Positions 1 through 64,000 of a stretch of DNA of 64,000 nucleotides are shown one piece after another. The notes under the pieces are model-generated. The model ran no database searches. It saw only the letters and a list, made by a program, of their open reading frames with translations, and was not told the DNA's origin. Origin of the DNA: Anthoceros angustus (lineage: Eukaryota; Plantae; Anthocerotophyta). The position numbers and the translations under genes were made by a program. The first letter of the stretch is position 1. The number at the start of each line of letters is the position of its first letter. The stretch lies in NCBI GenBank assembly GCA_010909165.1, contig VJWM01000107.1, positions 744,001-808,000 of the forward strand. Reading direction: 5' to 3'.

Positions 1-875
1 CACATCGATGGTGTTCATGTTGCTCCCCATGTCGAACACAGGCACGCCAGCCCAGAACAGGGACTCCAGCGTCTTGTCATCCATGGCACCTTCATTCCCA
101 CCACTGCACGCATTACAATTACTTCACCAGACTCCACCCCGCACCCACACCACCACCTGCTTCACATCCCCACCGCAGAAGCAGCCCCAACTCACCCACA
201 AGAATGTTGGTCACATTCAAGTCCGTCAAATGCTTCACCCAGGTCAGCACGAAGTCCGTGAAGGCATGGTTGGAGAAGGTCACCACAACCACATTCCTCT
301 CCGCTCTGAACTCCACCAACTCCTTCCTCAGCCGAAACTCCTCCCTGGCAGGAAATTCCGTCTCCAGAGCAGGAACCTCCCAAACCGGCCTCCGCAACAG
401 GCTATGCAGCCCAGCCCCCGGCCCAGACCCAGACCCAGACCCACCATTCTCCTGTTCCTCAGGATCCTTAGCCGGCCCCTTCCCAGCACCATCCTCCTCA
501 TGGGCCTCCTCCTGCGCATCCGCAACCCCCGCGACCGCATCTTCCGACAGCAATGCGGTCCCAGCAGCCTCCCCCCGCTCGGCGATCCCGGAGTCCCTGC
601 CAGCTTCTTCCAAGCGCACACCGAATCAAAACCCACCACGCGAAATCAGAACCCACAACGCAAAATCAAAAACCCACCACAGAAATCCAAGCCCCAGAGC
701 AAATCCAGCAGGCGCGCGGAGGCAAGATACCAGGTTGCAGCACATCGACAGCGGCATACCCCGGCGGGCGCCAGCGGGCCAGCGCCTCCCAGTACAGCGG
801 CCTCCCGATATAGAAGAGCAGCAGCGAGGAGGCGAGGACTATGGCGAGCCTGGAGCCCACCTGCAGCGGCTTCAT
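1..875 (-). CDS. XEG113: XEG113-like extensin beta-arabinosyltransferase (GT77), 5' part; exons 875-731, 606-196, 89-<1; runs off the left edge
   Basis: Spliced translation gives an N-terminal signal anchor (LAIVLASSLLLFYIG), then VWEVP..FRLRKELVEFRAERNVVVVTFSNHAFTDFVLTWVKHLTDLNVTNILVG|AMDDKTLESLFWAGVPVFDMGSNMNTIDV. This matches recalled Arabidopsis XEG113 (NVIIVTFGNYAFMDFILTWVKHLTDL..ILVGAMD..LYWKGVPVFDMGS). GT donors at 730 and 195; both introns are phase 1 with AAG acceptors. The exon 1/2 junction is less certain. Confidence 0.9.
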
Positions 876-882
876 CCCGGCG

Positions 883-1472
883 TCCAGCCCCCGGCTCGCT
901 GGTTCGCTCTCACTCAGGGCCGCGCCGGGCTGCGTGTCCCGGCGTCACGACCCGCCAGACTCGGCGCAACGGCAACGGCAACGGCAACGCCAATTCCGCC
1001 CTTTCTTGCCCAGGCATGCTGCGGCCACAAAAGCCCGTGCGCGCACCACATTCCCATCCACCGAGCCCCGCATCCCGGCCCCGCCCGCTCACCGGGCAGC
1101 TCCACCTCCTGCCACCCTCACATCCGCCATCGCCACCACCTGCTCGCCAGATCAGGCAGCCTGCCCGCTGCTTCCAGCCCCGGCTCGCTGGTTCGCTCTC
1201 ACTCAGGGCCGCGCCGGGCTGCGTGTCCCGGCGTCACGACCCGCCAGACTCGGCGCAACGGCAGCAGCAGCAGCAACGCCAATTCCGCCCTTTCTTGCCC
1301 AGGCATGCTGCGGCCACAAAAGCCCGTGCGCGCACCACATTCCCATCCACCGAGCCCCGCATCCCGGCCCCGCCCGCTCACCGGGCGGCTCCACCTCCTG
1401 CCACCCTCACATCCGCCATCGCCACCACCTGCTCGCCAGATCGAGCAGCCTGCCCGCTGCTTCCAGCCCCCG
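883..1472. repeat. Near-perfect 289-bp tandem duplication just upstream of the XEG113 start codon
   Basis: GGCTCGCTGGTTCGCTCTCACTCAGG begins at 893 and at 1182. TCCAGCCCC(C)G occurs at 883, 1173 and 1462. Only a few substitutions separate the copies. Confidence 0.97.
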
Positions 1473-2779
1473 AGTCTCACTCGACTCCCCTCAGACGCAC
1501 CAGTCACTAAGCTCGACTTCAGTGCGCCAGCCCATCATTCTGTCCTGGGCCCCGTGTTGGTGGACGTTATTATGGGCACGTGCTTCAAAGCACCCGGCCC
1601 CCTCGGGGCCCTGGGCCGCCCCCGCCTTCTTCTACCATGGTCAAACCACGGATAGCCCGTGACCCATAATTACATGCTTCCCATCTCCACATGAATAAGT
1701 AGAGATGGGGTGAGCGGCGAGCCATCTCTGCTTGCAGCATGCATACCTGTGTACCATAGTGCAAGGTGTTGGATCCTTGAGGGCGCACGTCTCAATCCCA
1801 TTTCAACAACCCACTCCATGGCCACAACTCATTCACGATCACCCAGTGGAGATGGGAGCAATTCTAAGGCAGTCGCTGAGGGTGGTTGATATTTTCCGGG
1901 AGGGAGAGACACGGAACAATTCTGTCCCTCGACTCCCGCCTCCGTTGGAAGAGGGATGTTGATAGCTCGATATAGGCTTCAACGGGGCTGGTCATGACAG
2001 GAAAGACGCGCATCAGTGGAAGGCGCATGATGAGACCATGAGTCGAATTCAGGAAGACAACCGTATGCATGGTTGTCTTCCTCAATTCAATTCTGAAAGA
2101 CAACCTACCGGATTGCGGTCCCTTTGCCGCACCGTGTTGATGCACAGGCGAGCGACAGATTCACTGGAAAGATAGGCCACAACGACACCTTCAATACTCC
2201 GTGGACACTACGACATTAGGCTCCAGCACGAAGAGAGGAAGGAAAACACAACATTCCTGCCACATCGTGAGATGCAATTAAGTAAGTGGAAGGGATGATT
2301 TTAAATTTTGTTTCCGTTTATCCCTGTTCTCCGCGATAAAAGGAAAAGATCAGTCTCCCTTTGTTGTCCTTTGTAGGATGGACTTTCCCATCCATTTTTT
2401 CCCCCTCAATAAAATCACTGGCCAGGTGTGGGCCTTGCTAACACCCCACACGGCTGACACTTTACTTACACAAGTGTACTTCATGGGTGCATATCTTTCT
2501 CATGACATCCAGACCCATGATGTAGTGATTGTGTATAAGGTTTAGCCTTCACAGGCCACCGGCTTCGTTGGGTACCGGCCCCATCGGGCGGAGGCCTTTC
2601 GTCTTTGAATCTAATCTAACTAAAATGCCGAAACTCCGATTTGGTTAGAATGCTAATATTACCGCCAAATGAGTGCGTGTTATTTGTGATAGCGAGACTT
2701 GAGCTGCAATGCTTTGCCGCCAAATGAGCGCGTGTTGGTCGTGATGGTGGAAATTGTCTTGTTAAGGGATTGTCCTTTT

Positions 2780-4900
2780 TCCATAGAAGTACCACAACCA
2801 AGCCCATATGGAGAATGCCACCTAACATGGAAGAAAATGTTCTACAAGCATTCTTCATCCCTAGGACATGTGAACAAAGTCAGAGTTGCACACAATCCTT
2901 GGGAACGTGTGCAAGATTTCGTGGCAGGAATGGATCTGAATAGCCATAGTGGAGCACCTACAAATTTTGCACGAGCATGGACGAAGGGTCCAAGTCAAGT
3001 ATCACAACCCAATCAGCCTAAAGCGGATTCACCAATCATGGTAGTGAGGTATGTTGGGTTTGGTTTGTAGGAATGCTTTCTCTTATTTTGATTCACATGG
3101 CATGCCTTGTCGCCAACCACATGTCTTCCATAACTCAAAGCTTTCTCCAATAGTCTCTATTCTTGTAGAATTTTATACCAAATTATTCATCTTGTTGAGA
3201 AAATTCTAACGATGTTTTTTTCATTCAATTCTAAGCAACTTTAAATAAGATTTTGATTGAAACGTTTTGCTCACATGAAGGCTTTGATTTTTCAGCACTC
3301 TCTCTCTCTCTAGTTGTCACTAATGCAAATGAGCCATATACCAACTTTTTTTTTTAGTTGTCACGATCCTAATGGTGTGCTGTTTGTGCTATTCCAACAT
3401 AATTTGACTAAGAAGTAGAATGAAAACCATTTTCTCACAACATGGTTTTGATATTTTAGTGTTTTCTCAAGTCGTTACTTATCTGATCACTATATACCAA
3501 TTTTTTTGTCTCAACGAGACGAGCTGAATGGTATATTTTTTGTGCAATTTGGATATAATTTGGCTAGGATTATATCTCAAAACGCTTTTCCCAACTTCAT
3601 GACTTTTAGGTGCTCTCCTCACTTTTATGTTGCTTGTACAGGTATTGGTGTGGTTATGGGCCTAAAGATTATCATTCGATCATGCAAGATACTACTCAAC
3701 AACGTACTTTGCCTAACAAAAGGTGCCCACGGCTAAAACCTGGAAGGTGCATCAAATATAGTTGTCAGGCTAGTTTTACTATATAATGATTGCACTTGTG
3801 GCCGTTTGTTGCTAAGATTGTGCTTTATGAGAGTAGACATATTGATGTCAGGGGTCAGGTTTATCATGGTCCCTCTTACACTGACATAGTTTGAGATATG
3901 AGAGACCACATTTGTCAACGAATCCGCTGACAATATAAACACGCTTTCTTCTCTAGAGAAGAAAGCTTGGGTGAGATATTTTTTATATTGTCACGTATCT
4001 ATTGATGAGATTTTGCGACGTCATCAATTTTCTATTGTAGCTAGATCTTGTCCCTCTGTTTTATCAATCCATGAGAGCTATGTAAAGATAAGGATGACTT
4101 CCTCACACGGAATAATATTTACAATATAGCTAGAGAGGTAGACAAGAGAGAGTGAAGGTATCATGAACATGATAACCTCAGTGTGGGAATGTAGATGCAA
4201 TTACATATAGGATATGTGTTTCATAGGTCTGATGATGGAAAGCCTTTTTGCCTTAGATTGCAAACATCCTCCACGTTGAAGACTTGTATGCAACATGGAC
4301 ACAACAGTTTACTTACAATGGACTTCACTTTTGGAGTAAACAGGTAAAAGTATTAATTCTTTACTATCATGGTGTTCAACCAACACCATAATGGAATTCC
4401 AATTGCATGGCTTCTAACACAAGAAGTGACTATAAGAGCTTTAGTTCCATGGCTTACTTCTTCTCGCACGAGAGTTTTACAATCACCTGGCACCATATTA
4501 TAGGTTGCCATCTGCCTTCTTAGATGATGATTGTCCTGCAGAAATAAGTGCTTTGAGAGAGATCTAGTCACGTGATGTGCTGATCTTCTTGTGCTTATGG
4601 CACGTTCGCCGTGCCTAGTTATGAAATAAATTTGCTCAAGAAGTTCAAGAATGTGTAGGCCATGCATGCTATATGAGTTGAGTTAGGGCAAAGTATGTAT
4701 CTTCAAGGGGGACACACAACGGAGGACTCAATGGCTTTAGGAAATGAGCTTCTTCAAAAAATGTACAACAACTTGAGCCGAACGCAGCGGCAGTTTGTGG
4801 AATACATACAGCATACTTGGGAAGGCCAACTAGGTGAGAGTGATTGTTGTTATGTACTGCAAGAAGTCTACAAGCTTGTGTGGTATCGTTTGTTTTATAG
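2780..4900 (+). mobile_element. Decayed MULE/Mutator-type transposase gene (At1g60560-like SWIM/MULE family) with an intron
   Basis: Exon ~2780-3048 reads VRVAHNPWERVQDFVAG and ends at a GTATGT donor. After the TTGTACAG acceptor (~3640) come YWCGYGPKDY, HIDVRGQVYHGP, VSIDEILRRH, LLTMDFTFGVN, GIPIAWLL and DDCPAEISALREI*..FLCLWHVRRA*. These are MULE DDE and C-x-x-H motifs with several in-frame stops. Confidence 0.8.
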
Positions 4901-5551
4901 CGGAAGACTATTACACACAAACTTGTGCAAGCAATGAATGAATAAATCTCAAACAAAAATTGTTCATAAGTACATCATCTTGTAACCCTAAAATGAATAG
5001 TCACACATTTAAATTTAATATACTTAACTATGGGCAGGTTAAACGACTAACCCTAACACTCCTACTTAACCTAGCCGGGTTAAAAATAATTATTAAATGG
5101 ATAAACCCATAAATCCCGTGCCCCTGGCGATTCACACTCTAAAGCATGCGAACATGGAGCCCGTGAGCGTAAGCGCGAAGATGGAGCTTGGCGCAATAAT
5201 TATATGCGAGCTCGTAGCCATCTCCCAAGCCACAACCCTCCTCGCGAGACAAGCCATGGTGCGCACAAGGAACGGAGCACTAACCAGCCAGAAGAGAACC
5301 ATGCAACCCCAAATACCCAGACAACAGGATGCAGAGGAGCAAAGTACTCTGTCAGAGGAAAGCAGGGTGCATGTGATGTGGGATGCAAGGGGCGTCAAGG
5401 GACCAACCACTAGATTGGGTGAGCGAGAGAGGATGGTCGCCCTAGCCCTAGCAGAGGTTGAAGTAGGAAGAGCTAGAGGGGTAGCGGAGAAGGAGAGAAA
5501 AAAAGGGAGACCCATAACAATTGACAGGAGCCTAGTCCTACACCTTCAAGC

Positions 5552-6296
5552 ACACCCTCTCCCGATCATCCACATATGCATGCAGCTAAGTATGAGCAGA
5601 TGTAAGAAGAAAAGAAGCGAGCATAATGATGTGAACTTCTATCCAAAGTGCGTCGGAATCCTCGGAATCAATCTACCATGAATCCCAGACGGAGATCGCC
5701 TTGCGACGACGAAGCGAGTTGAGGTAGGTCACAGAGTATATGGCGAACGCCTCATACACACACGCGAGTCACCCCTATGACACAAAAATAGCGTTTCTTG
5801 CTTGAAGATGCGTTCAAAACAATAGAGTCTGTTTACACATGCTTTAGCTGCGACTTTTATCAACTACTTAACTACTAAATAAGTAGGCTACTTATAGATG
5901 CGTCTATGCTTAATGTCCTTCTTAACATAACTCTTCACGTTCCATTAGCATTTCAGTGTTTAAAATCATTTGAGTTATAAATCGGTAATTGCTAGAAATA
6001 TTCTTGAAAATAATAGTGTATTTTTCCACCTACATAATTAGATGGAAAATAACTTGTCTCGATATGCATATATTCAATAATGAAGTAAAATATGCTCTAC
6101 AGCTTATGTGTCTGCGTACATCATGACAGCTGTCGTGTGAAGTGAAAAAGGAAAAAGCAAATGGAGTAGTCTCGGCTGTCCCGGCTATCCTGACTCCCAA
6201 ATGACACCCTCTCCCGAGTATCAACATATGCATGCAGCTGAGTATTAGCAGATGTAAGAAGGAAAGAAGCAAGCATAATGGTGTGAACTTCTATCC
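5552..6296. repeat. ~92-bp direct repeat (5552-5643 and 6204-6296), probably LTR termini of the adjacent Gypsy element
   Basis: ACACCCTCTCCCGA...GTGAACTTCTATCC occurs twice with a few substitutions. The second copy abuts a purine tract on the minus strand (GGGGCGGAGGCGGGGTTGAGGGG, ~6297-6318) that lies downstream of the pol remnant. No clear TG..CA ends were found. Confidence 0.5.
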
Positions 6297-7430
6297 CCTC
6301 AACCCCGCCTCCGCCCCACCCGGTGCTAGAGGCTGCGGCATGAAAAGAGAATCAATGCCAACATGATGTAAACATGTTCTCAACCTCACTCAAAAGTACT
6401 TGAGTATGAGGCGAGGCACTTAGACAGTACCACAAGCGATTAGGCCCTCTCCAATGGTGGATCTAAAGAATAAATGGAATCCTCCATTGCATCCATTGCA
6501 TAATAACATAAGCTCAGCGTCATCAATACGCGAGCACACTTGGCATGGATAATCCGGAGGTGGAATCCATTCTGTTGTTATCACTGTAGGATCTAGGTTA
6601 GGCAAATGGCAAGGAGCACAATTCTTCATATTGTCCTTAATAGTCCTACCATCAGCGCCCTGAAGCAGAAAAATGCCGTTGTTGCGTACTTCCTTAATTC
6701 GCAGCAAGTGATGACTAGTGCTGGTGCCCACTGTATCTTTTGTCTGCTTCTGAAGGTAAACAAAGTTGCTTACCTGAAACTTCTTGAGCTTGGGTTATAC
6801 TCTTGTAATATCATCGCCCACCGGGCTAGCTTCCCACTCAGTTTGGTATTCACCATGAGCCATTTCAAGGGCTGGTGATCCGTGATCAAAGTGAAATGTT
6901 GTCCATACAAATAAGGGCGAAAGTGACATACAGCCCATACAGCGGTCAAACACTCTCCTTCATAGCTGCTGTAATTGGCTTCAGCTCGATTGTTACTGCA
7001 CGAGGCATGGCAATGACACGTTCGTGTCCTTTCTCATCCAAGTGTGCCAATACGACTCCAAGTCCTAGATTGCTCGAATCAGAATACACAATGAAAGGTT
7101 GATCAAAGTTAGGTCTGGCCATCCACCAAGTGCACCTTCATGATGTTGAAAGCTTGTTGGACAGCCTCTGACCATTCCTAAGTGACATCCTTTTTCAAAA
7201 GATCATTCAGCGACTTAGCAATCCGACTGAACTCTTGAATGTAAATTCGGTAATAGTTGCAGAGTCCTAAAAATGCTCGCAAAGAAGAGACATTAGTAGG
7301 CTCTTGCACACGCAAAATAGCCTGAACCTTGGATGAGTGTGACATAACACCATAAGGGACGATGAGATGGCCTAAATAAGCTACGGTATCCATTCCAAAT
7401 TCACACTTGGATGGATGGCATGTGAGCTCA
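6297..7430 (-). mobile_element. Ty3/Gypsy (Tcn1-like chromovirus-type) pol relic: RT C-terminus, RNase H, integrase C-terminus and PHD finger; integrase core deleted
   Basis: 7178-7393 VAYLGHLI..LRAFLGLCNYYRIYIQEFSRIAKSL (RT/connection). ~6860-7130 PFIVYSDSSNLGLGVVL and frameshifted TDHQPLKWL..KLARWAMILQEY (RNase H). 6420-6731 LLQGADGRTIKDNMKNCAPCHLP followed by CQVCSRIDDAELMLLCNGCNGGFHLF (PHD). Confidence 0.85.
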
Positions 7431-8056
7431 GCCTTACGCCATCTTCGTCGAGCTGCATACGCTCAAAGTGATCAGTTCCACTCACACGCGAGGCTGATCC
7501 TGAAAGTGTCCAGCTCCACTCACAAATAAAGCAGACTCTCTAAATGTCCCACTCCACTCACATGCGAAGCAGATTCTCAAAGTGACCAGCTCCACTCACA
7601 CACGAATTTTACTTAAGTCTACTAAGAACAGGGATTTCCGTCATGAGACTTGGTACTTAACAACTTGTACCATGGTGTGCCTAAACTACTTGCACCAAGG
7701 GCATCCACTCCCTTTAGGCACCCCAATCTAAGCTCAGGATGCTTAACCACGGCGTTCTTATCCATGTGGCCTAAGCCATTTGGACACACATAATTCGTGA
7801 GATAATTCGTGTAATGTGCCGAGTGGGCTTGTCATGTGACGTACAAGCGTGCTGTTTCCCAGATGGACCAACGCCCGCGGCCGCGTGTTGCGATACGCGC
7901 TGCGTCTCCGTGTGCGGGAGCTCTCGCTGGGTCCTAAGCCGCGGCTCGTCCATCTCAGTGCGTACCGTGGATCATCCGATTCGGCTTTGGTCAGCTCGCA
8001 TTCCGTTGCATTTCTTTCTGTGTGGGATTGCCAGCGTGAGGATTACAGCGTAGGAG

Positions 8057-9484
8057 ATGGGGCAGTCGACGCAGCAGGAGGGGGTGGCCCGGCAGCCATC
8101 CGGGGACTACGCGCCGTATCCGCCTCCGGTGTTCGACCAGGCGCGGCCCGGTGAGACTCCCGGGGTGCCTTCGGGAGCTGGCTGGGGGACGCAGGTCATG
8201 GGGAGTCCGGCGAATCCTGGGGCGGATCCTGGCAATTCCGCGGGTGCCAGAGGGTTTGGCTCTGGCTCTGGCTCTGGCGCTGGCCCCTACTCCACTGGCC
8301 ATGCTGCTGCCGCGCCGCAGCCGCAGCCGGGGCAACCTGGCTATGTCGCTCCGCCTGCTCCTCAAGGAAAAGGTAGGCAGATTGTCGTGCTGGTGGGAGT
8401 CTGTTGGCGTTATGTGTGATGTCGGTTTTGTCATCTTTTCTCGCCCCTGTGGATTTGCTGGATGATGGAGTTCCGGCCTCGTTTCGTGTTGGCAGACACT
8501 TTTGGGAAATTGGCGTCTGCAATGAAGGGAATGGCGGCCAAGGGAGGAGAGTCGGCTGGGAAGATACAGAAATACTGTGAGCTCGTGCTACCTTGTTTCT
8601 TTTTCAGATGAGGAGTGTGTGGAAGGTTATTTGGAAGGTGTGGGAAGTCTTCTCGTCTCAGATCTGCACAGTATGGTAGGTCTTTGTGAAATCGAGTTTG
8701 TCGCTGCTCTGACGTTGGAGTCTTTTTGGCAGTCTCCTCTGGAGGGAACGTTGCGGAGACAGTGATGGGACGAACGACGTTGGGGTTTAAACTTCTTGCG
8801 GAGGGGGGAGCTTTCAGCTTGTTTAAATCCACGTTTGGCGCTGCTGCAAACGAAGAGTTGCTCAAGACCTATGCGTGCTACCTCAGTACCTCGACGGGGC
8901 CTGTTGCAGGCACTTTATATCTCAGCAACTTGAAATTTGCCTTCTGCAGTGATCGGGCATTGTCCTATTCTGTAGCCCCTGGCCAACAATCTCAGAGTTT
9001 TTACAAGGTCAAGCTTCCCCCTACGATGCCGCTGCCTTCCTCAGTTCCGTTTGCATCATTGGTCGCCATGGTGGTGGATGTTTTCCCCTGATTTTCGAGG
9101 ACTTGGCTGTTTTAGGTTATGTTGCCTCTGGAGAAGGTGAAAGCTGTCAATCCTTCGACCAATCTGACGAAGCCCGATGAGCATTACATACAAGTGGACA
9201 TGGTGGACCACCATGAGTTCTGGTTTATGGGTTTCGTCAATTACGAGAAGGCTGTGAAGAACATGCGGGAGGCTCTGGCAAAGTTCCGTCCCTACGGTGC
9301 TCCTGCTGGTCCCCCTCCTCCAGGTGCATATTCCCATAGTGGTTCCTTCAATCATCCTCAAAATTCTGGACCACCGCCTCCGGGTTACCCTCAAAGTGGA
9401 CCACAGGCAGGCGGCCCTCCGCCATCTGGTTCTTTTTCTCAACATGGTACTCCCTATCCTCCCAATACGCCTCATCAGTATTAG
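8057..9484 (+). CDS. GRAM-domain protein, GEM-like / ABA-responsive family; exons 8057-8372, 8608-8670, 8733-9007, 9116-9484
   Basis: GT-AG introns preserve the frame (phases 1, 1, 0). VMGRTTLGFKLLAEGG..LLKTYACYLSTSTGPVAGTLYLSNLKFAFCSD..SFYK|VMLPLEKVKAVNPS..YIQV..VDHHEFWFMGFVNYEKAVKNM matches the GEM family. Both termini are P/G-rich. Confidence 0.93.
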
Positions 9485-10079
9485 ATGAGGTTCTATCCCC
9501 TGGGACACCTGATAGGACTGGGACTAGCATAAGTGGGCGCTGACTGGGAAGGACAGGGAAGTGTTCAGACGGCGCTGACTGGGAAGGAAAGAGAAGTGTT
9601 CCTATGAGGCATTGACAGTCTTTGAAAATGACCCAAATTTTATTGATTTTCTGTAGCTGTATAGGTAGATAGTCAGGTCTGGATTTGTGGTACTGTGTGG
9701 AGTCAGTTTGTACACTGTCAGCATCGAATATGTATTGCGCTGTCGCCTCCACGGAGCACTGGCAGCATGTTGTTCCTTTAAAGCACTGAGCTGAGTATGA
9801 TGCAGGTGGAGGCCTGCACTGCACCATGTCGGTCCACCTGCTCTGTTATAAGGGTCCTAGGAGTACATAGTCTAGTTCTGCAAGAACGTTCCGCTAGAGC
9901 CCTCGCGGTCATGTCTGCAGATGAGCACTAGGCATTACTTCGTGGCTTTATTTGCGGATAGCGAAGAAGCATCACAGCAATTGCAGGCTGCAGCCGCGGC
10001 TGATGCTCTCCATCTTTCTGAAAATGCCCGTCACGTCGATCACCTCAGAAATTTGCAGGCAACCTCAGAGATTTGTCGT

Positions 10080-10220
10080 CACCTGCAGGCTACCCCAGTT
10101 GGCAAAGTGGCACCACCTCGAAGTACTATCCCAGCGCAAACAGAAGGAAAGAGCTCAACGCCTCTGCCGGCAATGCAACACGGGCGACGTAGGTGACGAA
10201 TCACACCTCATTTCAGGTGT
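10080..10220 (+). mobile_element. Possible LINE ORF2 C-terminal zinc-knuckle fragment
   Basis: WHHLEVLSQRKQKERAQRLCRQCNTGDVGDESHL resembles the HxLxVE..R.C..C....EDE.H tail of non-LTR retrotransposons. The match is short. Confidence 0.45.
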
Positions 10221-10719
10221 CCTGCCAAGAACTAAGGTCAAAACTCTCTCTGGTAAGCTACTCCAAACCCTATCCCGAAAAAACACATGCTTCAGACACC
10301 TAGGGCGTTCGCAACCTTCCTCAAAACCGCTGAAGGCATACAAGAAAGTCACCTTGAAAATCAAATGTCACCCTCCGGCTCTAACCAGACACAAACTTAG
10401 AACCTAAAAACTTAAACTTTTTCCAACTTTCGCAACCCGACAGACCCACACTCCCAACATCTCTTCTAGCAACAGCACCATAAATTCAACGAATCTTCCG
10501 GGTAAAAGTTCATTGCAAAAGAAACTACCCCAGACCCAAAGCAAAAATTTTACCCCAAAAATAATTATCCAGAGAAAATACGAACAAATATTTATAAAAA
10601 TAGAAAAATATGAAAAAAAAACAACAGACTGCAACATTTTCATGTAAAAGACTTGAAAAAACAAATCCATAATTTCAACATAAACACCCACATTTGTAAG
10701 GGATTTTTGAGGCAGAACT

Positions 10720-11200
10720 CCTTTATGTGGTTAAGGCCATCTCGTACCTACCTACTCTTTTAGCCACACTCTCTAGGGTTAGCTCAGTTAACCTATTCAT
10801 TGATAACCAAGCAGCTATCTTGCCTTTAATTGACACATCTGCGCGCTCCTCCCAGGCTATCTCAATACGGGCTCGGGCCGCTCTCCATGCCCTCTCTCTT
10901 GCTCACCCTCAAGTTTTCCTAAACCTCCACTGGATTCCGGGCCATAATAATGTAGCCGGCAATGAGATGGCAGAGTTACCGCTAAGGCAGCCACTCTTCT
11001 TCAATTTCCGATGAAAAACATACCTTGCTCATGTCCAGGCCAGGCGTCAATGATTCATGTGGAGTTCTGATTGGGCATATGGCTATTGGGGCTTATTTGA
11101 GCGATTCAACATCGCTTTGGAAACCCATTTGTCGGAAATGTATGTCTTAGAAGAAACCATGACACATCCTTGAGTCGATTGCTCGGCTACCCGCAATAAG
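10720..11200 (+). mobile_element. 5'-truncated LINE 3' end with RNase H and C-terminal knuckle (Tad1/I-group-like)
   Basis: VNLFIDNQAAI..SARSSQAISIR..LHWIPGHNNVAGNEMA(D)ELAKAAT (one frameshift), then GHMAIGAY(F)ERFNI..ETMTH. An A-rich tract follows at ~11460-11482. Confidence 0.72.
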
Positions 11201-11660
11201 TGGGACCAGATTTTTCAGGGCTCTTACTATGATATGCGCCAACTCCTCAGTATATCCAAACTCAGAGGGAAACTTATCTCTTACTTCAAGTTGATTGGCG
11301 ACTACTTTTAGTGCAGGTTCCTTAGCAAAGCCATTTAGTCTTATGTTCTTTGTTTGATCTACTTTCTTAGCTTTTACACTCTCCCAAATGTCACTTCATT
11401 CATGTTGTTGATTCTTGTTCAGGCGTCATAGCCTTACGGCTGCATACGCCTAATGATCTATAAATAAATATAAATAAATAATACAAGCTCGTCACTTTAG
11501 GACAAAAGGATTCCTCACCAACAAAACTTTTACACCATAATATTTTTTTTCTAAATAACACCTCGTGAGGGTCGGATCCCCGTCCTCACGGGGCAAGTAA
11601 GCTTCGACAGGTAAATGCATATATATATATAGAAGGAGATAATAATAGGATAGTAATTCT

Positions 11661-11662
<2 letters not shown>

Positions 11663-11743
<81 letters not shown>
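11663..11743. repeat. (AT)n microsatellite, about 40 units
   Basis: Uninterrupted AT dinucleotide run at the boundary between the gene island and the TE cluster. Confidence 0.99.
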
Positions 11744-11744
<1 letters not shown>

Positions 11745-11759
11745 CTTCGAACTGGGTAG

Positions 11760-13060
11760 CCACGACCCAAGGACATGTGCCAAGAAGGCGGCGGGCGTGA
11801 AGCTGCAGTGCGATTCGCAAGACTACTGGCGATTCTTGGCGTGAAGGATACCTTCCTGCATCGACATGCCTGACGCCCAAAGCGGTCATCTTCTCGGGCG
11901 ACCTCTCGGCAGTTCTCTTAGTCGCTCGCACTTAGGCACCCCGCTCTTTGGCACTTTCTCTTCCGAGGTTCGAGCGCAATGCCCGGTGATCTTCGACTCT
12001 TCCCGGCACGCCAATTACTCCTAAGCTCAGGAGCGGGGCCCAAGACAATAGTAGAGGTCTTGGAGCCCTGGCACCTGGTGGAGGAGAATATAGTGACCAG
12101 GCGCTACCCTAACTTCGACCCTTGGCCAGAGGAAGCGGGTGAGCTCGTGCAGGAGTAGCACCTGGACATCTTCCAGGCGGTATGGACCTACCTGGTCCGG
12201 GATTACGCCCGGAAGATGCTGGCGGCGGCGAGCAAGGCCGTTTGTTTGAAGAGCTTGAGGGAGGACCCGAGGCGTTGGACAGCTTCGCACGGTATACAAC
12301 CAGCCAGCGGAGGAAGTTGGGGCCGAAGGGGGAGGCCGCTCGTTGCGCAGCTTCCGGGCCTCCTGGGCTATCCGGGCGAAGATGATTCGCCCCCAGTCCG
12401 CCCTCTTGCCTCTCAGGAGGGCGTGCAGGAACACCAGAAGGTTATCCCCCATGAAGTCCACCTTGGTGAGCCTGTTCCAGTGGACAATGATTTTTGCCAC
12501 TGCCCTCACCCGCCGGTCTAGCAGGTCCGACATCAACCACCCGTTGGAGGACCTCCCCCGTCAACAGCAAACCCTTGGCCTCAGCCCTTTACCTTCCTTC
12601 GGGCTTTGCTCCCCATGTCCCCTTTCATCTTGCATGTCTGGGGACACCATAACCTCCTGAAGGAGGGAGAGGAGGAATGAGCCTCCCGACGGGCCACAGC
12701 CACCCAGGAGGGAGGAGGAATGAGCCCTCCCGACGGGCTAGCCACCTGAGGAGGCGGGATGGAGGCGAGAACCCACCCGACGGGAGGAGGACCAAGACGG
12801 GCGCAGGAGGAGGAAGATTAGGAGGGCATCCCTGACGCAATCCGCTTGGAACGGACCCGCTCCCCTCCAAGGGAAATATGGGAAGAAATTCCCGCTTCCC
12901 TCCTGCTGGTGCCATCAACGGAGCAGCAGCCCCGCTACAACATGAATGCGCTTAGTGACTGCCCGGTGGCAGTGTCCGAACCCCAGAGCCCCGGTGGGAC
13001 TAGGACGGAGGCGGCGGAAAGCGTGTGCCTAGCTCCACCGCTCCGGTGACAGCACCGGTG
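11760..13060 (-). mobile_element. Divergent fragment of an Athila-type ORF2 (homologous to 36.3-39.2 kb and 46-49.1 kb)
   Basis: 12027-12536 SDLLDRRVRAVAKIIVHWNRLTKVDFMGDNLLVFLHALLRGKRADWGRIIFARIAQEARKLR aligns by eye with SDLRRSSKGGSRIIVHWNRS..HALSGKRGKDYLRRLIEARKLR at ~38.7-38.85 kb. Confidence 0.65.
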
Positions 13061-13339
13061 CCCCTGCCCATGACAACGGAGTGGGCGGAGGCGGCCTTGA
13101 GGAGAGCGGAGAGGGAGCTGCCCAAGGCGCCGGAGGCCACTGGCAGCAGCCTCATCTAGAGCCAGTTCTCTCCCCTACGAGGAGAGGGAAGCGAGCTAGC
13201 TCCCGGACCCGTTCACCCCCACTGGACCCCTTCACCCCCACTGGACCCCAAGCGTCGGAGAGCGGAGAAGGAGTTGACCGCAAAACGGGCCAAGGAGGTG
13301 GAAGGACCTGCTCCGGATGGACTGCTTCTTTCCAGACTA

Positions 13340-13910
13340 CTTCAGCAGTAGTCTGGAAAGTATTTCAAACTATGTTTGCAGCCAAAGATGCTATGTCCCT
13401 TGTAAATGCTGCCTGTATTTTTTATGCACTTCGTAAGAATGAGTAACTCTGTTGAGCACTACGTGCATCGTTTTTGCATACTCCATGCAAGGCTCTCATC
13501 TACAGGAGCAACATTAATCGAGTTAGAAGCTGCAACAGCTTTATTAACATCTCTACTAACAAGCTACAGAACTTTCGTCACTTCACAAGCTTCCATTATC
13601 CGGCACGCAGTTCAAGCCACAACTTCAAGGGATACATCATCCATTACCTTGTCTGAGATTGTTGGCGCTTTGTTAGAAGAGGAATTCATCCAGCAAGACT
13701 AGTGGTGGACGACTTGCAGCACATTAACAGCATGTGTTGTTTACTTCGCGTGGGAGACGATGTGGTAGAGGTGGTTGTAGGCAAATACTTGTGGAAGATG
13801 TCCATATATAGGACAATCAAGTACATCTAGACAGTGCAGGGTTAAAGGCCCCTGTATTTGGTATCGTACACCCAGCCATAATGAGAATGAATGCCGAAAG
13901 AAGCATGCAA
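13340..13910 (+). mobile_element. Ty1/Copia gag relic (UBN2-type plus degenerate zinc knuckle)
   Basis: SVEHYVHRF..LHARLSSTGA..ALLTSLLTSYRTFV..ITLSEIVGALLEEE, then GPCIWYRTPSHNENECRKK. Confidence 0.62.
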
Positions 13911-14682
13911 GCTAGCGTAGAAGCCCTATTAGAAAAGGGCAGCCATGTTACACATTATGTTAAGATTTGGACCCCACCCTCCCCGGCCCCTCTTGTTGAA
14001 TTATGTTGAAATCTTAGGCTCTTGTTACACTTTTTAGGCCCATTGTTACTGTCAGGTTTGGAAACCAACCCTCCGCCTCATTACAGTCATGTTACAGTCT
14101 TGTTGCAATTATGTTGGAATATAGTGAGAGGTGATATATGTCCCCTCTCAAAATTTTAACATATTTGCAACAACCAAAGTGTTACATATATCGTCTTTTG
14201 TTACAATTTGACACGCTTGGTACTAAACCTCCTCCCCATCTACCTTAACCCTTGTTGCTTTTACTCCCGTATTTTTCCCGTACCATTATTGTAATACGTG
14301 TACCAGGCTGTACTTGTATTTTACGTGTGTGCTTTCCCATGTGATTATTCCAACACGTATACGGGAGCTTTACGTATTTTGCTACTGTACTTTTGGTGCC
14401 TATTTTTGTACTCATATTCACAATATGCTCACCCGACTGTCTACATATTTTACGTATAGTTTTGTGCACCGTATTTTGTGAAGTGCCGTATACGTCACCC
14501 GTGCATTGTGCCTTTTTATTCGTCACCCATATAATGTTTCTATACTTTCAAACCCATACAGTCCAAAAGTACAACTTAATCGTATTTTAATGCACGCTAG
14601 ACATGCCGGTTCGTCCGAGCAACCACAACTGCATTCTACCGTGCTCCCTCTTGCCGCTGCGGGAGTGAAGTGGGGTTTGTGG

Positions 14683-16220
14683 TCCACATTTTTGGCTCCC
14701 TTGCCCGCGCATGGTACATGCCATGCCTACTCCACATTGTAGGCGACTGTTGGAAACTCTCGACCTTCCGCATGGCTTGTGATTTTGCCCTTCCCCTTCG
14801 TCTTTTGTTCTATGGCCATTTTCCTACTATCATGTACATATGTTTCTCCCCCTGTGGTATAGGAATAATGCAATCATAGATGAGCACATGCCATACACAT
14901 GGCCCTTGGCCTTTAAGTAGAGAGAATTTGCTACTAGGCAATTTGCACGCCACGCTCTCTAGTTTGTTTCACTCACCCCTACCACCGGTTTTGTGCTTGT
15001 CACGTCTTGTCCGCCAAAGATCTCACCGTATATTATTCCTCCCCCATCAGTTGTTCAGGCATTCCTCTTGCTTTCCTATTGCGGCCTCCTCCCTTCTCCA
15101 CAACTTGCGTCACCTGTACCGGAGCCCCACTGTGCAGGTCCATGCTCTCGGCCTCATACTCTACTAGGTATGTGTCGGGTACAAAGTTCGGCACGGGCTG
15201 GTTGTCATCTACGTCCTCTTCCTCCACCTCCATGTTCTCGTCCTCCTCGTCACCATGTGGTGACGCTGTCAGCCTACCAATTGCTTGCTTCTCAACCCGT
15301 AGATGATGTCTCATTTCCTCGCCTCATACTCTACTAGGTATGTGTGTCTACAAAGTTGCACGGGCTGGTTGTCATCTACGTCCTCTTCCTCCACCTCCAT
15401 GTTCTCGTCCTCCTCGTCACCATGTGGCACTGCTCCCACCAACTGCTTGCTTCTCAACCTGCGGATGATAATTCCCTGCCTGCCTCGTTAGCCTTTGCCC
15501 CATTGAGGACAATTTGTTTTCTAGCATTAGGTCCACATTTTTGGCTCCCTTGCCCGCCAAGATGGTACATGCCATGCCTACTCCACATTGTAGGCTGTTG
15601 TTGGAAACTCGACCTTGTGATTTTGCCTTCCCCGCCTTTGTTCTATGGCCATTTTCCTACTATCATGTACATATGTTTCTCCCCCTGTGGTATAGGAATA
15701 ATGCAATCATAGATGAGCACATGCCATACACATGGCCCTTGGCCTTTAAGTAGAGAGAATTTGCTACTAGGGCAATTGCAATTTGCACGCTTACCTTCGC
15801 TGCCTTCTCTCTAGTTTGTTTCCGCCCACTCCCTACCACCGGTTTTGTGCTTGTCACCGTCTTGTCCGCCAGCATAGCTCTCGACTGTGTTATTATTCCT
15901 CCCCCATCAGTTGTTCAGGCATTCCTCTTGCTTTCCTATTGCGGCCTCCTCCCTTCTCCACAACACGTCCTGTCTGGAGCCCCTTGTGTCCATGCTCTCG
16001 GCCTCATACTCTACTAGGTATGTGTGTTTTCAAAGTTGCACGGGCTGGTTGTCATCTACGTCCTCTTCCTCCACCTCCATGTTCTCGTCCTCCTCGTCAC
16101 CATGTGGTGACGCTGTCAGCCTACCAATTGCTTGCTTCTCAAATCCGTGACCTGGATGTCTCATTTCATTCCTCGCCTCATAGCCTTTGCCCCATTGAGG
16201 ACAACGTTTGTTTTCTAGCA
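14683..16220. repeat. ~850-bp tandem duplication with an internal ~160-180-bp re-duplication; TE-like acidic ORF remnant on the minus strand
   Basis: CCACATTTTTGGCTCCCTTGCCCGC at ~14683 and ~15533. The segment encoding HGDEEDENMEVEEEDVDDNQPV (minus strand) occurs three times, at ~15.2, 15.4 and 16.1 kb. Confidence 0.8.
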
Positions 16221-17176
16221 TTAGGTACACATGTGGTGACCCCACGCTCCCCCCTGACCAACCTTCCTTCTTTCTCCTGCCCATTCTGTTGCCTTGGTGT
16301 TTGCTGGATACTACTATTCCCTCCATATGTACCTGGCCCCATGCAACGAAGAGATGACGCACACCTCTCACTTGATGGTGACGTCGCACTCCCCAACATG
16401 TTCTTTGTTGCCCCCGTTTTTGCCCAGCCATACACATCCACATGTCCCTCCCTCCACGAACATGACCAGCGTCATTTAAAGAAGCATATCAAGCCCTTTA
16501 CAATTTGCAGCTTGTGCCCAAGTTCTTGCTGTGGCATCTGCAGAGTTTTTTCAAGGACATCATGTGAGGGAGAGCGCCCCCAGCCCTCAACGACAGCATG
16601 TGAGGAGGAATGGAGCATCACAGGCCGCAGTGCGCACGCATTTTGTGGTGCAAATGTGCGGCTGCAAACATCGCAAATGCGCCATTTCTTTTGTGACGGT
16701 ACCTTCCGGCATTGCTAGGACAATTTGCACTTGGACATCCATTAAGCAAACATCTGGACTTCCTGTAGTATTCTCCTCACAACGGCATCAAATTAATCAT
16801 GGAGGGGAGGTACATTACCTTTCTCATCTTCTGTGGAAATGTGGTCCCAACTTTTTCCTTCCTCCCCTCCACTCTCCTCATATGAAGAAGACAAGATAAT
16901 CAAGCTTGTGGCCAATGATGATTTGGTTGTGGATGCCGTGGAGCGAGGTTGGTCTTGGATGTACGAGAGGACGAGGTTGTTTGTGCTTGCAAGGTCTTTG
17001 GATGTCGGTTTTTGGACAGGTTTCAGAATCGGGGCGTCCCTCGTATGCAAGTGAAGCTCTTGGCTCGTCATTTGGGTGCCTGCCAGGCTAATGCCTACTG
17101 GGCGAATGCAACATTTCTAGGCACCTTAAGCAATGACACTCTTCATTATACCCCTTTAATATCTCTAGGCACATTT

Positions 17177-18310
17177 CACTACAAGGAGGGGCTACCTTTT
17201 ACAAATGGGTCTAAGTTTAGTTAGAGGAAACTACAACACTCTTACTACAGCTCAAAGCCCTGTTGTAAGTTTTTGAACATTTACAACAAGGGTTCCTAAC
17301 TAATATGATGTGGCATGGATTTTACAACGGGGTTTGTTGACATGGCATGTTGACAATTTTACAACGGGATTTGTTGACATGGCATGTTGACACAAATTTT
17401 ACAACGGGGTTTGTTGACATGGCTTGCTCGTTGTACATGACGTTGTTAATTGTGCATAAACTCTTTTGATTTAGAAAACTATGGGGGTTATTTGTTAATA
17501 AAACTACATTTTGTTGAATTTATAATGACGTGGCATAAAGGATGTTGTAAACGGTACTTGTAAAAGACGTTGTAAACCATGTTTGTTGTAGATGTGGTTG
17601 TAAATTGTGCAAGACTTGATTTTTGGAATAATACCATTTATTGGAATATCTATGAATAGATTTATTATTTGCTGATGTGGCAAGTTCGTTGCAAATGATG
17701 TTGTAAATATGTTTCTCTGGATTTATGTTAGTTATGGGATTATCTTTTTTTTGTATTCTTGACGTGTCACATGCATTGTAGCTATGGTTGTAAAATGCAT
17801 GAAAACCATTTTATATAAATATCTATAAATAAATTTATTATTTGCTGACATGGCAAGCTCATTGCAAATATCATTGTAAAATGGTTTCTCCAATTTATGT
17901 TATATTATTGGATTATTCATTTTATTGTATATTTACCGACGTGCACATGCGTCGTAACTATGGTTGTAAAATGCACAAGCCAGCCAATATCCATGAATAA
18001 ATATATTATTTGCGATGTGGCATGTTGTAAAATGCTGTAAAATTTTGGAAGAGACCTTTTCCTTATTTATGTAATTTATGAGGTTATATATTAGTAAGAT
18101 TCGATGTGGCATGCCTTTTCCTTATTTATGTAATTTATGAGATTATATATTAGTAAGATTGCGATGTGGCATGCTTGTCGAAATGCCGTTGTAAATATGT
18201 GGAAGAGACCTTTTCCTGATTTATGTCATTTATGAGGCTATATATTAGTGAAATTGCGATGTGCATGTTCATTGCAAATACATTGTAAAATGTTATACAA
18301 ATTTATCGAT
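17177..18310 (+). mobile_element. Left end of a CACTA (En/Spm) element: CACTACAAG terminus plus subterminal repeats
   Basis: CACTACAAGG starts at 17177, followed by ~1.1 kb dense in TTTACAAC/GTTGTAAA and GATGTGGCA motifs in both orientations. The same motifs precede the CACTA right end at 56731. Confidence 0.6.
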
Positions 18311-18329
18311 TTATAAATAGTGCCAGCAT

Positions 18330-20720
18330 TGTAAATGTCGGTGTAAGAATTTTCCTAGCCAAGTCAAAAAACGAGGCATGCATCTTGGCATACAGTCCAC
18401 CAGAGCGCCCACAAGCACGTTATCCAAATGTCCTCTTTGCACTCGTGAGTGCGCCACCTTCCTCAGAAGGCACCAATGCTTGCACATGCCTTCAAAAGGC
18501 AAGCAAAAGTAACCTCATCACCACAAGCAGCCCTCCTGCATTCGTCCATACAAAAATAGCGCCTCTTGACCAAGCCCTTGTCCATACCCAAAGAATCGGG
18601 CATTCCAAGTCACCACATCCTTTGGGCTCAAGCATTCAAAAACTTGATGCGCATCTTCTACTTCGCCACACTTTGCCTACATGTCCACCGGGCAAGTGCC
18701 CACAAGTGTGTTATCTAGTCCTCTCTCCACAATCATGAGTGCACGCCGCCTTCAAGGCACTTGCGTTTGCACAGCCTTGGAAGGCAAGCAAAGGTAACAT
18801 GGTTGCCCACAATCGTGCCCTCCTTCTCCATTTGTCCATACAAGCGCCTCTTGGCCAAGCCCATGATTTGCATACCCAACTATCGTGGCCGTCCATGTCA
18901 CGACATCCTTTCTCGCCTAACCTATCGAAACCGTGTGTGTCTCTTCCGATTCACCAGTTTGCGTACATGTCCACCAGACGATTGGCAATAAACAAGTTCG
19001 GTGGAATGTCACATGCAACATATCATGCCGCACTTTTCGCTAGATTCCGTGTCCACAAAGAAATGCACAAGCTTGAAGGGCTACAAAGATGTGGGCATCC
19101 GCCTTCACACCGAGCGCCCACAATCGTTATCCAAATGTCCTCTTTGCACAAGGTGAGTGCGCCCTTATACAGCACCAATGCTTGCACATGCCTTCAAAAG
19201 GCAAGCAAAAGTAACCTCATCACCGCCCCTCCTGCATTCGTCCATACAAAAATAGCGCCTCTTGACCAAGCCCTTTCATCCATACCCAATCGCATTCCAA
19301 GTCACCACATCCTTTGGGCTCAAGCATTCAAAAACTTGATGCGCATCTTCTGCCACACTTTGCCTACATGTCCACCGGGCAAGTGCCCACAAGTGTGTTA
19401 TCTAGTCCTCTCTCCACAATCATGAGTGCAGTGCCTTTCTGTAAGGCACTTGCGTTTGCACAGCCTTGGAAGGCAAGCAAAGGTAACATGGTTGCCCACA
19501 ATCGTGCCCTCCTTCTCCATTTGTCCATACAAGCGCCTCTTGGCCAAGCCCATGATTTGCATACCCAACTATCGTGGCCGTCCATGTCACGACATCCTTT
19601 CTCGCCTAACCTATCGAAACCGTGTGTGTCTCTTCCGATTCACCAGTTTGCGTACATGTCCACCGAGTTTGGCAAAACAAGTTCGGTGGAATGTCACATG
19701 CAACATATCATGCCGCACTTTTCGCTAGATTCCGTGTCCACAAAGAAATGCACAAGCTTGAAGGGCTACAAAGATGTGGGCATCCGCCTTCACACCGAGC
19801 GCCCACAATCGTTATCCAAATGTCCTCTTTGCACAAGGTGAGTGCGCCCTTATACAGCACCAATGCTTGCACATGCCTTCAAAAGGCAAGCAAAAGTAAC
19901 CTCATCACCACAAGCAGCCCTCCTGCATTCGTCCATACAAAAATAGCGCCTCTTGACCAAGCCCTTTCATCCATACCCAATCGCATTCCAAGTCACCACA
20001 TCCTTTGGGCTCAAGCATTCAAAAACTTGATGCGCATCTTCTGCCACACTTTGCCTACATGTCCACCGGGCAAGTGCCCACAAGTGTGTTATCTAGTCCT
20101 CTCTCCACAATCATGAGTGCAGTGCCTTTCTGTAAGGCACTTGCGTTTGCACAGCCTTGGAAGGCAAGCAAAGGTAACATGGTTGCCCACAATCGCCCTC
20201 CTTCTCCATTTGTCCATACAAAAATAGCGCCTCTTGGCCAAGCCCATGATTTGCATACCCAACTATCGGGGCCGTCCATGTCACGACATCCTTTACGCCT
20301 AACCTATCGAAACCGTGTGTGTCTCTTCCGATTCACCAGTTTGCGTACATGTCCACCAGACGATTGGCAATAAACAAGTTCGGTGGAATGTCACATGCAA
20401 CATATCGTCTTGCACTTTTCTAGATTCCGTGTCCACAAAGGCAAATGCACAAGCTTGAAGGGCTACAAAGATGTGGGCATCCGCCTTCACACGGGCGACA
20501 CATCGATAGTAAAGTTGTATCGCCTCATTAGGCTCCCCATGTGTAGCATGTGCGGAGATTATTGAAAACCACATGAAGGGATTTGGTTTGCCCACCCTCC
20601 GTAGCCTACCTCCGATATACATACATCCGCAAGATATGGTTCCCCAAGTATGTGATTGACTGCACCCAAGTTTGAGTGAGATCATGAACGCGTCATCCCA
20701 CAACCATGTCCTTCTTATCT
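18330..20720 (-). pseudogene. PLS-class pentatricopeptide repeat (PPR) gene fragment with a ~690-710-bp block triplicated; no E/DYW domain seen
   Basis: PNPFMWFSIISAHATHGEPNEAIQLY..VKADAHIFVA, plus repeated frameshifted motifs LVDMYAK, KDVVTW..I.GYA.HGLGQEAL and VTFACLLKACA. Unit starts at ~18397, 19104 and 19790. Confidence 0.85.
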
Positions 20721-21179
20721 CGCACAAAGTTTTAGCACGACATATAAGATGGTGAGGAATAGAATAGTCTATCTCGCTAGATTTTACGAGCTCCAACGGC
20801 CTCGAAGCTTTCCCTACTCACATAACGTCGATGGTTACGGTGTCACGACTCCCATATCCAATCCGCACACCTCCTGTGCTCAGCTTTGGAGAGCTCGACT
20901 TGGAAGGAGAAGCACAATGACCCACTGCATATTCAAAGAAACAAGCTTCTCATCCAACAAGTCGGCTTGAACATGTTGTTTAACCCGAGGACCTCACCGG
21001 ACTCCTTGCACGAATGTTAGGCGAGCAAGAGCTCCTCTTACCTCGCCTAGTTTCCCACGCACAAGAGGGGAGTCCTAGGAAGTGGTGATGGGAGGACGGT
21101 TACTTGGTGTGGTCACACCGAGAAGCGGTGGCCGCTCAAGTCCGCTACCCGAGTCCGTAGTCCTATCTATTCAAATAGG

Positions 21180-21440
21180 TAGGACTCAAGTCCTTGGTCT
21201 TTGGGGTTTAAGAAAGACTCAAGTCCTTGGTCTTGGGTTTGAATGATGTTCCTTGGTCCTTGGGAAAGTAGCAAGTAGATAGAAGCCTATTTCGAGTCCT
21301 TGGTCTTGGAAGGATGTTCCTTGGTCCTTGGGAAAATGGTATGTAGATAGAAACCTAGTCCTTGGTCTTGGGTTTCGGAAGGATGTTCCTTGGTCCTTGG
21401 GAAAAGTAGCATGTAGATAGAAACCTATTTCGAGGGCCGA
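21180..21440. repeat. Three to four degenerate ~65-75-bp tandem units (LTR-like region)
   Basis: GATGTTCCTTGGTCCTTGGGAAA..GTAGATAGAA and AGTCCTTGGTCTT recur. Confidence 0.75.
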
Positions 21441-21929
21441 GGAAGGCAACTTCCTTGAACCATGGGAATTCCGTTTTCTAGATATTGCATGTAGGGCTAT
21501 ATATGCATGTAGATGCAGGGGTAAAATTGGCCGACTCATCAAGGGCTCGCCAGACATGTATACAATCTCGCTACTCCATGGCCGGAGTAGTGAGTTCAAC
21601 CTAGGCCGGAGTATACCGGTTGAAAAATTTTATAGCAACTGCGAATCTAGGTAGGAATCCTAGTGTACTTCCTTTTGGATTGCACCGCAATTCCAATGGA
21701 GATACACTAGGACAAGCTACTGATTGTGTTACATATAAAGATTTGTAATACAATGATATGCGAGTTCTTGCATATTAGACAAAGTCGCCTAATGAAATGG
21801 CCAATCCAGCGCCAGGTGGCGCCTCGCACGAGCTAATTTCTAATAGACGCAATAGGTATAGAGTTTCGATAGGCCTTCACTTGCGATAATCTACATAGTA
21901 TGCCGAATTGTGAAAACCAATCTGAGGGA

Positions 21930-22360
21930 TTTCACGAAGCATGGTTAGTCGTAACATCCGAAATGTAGAGGCATGTTGAAATGTTGAAATGTCACCGCAG
22001 ATCCGGAAGAGGTTGAAGGACTGTATGTGAAATGTCATTAGTGTAATGGCGCATTGAGGTGATTCCACCGAAAAACACATAGGAGTATTTAGATCCTTAG
22101 CTGCTAAGGTTGAAGGATCCTCTGGTGACCTTCTGAGTGAAGAGGAGCTCACACTTTGACTCCTCATCTCACTTCCAGAATCTTGATCTCACTTCCTGAG
22201 CTCAAACACAGCATCCCAAACGCAAGCCAGAAGGTTAGCTGAAGCAACTGGAGTATGTGCCTACACAAGAAAACCCTGCAGATATATTAACGAAAGCTCT
22301 TTCAAAAGAGCTGCACGAGAAGCATGTTCGAGGTCTGGGGTTAGGAGAGTCTGGAACTTT
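21930..22360 (+). mobile_element. Internally deleted Ty1/Copia relic: gag fragment joined to the RNase H C-terminus
   Basis: KHIGVFRSLAAKVEG..LSEEELTL*LLISLPES is followed within ~100 bp by LEYVPTQENPADILTKALSKELHEKHVRGLGL. Confidence 0.62.
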
Positions 22361-23409
22361 CCTATCTAACCCCAACTAGCCTACATGCCCTGCTACCTAA
22401 TCCCACCGATTCTGGGCCCTGGGAGGACTCTTCCTTTGGATTCTCGAGTCGGAGGGACACTGGAGGCCTCAGCATCGGAGTCCTCACGCACATGTCATCT
22501 TCGGGAGGAAAAGATCCTCCTCAATCCTCAAGAGATCCTGCGGTCAAGACACAAAGCAATTAGATAGCTTTAGAGCGAGTGGGAGTAGGAGGAGATGAAG
22601 CAAAACCGTGTCACTTCATGGCGGCTTACAACATGACCGAGGCAGTGTAACTACGCACTCGATCCGTTTCATGACTGCACGATGCTTGCATCGATACGAG
22701 ATAGGAGAGCTGCATACTGCCTAGGCTCACAATCTTCACATCCTTATCGGGGTTACCTCGAGGGAAATTCGAGGCCGTGAGGGCCTCACCTCCCTCCGTC
22801 AGACATAGCCTCGCCCACAGGCTGAGGCCCCGAGCTCCCTTGCGCAGGGCGAGGGGCACGTGGGAGAAATTGTGGAAGCTAAGCGCGCAATGGAGGACCT
22901 CCCATGTCCTCCCGATTATGGCCTCGCCTAGTCCTCAAGACTGCCACAGCGTGAGGGCGCCGTTTCTTGGTCGGCTCGAGCTTCCCGGCAGTGTCGGGGT
23001 CCCTGCAGCAGCAGAGGAGGTTGTCCTAGCCGCCTTGCTTGCCGCAGCGGCCTAGGGAGTCTCTTCGGTGGCGGGGTTCGCATCCTTAGAGGAGGACGAC
23101 ATCTCGATCGTTACGCTCCACAACCCCTTCTCCAATTGCACAGGCGTGAAGATGAAGAAGAGGAATATAACGCACTGGTGATGGTTTCTCACCGCACGCT
23201 CGAATATATACCGCGGAGCTGGGCGAACATTAACGCAATGCATCGCATTTTCACCCGACTCCATCCTACAAGGACCGAGATGATCCGGTTGTTGGAGCAT
23301 CACTTTCCAAAATGATCAACAAGTGGGAGTGAAGAGTTATACCCAAACACACCTCTCGTCGATCACCTCCTCCCGCCTTCTCCGACGGCCACCTCCTCTA
23401 AGACAAAGC

Positions 23410-23720
23410 ATTCAATTGGGCTTTGCAATGGACCGTGTTTTACAACACTTCTAAAGCCCAATTGTAAAATGTTTGAGACGGCCGTGATCGGCCTCTCTCA
23501 TGTTTTACAACATACATAACAACCTAATCTAATTTACAACACGATCCATTGCAAATCACTGTACATTGTAAAGCGTTTAAGAGAGGCCAAGATAGGCCTC
23601 CCACAACTTTACAACATAGTCTAATTTACAACACACCCCGTAAAGCGCACTTGTATGTTGTAAAATGTATGACAAGGCCGAGATCAGCCTCGACGCTTTA
23701 CACCAAATTCACAACGTAGT
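23410..23720. repeat. Cluster of TTTACAAC/TTGTAAA motifs, possibly the 3' subterminal region of the minus-strand CACTA at 27-32 kb
   Basis: Several TTTACAAC and TGTAAA motifs. CAATTGGGCTTTGCAA at ~23413 weakly resembles the putative terminus at 32670. No clean CACTA word. Confidence 0.4.
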
Positions 23721-23954
23721 CTCATGTACAAAGTCCATTGCAAAGCGATCTTGCACGCTGTATACGCCTCACGGGCTTCCGATTGCTGCTTGGGTATTCT
23801 ACCGATCTCGCCCATCGGCCAAGTCCACCACGAAGGCTACCACATCTGCCAGCAACATCGAACATAGTCATGATCCACTGGGGCTGCGACTATGTTAGTT
23901 TTTGCTTTGAGGCAAAAGAGTAACATGGTCACCATCACATATAGATTACATGCC

Positions 23955-24720
23955 TGTGCAGTCGCCACATGATGCATGCACTCGATCCGTGATGCAGTGA
24001 AAACATTTGGAAGCATATGTGCCAGAATGAAGCTCTCCTAAAAAACATAGCATGAGTGCAAGGAAACGGGAGGCAGGTGGCACGATCAGAGACCTTGCTA
24101 ATTGTCCATCGAGTTGAACAAAGTGCTCACCTCATGTCTCCCATGTTTCAGCCTCTTGTCAGGAGTTGAACTCGCTTGTTGTGAATGATGGGTCATGGTG
24201 GGTCATGGTGCCTCACCTTCCAAGTGGAGCAAAACCGAAAAGCGAGGTCGGGCATTTCATTGCCGTCACGCAAATTGTACAATGTATCGACCGTGCATAT
24301 GTATTTTGTTTTCTCATTGACAATCAACCATGTGCCCTGTGTCGCCACATGATGCATGCACTCGATCCAGGATGCATGCGTGAAAACATTTGGAAGCATA
24401 TGTGCCAGAATGAAGCTCCTAAAAAACATAGCATGAGTGCAAGGAAACGGCGGAGGAAGCGAGGTGGCACGATCGACCGACCTTGCTAATTGTCCATCCG
24501 AGTTGCGAACAAAGTGCTCACCTCATGTCTCCCATGTTTCAGCCTCTTGTCAGGAGTTGAACTCGCTTGTTGTGAATGATGGGTCATGGTGGGTCATGGT
24601 GCCTCACCTTCCAAGTGGAGCAAACCGAAAAGCGAGGTCGGGCATTTCATTGCCGTCACGCAAATTGTACAATGTGTCGCCATTTCGACCGCATATGTAT
24701 TTTGTTTTCGTTGGACCAAT
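23955..24720. repeat. ~385-bp tandem duplication (about two copies)
   Basis: GTCGCCACATGATGCATGCACTCGATCC at ~23961 and ~24341. GAACAAAGTGCTCACCTCATGTCTCCC at ~24116 and ~24507. Confidence 0.85.
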
Positions 24721-25899
24721 CAACCATACGTGCCCGCTCATCAATGACATCATGTCACTGCACCGGTCACGTAGCATGGATGACTCTTCTTCTTGCGGCA
24801 TCACCACCCCGTCGCGCCATCCATTATTCAAGACATTTGTACCAGTGATAAAGCAGAGATGGATGGCATGGCCGCCCATAATATATAACCAATTCTGTGG
24901 GGTCACGTACATATTCCGAGGTATGCGGGATGTGATCACCGATAATGGGAGTTTGGGAGAGAACAACATCACCGATCATCACACCACCAAGGCCAAGTCC
25001 GTGGTGGCTGCACCAAGGAGGGAGCATCTTGGGCTGCATGCGCTTTTGCGAGCCTCCAAAATTATGCGTGAGAAGGAAAGGATTCCGTGGTATGGCAATG
25101 GCATTTTAGGTCTTTAGTCTCGCCACCATGGGCAAATTACCGAGTGAGCATGCGTGTTTGGGTATCAATTCCTTGCACGGCAACTTGCAGTATTGGCAAG
25201 ACATTGGAGTGGTGTTCCAAGTGGCGGCAACCATGGATGCCTTGACTTGGATCTGGCGCCGGGTTGCCTTTGTACTCTATCTACGAGCTATGGGTTGTCG
25301 AGAAGGATACACGGGTCCCAAGGGCTGAAATTGGCTGCAGTTGACATAATCGTCACAAAGATACCTTGTTGGAGGCTCACGTCTTCGCTAAGGAGCGTAG
25401 CGTTGTGCAGCACTTCACCGCAGCTTTCAGCCACGACGCACCCACCCAACATTGAGCACATTCGAGAGGCAACGAGAACTTCCCTAAGGTAATGGATCGA
25501 ATCCTAACGGTGTACTACCGGAATGGGATGCGATTCGAGCATCTTGGATGCTTGTGACACACATGTGTTTGTCTCGCTTCAAAATGCGAACGCACCACAA
25601 GTTCATGCGGGCAAGGAATCCTTCCGCATCGGAAGAGCTTGGGGAATGGCATTTTCAACACCGATGGAGATGTGGAAGACGCGGAAGACAAGCTTGAGTT
25701 CTCTGTGCTGTGATTACGACAACGCGTTAGAGATTGTGCTCTGCAAGATTATTGCCCAAGCGGGAAAGGAGGAGGTTGTTGACATGCATGGTGAATGATG
25801 GTGTGGAGCATGTTGCACCGCCTTCTCAATGCTCGAATTTTGCGATGATTCGCAAGCCATTGCGGATCTCTTTGTGCGCATGACATTCGATTCCATTTG

Positions 25900-26090
25900 C
25901 AAAATCGGGCAACACCCTTAGACCTCCTCTTTCATGGGTCGTTCAATCAAAACTTGTGCATTTTCCCCACCAAATTTTGCATACATGTCCACCGTAGGTG
26001 CCCACCACTACATTCTCAAAGCCGAGCCCTTGCACCCATAAGGGCATTCCATGTCACCATATCCCCGACAAAGCAAGCAAGACTACAAAA
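25900..26090 (-). pseudogene. Second short PLS-PPR fragment
   Basis: The minus strand reads DMVTWNALM and, frameshifted, ENVVVGT(C)LVDMYAKFG..HKV. Confidence 0.55.
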
Positions 26091-27182
26091 GGTTAGGGAA
26101 TCACCACTAGTTGTCCATCATAGTGAAGACTAAACCGAGGGTTCTTTGAAATCAAGCTCATCCCCACTTGCCAATTAAGACGATCCATGTAACGTAGGGG
26201 TCGTTCAATAGTCCCCATCATAGCATATGATGGATGTAACCGAGAGAACCAGAGATTCTTTTAATCAAAGCTTATCCCCACTCGCCAAGACCACATCCAT
26301 GGTGCTCCCATTCCTCCATAAGATGATCCGACGAGGGCGCGATCGCCTCCCTGGAGTGTCCAAAATTTGTCACTTATTCTCCAAAACCCGGAAGGAGGAT
26401 TCGCACCGACTCCTCTCGAGGTACTTAGCGCCAATTTGAGTAGGCGGGACAACTTCCCTACATCAGGAACCCCAAGCCGAGATGGCGCCACTTGTTCGCA
26501 TGGCGATAAACGGGAGAGACTTGTATCACAACCATCTTGTGAAGCAAGACGGGCTATGTCCTCACCTTGTTTACTATGTGTCCTCAACAATGGTCCGAAG
26601 GCTCTGATTTCCGGGACAAGCCAAAGGCGGCCCCAGTACACGCTCGCTTGAGTGCACGCTTTACTCGGAACAAAGGGGGGTGTCCAGGAGAGAAATCATC
26701 AACGTTTGTCTTCTTTACTCTTTCCAGATCGCCGAGGCAACGCCAAGATCGATACCACACTCAAAGAAAAGAGATTGATTTGTGGCCCAATTCTAGTGCT
26801 ATCATCACCGCTACTAAGCAAGAGGTCGATCATCGAAATTGGCGCAGAACCACGTCATCGCAACAATCGGTCACTTTCTACCGTATGTAAACCCTTAAAC
26901 TCGAACGCCTTCCACGACGCTTGTACTCACCATAATTATAATTAAATAAGTGAAATATTTAAGACTTGGGATACTTTTTATACTTATAAGAAAAGCTTTA
27001 AAATATTTTTCAACCTATCAATTACCTATCTATCCTCCCCACTCTCCACTCCTTATCTATCCTCCCACCCTCTCCACTCCTTATCCTCTATCGCCTCCCC
27101 ACTCCTTATCCCTCTATCATCTCCCTTCCCCGCCTTCTCCTTTCCACATAACAAGTCTATTACTCCAACTCTACTATGTAAC

Positions 27183-30100
27183 TCATTGGTCATTATCGCT
27201 CACGCTATCATTGTCTTCATCATCCTCACCTATGATATCCGCATCCTCATCATCTTGACTCATGTTATCCTCGTCTTGAGCCTCACCTTGTACTATGCGT
27301 CTTCCACGTGCGCTTGTACCCACCACAATTTTCCATGCATTTTAGAATTCTCATACAAAAGACTTGCTCCACTTTCTCCGATACTAGTACAAATGGCTCA
27401 TCCTCCAACTTATCATTGGATAACATGACATCGTTAACCATGAACATACGAGATGTATCTGTTTTGATGGTCAGTGTGCTCTTTGTTCCATTGAGCCTTG
27501 AACCATCTCACCTTCAACACATTTACTTTTTAGACGGCCCTAAGTCCACCTCCAAAATCTTTTCCACCTTTCCAAAGATAGGGAAAAATGCTATAATAGG
27601 TTCGTGTCCCGATGTGAAACACATGCTTGGCTATATAGATGTTTTATAATGCTATCACATGTATTCTTTCCCTATCTGCATCTATAGTCCTTATATGATT
27701 TCCATATGCCCACATCATTTTATATGATCGCAGCTGAGAGAGGTCCTCGCACAATTGCCATCCAACCCATAGGTTTGTCTGCATTTCTTTCTTCGCTATA
27801 ACTTCATCTATCAACCATTCGCAAAAGTTGCTGCCCATACCGTCATACACTTTTCGCCATTTTTGAGTACACGCTGAGTTTTCCACTAACACTTTCCTCA
27901 TCTGCCATTTCCACATCATTCGGTCATAATTTTTGCCATTCCTTGCAATAACACCCACATTGGGTGACATCATCTTGATTTCCACACTCTTGGTGCCTCT
28001 TCATGTGTATTTCCAAAGAACTCGAGCTATAAAACATTATCTCTTGTGCTAAGTATCCTAAAGCCATGCTACCTTGTCGGGTCATCGAACAAGTCCCTTT
28101 AACACTTTCATGTGCCTTTCTAAGAAATACATCCATCGATATCGAGTTGGTCCACATAATTCAACCTCCCGCACAAGATGAACAACAACATGTACTTGAC
28201 TTGTCGAAAAGTCGTTGGAAATTCCCTCCAACACACACATGATCTCCACACTTTTCACCTTCATAGCTGGAATTTCATCCTTCGCAATTTCTTTTGAACA
28301 AAGCCACGAATAGCTCGGCAAGATCACATATAGCCTTGTGAACATCATGATGTATTAATCCTTTCAAGACAATTGGCCACAAATCCGTTAACAGATGGTG
28401 ATGATCATGAGACTTTAACCCTGAAATTCCCTATTCTCTCCCTTTAGAAAAACAACGCTTCAAATTTGACCCATACCCTGTAGGAGTACGTATGCTGCAA
28501 ATCCTTGTTCTCAATTTTTCCTCTGCATTAGCATACATTCGCCTCTTTTTGCTGCCATGTCCAAGAACCTGTGGTCGGGTGTCGTTATAAATGTCCGTCC
28601 CCTGGTTCGCCAGTTTTTATCCTTGCACCCCATTTACAATGTTTTGGCCTCTTTGTCTCCTTCCAACAGGCGATGGCCTCGCATGGGGCCACCAATCTTG
28701 TTTGGTATTTGAATACTCAAGATCTCTCGACTACCAAGGGAATCTTGATTCCCACATATGTGCCAAAATCATTGACTTACATTCTTTCCAATGTGCATGA
28801 TATCAAATAAGTGTCGATCAACAATATCGCAACCACCAAATAGCATGACTAAAAGTTAACCTTCATGAATAGCTATTAGTCTACCTACCGATGCTACCAA
28901 TAATATAATTAAAATATTCTTGAAAAGGGTAATACTTGCAAGACCCCATATGCATGCATACATACCTCCCAAGATGGAAGCTCCCAAAATTGAAGGCTCG
29001 TCGCTAGTAACACCCGTGGCTGCCTTCACCATTGTCTTTTGCATATTTCCGGTTAAAGCTTTCGATCATAATATCCTCCGGAGTTGGTGCATAGTCCGGA
29101 TGAATAATTTCCATCTCACCTTTCCATTGAATGAATCCCGCTCTTCCACTCTAAACTTGTGTTCCTCGGTAAAATTTTCTAAAATTCTTATCATACGTCA
29201 TTTTGTTTGTGAACATTGACTTTCTTGCTTCTAATTTGTCCCAACATATTGGACATGCCCGCTTCCCTTTTGTTTGCATTTTAGAAGTGAAAGAATATCC
29301 GGATAATCATGCATCGCCCACAACAATAAGGCCTTCAATTTAAATTGTCTTTGAGCATTTCCAATAGCCATAGAAGCATCTTGTACGACCACACCTTCCT
29401 CCCACAGTACCTTCAACTCTTCGATGAGTGGTTGAAATATATATCGCATCTTGACTTGGACCGGGAATAATCATTGACAACAATATATGCCCATTCTTGA
29501 TAGATAACCAAGGAGGCAATATAATTGATAAGAAGCACAGCCATATAGAATACCTAGAACTTTGGTGCCCAAAGGGATTAATCCCATCCGTAGCAAGTCC
29601 TAATCGAATGTTGCGCCTCCTTAGCAAACTCGGATAAGTGTTGTCCACATGTTCCCATGCATAGCTATCGATGGGACCCGCATAATCCCATCATTAGACT
29701 TATTTGTGGCGTGCCATGACATCATACTTGCTAGCTCCGGACATCTAAACATTTGTTTCAATCTAGGAATCAATGGAAAATATCAAGTAGCTTAACTGCA
29801 CACACTGCTTCTTCGTGTCAATTCGATACCTATGTTCCCACACATCTTGCGAATAGCAATTGAAAACTCGCTGTGAACAACATACAATCATCTTGACAAG
29901 CATGTATGGATGTATATGTTAGGCCAAACCCTTAAGCATCTTTTTAATTTCAGCCTACTTTTGGCAACTTGTTGCCAACTGGGAGGCCTAATTTGCCTAG
30001 TAATGATAAAATTGAATTCAAAGATGCATCCGACCAGCCATGCCTCCTTTGGATGTTCAATAACAATAAAATGAATGCCAATAAACTTATCTCGGCTCCA

Positions 30101-30303
30101 ACCCATAGAGGCGTAGTTCGGTGTGCATCGCCTTTAATTCCTCGTGCAAGGAATCGACTGTTCTTTAGTCATTTCGCGATGCGAAACCCCACCAAGTGCC
30201 TCCACCAACTCTATGGTCACTTGTTCGTCGGGATGAATGTTGACATGTTCTTCATCAACCTCAAAATGATCATCAACCTCAATAAAATCTTGTTCCTCTT
30301 CAA
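27183..30303 (-). mobile_element. CACTA TnpD/Tnp2 transposase core (Transposase_21, DUF4218 and DUF4216-like), frameshifted
   Basis: GLTY..IHACQDDCMLF..C..CGEHRY; RNIRLGLATDGINPF..ILPPWL..LSMIIPGP; FQPLIEELKVLWEEGV..LLWAMHDYP; VHVVVHLVREVELCGP..RWMYFLERHMKVLKGLVR; acidic C-terminus. CAG acceptor at 30306-30304. Confidence 0.95.
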
Positions 30304-30624
30304 CTGATTATTCAATCACACGCACAAAATAAATATCAAATAAGTATATAAAATATTGTAGTACTATATAGAAAAATTATATTATAATTTAATAACTTTA
30401 GTATAACCACTATTATTAAGGAAATATTGAACAACATGCAAAACTAAAAGGTTAAGAAGTCAAGTCGACAAGATATACTAATTGTTTTGTTGCGGATATA
30501 GTCAATATACACAAGGTACAAGACCCTCAACATCAACTCTTCTACATCCTACAACAAAAACTATTCCACATCCTCGCATCAACTTTGCCTTCAATTTCTT
30601 CCACTCCATCGTAATTTAATGTGT

Positions 30625-31339
30625 CTATGTACTCTTCCTCGGCCTTCCTTTTGGCTTCAAATGGTTCGGGTTATACCAATTGTAATCAACAAACAACTCT
30701 TCCCAGCATTAATGGTCCTCACCGCCCAAGTGCAAATCCAATCAAGATGGTCGTCACTTAGTAGCTCATGCCCATCCGACCTTTCTTCCCAAATGCAATT
30801 TTGCTTGATTGCGATATTTCCACTACTACTATTCATATATCCCGCCACATTCCCATATGCAACATGCCCATCGAGGTACTCAATTGGGCCATCATTAACA
30901 TCTTTACCGGAGTCTATTGAAAGTCAATGCATACCCGGAACTGGTAACTGTTGTAGTTCACTATCTTGTTATATTCTCCCTGTATACTTTGGACCCCAAA
31001 CACAAACAAAGGAACTCCATTCACATTATCTTTTCTCACTACGATTTTCTCCATGGAAAATAAACCCAACCCCATGGTCGGGTTTGTTGCCTCCTTCACT
31101 ATCCACCTTCGCCCCAATATAGAAATGACTTGTTAATAGGAATAGGTCCCTTCTCCACATTCCCCATTCTCTAGGGTACACGCCTTTCAAAAGATGCTTG
31201 TATAAAACAATAGCATCATGAGACTTTGGATCTTCCCCTCTTTTGGATGATAAGGAGGTGCAATAAAGGGTCCATGTCTGCCCTTTCCATCCAAAGGTTT
31301 TCCTACACCGCAAAGCCATGTGTCCACTCCTACGTTTTA
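30625..31339 (-). CDS. SET-domain (protein-lysine methyltransferase-like) exon with a C-terminal AT-hook-like motif, inside the CACTA transposase gene
   Basis: WIVKEATNPTMGLGLFSMEKI (GxGLF motif); EYLDGHVAYGNVAGYMNSS..NCIW (GNxAR(F/Y)xNHS-like); WAVRTINAG/EELFVDY with one -1 slip in a G run; then NWYNPNHLKPKGRPRKST* with the stop at 30627-30625. About four small frameshifts in total. Confidence 0.8.
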
Positions 31340-31595
31340 CTTGTTATAACATGCAAACAAACAAACTCCTTCCAACTATAAAAAAACAACCATAATTACA
31401 CATATGAATAATTAAACTACCTTTAATATAACAAGACAAACATACTTACCACAATTAGTATGCCACATCGTAATTATTCTATAGATAATATTATATAATT
31501 GCTTTATTATTGTATTTTCTAGCATAGAAGAAAAGGGCTCCATAATTACTTCATTAGTTTATTTCCTAGCATAGAAGAAAAGGATTGCAACTCAC

Positions 31596-31881
31596 GCTTG
31601 TGGCTACGGTGGTTCTCCTTGTTCGCTATTTCTTCTCCTCCTCCTCCTTCTCCTCGTCCTCCTTCTCCTCCTCGTTGTTCTTCTCCTCCTCGTCCTCCTT
31701 CTCCTCCTCGTTCTTCATCTCCTTGCGGTTCTCCACCGGGACTTCATTCTGGGAGGTAAGGTCCATTCTTGCGCAAATGTTTACGTACTTGGTTAGCTCA
31801 CGAACTCGCCTTGCACTCTTTGCACCAACATTTTGGAAAATATATTGGATATTTGGGCGCTTAAATCTACGAGCGATCCAT
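31596..31881 (-). CDS. First coding exon of the CACTA transposase (transposase-associated CxxC domain plus G/E-rich linker), degenerate
   Basis: ATG at 31881: MDRS*I..PKCWCKECK..VRKHLRKNGPY resembles MDRSWM..CPC..C..V..HL..G of CACTA N-termini. GTGAGT donor at 31595, phase 1. Confidence 0.7.
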
Positions 31882-32029
31882 AAGGACCTACCTCAACAAT
31901 GATCGTGGGTTAGCTTAAGCTCGACAACACTTGCCCCTCTTCACCGAGCACGTTGGAAAGTGCAGGCTACCTTCGATGAAGTGCTCCGGCCCTCGCTCCA
32001 ACCTCCGTGTCGAAATCCGGGCATAAATC

Positions 32030-32670
32030 GAGCCAATTCTAATCTAGAGCAATTCCATGCAACCGATAACGCGATACTCAAAACGCTTTACAAAGAGCAT
32101 AGACTGCAGCGGACTTGTAGCTATCTAGCATCCAGGATGGTCGATTTAGGTGTGCACCAGTTTTTATTGACCCTTGCTACTAGAAGGCCCTCGCCACGCA
32201 CGATGGAAGGCCCTTCTAGCTATGTAGTGGATGGTTAGTAGCTGGGACAAGAGAAAGGCCTCTTACGATCGGTGCTTATTAGGCGGTCAATCCAAATCGC
32301 TTTACAACACGAGGCGTTGCAAATCGGTTTGGGGCTCTCTTATCAACGCCTCTTATCAACGCACTCGCAGCAACATTTGCAACGCACTCGTAGCAGCCAA
32401 TTCTAATCATGAGCAATTGCATGCAACCGACAATACTCGGCGCTTTGCAAAGAGCACTGCTGCAGCGGACTTGTAGCTATCTAGCATCGCGCGGATGGTG
32501 CCGACCCTTGCTATGAGAAGGCCACGCCAATGGAAGGCGGCTTGGCCTCTTATCAACGCACTCGCAGCAACATTTGCAACGCCTCTTACAGTGCGGCGTC
32601 GGTCCAAAGCGCTAGCTAGCGTTACCGCTTTGGGCAATTTGCAAAGCATTCGTTGCAAAGCACCGTAGTA
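32030..32670 (-). repeat. Putative 5' subterminal repeats and degenerate terminus of the SET-bearing CACTA
   Basis: ~365-bp internal duplication (32030 and 32395) and TTGCAA(C/A)G motifs, ending in GCAAAGCACCGTAGTA at 32670. The reverse complement TACTACGG is CACTACGG with one transition, ~800 bp upstream of the ATG. Confidence 0.4.
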
Positions 32671-32789
32671 TGCTATTGATATAGCCTTAGCTTACTTAAG
32701 GCGCAAGCCTTTCCTTATTTCGTGGGACTCAAGATTGTGAAATGTGTGAGCAACTTTATATCAAAAGCTCGCATTTTTACATCACCCCG

Positions 32790-34170
32790 ATAGGCGATCG
32801 CCTTTGCCAACCTCGCATGACTTGGGTAGACTACGAAACCACATTTGTGATGAGTTCATTATCACTCGGATCCGGCTCCGGTCCGTATCGAGCATAGTCT
32901 TCACAAAAGCGTAAGGTGGCTCTCCTCCATTCGTGATGCCGATTAAAACCTTGAGCCCAAACAAAATCTACCTTGTTAGCATTTATCATGCAAAGAAATG
33001 ATCACTCAGACTTTTACACTTACGATAGAAGGAGATGATTAGGTTGGGCACAAGATCTATTTCTCCCGTCAAGTCGAGTCATCCGAGTTCCGCTTCTTCA
33101 CAAAAGTAAGCCCTTGGAGACCCCGGATCGAGAGTAGTACCAATCTGTGATGATAGCTCATCAAGGCGTGCTGGAAGCATGTGACCAAAAACAAGGACGA
33201 GTTCCATCCGGAAGGGTGGGACCCTTCTCTTTCTCCGAGGAAGGCTAGGAAGGACGAATGTTACACAACCCTTGTCACAAGGGTCAAAGTTTGCACACCA
33301 TGTGCATCACCTCCTCTTCATCACGCATCTCCTCCTCGACTGGGATCCACCTCCGGAAGGTCCTCGGCCGGCCAGTTGTCGGCCGCCATCACCTCCGGAT
33401 GGTTCTCGGCCACCGGCTCAGTTGTACCGCCATCGCTACTCAAAACGCACCCGGTCGCTTAACACAATCGGAGTTTACAACCGAGTTCACAATCGGTCGG
33501 ACTAACACAATCAAAGTGCATTTCACTTTGAGTCGCATAACCGCCGACTTGGGAACGGATCAGCTATAGAACTATAGTGTATGCACGAGTTCTACTGGAA
33601 ACAGAACAAAGTGACAGCCCCCAAGGAGCCCCTTACTCTCAAACTCCATGGCGTCAAAGAAACCATATGTGGGTCTTTCAACCGCCCTGCAGCATGAGAG
33701 TGGGTGGGCGGTGTCACGCGAACCTCGAAATGCTCGGTGCGATCGAGGATTGAACTCTCATTAGGTACCGCCTAGCCCGCTTGTCGATCGGCAACATCAA
33801 CAATCGGCATGATGATGAGTGCCAAGAAGACTTAAATTCTTTAGCAAGACTGCTTAAGGAGGGGCGAATCGAGGTTTTAAGACTCGGGCTCAAGTGGATG
33901 GCCGAGGAAGCATTGCCCCATTAGCCCTTATTCTATTCATTCCCACCGGATCTTTTACACATTAAAGGGGCACGAGTCCCAAGCAATAGCCTTGAAAGCA
34001 CCTAAGGGACAACATAGCTACGCTCCATACAATCCTCTATCCGCCATCAAAATATCTCCGAGGAGCACACTACGCCTCGTGCTCACCCGCTTGTCATATC
34101 TTGCCATTTTCATGCCAATGGTTTCTCAAAAGGAAGAAGCATTAAAGCTTTATTTGTAGGCTTGCATGGG
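32790..34170 (-). pseudogene. Unidentified intron-containing coding remnant; its 3' part is duplicated at ~35150-35585
   Basis: ..LPDGTRPCFWSHAS..DLVPNLIISFY|R FNRHHEWRRATLRFCEDYARYGP..IMNSSQMWFRSLPKSC. The intron runs 33023-32950, with GTAAGT donor, CTAAC branch site, AG acceptor and preserved phase. The family was not recognised. Confidence 0.4.
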
Positions 34171-34745
34171 TGTGGCGCGACTTTTGCCGATGGCCAGCGA
34201 CAATCCCGTGTCGCTGTAGGAAGAAGTCCGCTCCAAGGGAATGATAGGCCTGCACTGCTTCGTGTGATTCTACCGCCCTTAGCGCTGCTCGCCTCAACAC
34301 ACACACATACTCCTAACTACTCACAACGTTTCACCGTGACAGCGGTATGGCTAAACGCTTAAGGACCCGTCAGTCCAGACGTTTCATACATCCTCACGCA
34401 TCCTTCTTTCCTCTCTCCTCACGCTACACTCTTCGCCTTAGAAAAGACGCTGGTTACAGCCGACCTCCGCTGCTCCGCCGGCCTCCGTCCGGCTCTACAC
34501 GCCTCCCGAGTTCCTCCGGCTCACACGCTCCCTGCTCGGCCGGCCGCTCCGGACGAGCACGGTCACCGCCACCCTTCCCCGCACACACCACAACGCTGCT
34601 AAGTCCGCCACCGGACCTTGATCAATCTCCCGAGCCGTGGCTCGCCTGACTCAGACTCACGTTAGCAAGAAGACTCACAAAGGTCCGCAAGAACGCGCAT
34701 CAACACCAAGAGAAAGATGCTTTACTAGAGCTCACCCTCTTATCA
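34171..34745 (-). mobile_element. Athila-type LTR, copy 1 (about 30 bp missing at its right end)
   Basis: TGTGGCGCGACTTTTGCCGATGGCC at 34171 is homologous to 45421. It ends at CCCTCTTATC, where it joins the duplicated segment. Confidence 0.85.
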
Positions 34746-36208
34746 ACGCACTCGCAGCAACATTTGCAACGCACTCGCAGCCAATTCTAATCATGAGCAA
34801 TTGCATGCAACTCGACAATACTCAAAACGCTTTGCAAAGAGCACCGACCGCAACGGACTTGTAGCTATCTAGCATCGCGCGGATGGTGCCGACTATGAGA
34901 AGGCCCTCGCCACGCACAATGGAAGGCGGCTTGGCCTCTTACGATGTCGAAACATGAAAGCTGGCCTCTTACAAGTGCGTCCCAAAGCGCTAGAAGCGCA
35001 ATAGCTTTGGGCAATTTGCAAAGCATTCTAAAGCACCGTAGTATGCTATTGATATAGCCTTAGCTTACTTAAAGCCTTTCCTTATTATATGGGACTCAAG
35101 ATTGTGAAATGTGTGAGCAACTTTATATCAAAAGCTCGATGCCTTTACATCGATAGGCGATCGCCTTTGCCAACCTCGCATGACTTGGGTAGACTACGAA
35201 ACCACATTTGTGATGAGTTCATTATCACTCGATCCGCCCCGGTCCGTATCGAGCATAGTCTTCACAAAAGCGTAAGGTGGCTCCGTGTCTCCATTCGTGA
35301 TGCCGATTAAAACCTTGAGCCCAAACAAAAATCTACCTTGTTAGCATTTATCATGCAAAGAAAGATCACTCAGACTTTTACACTTACGATAGAAGGAGAT
35401 GATTAGGTTGGGCACAAGATCAGATTCCCCAGTCGAGTCATCCGAGTTCCGCTTCACAAAAGTAAGCCCTTGGAGACCGGATCGAGAGTAGTACCAATCT
35501 GTGATGATAGCTCTGCATCAAGGCGTGCGTGGAAGCATGTGACCAAAAACAAGGACGAGTTCCATCCGGAAGGGTGGGACCTTCTCAGGCGCGATTTCAC
35601 GATGGCCACCGGCGCGACAATCCCGTGTCGCTGTAGGAAGAAGTCCGCTCCCAAGGGAATGATAGGTTCGGCTATCACAAGCTTTCGTGATTCCTACTTA
35701 GCTAGCGCGCGCAATTTTCAACACACACACATACTCCTAACTACTCACAACGTTTCACCGTGACAGTCCTAGATGGCTAAAGGACCTGCTCATGTCCAGA
35801 TTGCCATACATCCGGCCCTCACACACCTGCCTTTCCTCTCCTTTCACACCACTCCTCGCCTTAGAAAAGACGCTGGTTACAGCCGACCTCCTCCGCTGCT
35901 CCGCCGGCCTCCGTCCGGCTCTACACGCCTCCCGAGTTCCTCCGGCCACACTGCTCCAAATGCTCGATGTCGCCGCCGCTGCTCCCGGACGAGCACCACC
36001 ATCACCCTTCCCCGCACACACCACAACGCTGCTAGGTCCGTCACCGGACCTTGATCAATCTCCCGGAGCTGCCGTGGCTCGCCTGACTCAGACTCACGTT
36101 AGCAAGAAGACTCACAAAGGTCCGCAAGAACGCCACCAAGAGAAAGATGCTTTACTTGGCGGTGCCCCTCAGCCCTCTTATGCGCGCCTCAAAAGGCTCT
36201 TTATTACA

Positions 36209-36219
36209 CCCCTATTCTC
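36209..36219 (-). promoter_or_regulatory. Polypurine tract of the Athila element (repeated at 45979-45987)
   Basis: Minus-strand GAGAATAGGGG immediately precedes TGTAATAAAGA, the LTR start. Confidence 0.7.
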
Positions 36220-36299
36220 GAAATGAGCAGCCCAGATACCCTAATCGGCCGCCTACCATCCTATTTCCCCCTATCTCCTTCGCCGATCAGGTCTGGAAG

Positions 36300-39214
36300 G
36301 TCCTGGCCCCGCCGGAATGGGTGGTCCAACTCCCCCGATCCAGTGGTGCACCCAATCGGATGATCCGTGAGGCGGGCCCTCCTCTCCCGAATCGTCACAC
36401 ATCGCGGTTCGACAACCGCTACCACGACGCCATCCTCCTCCGCCTCCTCGGGTCCTTCACGGTGGGGCCACCACCATCTGCTCCCCTAGCGTAAGTCGAA
36501 GGGGCTCCTCCGCCTCCTCCGCCTCCCTCGAGGTCTGCCTCGACTCCCAACTCGTGAGTCCGGCTTATTTCGAGTCCGCCGCCTCCTCCGGGTCCGGACC
36601 TCGTGGTCCGGACGACACGGGTCCGGACTCGTGGTCCGGACTTATTACGGGTCCGGACTTGTGGTCCGGACTTATTACCGAGGTCCGACTGTGGTCCGGC
36701 CTGGGTCCGGACAAAGTCCGACTCACGCCCACCCGGTTTCCTCCCTCAGGACTCCTCCGTGGCTCTCCTCAAGTCCTCCACTGCTCCCGATCGCCTCAAG
36801 TGACTCTGCTGGCCCCTCCTTCCATGGTGAGGTGCGGGTGCTTACCTCGATCCGCCTCCCTGCTCTCGCCTCCTCCGTGCTCCTCTCCGCCGCTCCGTCA
36901 TCTCCAAACAGGCCACTAGGGTCCCTGTCCGCCCCTGTGGCCTTCATCTCCTTCTCGAGCCTTCCAGGTCCGTCCGCTTGGCCGCCGAGAGGCTTCTCGT
37001 CAGAGCTCTGGTAATAGGCAAAGTCCGAATCGACTTGTTGAATTGCCTCTTCCACGTGTGCCCGAGCACCCGATACTCCTCCGCCATAAGTGTTCCGGAG
37101 CCGGGCGCTCGGCTTGTTGGGCCACCTCTCCGCCAGATTTGATACCGAGGGGGTCAGACACGCGAGGCTACAAGGCGGCCTCGGTCACCTCCTGCTCCTT
37201 GGGCCACCTCTCCGCCGCCTCCGCTGCTTCCTCTCCATTGCCACCATTACCATAGCGCAGCTGCTCCTTCCGCCTTTCTCACCGGACCAGCAGCTTCTTT
37301 CGCCCAGTGCTCGCGCCTCCGCTCATTCCGGCCTTTAGCTCCGCCTCCTCCGCCTCCTCTCCAGTGACATACCTCCGTCCGACTCGGACTTCCTCCGCCT
37401 CCTTCAGCGCAACGCCCAACTCCTTGGATAGTCGCCGATTTTCCTCCGCCTCGACGGAGCCGAGGCACTCTATTTCGTGCTCGAGGTCGTGGATTCTCTC
37501 GTTGAGAATCACCGCCGCTCCGACGCATCTTGGAGTTGTAGCTCCAGGTGTCCTTGCTGCCTCCATCTGCCGCCGCCTCTACTGCACTGCATTTCGAGAT
37601 CCCCTATCTCCCGAGTGCCGGCCTCCATCTCCTCTCCGCCGCCTCCTCTCCGCCGCCTCCTCTCCGCCGCCTCCTCTCCGCCGCCTCCTCTCCGCCGCCT
37701 CCGCCCGCTTGGCCTCGAGCCTTGCCGCCTCTTCCGCCTCTTCCGCCTCGCTCGCCTCCTCCCGAGTCCGCTTGGCGCCAAGGCTTGCCGGCCGCCTCCT
37801 CCGCCTCCTCTCCGCCGCCTCCGCTTTGCCGGCCTCCTCGAGTTCCACCATCCTCCTCGGGTGGCCTCCACTTCCGGGTCTTCTCCACTGTACAGAGACC
37901 CCAAAGCATTCCGTCCATGACGAGCTGACTCGCCGTGTTTCTTCCACGGCCGGTGAGGCCCCCACAAAGTCCGTAGTGGGAGCCGGCATTTCTCGGTCCG
38001 CCAAGGACCTCCATACCGCACCGAGTAAGTCCGGACTGTGGTCCGGACCTAATCGGGACCCTCGTCCCGAGTGGTGAGGTCCGAGTCTCACCCTCTTGGC
38101 CCTCTTGGCCTCTAACTCCTTTGTGCCCTCTTTCTCCGGGGCTCGGAGGAGGTGAGGGGTCCGGAGCAAGCTCTTTTGCCCCTTCGCGGGACAGGACTGC
38201 CTGGGTGGGCCGCTGACCTCCGCTCCTTGGGCCACGTCCCTTCGCCTCCTTACCGCCTCTTCCGCCTCTTGACCCGGTGGGTAAGGCACCGCACCTTCCG
38301 AGGTGCGCTGGTAGGCGGCACCGCCTTCCGCCTCGGCTCCCGCTGAGTTCCTCAGCCCGGCCGTGGTTGTTGGCCGCCCGCCGGCCGGAGCCGCCAACGC
38401 CTCCCAGATCGCCTCCCTCCGCCCGAGGGGGCACCAAAAGGAGGAAGGGGAATCCTCCCAAACTTCCTGGGTGGTGAGGGGTTCGCCCACGATGGAGTCC
38501 GGAATCCTCCCACCGTCCTCCTCCCGAGTCCGCTTGGTCAAGGACGACCCCCACCTCGCCCTTGCACGCCTACTCGGGGGCCCCCTTCCCGAGCGCCTGC
38601 TCAAGCTCTCCTCCTTCAGAGCTCGAAATGTCCCCATACATGAATCGTATGGGTCACCGATGGCGAGGGCTTCGCTCCTTAGCTTGCGTGCCTCGATCAA
38701 CCGGCGAAGATAATCCTTCCCCCTCTTCCCACTGAGCGCATGCGTGAATACCACAGTTATCACCAAGGTGATCCACCTTGGTGAGCGGTTCCAATGGACA
38801 ATGATCCGGCTACCGCCCTTACTCGACCGGCGCAGATCGGATATCAACCATCCGTTGGTTGTCCGCTGCGTTCCAGCCTCAAGACGCACCGTGGCGGCCC
38901 TATCTTCCCTTCGCCTTAAGGGGCTCGCACCACGCCCCTTCTTCCTCCTTCGGCGGTTGTAGGCCCTCGGGACCTCCAAGGTCCATCGCCTCGGGTCCTC
39001 CGGAGGTTCTTGGATCGGACCTCCTTGTTGATCGCCAAGATCTTCCGCAAACTCCGGACTAGTGACGTTGTCAAAGGTCCGACCATTTGGAACACGCCCG
39101 ATGCCACTCCCGCACCAATTCCCCGCCTCCAGCGGGCCCAAGTCCGGATAGCGCGGTCACAATGTTGCGCTCCACGAGGGTCCATGGCTCCTGACTCCGG
39201 CTTTTGGGTGCCAT
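36300..39214 (-). pseudogene. Athila-type ORF2 (putative plant transposon protein / 'env-like' position) with an E/A/R-rich coiled-coil tail, frameshifted
   Basis: ATG at 39214 MAPKSRSQEPWTLVERNIV..ELVREW (LVREFY-like motif of Athila ORF2), then IIVHWNR..HAL.G, and a later AEEAEEAARLEAKRAEAAE tract. The 3' end is uncertain. Confidence 0.65.
36590..36722. repeat. GTCCGGAC-core short tandem array (ancestral-size copy)
   Basis: About seven GTCCGGAC cores with variable spacers. Confidence 0.9.
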
Positions 39215-39859
39215 TGCTTTCTCCTCCTCTTGTCAGGGCCGGGCCGAGTCCGGCACGATGTTCCTCGCTGTCACGCTCCAACCTTGACGGTGCGCGCGCT
39301 CACTGGCCCAAAAGATAGCGCCAGAGAGCCGGATTGCGGAGCGCAAGGGACTGAGGATTGTCTGAGGTCGCGCAGTAAATGACCTCCTCCTTGGCCAAAG
39401 TAAGCTGGCGGAAGGCGCCTGTCCGAATCGCTGTGGGTCCGCATGGCTTACTCGACCCCACGCTCGCCACTTACGCCCGCGCCGCGGGCGTGAATACCGC
39501 TATAACGGCCTCGCAAGGTTACGGCCCGACGCATGCCCGACCTCCACTCGGGGCCGCCCACGTGGCGCCGCTCGTCCTCACGCCCGCCTCCTAGGTTACT
39601 TTCTGGCGTACTTATCCTATTTTGACTGGAGTTCCGGACTTATCCGTTACTCCGTAGTCCGAGCTTGCCATAGTGGTACCGGGGTCCGTTGTTCACTCAG
39701 TCCGAGTATACTCCGAGCCTCGTCCGGCGCTACCCCAATTTATTCCTCCTTTTCCGCCTTATTTATCCTTCAATCCTAAAAAAAACCCTACTTATTTCTT
39801 AACTCCCGAGGAAGTGCATAGCCCACATACTCCCTTCTCATCTGGCGCCTCGCCAACAC

Positions 39860-42800
39860 TAAGCATGATACTTCTTCACCCGCCACCCGCTCACCCGAGT
39901 GGGCAGCCTCCATCTAGTCGTGGACGGACCCGTTGTCATATACTTGCACCACTTGGTACGGACCCATCCATCTCGTGAAGTTTGCGAAAATGCATGTAAC
40001 GACTATCATAAAGGAGGGCCAGTCCCTTCCTTTACATACTCGATTCCGCAATGGCGATCGTGCCAAATCTTTGTTGGTTTTGCACCAATCGCATCTTCAC
40101 CGAGCTTCTTCCTGCCCCTCCGTGGCCGAACAAACCCCAAGAGTCGCCTGGCTTTCCTCCTCCGCCTCCCTTCCATCATTACTCGAAAAGTGGGCACTTC
40201 AAACCCACGGCATTACGGAGAGTGTCCGTAGGTCAAGAAGTAAGGGGTCCGTTGTGTGGTCACCTTCTCTGTCAACGCCCATGGATGGCGCTGGTATCCA
40301 TCATGGGCGTAGTTCATCGTGAGTTTATTCAGATCCCGCAGATGAGCCCATTTGTCTTCTCTGTCACCATTGGCCTTAGGATTGTAGGGTGCCGTCTTGC
40401 GATGATTGATGCCGAAATACTCCGTCATGGCGGCCACCACATCATTAAGGAAATGGGTTCCCCTATCACTTACCAACCGCAGGACATCCGCGGGTTATGA
40501 TGTTCTCGCATGTGAATTTGGCCACGGTATTTTGGAGTCCGCTTGTCGCCACCGCCTCTACCCACGTGCGAGTCCGTTGCCACCGGGATGTATCTCCTTT
40601 GTGTGTGTCTTGTCGAGGTCAGATAGGTCCAACAAAGTCAATACCCCACTTTTCGAAAGGTGCGGTGCCAATATCGGTACTAGCGGCCATCGTGTCGGGG
40701 TTGGCTTTCCGATCCGACAAGCATCACACTTCACAAACCGGTGGGTGTCCCCATACATTGTTGGCCACCAAGATCCCGCCCAAATCTTTTGGTGGTGACT
40801 GTGCGTAGTGTCCTCCCCCAATCCTTCGCATTCCCCGACGACCGCCTCCTCTCGCCGGCAAGTACCTTCGTTCTACTCCGTCCCCTAATTTGAACACACA
40901 CCGTTGTACATTCAAGGGTCGAGCATAGTGCACGAATGCCTCCCTCCGTCCACGAGTCGATTTGGAAGCTCCATTCCCAGGTACCGCTCTATTTCTTCGT
41001 AGGTTTGACGGCCGCGGACCCTCCCTTCTCCGCTCGCTAAGGCTGCTCGTAGCTTGGGGTTGTCATTTGGGCTCCTCGGTTGTACTTTCTGCGGCAACCA
41101 ATGTCTCATCCGGAACGCATCTTCCGATCTCTCAACACCGCCTGCTTTTCAATCGTGATGAAATCGCATTTTGGTCTGCCTCCCTTGTCTTGTTTCCACT
41201 TGACGTGAACTCCTCAGACAATATCCACCTTGCTATCCGTCCGGACAGTCCGCCTTATTCACCGATGCTTCAACAAAGTGGTCTACATAGAACACAAACT
41301 CACCGGGTAGGTGTAGTGTCGAATTTCTTGACAAGATATACCATACCCTGCTCAGTAGTTGTGTATTTTCGTTCGCGGGTGAGCTGTCGTCAGTAGTATA
41401 CGGATAATCCCGCGCCCTTCGTCCGCTCAAGACTACTCCGATAGCAAAAGCGGACACTCTACATACACATGAAATTTCTGCTCCCGGTCCTCTTAGAACC
41501 GTGCGCTTACCAAGGTGTTCTCAGAATCGAAGGCCTCCTCTCGCCTCCGTGACTGTCCAAACCTCCTCCTTCCGCAGAGTTCCGCTCAACTTAGCCGCCC
41601 TCTTGCAAAGTCCTTAATAAACCGGTAGTATCCCACCATTCCTGTGAAACCTCTCGGCTCCTTTAGGTTCGTGGCCGGAGAGACTGGATGACCGGACCTT
41701 GTCTGGTCCACCTCGATTCCCCCGACACCGATGTCCCAAAGAAGATTCCCTCCGTCATTCCAAAGTAGCATTTCTCGGTGTAGGCTCAATTGAGTCTCCG
41801 CAGCCCAAGCACCTTCTTAGATGCCCAAGGTGTTTGTCCCGCTCCCCATGCACACAAAATCATCCAGAATATCTCCATGAAGTCCCTCGAAGTCACGGAA
41901 GGCGTTGGTCACCATACGCATGAACGACCGGCGCTCGGTCATCCCAAAGGCACTTCTCTTGTAGGCAAACGTACCCCACTCCGTAGTGAAGGTCGTCTTG
42001 TCCCACACTTTAGGTGCAATTGGTTGTATCCGGAGTAGCCATCCGGAAGGAGTAAGTAGTCCGTCGCCCACCTTGTCCAAAATGTCGTCACGAATGGCAT
42101 CGGAAGTGGTCCTTCTCCGCTGCGTTGAGCTTCCTCCAATCTTGGCATACCCGAATTTGTCGGCTGCTTTCTTGGGAACCACCACAAGGCGACCCACTCA
42201 TGCTGACGATGGGGAAAATGATGTCGCCTCCGTGTACTTATCAAGGACCTCCTTCACCTTGATCGAATACTTGGGGTTGAGCTTGTATTGTCGGATTCGG
42301 ACTGGCACCGCTCCTGGCTTCAAATCGATCTTATGCTCTCCCCACTTCTTCGGAATGCCCTTCATGTCCGTGACCTTGAAGGCGAACACCTCGCAAAACT
42401 CCCCCAGCAGCTGCTTTAGTCCTTCCTTCAGGTCCGGAGGCATGCCTTTCTTAAACTTCAGGAATTTGCCTGGCCGGACCTCCACTTCTTCCACGTCGTC
42501 CGGGTTCACCGCCTCCTGCTCCCTGCCTCGGCCCAAACCCCTCGTCCTCCTCTCGGGATCGTCCTCTCGCATCCCCATTCTCTCAAGAGCTCGTCGGAGG
42601 TGAATCGTGTTACTCCTTCGATGTCCGCTTTTCCTTGGTCCGACTCTTCTTGCCTCCCCTCAGCCGGTCCGACCTCCTCTTCACTTCCTTCCTCCAGTGG
42701 CGTTTACTCAAAACAATCAACCACTTCGCCAAAGGCATCCCAGTAGTCCATCTCCTCCTCGGACCCGGATCTTGGCGAAAGGGTACGCCTCCTCGGAACT

Positions 42801-45343
42801 ATCTTGTTCGTCGCTGGAGTCCTCCGAGGTATACCCCGGTAGTGCTCACGCTTTTCCCACAATAGGTGTCCTTGCTCCGGTGATAGCAACCCTCCCTTCT
42901 CGCACCTTAGGGTCCCACCCACCGGCTTGAAGTGAATCTCCTTCCTTCCAAAGTGTAGCTGTCTGGCCAACCCAGCCATGGCCGCCCCAAAGAACACCTC
43001 ATACCCTAATGGTCCGGCGGTTTGATCACAACAAAATCCGGTTTGTAGGGTGCGCCTATGGTGGCCAAGACTCGGTTAACTCCCTCACGGATCTCTTCTT
43101 GACATGTCCGCCATTCTCGAGTCTTCGTTGAGGTTGAAGGATGTGAAGCCCACCGTGCCGTGGCTGATGAGGTTGACTCGGACCCGTGTCCAACGGTACA
43201 TCCTTGATGATACATCCAATCTCCACTTGTACCATGGGCGCCTGGGTCCGTATGGGACACCACCCTCACTTCCACTGCTACCCTTCACGGCTTTGGTGCT
43301 CCCGAGGCTGGGTTTCCCTAACGGCCCGACGGACCTCTTGTCGGTATTTGGGTTATCCTCGTGTCGAAAGGACACAAGGTGTCGATTCATCATCGTCCGC
43401 CATTAAAGGTGAGGCTTCTACCCCAATCGAGGATCCTGCTGTCCTCATCCTCTCCCGGTCACTGTTCGGTATTCTCCGGATGCTTGCGCATTTCCTCCTG
43501 CAACATCTCGGTCACCTCCGGACTACGTCCGGAAATCGCCGTGCGGAGGCACCGTCCTTCTCCTGTCCTGGGAGAACTTCCTTGGGTAATCCCTCGGCGA
43601 GCTGCCCACCTCCTTCATCGGTCGGATCCTCTGCTGGTATTTCCGTTTGATTGCCTTCCTCGGCGTCCGTGACGCTTCCTCCAGCCTTGTTCTTCTTCAA
43701 CTGGCGCCTTTCTCGTCGCTCCTTCCTTCGGCTACGAGTAGACACCTCCAAGATTTCCACGCCCGACTCCCTTCCTTTCGACACCCCCACCGTACCTTCT
43801 TGTTCTTTTCCATCTCGCGTACCTCTGGGAATCTCTTCCCACTCCGCCAACTGAGCATCTTCGACTTGCCGTACGGTAGCCTCTTAGGAGGTGGCGTTGG
43901 TGGTCGGGGTTCTCCGCTTGGTGGCCATATCCCCTTGCGGGGTTGGGACATAGCATCGCCATATGCCCACCGCTTGCGCCGCCACACCTCGTCCCCATTA
44001 CCCCGCCTGGGTACGGACACGCGTTGGAGTAATGGCGGATTCCGCAGCCCAACAGACCACGGCCGACGGAGGATACGAAGGGCTCCCATGCGGTCTTTGC
44101 ATCGGTGGGGCTGTATGACGGACCTCCGGTTGGCGGATACATGGTTTTGGGATATCGCGGCCCGGAGGGGCTTCACAGCGATAGGCCTCTTCCCATTGCT
44201 CCTCGGCCTCCTCCTCGTATTCGTAGTCCACTTGATGCACCGGCCTTGAGGCGGTTGGACTTCGAATGGCGTTGTCGGCACACGGCACACGAGATGCGTC
44301 GCCGTAGTCGGTGTTTTCCGCCGCTCTCGGTCCTTAACCTGGTTTATCGCCAGGTCCTCTACTCTCTTTATCACTTTTCCAGTCCTCCGCACTGCCACCT
44401 CCTTTGAGGGAGTCGGGTCCGGAGCTTCTCGGACCGTCTGGTGTCACCACCTCCTTCTTACCGCTTCTTTTAGCCGGGCCTTCTTGCTCTTCTTGCGGGG
44501 ATACTCTTCCTCGCTAGAGACCTCTCTCTTCTTGGACGACCGCTCCTCCTCAAGACACCTCCGATTGGTCTTCCTCCTCCTCAAGACTCTTCCTCCTGAG
44601 TCCCGAACCCCGCTTCTTCTTCTTCTTCTTGCCTCCTTGAGCGGATTTCTTTATCCTCGATGTAGCGATTCCTCGTAGTTTTGGCCGCTCGACCGCCTTG
44701 CCCACGTCCTTCCAGCGCAGACGCGGCTCGGCCATGGGTTTGGCTAGACCGCCGAACCACCGCATCTTGCATGTATGGGTTGGATGCCGATCCTCGGGCA
44801 TAGAACCGCTCGATGTACGAGCCCAGCTTCTCCTTCTTCCTCGCTTGATTTTCCAACTTTGATAATACATACCCCTCCCGGTCGATCCTCGAAACCGTTC
44901 TAAGAAGGCATTTTCAAAGCTTCAAACGAGGCGGGTGGGGCATTCTCCGGTCGGTACTTTCTCCGATACCATTGAGCATGTCCCCTGAGAACCCCTTGGA
45001 AAAGCTGGATGAGTGCGCGGCCGCCCTCTCCGTTGAAGTTGGCTTTGGACACGAAGTCCTCCACAAAGGTCTCGCATCCCGCTCCTTCTTCCCTCCGAAT
45101 ATGGAGTACGCTTGTTTGGTCGAGGTAGGGGCCATGGTCACGCCATCGAAGGGCGTGGTGTCCTACCTTCTTCCGTGCCCCTTGTACCCGTACTCGTCTT
45201 GGTCCGACACCGACCACGTTCTCCCTCCTCCGATCGACGGTGCTCTCGTTGGGTTTGACGCCTCTCTCCCCGGCTCGGAGAGCACGCGAGGTGACCACGT
45301 CCGATCCTCGACGGTTCACTCTTGACCGTCGCTCGACCGCCAC
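39860..45343 (-). pseudogene. gag-pol of the Athila element, many 1-nt frameshifts
   Basis: gag FVEDFVSKANFNG..LFQGVLRGHAQWY; knuckle ~44.2 kb; protease D(T)GSGVNLI ~43.15 kb; RT GEHKIDLKPGAVPVR..DGYSGYNQ..KTTFTTEWGTFAY..ILDDF; integrase H..H..GSWWPTMYGDTHRFVKCDAC..FEKWG, VSDRGTHF; GPY/F-like tail ending ~39860. Confidence 0.93.
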
Positions 45344-45402
45344 GCATTCACTTACCTTCTCTTCCTAAGGACGCACTTTGCGACCACGTAATCGATTTCA
45401 TT

Positions 45403-45417
45403 CCCGCAACGGCGCCA
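45403..45417 (-). promoter_or_regulatory. Primer binding site complementary to the tRNA-Asp 3' end
   Basis: Minus strand TGGCGCCGTTGCGGG, 3 nt from the LTR's terminal CA. Plant tRNA-Asp ends CCCCGGCAACGGCGCCA; this PBS is typical of Athila. Confidence 0.88.
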
Positions 45418-45978
45418 AAATGTGGCGGACTTTTGCCGATGGCCCGGCGCACAATCCGTGTCGTAGGAAGAAGTCCGTTCCCAAGGGAATGATAGGCCCG
45501 TACTGCTTTGGTGATTCCTTAGCGCTGCTCTCAACACACACACATACTCCTAACTACTCAACGTTCACCGACAGTCTATGGCTAAACGTTTAGGGACCCG
45601 TCGCGTCCAGATGCTCACATCCCCTCACGCATCCGGTCTTCCTCTCTCCCTCACGCTACACCTCGCCTTAGAAAAGACGCGGGTTACAGCCCGACCTCCG
45701 TCCGGGCCTCCGTCCGGGCTCTACACGCCTCCCGAGTTCCTCCGGCCACACGTTCGTCGTTTGTCGGGCCGCTCGACGAGCACGGTCACCGCCACCCTTC
45801 CCCCGCACACCACAACGCTAAGTCCGCTGGGACCTTGATCAATCTCCCGAGCCGCCGCGGCTCGGACTCAGACTCACGCAAGAAGACTCACAAAGGTGCA
45901 AGAACGCGCATCAACACCAAGAGAAAGATGCTTTACTAGAGCGCCCCTCTTATCTGCGCCCATGGCGTCTTTATTACA

Positions 45979-48900
45979 CCCCTATTCGAGCCGATAGCCC
46001 GGTATACCCTAATCGGCCACCTACCACCTATTTCCCCCCTATCTCCTTCCATGTTGGAAGGTCCTGGGCCCCGCCGGAATGGGTGGTCCAATCCCCCGAC
46101 AGTTGTGGTGCACCAATCGGATGATCCGTGAGGCGGGCCCCTCCTCTCCCGGAATCGCCGTTACGGCGGTCGACAACCGCCGTTACCACGACGTCATCCT
46201 CGCCTCGGTCCTTCGCCGGTGCCACCACTATCTGCTCCCTAGCGTAAGTCGAGGGGCTCCTCCTCCTCCTCCTCCTCCTCCTCCTCGGTCCGGACTTGTG
46301 GTCCGGACTTGTGGTCCGGACTTGTGGTCCGGACTTGTGGTCCGGACTTGTGGTCCGGATGACACGGGGTCCGGACTTGTGGTCCGGACTTACACGGGTC
46401 CGGACTTGTGGTCCGGACTTGTGGTCCGGACAAAGTCCGGACTTGTGGTCCGGACTTGTGGTCCGGACTTGGTCCGGACAAAGTCCGGACTCACGCCCAC
46501 CCGGGTTTCCTCCCTCACGGACTCCTCCGTGGCTCTCAAGTCCTCCACAAAGGTCTCGCATCCCGCTCCTTCTTCCGTTGGCCCCTCCTTCCATGGTGAG
46601 GTGCGGGTGCTTACCTGTCGCATCCGCCTCCTCCTCCTCCTCCTCCTCCTCCTCCTCCTCCTCCTCCTCGGTCCGGACTTGTGGTCCGGACTTGTGGTCC
46701 GGACTTGTGGTCCGGACTTGTGGTCCGGACTTGTGGTCCGGACTTGTGGTCCGGACTTGTGGTCCGGACTTGTGGTCCGGACAAAGTCCGAATCGACTTG
46801 TTGAATTGCCTCTTCCACGTGTGCCCGAGCACCGATACTCCTCCGCCATAAGTGTTCCGGAGGGGGCGTGCCCGGCTTGTTGGGCCACCTCTCCCAGTTT
46901 GTTGAGCCGGTCAGTATCACGCGAGGCTACAAGGCCTCGGTCACCTCTGCACCGCCGCCGTTGCTCCACCCGCCTCGCCCCGTGCTTCCTCTCCATTGCG
47001 CCATTCCGCCATAGCGCAGCTGCTCCTTCCGCCTTTCTCATGGACCAGCAGCTTCTTTTCGCTTCCGGTGCTCGGCCTCCGCTCATTCTCCTTAGCCTCC
47101 ACCTCCCTCCAGTGGTGACCTCCGTCGACCCCGGACTTCCTCCAGCTCAGGGCAACGCCCAACTCCTTGGATAGTCGCCGATTTTCCTCCGCCTTGACGG
47201 AGCTGAGGCACTATTTCGTGCTCGAGGTCGTGGATTCTCTCGTTGAGAATCACTGCCGCCCGACGCATCTTGGAGTTGTAGCTCCAGTGTCCTTCGCCCT
47301 CCATCTGCCGCCTCTCCTCTACTCCTGCACTGCACGGAGATCCCCTATCTCCCGAGTGCCGGGCCTCCATCTCCTTGCCGGCCCTTGCTCGCCCATAGCC
47401 ACTGTGCGGCCTTCGAGTTAGCCTCGGGCCGACTTTCTCCACCGGCCCGATCACGTCTCAGAGTGATCCCGCCGCTTGCCGCACTCTTCGCCGCTTTACG
47501 GCCGCCCACTTGGCGCTGCCAGCCGGCCGCCCGCCAGTCCCGAGCTCTCGCTTGTGCCGGGCCTCTTCCGCCTCCCCGCGCCTTCGCCGCAAGGTCCTCC
47601 GCCCGCTTGGCCTCCTCGAGCTTGCTTCACTGCTCAGACAAAGAACCTTGGCCCGGCCGAACCCCCGCCACCCACGCTTCCTTCCTCGATCCGAGCGAGG
47701 GACTCCGCCTTTTCCCCTCGGCCTTCACTTGCTCTTGAGTTCCACCATCCTCCTCGGGTGGCCTCCACTCGGGTCTCCACTGCACTACAGAGACCCCAAA
47801 GCATTCCGTCCATGACGAGCTGACTCGCCGTGTTTCTTCCACGGCCACAGTGAGGCCCCCACAAAGTCCGTAGTGAGCCGCCTCGGTCCGCCAAGGACCT
47901 CCATACCGCAGCCCCGAGTAAGTCCGGACTGGGTTCTCGGACCTAATCAGGGACCCTCTCCCGAGTGGTGAGGTCCGAGTCTCACCCTCTTTGGCCCTCT
48001 TGGCCTCTAACTTTTTGTGCCCTCTTTCTCCTGGGGCTCGGAGGAGGTGAGGGGGTCCGGGAGCAAGCTCTTTTGCCCCTTCCTGTCGGGGACAGGACCG
48101 GCTCGGGTGGGCTGCGCTGACCTCCTCCTTGGGCCACGCCCCTTCTCGCCTCTCCTTACGCCTCTTGCCTCCACCAAGGGGTGGTACGCACCTTCCGAGG
48201 TGCGCGTAGGCGGCACCGTCTTCCGCCTCTTGGCCCCGCTGAGTTCGTCGGGGCTCGGCCGCCGTGGTTGTTGGTCGTTGCCGGTGCGGAGCCGCCAACG
48301 CCTCCGATCCCCTCCCTCTGCCGCTCGGAGGGCACCAAAAGGAGGAAGGGGAATCTCCTCCCAAACTTCCTGGGTGGTGAGGGGTTCGCTCACGTATGGA
48401 GTCCGAATCCCTCCGTCGTCCTCCTCCCGAGTCCGCTTGGTCTTCAAGGACGACCCCCACCTCGGGCGCCCTTGCACGCTCTACGGGGCCTCCACCCGAG
48501 CGCCTGCTCAAGCTCTCCTCCTTCAGCTCGAAATGTCCCCATACATGAATCGTGTATGGGTCACCATGGCGAGGCTTCTCGCTCCTTAGCTTGCGTGCCT
48601 CAACCGGCGAAGATAATCCTTCCCCCCGCCTTCCTTCACCGGAGCGCATGCAGAATACCAACAGTTATCACCAAGGTGATCCACCTTGGTGAGGTGTTCC
48701 AATGGACAATGATCCGGCTACCGCCTTACTCCCAGATCGGATATCAACCATCCGTGGTTGTCCGCTGCGTGCCTCGATCGCCCGTGGCCGGGCCCTATCT
48801 TCCCTTCGCCTTAAGGGGCTCGCACCACGCCCCTTCTTCCTCCTTGGGCGGTTGTAGGCCATCCTCGGGACCTCCAAGGTCCATCGCCTCGGTCCTCCGG

Positions 48901-49747
48901 AGGTTCTTGGATCGGACCTCCTTGTTGATCGCCAAGCATCTTCCGGGCAAACTCCGGACTAGAGTTGTCAAAGGTCCACCATTTGGAACACGCCGATGCC
49001 ACTCCCGCACCAATTCTGCTTCCTCCACCGGGGCAAGTCCGGAGATAGCGGGTCACAATGTTGCGCTCCACGAGGGTCCATGGCTCCCAGACTCCGCCGG
49101 CTTTTGGGTGCCATTGCTTCTCCTCCTCTTGTTGCAGGCCGGGCCGAGTCCGCCGCACGATGTTCCTCCTTCCGCTCACGCTCCAACCTTGACGGTGAGC
49201 GCTCTGTCGACAGGCGCCCAAAAGATAGCGCCAGAGAGCCGGATTGCGGAGCGCAAGGGACCGTGAGGATTGTCGAGGTCGCAGCAAATGACCTCCCTCC
49301 TTGGCCGCGTGGAAGTAAATCGGCGAAGGCGCCTGTCCGTCAGAATCGCTGGGTCGCATGGCTTACTCGACCCTACGCCCGCTTACCCGCCTTACGCGCG
49401 GCGGCGTGAATACTGCTATAACGGCCTGCAAGGTTACGGCCCCACGCATGCCCGACCTCCACTCGGGGCCGCCACGTGGCGCCCGTCATCCTCACGCCTC
49501 CGCTCCTAGGTTACTTTCGCGATTTATCCTTTTGACTGGAGTGGGTTCCGGACTTATCCACTTACTCGGCGTAGTCCGAGCTTGCCATAGTGGTAGGGGT
49601 CCGTTGTTCACTCGAGTCCGGAGTATACTCCGAGCCTCGTCCAAGCGCTACCCCAATTTATTCCTCCTTCCGCCTTATTTATCCTTCAATCCTAAAAAAA
49701 ACAAAACCCTACTTATTTCTTAACTCCCTGTGGAAGTGTATAGCCCA
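45979..49747 (-). mobile_element. Second, 5'-truncated Athila internal region (ORF2 through PPT) sharing the 45421-45978 LTR
   Basis: Colinear with 36209-39825 at an offset of ~9.8-9.9 kb; ORF2 ATG at 49114. Homology stops at GAAGTGTATAGCCCA (~49747), just short of the pol stop. Confidence 0.9.
46287..46790. repeat. Expanded 13-bp (GTGGTCCGGACTT)n arrays at 46287-46490 and 46669-46790, each preceded by (CCT)n
   Basis: Perfect 13-bp units directly visible, with at least seven consecutive units from 46681. Confidence 0.97.
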
Positions 49748-49774
49748 TGGGTCACCATCAAAACCTCATCACTC

Positions 49775-50100
49775 ATATGCTTTCACCACATACCGCCTTG
49801 GGTAATTGGCAGAGTTGCGGCATGGGGACCTCTTCCACTCCTCCAATATTGTGTCCAAGATTGAGTTTGATCGGATGACGAGCTATTTGCCACCGCTGGA
49901 GTATCAAGGAGGATAAAAGTGTTTGAGTTTGCAACGGTGGTCAATGACATGGTCGATGTGCATTGTCCCATGGTAGAAATGTCTACCCGCTCCAAATTGA
50001 GTTGTCCGAGTTGGAACAAGTACATAAAGTCGCACATTCAGCGGATTATGAAGGGATTGTTACAAGATGGGATGTGAATACGCGAGCATCACGGAGTATG
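49775..50100 (+). pseudogene. COP1: Intron-less COP1 WD40 fragment
   Basis: LAELRHGDLFHSSNIVSKIEFDR(D)DELFATAGVSRRIKVFEFATVVNDMVDVHCPMVEMSTRSKLSCPSWNKYIKSHI..DYEGIVTRWDVNTR matches recalled COP1 (IAEIRHGDIFHSANIVSSIEFDRDDELFATAGVSR.IKVF..EMSTRSKLSCLSWNK..DYEGIVTVWDV) rather than SPA. Confidence 0.9.
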
Positions 50101-50959
50101 TGTACTGACAGTGCCCGCCTAAACCTCACCCGAAGTTTATTACTTGGTTCTCGAGGCGTATGGGATTCACGTTACTGGCGCCACCGGGCTCCACTCCACT
50201 CCTAGTTAGCAATCTAGTTTTCTCAACTAAGCCTGAAGTGTTCGCCACCAAGAAGCCGAGAACTTTTGCACAGGTCAGCCGTGGAGCCGAGCATGCTTAA
50301 CCCTTAAGGAAGCTGCCTTTTGCCCCATTTTTGGCGTTTTTTATTATGAATTTCTAATTACAAGAAAATCGACGCAATGTTCTCAACACCACAATTACCG
50401 TGATGACCTCCTCTTTCCAACCATATGTTCAAAAAGCACCACCCCTCGGAACATGCACAAATTTCCATAGCCATTTCGATCCACCTTGGGCACCAGTGAG
50501 GTGAGCATCTTTCTTTGCCTACCATGAACTAAGGTGAACTCAGATACACAAGAATGTAGGGGATCAGCATGACAGGATCCTGCGACCGACCTTTCTTCGA
50601 GAAAGAAGAGTCGAGCCGCAGAGAAGAGAGGGTCTCTTAGTTTCCTTGTGCTCCATATGTGTTTGCCTACTAGAGATTTTAGAACGTAAAAGTGAACTAA
50701 CGTTGTAAATAGTAATAGTTTTCTAATTTTACAACGGAGTGTGTTGTAAATGGTAATCGCTTGTTAAACGAGCGCTAAATAGTAGTTTCAAAGTCGTTTC
50801 ATACAAACTCACCAGCACTGCAGTGCACGAGGTAGGTGACGTGCACAAGGCGTGTGAGGCAATGCATGCAAGATCTTGTCCAAGAGGAACATGCTTGCAC
50901 ACAAATCTTGATATAAAGGCGGGTTCATGTATGCAAGTAGATGTTTACATCTGCGGCGT

Positions 50960-51290
50960 ATGTGTTGAGAGCAGGTATGTCGATTGCCCTCGGGGTGTGT
51001 GAGAACCGGCTTGCCATCGGTGTGTGAGGTGGGAGCTTGTGCGGCTAGTGTACTTGAGGGCCATGCGGCTTGCCATCGGGATGTGTGGGAGCTTGTGTAG
51101 CTAGTGTAATTGAGGCCATGCGGCCGCCATCGGGGTGTGTGAGGTGGGAGCTTGTGTAGCTAGTGTAATTGAGGGCCATGGGGCCTGACCTGGGTGTGTG
51201 AGAGCCGGGCTTGCCTGGGATGTGTGACGAGTGGGAGCTTGTATGTAGTGTAGGCCATGCACCGCCATCGGGGTGTGTGATGAGAGTCTA
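50960..51290. repeat. About five degenerate 65-70-bp tandem units
   Basis: CATCGGGGTGTGTGAGGTGGGAGCTTGTGTAGCTAGTGTAATTGAGG recurs. Confidence 0.8.
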
Positions 51291-52919
51291 TGTGTTTGAG
51301 AGAAGCGGAAGCCAACCATGCCTCTGCACATTTTAGAAGCGGAAGGCCATGAGAAGTGCGGGAAGGCTTTGTAAAGCGCGGAAGAAGAAGCACGAGCGGG
51401 AATTTGACGTCCATCCATACAAGGCCTGCACCGCACCGCAGGTTTGCTTAAGATTGTCGACTTGGCTTTGCGGGGCAGCTTCCAAGGATTGCTTGATGAG
51501 AGAGATTGCACGACTTTGCTTAGCGGTCACATGTTGAGTCAGCCGCCTCTCTCTCACGCCGAGATCTTGGTCGGCAGACATACGTTGTGTATTGCACAAG
51601 CTCTAACAACGGCATGGTGTTTAGTTAGTGACTACACACAAGCTCGTGTTTAGTTAGTGACCTGCATTGACCGACCCACAACACAATTAGGGCTTACGAA
51701 ATTGAATTCCTTGGATCAAGAAGGTTTGTGTGCATCCCCAATCTCTTATGCTTGGTGCTTTTTAGGGCACGCACTTTCATGGGCAAAGGTTGCTAAGCGC
51801 CTTTCTACTAACCCCAACCACCTTGCAATGTAGACTACACGTGCAAGTGCGCGGTTGGGTTTGCAATGTCATGCGTAACGCGATAAGGAAACAAGACTTT
51901 TGGCCACAACAGATTAGTGGTGGGGACAGCAGGATGCCGTGGTGGAAGGATCCGCCTAACGGCTCGGTGGTTGGGTTTAGTAGACAGCGCAAGGAGCCGC
52001 TCCGCTTGTCGACAAGCCTAGCGTGCAGAAAAAATGGGCCACCGTGAAGGCAAAGAAGCGGGAGGGCGTCTCAAAGGAGCGGAAGGCTTAAGCGTCTTGT
52101 CACCTCGAAATGTGAGTTGTGCATCAACGGCGCCGGCAATATCGCACCTACACCGGTTTGAATCACGCCTTCAACTAGTTAATGCAAGCTCTAGGGTCGG
52201 TGATGATAATGAGCTCTAAACGATGGCTTTTCTTTTCTCACTTGTGTGTGGTAGGAAAGCGAGCGATCACCGCCCGATGCGGTGGAGAACAAGCGACCTC
52301 CTCCGATGCCGTGGAGGAGGCAGCCTCCCGATGCGTGGAGGAGGCAGCCTCCTAATGCCGTGGAGGAGGGCGGTCGCCTCGATGCCGTGGAGAGTAGGCG
52401 CTAATCCCATGGCGGCGCTCTGTGGAAGAGCTGTGTGCAGCTGCGGGAGAAGCGACCAATGACCGTCTCAAGTCGCCACCACCTCCTCTTAGGTCTTCGG
52501 ATGAGAGAACAAGGGCCACCAGCGGTGGCTTATGTGCACACGCAGACCTTTTGAGAAAGATGATAAAGAAGGCACCAAGCTCGCTTCCTCCCTTGTCCGT
52601 GACACGGCTCAAAACTTACCTGGACCTTCAATCCGCCGTCAGATTCTCCCATGCCACCTCCACCACTCCTACTCCTAACCCTTCCGTCAATGTTGGTTCT
52701 CGTAGCTTGAAGAAGTGCAGCCAGTGATGGAGCAGCGAAGAAGTGGAAAATCCATGTGGAGGAGGGAGATGTGATCGAGATCCGCCGCAATTGCCAAGGA
52801 GAAATCGAATTAAAGGGAGCCCAAATGCACGCACGTCATTCCACAATGGACATTCATCTAGAATCGTGTTTACCGGGTTTTAGTTGAAACCGACCTTGCT
52901 TTTACTTTCATAAGCTTGT

Positions 52920-53345
52920 CCAGTGTGTGGCCTTGATCGCCCAATGTTTCTTTTGGTCTCTCAAGCCTAAACAGTGTGTGGCCTTGATGATGTTTCTCTT
53001 TTGGTCTCGCAAGCCTAAAGCCGCAAGTGTGTGGCCTTGATCAGTATTTTTCTATTGGTCCGCCTAAACATGTGTGTGGCCTTGACCGACCGCCCGTGTT
53101 TCTTTTGGTCTCTCAAGCCTAAACAGTGTGTGTGTGTGGCCTTGATCGCCCATGTTTCTCTTTTGGTCTCTCAAGTCTAAACGGCAGTGTGTGGCCTTGA
53201 TCCATGTTTCTCTTTTGGTCTCGCAAGCCTAAAGCTGGCGGTGTGTGTGTGGCCTTGGCCCATGTTTCTCCTTTGGTCTCTCAAGCCTAAACAGTGTGTG
53301 TGTTTCTTTTGGTCTCGCAAGCCTAAACATGTGTGTGTGTGGCCC
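52920..53345. repeat. About eight ~50-55-bp tandem units
   Basis: GTGTGGCCTTGA..TGTTTCTCTTTTGGTCTC(T/G)CAAGCCTAAA recurs. Confidence 0.88.
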
Positions 53346-53479
53346 GCTTGGCTAACTCATAAGGATGTACATGCCACATGCCTCAGACAGCATGTGCCTC
53401 GTACAAGCATGTGGCCTATACATGCCACTTACAGCCACATGCCGCACGGCATGTACAAGCATATTCGATGTTTTCCTTC

Positions 53480-54720
53480 TCATGTGTCGTTGGATTAAAG
53501 AAGATTCATGCTATGAAGTGCTCCAATTTCGGTTGAGGTGGGTAATGCGGCACTTCATGGATCCATTGATTGGCAACGGGAGAGAAACTAGAGACACAAG
53601 CAATTGTGGAGGCAGCCATTCAAGAGATGTTGGTGGGATTTGGAGCATGGCTCATGTGTGTGACCAAATGTTCAACACCATGTTGCGCAATTGGAAGAAC
53701 AATCTTGCAAGATGCGCAAGACAATTTCTTGAGGGTAATCATCCACCTAAGTATAAGCCTCGTGATATCTCGGACCGATGCGCATTGTGGAGAATGAAAA
53801 GCCAAGGCCGGGATGGAGATGTCTCGCACAAAACGCATAGCAATGTTGAGGAAGTTGAACTCGGATGCCCAGTATGCCCACTTTGGTAATGGTGGGTTTG
53901 TGAAGTTTACAAATCGGTTTTACCAACTCTTTGGTAGACGCCCCACGGAGCAAGAGAGAGGTCAGTGCAAGAAGGCCGGAAATTGGATAATAAAACTTGA
54001 AACATATTGGACTGCCAATCTTCCTCATCCGAGCGTTGGCTCCAACCCCAGAATAGGTGCCAAACAATTGTGGCGGGACCTCAAGGATGCTGGTTACAAA
54101 GATGATGATTTGGATGGTAAGATTTTGATTTGATGTCTTTGCAAGTTTTGATTGTCCTATTTTAACTCGCTTTTTGATTTGCCATAGGAGCCGTAATCCG
54201 GCATTGGAGCGCAAGCAAGTGGATGATGACTGGTTTTTGGACAATTTGGTGCCTAGATTGAAGCCCGGGTTAAGTGAGGATCTTTCTCCTCTGTAGTTCT
54301 TATAGAAGATCTTTCAAGTCTGCTTGTTGTAACACCCGGCTTCTTGGTAACATATTCGATTCTTGCAGAATGGTGTGGCCTCCGCCTCGGGTGGGAAGCC
54401 TTAACCTCCCAAGTGTGGTCAAGACCGGTGTGGAACGAAGCCACGATGAAGTACTTGTTGAAGTTGAACCACTCCATCTCATGGAAGAGGTGGAAGAATT
54501 TGAAGAGGTTGAGGTATCCTCTCTAAATGCAGGAAAAGTTTTTCAATCTCATGGCCTCTCATCGAATCGGACAGGAACTTGAAGCTCAACGCCTTGTGAA
54601 GCTAGGTCCGGACTACGCCAAAGAGCTCAAGTCATCAAGGGTGAAGAGCATGAAGAGGAAGGAAATGAGGCTTCAACAAGTCCAATTTGAAGAGATCAAG
54701 GAGCGAGGAATTCTAGTTTG
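53480..54720 (+). pseudogene. CACTA TnpA-like (Transposase_24/Ptta-like) accessory ORF remnant with introns
   Basis: LRNWKNNLAR..MSRTKRIAMLRKLNSDAQYAHFGNGGFVKFTNRFYQLFGRRPTEQE resembles the MS..N..NR..H..G..G+....G..P motif. Intron GTAAG at 54117 to TAG at 54187. It lies in the arm leading to the CACTA end at 56731. Confidence 0.5.
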
Positions 54721-54859
54721 GTGCTTTCTTTTAGTTGCTCCTTAGAAACTCTTAGAAATTGATACGACATCGGCTTTTTGTGGGAATGTCCCTTTGTGTG
54801 TGTCTGGGGAATCTCCCAATGTTTGTGAGTGTGTGTCTGGGGAATGGCCCCATGTTTGT

Positions 54860-55330
54860 TTGTGGGAGTCTGTGTGTCCGGGAATGGCCCCATGTTTGTT
54901 TGTGTGTTTATTTGTGTGTGTGTGTGTGTGAGTGTGTGTGTGTGAGTTTCGAGCCTGCAAGAGTGTGTGCGAGCCTGAGCAGGAGAGCCTATGAGCACTG
55001 TGAGAGCTTGTGAGCGAGAGCTTGTGAGCCTTGAAAATTGAGCCTTGAGCTTGTGAGAGGGAGAGTCTGTGAGCTGTGAGAGCTTGTGAGAGCGAGAGCT
55101 TGTGAGCTGTGAAAGCCTGTGAGCGAGAGCGGTGAGCGATAGCTTGTGAGCTTGTGAGCTGTGAGAGCGAGAGCGAGAGCGAGAGCTTGTGAGAGAGCTT
55201 GTGAGCTTGTGAGCGCGAGAGCTTGTGAGCTGTGAGAGCCTATGAGCACTGTGAGAGCCTGTGGCGCTGATTATGTGAGAGCCCGTGTGGGTTTGTGAGT
55301 GTGTGTGAGTTTGTGTGAGTTGAATGTGTG
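54860..55330. repeat. Low-complexity (TG)n and GAGCTTGTGA-type array
   Basis: Directly visible. The motif is shared with the 50960-51290 array (GAGCTTGTG). Confidence 0.9.
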
Positions 55331-55541
55331 GATTTGTGTGAGGATCATGTTCATTTTGGGGTTTAGAATCGCTTGCATTTGGTAGTAGCATTCCATTTCT
55401 CGTGTGTCCCACTAATGCACAACAAGGTGCGATACAAAATTTACAACAAAGGACGTAAAACACTTGTTGTAAATATGCCCCATTTAAAGAAGCTGAAAAT
55501 AGATATTTGTGTTATTAATAATATTTATTTTTGTTTAAAGT

Positions 55542-55544
<3 letters not shown>

Positions 55545-55590
<46 letters not shown>
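55545..55590. repeat. (TA)n microsatellite
   Basis: Uninterrupted TA run of about 23 units. Confidence 0.99.
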
Positions 55591-55591
<1 letters not shown>

Positions 55592-55599
55592 CTTTGCGT

Positions 55600-56450
55600 T
55601 GTAATTTAAATGATGTAATTGCTTTTGCAATTGGGATGTTGTAGATGGTTTTGTAAAACAGTCGTTGTAAAGCGTTGTACCCACACCGAGACGTCTCAAA
55701 CTTAGATGTTGTAATTGCTTTTGCAATTGGGATGTTGTAGATGGTTTTGTAAAACAGTCGTTGTAAAGCGTTGTACCCACAACGAGACGCCTCAAACTTA
55801 GATGTTGTAATTGCTTTTGCAATTGGGACAATCGCCACCGAGACGCCTCAAACTTAGATGTTGTAATTGCTTTTGCAATTGGGATGTTGTAAAGCGTTGT
55901 AAAGCGTTGTACCCACACCGAGACGCCTCAAACTTAGATGTTGTAATTGCTTTTGGGATGTTGTAGATGGTTTTGTAAACAGTCGTTGTAAAGCGTTGTA
56001 CCCACACACCGAGACGTCTCAAACTTAGATGTTGTAATTGCTTTTGCAATTGGGTAGATGGTTTTGTAAAATGTGTTGTAAAGCGCGTTGTACCCACACC
56101 GAGACGTCTCAAACTTAGATGTTGTAATTGCTTTTGCAATTGGGATGTTGTAGATGGTTTTGTAAAGCAGTCGTTGTAAAGCGTTGTACCCACACCGAGA
56201 CGTCTCAAACTTAGATGTTGTAATTGCTTTTGCAATTGGGATGTTGTAGATGGTTTTGTAAACAGTCGTAAAGCGCTTGTACCCACACCGAGACGTCTCA
56301 AACTTAGATGTTGTAATTCCTTTTGCAATTGGGATGTTGTAAATGGTTTTGTAAAACAGTCGTTGTAAAGCGCGTTGTACCCACACCGAGACGTCAAACT
56401 TAGATGTTGTAATTCCTTTTGCAATTGGGATGTTGTAAATGGTTTTGTAA
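55600..56450. repeat. About nine ~90-96-bp tandem units, CACTA subterminal array
   Basis: ACCCACACCGAGACGTCTCAAACTTAGATGTTGTAATTGC at ~55679, 55775, 55910, 56000, 56091, 56187, 56280 and 56378, plus a short variant near 55835. Rich in GTTGTAAA. Confidence 0.95.
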
Positions 56451-56454
56451 ATGG

Positions 56455-56731
56455 CACCACGTCATCACATGGTGATGTGGCAATGAGGGCCATGTCATCA
56501 AATTATGCCACGTCATCACCGATGATGTGGCAATGAAGGCCATGTGGCAACAACATGCCATGTCATCACTTGGTGATGTGGCGGTGATGTGGCGCCACAT
56601 CACCACTTTAATGACATTGGCGGCCATGTCATTTTACAACGCCATGAAGCTCTCGCCATAACGGGCGCGCGCGTTTTAACGCTGCTAACACCGTTGTAAA
56701 AACCGTTGTAAAACCCTCATTTTCTGTAGTG
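56455..56731 (+). mobile_element. Right end of a CACTA element
   Basis: Ends CCCTCATTTTCTGTAGTG at 56731 (reverse complement CACTACAGAAAATGAGG). It is preceded by inverted CCACGTCATCA/TGATGTGG and TTTACAAC/GTTGTAAA motifs. Confidence 0.8.
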
Positions 56732-59559
56732 AGCCCCCGGGGTTGTCCCTCGCCTCAAACACGCAGCTCATGAACATGGATTCGCCAATTGCCGCCATGT
56801 TCGCCGATGCAAATGTAGTCGGCCCCTCACAACTGCTCGCCGCAACTACCCCCATGCCGGGTTGCGATCGGACATGGAACCGTGGGAACACAGCATTTCC
56901 CATCACAATGTTGCTTGAAGAGGTCAGACAGGGCTGCATTCGCTGCCAGCCCCACCGCCACCCAAACAAAAAAGTGGCCATGGCCGCCAGAGGCACTTCA
57001 ATTGTCGAATGGCAAGAGGCAGAGGTCCTACCTCAGACAATCCGCCTTACACGCGATGCCGCCGTGGATGGGCTCCAGTGGTATTTGTGAGGGCGAACCG
57101 CGACAGCGGAGTTGGCGGCATCGTGGGCCTTGCGCCACTTCTGTAAAACCGCTCGACGCCTCCCTCACAAATCGTTACGCCCGCCGCCATGACGCCTTCT
57201 TCCATTCCTGCGGATCGCCGTGTGCGCAGAACTCCTCCTCATCATGTAGTGGCGGAGGTTGGTTGTGGCCCATGTCTCCAAAGAAGTCCTCAGCTCTATG
57301 GCCCCGAGATCGAGGGCCGGGTCACGCCTTCCAGCTTCAAGAGCTCGCCAGCGCGGCGCGATCGGCGATGAAGCCTTCTACCGCCCCGACATCGAAGCTC
57401 CAACCCGGACGCCGACCACCGCCGCAGAACCCTCCGTGTCTATCCGATGTCCTCGCCGCCTTCCATAATCGAGTGCACGGTCCAACACCGCAGTGGTCCG
57501 GATTCCCCATCCTCGCATTTCTCTCGCGCCGCGCAGATGTCGAAAACATCTTGGCCTCACGCCGCGCATTCCGCTTTCGATGGGAGATGGCGCCGCAGCC
57601 TCCGTGGAGGACGGAAGGCATCGCCATGCCGCAACCACCGTCAGAGGTTTCAAGAATCGACGCCGATGGCGGGATGGTCGCAGCGCTCCCACCGCACCGG
57701 ATGCTCCAAGATGCCCGGACAAGAGCCGGAGGGCGCCGCCTTTCATCTCGCGGAATCCACGACTACGAAGGCCCCACCTGCAGGTAATCGTGTTTCTCGA
57801 GGTCGGGCGATGACGCCTGGAAGCTTTTGGTCAAGTCGGATCTCCCGACCGAGATCGAGTCCCGCCCGTCCACCACTTGTGTGCACGCTATCTCCGCGGA
57901 AATCCGCTTCCCGCCGACGCCTTCCTCCTCTTCCAAGACCGCGCTTTCTGGTAGTTGCGGACCATGAAAGGCTATCGGGATAGGATCCCGACATACAAAG
58001 CGCACTTGCAAAACGTTAGCGCCTGTGATGCGCTAAGGAACAGGAGCGGTCATTCCGTGAGGACTGCAATGGGCGAATGCTGGTTGCACCTTCGTTGCGC
58101 CGATGAAGCAACCAGGCCCAAATTGCCGCGAAGGAAGAGGGTCGCCACCCGTCCACGAGCGGCACCAGCCCCTGCTTCAAACTCAACTGCTATACCTCGC
58201 CTCCACGGGCATGGCGCCTACGCAACCACCACTGCGCCTGCTGGCAATCCTCCTCGACAAACCGCCTCCCCATCCGCCTCGGGTCCTAAGTGGATGGCTC
58301 GTAAATGCGATTCTCATGGAACCGTAATAGAGAGCTTCATGTGCACCTACCGCGACCGCCAGACGCCCGCCTTCGCCGTCTCCCAGAACCATAATCGGGT
58401 GATTGCGGCGTTGTGTGAGGGGATGTTTTCATTGCCGCACGCACCGCTGGTGTTCCCGCCGGAGGGAACGTGCACCCCACCTCACCGCCCCGGAAGGTAC
58501 CGCCCGGCCGCGCCCAGACCGCCGCCGATCCCGCAATGCACACTGCCAAGGGTCCGCCGCTGGCCGAACCGGCACACACCGGAGGGCCTTGCGGATTGCC
58601 TCGCGACTCGGAATTCTAGCAGCGCAGTGAGGCTTGGAAGCGATGAGGCCGACCTGCGTGGGGATTTGATCGAAGACATTTGCATCCTCGCCGAGTTCAC
58701 CCAATCTCCGAGAATGTCGCCACCGCCATCGCACAAGATTCACCGGCGACGGCCCGCCTCGCCTCGCCGCCATGTTTTCACTTGATTGGTGCAGAGTCCA
58801 CCAAAAAAATGGTGTGCCTTGGTCACGGCCTCAGACCGCTGATTTCAGTCAAGGTGGGAGATGGCAGAGGGGGCGTGTGTCCGCGATGGCGAACCACCCG
58901 GCCGATGCCGAGGAAGATACGGAGCGTCCTCCCGTCTTCATGTTTTTCGCATGACAAGAGCGCAGAGGTTCATTATTTCGTGAGTCGCGCCCCCAAACGC
59001 CTCAAACCCCGCTTAGGATTAACAAATGCCCGCCGCTCTGTACGAAACACGACATTCATTACATCGGAAAGACGAGATGGCACGGCGCCTGCCTGCTCCA
59101 AAGATGCACCTCGTCGGATGGCCGCATTGTTTAAGGGCGATGGTGGAGATGAGGACATGTCGCTTAAACGCGCCTTCTAGAAGACGCGTGTTTATGTTTG
59201 AAGTATTCTGCGCAGAGGGACCGGACAGAGGCCGTGGACAAGAATGCGCCGACGCTTGGGAAGACGCTGGTCGCATCTTCAGCAGCCATGCTCTGCACCG
59301 GTGGCGGTCGTGTGAAGTGCGTCACGCTGCCTACAAAACATCGGTCCGCTCACGAAGGGGGATTCCGACATGACCAAGGACGGCCGTGTTCGCTGTAGCA
59401 ATTTGCGGTTTATGTCAAATCACTTCCTCCATACCACACCCAACCCAAGCATATATAGTGAATTTGTCCTGCATTTCGAACCGAATGGATGGCGGAATAA
59501 CGATGGATATTGAGTATGAGGTTTTTTGTTCACACATGTCTAGTAGGGATGGTTTTGGG

Positions 59560-61200
59560 CCAAACTATAAGGTCCAAAAAGGATGGAACATAATGCATAA
59601 TGTTTTCAATTTTCAAAGGCCAAGGAAGATAGTGGTCCATATAGCATGAGGACTTGACAACCTTGGCCTTTGGGATATTTGAAAGGAGGAAACATCATGC
59701 ATGGTGTGTCCATGCCAAAGGCCAAGGAAGGCAGAGAGGCATATACTACAAAGGACATGTCATCCTTGGCATTTGGGATTTGTCACAATCCAAACATCAT
59801 GCATGTTGTTTCAACCACCAAAGGCCAAGGAAGTTAGTGCTACATATACAGTGTAGGCTTGGTCTTCCCATATGTGTGTCAATAGTTGGATGGCATGCAG
59901 ATGTAAAGGTAAAACATCTTTAGGGTTTAGCGAAGGGACGCCATGTTAGAGCATGTGCAACATATGCATGTAATCCCGCATATATAGACATAAATATTAC
60001 ATATGTCTTGTTCCTTGGACTTTGGCCTATAGTAGGATTGAGGACATGCTAGCATCCTTGAAAGGTTGGTATATAATATATGGATATATATGTAGGAGAA
60101 AGTTGAAAACTAAGCATGCCGCCGCATGTGATGTGCTCGTTTTTCTTCCTCTATCCCTTGTAAAAGCAAATTTTCCATGCATCGTCGATAAAGTTCCTTG
60201 GCATATGCCTAAGGATCTTTGTGGTAGCAATGGAAAAGCTTCTATTTTTGTTTCCCTTTTCTATGTATGTAAAGGGTTTTCCTTTATATGCATCAATGAA
60301 AAGGGTCCTTGCACTTTGGTACAAGTGATCGATAATGTCTTCGCCTTGGAAAAGAGGTATATTATGTTCTCTATATATGCAGTGAAAAACATCCGATACC
60401 GCATGATATGTGAGAAGTTGTGCTCTCTAGTTTTGCCTTCTTCTATCCTTCGTCGATGGAAGTTTCCATGCATCATGAACAAAGTTCCTTGGGGCATGGG
60501 GAATGAACTTTGTCCATGATGCATCTGGCATATTGTTTTGCCCTTGATTTTCTTCTGGGTTTTTCGAAGCTTCGGGAAAATGGTCCTTGGCCTTTGGTAG
60601 AAGTGAATGGTAATGTCTTCATCTTAGAACTAAGGTATATTATGTATGTCTATATATGCAAGAATAACACCGTTAACGTGCATGATAGGATAGAAGTTGT
60701 GTTGTGGGTTTTTCGCCTTTTGTTTTCAAGATCGCTTTTTCCATGCATCCCGGAGAGTTCCTTGGCCTATGGCGAAGGAACTGCTTCGTGGTGCATTGAA
60801 AAGTTCCTTTCCATATGTTACCTTTTGTATGCTTGCATCTTTCCCGACATGTGGAAAAGGCTCCTTGGCCTTTGGCACATGTGACTATGAATGTATTCTG
60901 CTTGAACCGAGGTATATCATGTATGTCTCTATATGTGCAATAATAACAACGTAAACTCGCATGACATGGGCGAAGTTTTGTTTTGGTTTTGTCCTTGTAA
61001 TCTTCGTGGCTTTTTTGAATGCATCCTCCAAAACGCTTGGCCCATGGGGATTGATTTTCCCACGATGCGCGGAAATTTTCCTTATGTTTTTCCCTCCGTA
61101 TGCTTGGCCTATGTGTATGCTTGGCCAATGGAATTGTCTCTACATGCATCATCGAAAAGGGTCCTTCGCCTATGGTACAAGACATTGTTCATGACCGGTC
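59560..61200. repeat. Degenerate ~280-290-bp tandem repeat (about four units, 60100-61200) with inverted motif copies at 59560-59840
   Basis: TTTCCATGCATC..AGTTCCTTGG at ~60172, 60463 and 60739, weaker at ~61020. CCAAAGGCCAAGGAAG upstream is the reverse complement of the CCTTGGCCTTTGG motif. Confidence 0.65.
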
Positions 61201-62567
61201 TTTGAAACTAGTTATATCATACGGGCTATATATGTAGGAATAACGTGGAAAACAAACATGGTGCCATGGGTTGGTATACGATTTTCCCTCCGCATCGCGG
61301 GCGTAAATCATTGGCCACATGGCGGATGACGTTTTGCATGATGCATGCCATTACGCTTGTCCCGCATGACCGCACTTCCGTCAAGGTTGTGGAGTCCGAG
61401 GCACAAACGCGAAGGAACGGCAGCGGCAAACTCCATCCGCGATCCACAACGGCGGCAGTGAACGCTGGGAAGCCATCCAACTTGCTGTGATGGGCGGAAC
61501 GAACTGGGCCATACCGAGGGAAAGAGCAGCAGAAGCGAACCGAAGAATGGCGGAGGGGGCGCATAATGGAAGCGGACGACCGGTGCATAGAACGGTTGTG
61601 GCAGGCCGCGCGCCATCCCGGTGTTGTAAGGCGATTGGTGGAGGTGATATTGCGCAAGTGACACTCCCGCTGCCTCTACAGGGTGTAGGGTGTGCGGAAC
61701 CGCATGGGACGGCGAACACCGCCAAGTGTGATGGATGGAGAGGGAAGGAGCGAGTGCAGTGCGCGTGCTCCTCGGCGATGGCGGACGATGGCAATCGCTT
61801 TTTCCGCAGCGCACCTCCTTGGAATGGAAGCGGAGGAGTTTGCATCAGTGGCTAGTGGAAACGCGGAAGAGGTGGTGCGGAATCTGAGGGTAAAACATAC
61901 AGGTGCATTTTAACGATCACAACACACTGAGAGCGAAGGGACTGTCGCTGCCAGCTCGGGTGATGCCAAGGAGGTGAAGCTCCGTGGGACAAAGGAAGCA
62001 ATCGGGAGAGGACGGTGGTGGCCAAGCGGGATGGCTGCTGGAAGGTGGGCGGCGGGTGGAGGCGGGTGCCATGGATGGCGGGCGATGCGTTGGCACTCGG
62101 TATGAGAGGTGCGACGGATGAGGATGGGGCTCACGAGCTACGTTTTCTTGTCGCTTTTTTGCTTGCTATCACCATGCAAGTATTGGTAGCAGTAGTAAGG
62201 GCGGTGGCAGCCTGCAGCTTGTGGACCGAGACGGTGACCCGGACAAAGTTTATAGCTATAATTGGTGTGAGAAACCGAATAGTGATTTCTAAGAGTGAGT
62301 GAGGCGGTCCAAGATACGCCATCCGCAAATGTCGTGGGAAGAGGAAAGGAGTTGGCTTACGCCTACAAACAAAAGGAGGGGCCAAAGGGTTGACAAATCG
62401 GACGCCCGTGTCGTGGTTGCCAAAGTGGTTCGCCGAACTGGGTGCTGGACAATTGGTGTCCATGATGTGCGAGTGCACGCCACGAGAACCGCAGATGCCC
62501 ATTGCCAATGCGAGATAACTTTATAAGGAATTGCCCACGCGGGCCCTGAGAGTATATGTAACGATTC

Positions 62568-64000
62568 GATATGAATCCCAACTGGGAGGACATGCGGAGG
62601 CAACGGGGTGCGCCGCCAGAACACCTCGGCCAACCACAAGGCGTGTGGCAATTGGAAATTTGGGAGCGATAAAGGCGGGAAGGCGGGGTGGAGGGGAGAA
62701 GGTCACTGCTCGATCGCCAAGACCGCTGAGGAGAAGAGCATGGCGGGGTGGCGGGGAGCGAGGCGAGGGGACGCGCGGCGAGGAAGGTGGACCCTCCTCC
62801 GTGGCGCCGGCGATGGCGGGCGACGGAGGAGGAGCGCCATGGCGGAGGGCATGGGGAGGCGCGGGGCCCTGGGCGCCGGCAGCGGAGGCGGCGGGCGATG
62901 GCGAAGGGGGCGCGGCGGCAACGCCGGGGGAGGCGGGGGCACTGCCCCCATGCCGAGCATGGCACGGGGCGTGGGGAGGGCGCAGCAGAGGGAGGAGACG
63001 GGTGGAGGGCACGCCGGGCCGCCCTGCGCCTCCAGACGGGCAGTGGGGAGGCGCCCAGAGGCGAGGCGGGTGGAGGGCGCCATCCCGTGCCCAAGATCGG
63101 CAACGGGGGCGGCGCAGCAGAGGATAGAGGCGGGATGGAGGCACGCCGTCCCGTGCCACAGCGTCGGCAGCCGGAAGGCGGCGCGGCGAGGCGGGGAGAG
63201 TGGAAGGGCCGTCCATGGCCCCTCCTGCGGCGGGCCGTGGCTCAGGGGAGGCGGGGGACATCACCTTTCCTCCCCATCCCGGCGCAGAGCGCGGGGGCGC
63301 AGGGAGGAGGAGGGGAGGGGGAGTCTCCCTCTGGCCGACGCAGATCCGGGGGGGGCCCGCGGGGCGCGCGGGGAGGGCATCCCTCCTCCCCATGGGCGCC
63401 GCAGGCGGCGCAGGTGGAGGCACGCCTCCCCACCGCAACGCCATCGCCCGTGGGGGGCGCAGGAGGAGGGGAGGGGAGACAGGTGCCCTCCCCTGTGGCG
63501 ACGGGCAGGGGGGGCATGGGGTGAGGGCGCATGGAGGAGGAGGAGGGGGGATGGCACCGATCCCCATACGGCGCAGCGTGGCGGCGCAGGCGGAAGGCCA
63601 AGGGAGAAGGGAGTGACCTCCCCAACGCGCGGGCGGGCAGTCAGGGAGGGAGGCACCTCCCCATGGACAACGAGGCCCGGAGGCGACGGGAGAGGTGAGG
63701 TTGCCTCCCGCACAAGGCGGGGCGAGGCGGGCGGAGGAGGTGGGGAGCATGGCGCCGATGGAGAGGGGGAGATCCTTCGAGGAGGAAGCCAACCCGCGGG
63801 TGGAGGACGCCGACGAGGGGGGGCCGCCGAGGCCGAGGCCGAGGGGAGGATGGGGATGGGCCACGCCGCCGCCGCCCGAGCCGGAGGCCGAGCTCGCATG
63901 GCGGCAGATTCCGCGATATGAATCCCAACCCCGGGAGGAGGAGGCAACGGTGCCCACCAGACACCTCGCGCCACAAGTGCGTGGCAATGGAAATTTGGGA
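62568..64000. repeat. Very GC-rich ~1347-bp repeat unit bounded by ~95-bp direct repeats; continues off the window
   Basis: GATATGAATCCCAAC..TGGAAATTTGGGA at 62568-62665 and 63915-64000. Internal G-rich subrepeats. Confidence 0.7.

Follow-up and report, generated by a model that had tools for sequence, protein, structure and literature searches.

SET genes have been described in HarbingerS elements and in MuDR elements of the oomycete Phytophthora (Kojima and Jurka 2014, Repbase Reports; cited in PMC12730594). As characterised in the citing article, these are autonomous DNA transposons with a SET accessory gene beside the transposase, as in the bryophyte family reported here; compared by description only, they differ from it in superfamily (PIF/Harbinger and MuDR rather than Tnp2/CACTA) and in host, which is an oomycete for the MuDR elements. 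SET genes have also been published in Helitrons and in red-algal Plavaka, and one of the latter, PAG2 of Bostrychia moritziana, resembles the bryophyte family in being a CACTA/EnSpm element with a SET (PF00856) accessory gene (bioRxiv 10.1101/2025.02.11.637652). The Plavaka SET domain, including that of PAG2, is, however, fused to a DNA methylase (PF01555), whereas the bryophyte SET domain is joined to a small Cys-rich module and Pfam searches with four full-length proteins of the family (P0065, P0092, P0066 and P0095) returned PF00856 only, with no PF01555. The preliminary description of the present locus had stated that no plant CACTA family carrying a SET domain was known. For land plants this held, as no such element was found in the full-text literature searched, but it did not hold for the red-algal Plavaka, which belongs to CACTA/EnSpm. 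The part for which we found no precedent is accordingly the SET accessory gene in a land-plant CACTA element, SET-carrying transposons of other lineages having already been published.

Physical linkage of a SET domain to a transposase is also found in SETMAR, the primate SET-mariner fusion. SETMAR is a domesticated fusion gene of the host, present as a single copy and equipped with the canonical pre-SET, SET and post-SET regions, whereas in the bryophytes the SET gene and the transposase occupy distinct ORFs of a mobile family with multiple copies. En/Spm, with its products TnpA and TnpD, is likewise a CACTA element that makes more than one product from one strand. Its TnpA, however, binds DNA, lacks a SET domain, arises by alternative splicing and is encoded for the most part 3′ of the transposase ORFs; in the bryophyte family the extra gene lies upstream of the transposase, and splicing shared between the two would be a conjecture. 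The plant host genes ATXR5 and ATXR6, which encode H3K27 monomethyltransferases with PHD fingers, gave the best PDB sequence matches of the family profile, yet these were not significant (E 0.15–0.26); the similarity was set aside and no membership is claimed.

The VANC proteins of the Arabidopsis VANDAL elements (MuDR) offer a functional parallel. VANC is not known to belong to the SET proteins, nor to contain a recognised enzymatic domain. Its effect, a sequence-specific loss of DNA methylation, has been demonstrated, whereas the role of the bryophyte SET protein is predicted here from sequence. VANC proteins are anti-silencing accessory proteins (PMC5735166, cited in PMC12730594), portrayed in the citing article as element-encoded and thought to act on the epigenetic state of their own element, and this analogy stands behind the mechanism proposed below.

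Results

A SET exon upstream of a Tnp2 transposase

We analysed a 64,000-nucleotide stretch of the Anthoceros angustus genome (hereafter the window). Taken as a whole, the explanation that we favour and hold to be reasonably likely assigns minus-strand positions 30625–31340 to an accessory gene with two exons, of which they form the SET exon, in a bryophyte CACTA/EnSpm (Tnp2) DNA transposon family. Exon 1 encodes a Cys-rich, zinc-finger-like module (CxCxxC...CxxH) and exon 2 the SET domain, and the gene, which has its own stop, lies 0.2–0.6 kb 5′ of the transposase gene and is read in the same direction. The features of the locus, in the direction of reading, are:

31596..31881, minus strand: putative exon 1 of the accessory gene (tentative), with ATG at 31881 (MDRS...), Cys-rich CWCKEC, Glu-rich tail and GTGAGT donor at 31595
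31341..31595, minus strand: putative intron, 73% A+T, with GTGAGT donor and AG acceptors at 31376, 31340 and 31330
30625..31340, minus strand: SET exon, recognised by its motifs and relatives; the finding of this study
30308..30624, minus strand: spacer from the SET stop to the transposase coding start, from alignments and low contig depth (34.5)
27243..30307, minus strand: Tnp2-type (CACTA/EnSpm) transposase gene, from Pfam and frameshift-aware alignment to the Sphagnum-type transposase of metagenome locus L011
30137-30307, minus strand: acidic start of the transposase
29875-30135, minus strand: conserved N-terminal region of the transposase
29234-29690, minus strand: Tnp2 core, PF02992 (Pfam, 6.5e-23 and 2.2e-10)
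28085-28354, minus strand: DUF4218, PF13960 (Pfam, 3.6e-17)
down to about 27243, minus strand: C-terminal DUF4216-like part, aligning to the PF13952 ORF of L011

All motif strings quoted in the preliminary description were located on the minus strand, that of the transposase, with the SET hallmarks in the order it had given. The GxG motif MGLGLF occupies 31058–31075, followed by YLDG (30867–30878), GNVAGYMNSS (30825–30854, with NSS at 30825–30833), AVRTINA (30705–30725) and EELFVDY (30682–30702), the last of which contains the ELxx(D/H)Y motif with its conserved Tyr; the stop codon closing the exon is at 30625–30627. The Ser codon at 30828–30830 takes the slot of the His in canonical SET domains. 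Also confirmed was the position of this stretch between the first exon, with its ATG at 31881, and the Tnp2 core at 29234–29690.

The SET exon of the window contains no continuous ORF, its motifs being scattered over three frames, and AVRTINAGEELFVDY is unbroken only past the last frame change (30704). A frameshift-aware alignment to the relative L004, read through with X at its stops, placed seven frame changes in the exon (31301, 31219, 31154, 31110, 30934, 30906 and 30704) and, despite these frameshifts, showed no in-frame stop across about 235 codons. The two sequences were 48% identical over 225 aligned residues, from 31334 to 30645, and tblastn recovered one single-frame HSP with an E value of 5.6e-20; at the sequence level the similarity is far beyond chance. 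The stop-free pieces of the window returned no Pfam match at E ≤ 1 and no PDB sequence match, because the frame breaks chop the domain into short out-of-frame bits. In a protein-language-model (ESM) search with the window's own piece, SET clusters made up 89 of the 100 nearest, with a top score of 0.96.

No convincing pair of CACTA terminal inverted repeats or 3-bp target duplication was found between 20–27.4 kb and 31.8–42 kb of the window. That the SET gene lies inside the element is suggested by its repeated adjacency to Tnp2 across loci. Another repeat occurs 5′ of the element, at 32028–33229 and 34736–35586 (88.9% identical over 906 bp). Its nearer copy starts at 32028, some 150 bp away from the exon 1 ATG (31881), and this repeat, which is unrelated to the element, may have truncated or disrupted the element on its 5′ side. 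Farther along the window, a 520-aa minus-strand ORF at 37579–39141, of low complexity and rich in Arg, Glu and Gly, lies in a block of 61–63% G+C (36–40 kb), and a zinc-finger-like candidate at 45003–45119 was discarded as a weak match that is not a zinc finger.

Identity of the domain

The preliminary description had proposed a SET methyltransferase-like exon, and the relatives of the window copy bore out the domain assignment. Five of them (P0008, P0011, P0066, P0065 and P0018) scored 27.3, 30.4, 32.9, 24.0 and 23.4 bits, respectively, against PF00856, above its gathering score of 22.4 bits, as did positions 1010–1249 of L004 (24.5 bits), which align with the window stretch bearing NSS and ELFVDY. 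Comparison by hhalign of the family alignment (A3) with two canonical SET proteins gave probabilities of 96.2% and 96.9%.

An AlphaFold2 model was built with A3 for P0011, an intact Sphagnum-type relative rather than the window's own protein, and reached modest confidence (pLDDT 58.8, pTM 0.59). A Foldseek search of the PDB with this model produced 110 matches at E ≤ 0.001, and all 50 of those listed were SET domains, led by MLL1, SETD8 and NSD1/2 and including EZH2, PRDM9 and DIM-5; the best match had an E value of 2.1e-5 and TM scores of 0.45/0.58. An earlier model of the truncated 124-aa piece of L001 was uninformative (pLDDT 40.5). Pfam, profile comparison and predicted fold on the relatives, and the language model on the window's own piece, agree that the family carries a genuine SET-type domain.

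A family in mosses and liverworts

A phmmer search with an 88-aa core piece of the window against 1.84 billion representative proteins recovered only P0002 and P0003 as true relatives, each of which derives from a Logan assembly of a public run; the third match, P0001, was a spurious repetitive SEA-domain protein. The Logan contigs L001–L004 and L006 bear the same gene. L004 reads in one frame of 353 codons from CxCxxC through the SET domain, with three stops. It was considered as a spliced cDNA, and the DNA alignment showed merely an internal deletion leaving an 18-nt intron remnant. L003, a contig of SRR33208289, has undergone bisulfite or enzymatic conversion (C 7.9%, T 38%); its stops and some of its residues are artefactual, and L003 and its protein P0003 were excluded from the alignments. 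The cytosines left in L003 may show where the element was methylated in the sample concerned.

A profile built from alignment A1, which consisted of stop-free pieces, reached a much larger family. Its matches were proteins of 160–211 aa from Sphagnum and peat metagenomes, several with precomputed PF00856. Intact family proteins of 190–350 aa, recognised by Pfam SET, came from six Sphagnum species (S. balticum, S. jensenii, S. magellanicum, S. compactum, S. troendelagicum and S. tenellum) and from the liverwort Calypogeia fissa. The Sphagnum and Calypogeia members were identified by cluster look-up and by a search with P0065, an annotated S. magellanicum protein of 328 aa; the Calypogeia protein is P0108 (351 aa, 60% identical). 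Clusters at 90% identity, drawn from Sphagnum genomes and peat metagenomes, had 360, 168, 112 and 75 members.

In every locus with enough flanking sequence, Tnp2 was found downstream of the SET gene, on the same strand and 200–570 bp away:

L005, S. balticum chromosome: SET 10001-10579, Tnp2 N-terminus 10783-11316, DUF4218 12216-12440
L006, Logan contig: SET ending at 4625, Tnp2 N-terminus 5196-5596
L007-L010, L012 and L013, metagenome contigs: SET followed by the Tnp2 N-terminus
L011, ENA metagenome: SET 3117-3695, then ORFs with precomputed PF02992, PF13960 and PF13952
L014, Calypogeia fissa: exon 1 10001-10231, SET exon 10318-11169, Tnp2 11539-13098

This recurrent adjacency in Sphagnum, Calypogeia and the metagenomes excludes the refuting outcome named in the preliminary description, a host gene captured once and missing from other members. 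L011 was suspected of containing a second, inverted copy, which proved not to be there.

Between young Sphagnum copies dN/dS was 0.8–1.2, as expected for copies decaying after insertion. Between distant members it was low, at 0.16 for Sphagnum against Calypogeia (191 codons, dS 0.94) and 0.18 for L004 against L001 (240 codons), which implies that the SET gene has been needed by the lineages producing new copies; these ratios show purifying selection on the gene along those lineages. For the window against either liverwort-type copy pN was 0.32–0.35, and synonymous sites were saturated so that dN/dS was not computable. The moss–liverwort dS, calculated over the SET exon of L005 (S. balticum) and L014 (C. 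fissa), was only 0.94, which fits slow bryophyte rates and also horizontal transfer of the element.

Relation of the SET gene to the transposase

The SET exon had initially been taken for an exon embedded in the transposase gene, a view that the relatives do not support. In every one of them the SET ORF ends at its own stop 0–45 codons past the (D/H)Y, and the transposase ORFs open with an ATG of their own 200–570 bp past that stop. Annotated stand-alone models from Sphagnum and Calypogeia (P0065, 328 aa; P0097, 343 aa; P0108, 351 aa) combine the SET exon with a Cys-rich exon in which CxCxxC and CxxH are ten residues apart. The window has a matching layout, with an AT-rich (73%) stretch between the donor at 31595 and the acceptors near 31340. 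The separate stop, together with annotated models that join the upstream Cys-rich exon, argues for an accessory gene rather than a transposase exon, and a SET gene separate from the transposase gene is the reading favoured by these sequence comparisons.

In exon 1 of the window, CWCKEC lies at 31813–31830 on the minus strand and is followed by a Glu-rich run. L001, L004, L006 and the Sphagnum and Calypogeia members also have CxCxxC ahead of their SET exon. The likeness of the window exon to those of the relatives was marginal (frameshift-aware scores of 48–51 vs a shuffled maximum of 38–47); its raw ATG frame contains stops, which can be avoided by allowing two frame changes. An intron occurs at the equivalent place in the relatives, being about 205 nt long in L006 and located at 10232–10317 in the Calypogeia locus. 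The intron region is at 3816–4000 in L006; in L004 it has shrunk to the 18-nt GT...AG remnant (284–301), which contains a stop, and this subfamily has thus nearly lost the intron between zinc finger and SET domain. A search of the ESM atlas with the zinc-finger part gave no usable match. As far as this evidence goes, the "first exon" of the window would belong to the SET gene.

Exon 1 could instead be shared between products, with splicing producing a zinc-finger-SET protein in one case and a zinc-finger-(SET)-Tnp2 protein in the other, in the manner of TnpA and TnpD of En/Spm or of a still-mobile SETMAR-like fusion. We consider this quite improbable. The exon, with its MDRS start and CxCxxC, does recall the N-terminal transposase-associated domain of Tnp2 proteins (PF13963), a domain that the transposase ORFs of the SET-linked family lack; the match of PF13963 to exon 1 of L001 was not significant (E 0.085; 13.5 bits, cut-off 27.7), and neither exon 1 of L004 nor residues 1–90 of P0065 matched it. 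The frame is open for 19–43 codons 5′ of the transposase ATG in L005, L008 and L006, but all members keep a stop directly past the SET domain and the annotated models mostly stand alone. SET and transposase were not seen in one reading frame in the window or in the relatives, with the sole exception of the chimeric model P0101 of S. jensenii (404 aa, UniRef name "Transposase"), in which the initial two thirds of the SET domain, preceded by the zinc-finger exon, run directly into the Tnp2 N-terminus. P0101 could represent a deletion copy, an artefact of ab initio prediction or a genuine fusion transcript. Two further proteins that have only the first exon in common, P0122 and P0116, proved to be frameshifted SET genes and not zinc-finger-Tnp2 products. 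A Ser-rich leader seemingly shared by the SET gene and the transposase ORF was discarded as not significant (E 0.53).

Frame breaks in the window copy

Besides the seven frame breaks of the SET exon, the frameshift-aware alignment to L011 revealed at least 14 in the neighbouring transposase, one of them at 29955. Contigs from a short-read DNA run of the same organism were placed on 27200–32000 (n = 527) and differed from the window at 91 indel places, mostly of 1–2 bases, and 14 substitution places; several contig pieces had no mismatch and only 1–3 gaps. One run that may derive from RNA had no coverage of this stretch, which counts as evidence in neither direction. The contigs inserted a C behind 31154 (198/198 depth), coinciding with the frame break at 31154, and another behind 29953 (174/174 depth), coinciding with the independently found break at 29955. 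In the transposase, contig indels fell at 29668, 28758, 28669 and 27677 in addition to 29953. The indel-rich differences from the contigs, and the presence of seven frameshifts without a stop, point to a repeat in which the assembly has introduced indels, and the seven frame breaks are probably such errors rather than signs of decay. Repeats of this assembly seem to contain many indel errors of 1–2 bases; the broken frames here should not be taken for decay, and those elsewhere in the genome may be artefacts too.

Contig depth was 130–540 over the SET and transposase parts vs about 31–35 in the spacer, which indicates a multi-copy family with a spacer common to fewer copies. The window copy is thus one member of a multi-copy family in the A. 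angustus genome, and the high-depth contigs may stem from sister copies.

Alternatively, the window copy could be a decayed pseudogene whose frameshifts are real and which encodes nothing, whatever the rest of the family does. Such an interpretation would accommodate the number of breaks in both genes, the stops met when exon 1 is read in its raw ATG frame, the failure of the window search to find inverted repeats around the element and the unrelated repeat adjoining its 5′ side at 32028. It is at odds with some 235 SET-exon codons free of in-frame stops despite seven indels, with same-organism contigs that match base for base and differ by indels, two of these at frame breaks, and with an indel-to-substitution ratio of 91:14 that is unlike natural decay. 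On this evidence we judge real decay of the window copy unlikely and prefer assembly errors as the source of the breaks.

SET motifs and predicted function

The SET motifs of the family are conserved with one exception. GxG is kept in all A3 members (as GLG, GYG or GWG), the Asn of NHS is kept throughout the family, and the C-terminal Tyr is present in every A3 member whose C-terminal part is available. The His of NHS, on the other hand, has given way to another residue in every moss and liverwort member (INSS, INST, INSM, INGT, INSP or INSN), and hhalign placed the family INS opposite the NHS/NHG of canonical SET domains. The change of NHS to NSS noted at the outset is real, and its family-wide occurrence marks the window NSS as a family trait under selection and not as a lesion of one copy. 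The post-SET zinc cluster is absent, the proteins ending 0–45 residues past the Tyr.

The Cys-rich module and the SET fold, encoded by the element and selected along with it, suggest a protein that is brought to the element's DNA or chromatin. We tentatively propose, as a possibility that falls somewhat short of probable, that the protein would bind S-adenosylmethionine and methylate lysine. The zinc-finger module would bring it to the element's own DNA or chromatin, and the SET domain would methylate a lysine on a histone tail or possibly on the transposase; the element might thereby shape its own chromatin state, favouring expression or transposition.

A catalytically dead SET domain would offer a different role, in which the fold is kept and the protein acts as a binder or decoy of histone tails or of host methyltransferase partners, or as a DNA-bound scaffold for the transposase. 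The NHS His is commonly mutated to inactivate SET enzymes, and here it is Ser or Gly in every member; the missing post-SET cluster is in line with an inactive domain, and purifying selection is equally compatible with a nonenzymatic role. Active PR/SET enzymes such as PRDM9, however, also lack this His, and PRDM9 was among the structural matches of the family, in which GxG, Asn and the C-terminal Tyr are all conserved. We consider the dead domain a serious alternative, though rather less likely than a lysine methyltransferase acting on the element's own chromatin.

Discussion

The strongest form of the methyltransferase proposal would have a land-plant transposon encode an active, self-targeted histone methyltransferase, whose zinc finger binds subterminal DNA and whose His-less SET domain writes a mark that counters silencing, with exon 1 perhaps shared by splicing. 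We regard this full version as doubtful. If true, such a self-targeted methyltransferase would be the enzymatic counterpart of the VANC anti-silencing proteins. To our knowledge, transposons with chromatin enzymes of their own are rare, and almost none of these has been tested.

The family is abundant, occurs in mosses and liverworts and is under clear purifying selection, from which it follows that the SET protein matters to the element. With its compact size of 330–350 aa, this protein would make it possible to test directly whether a land-plant transposon writes histone marks.
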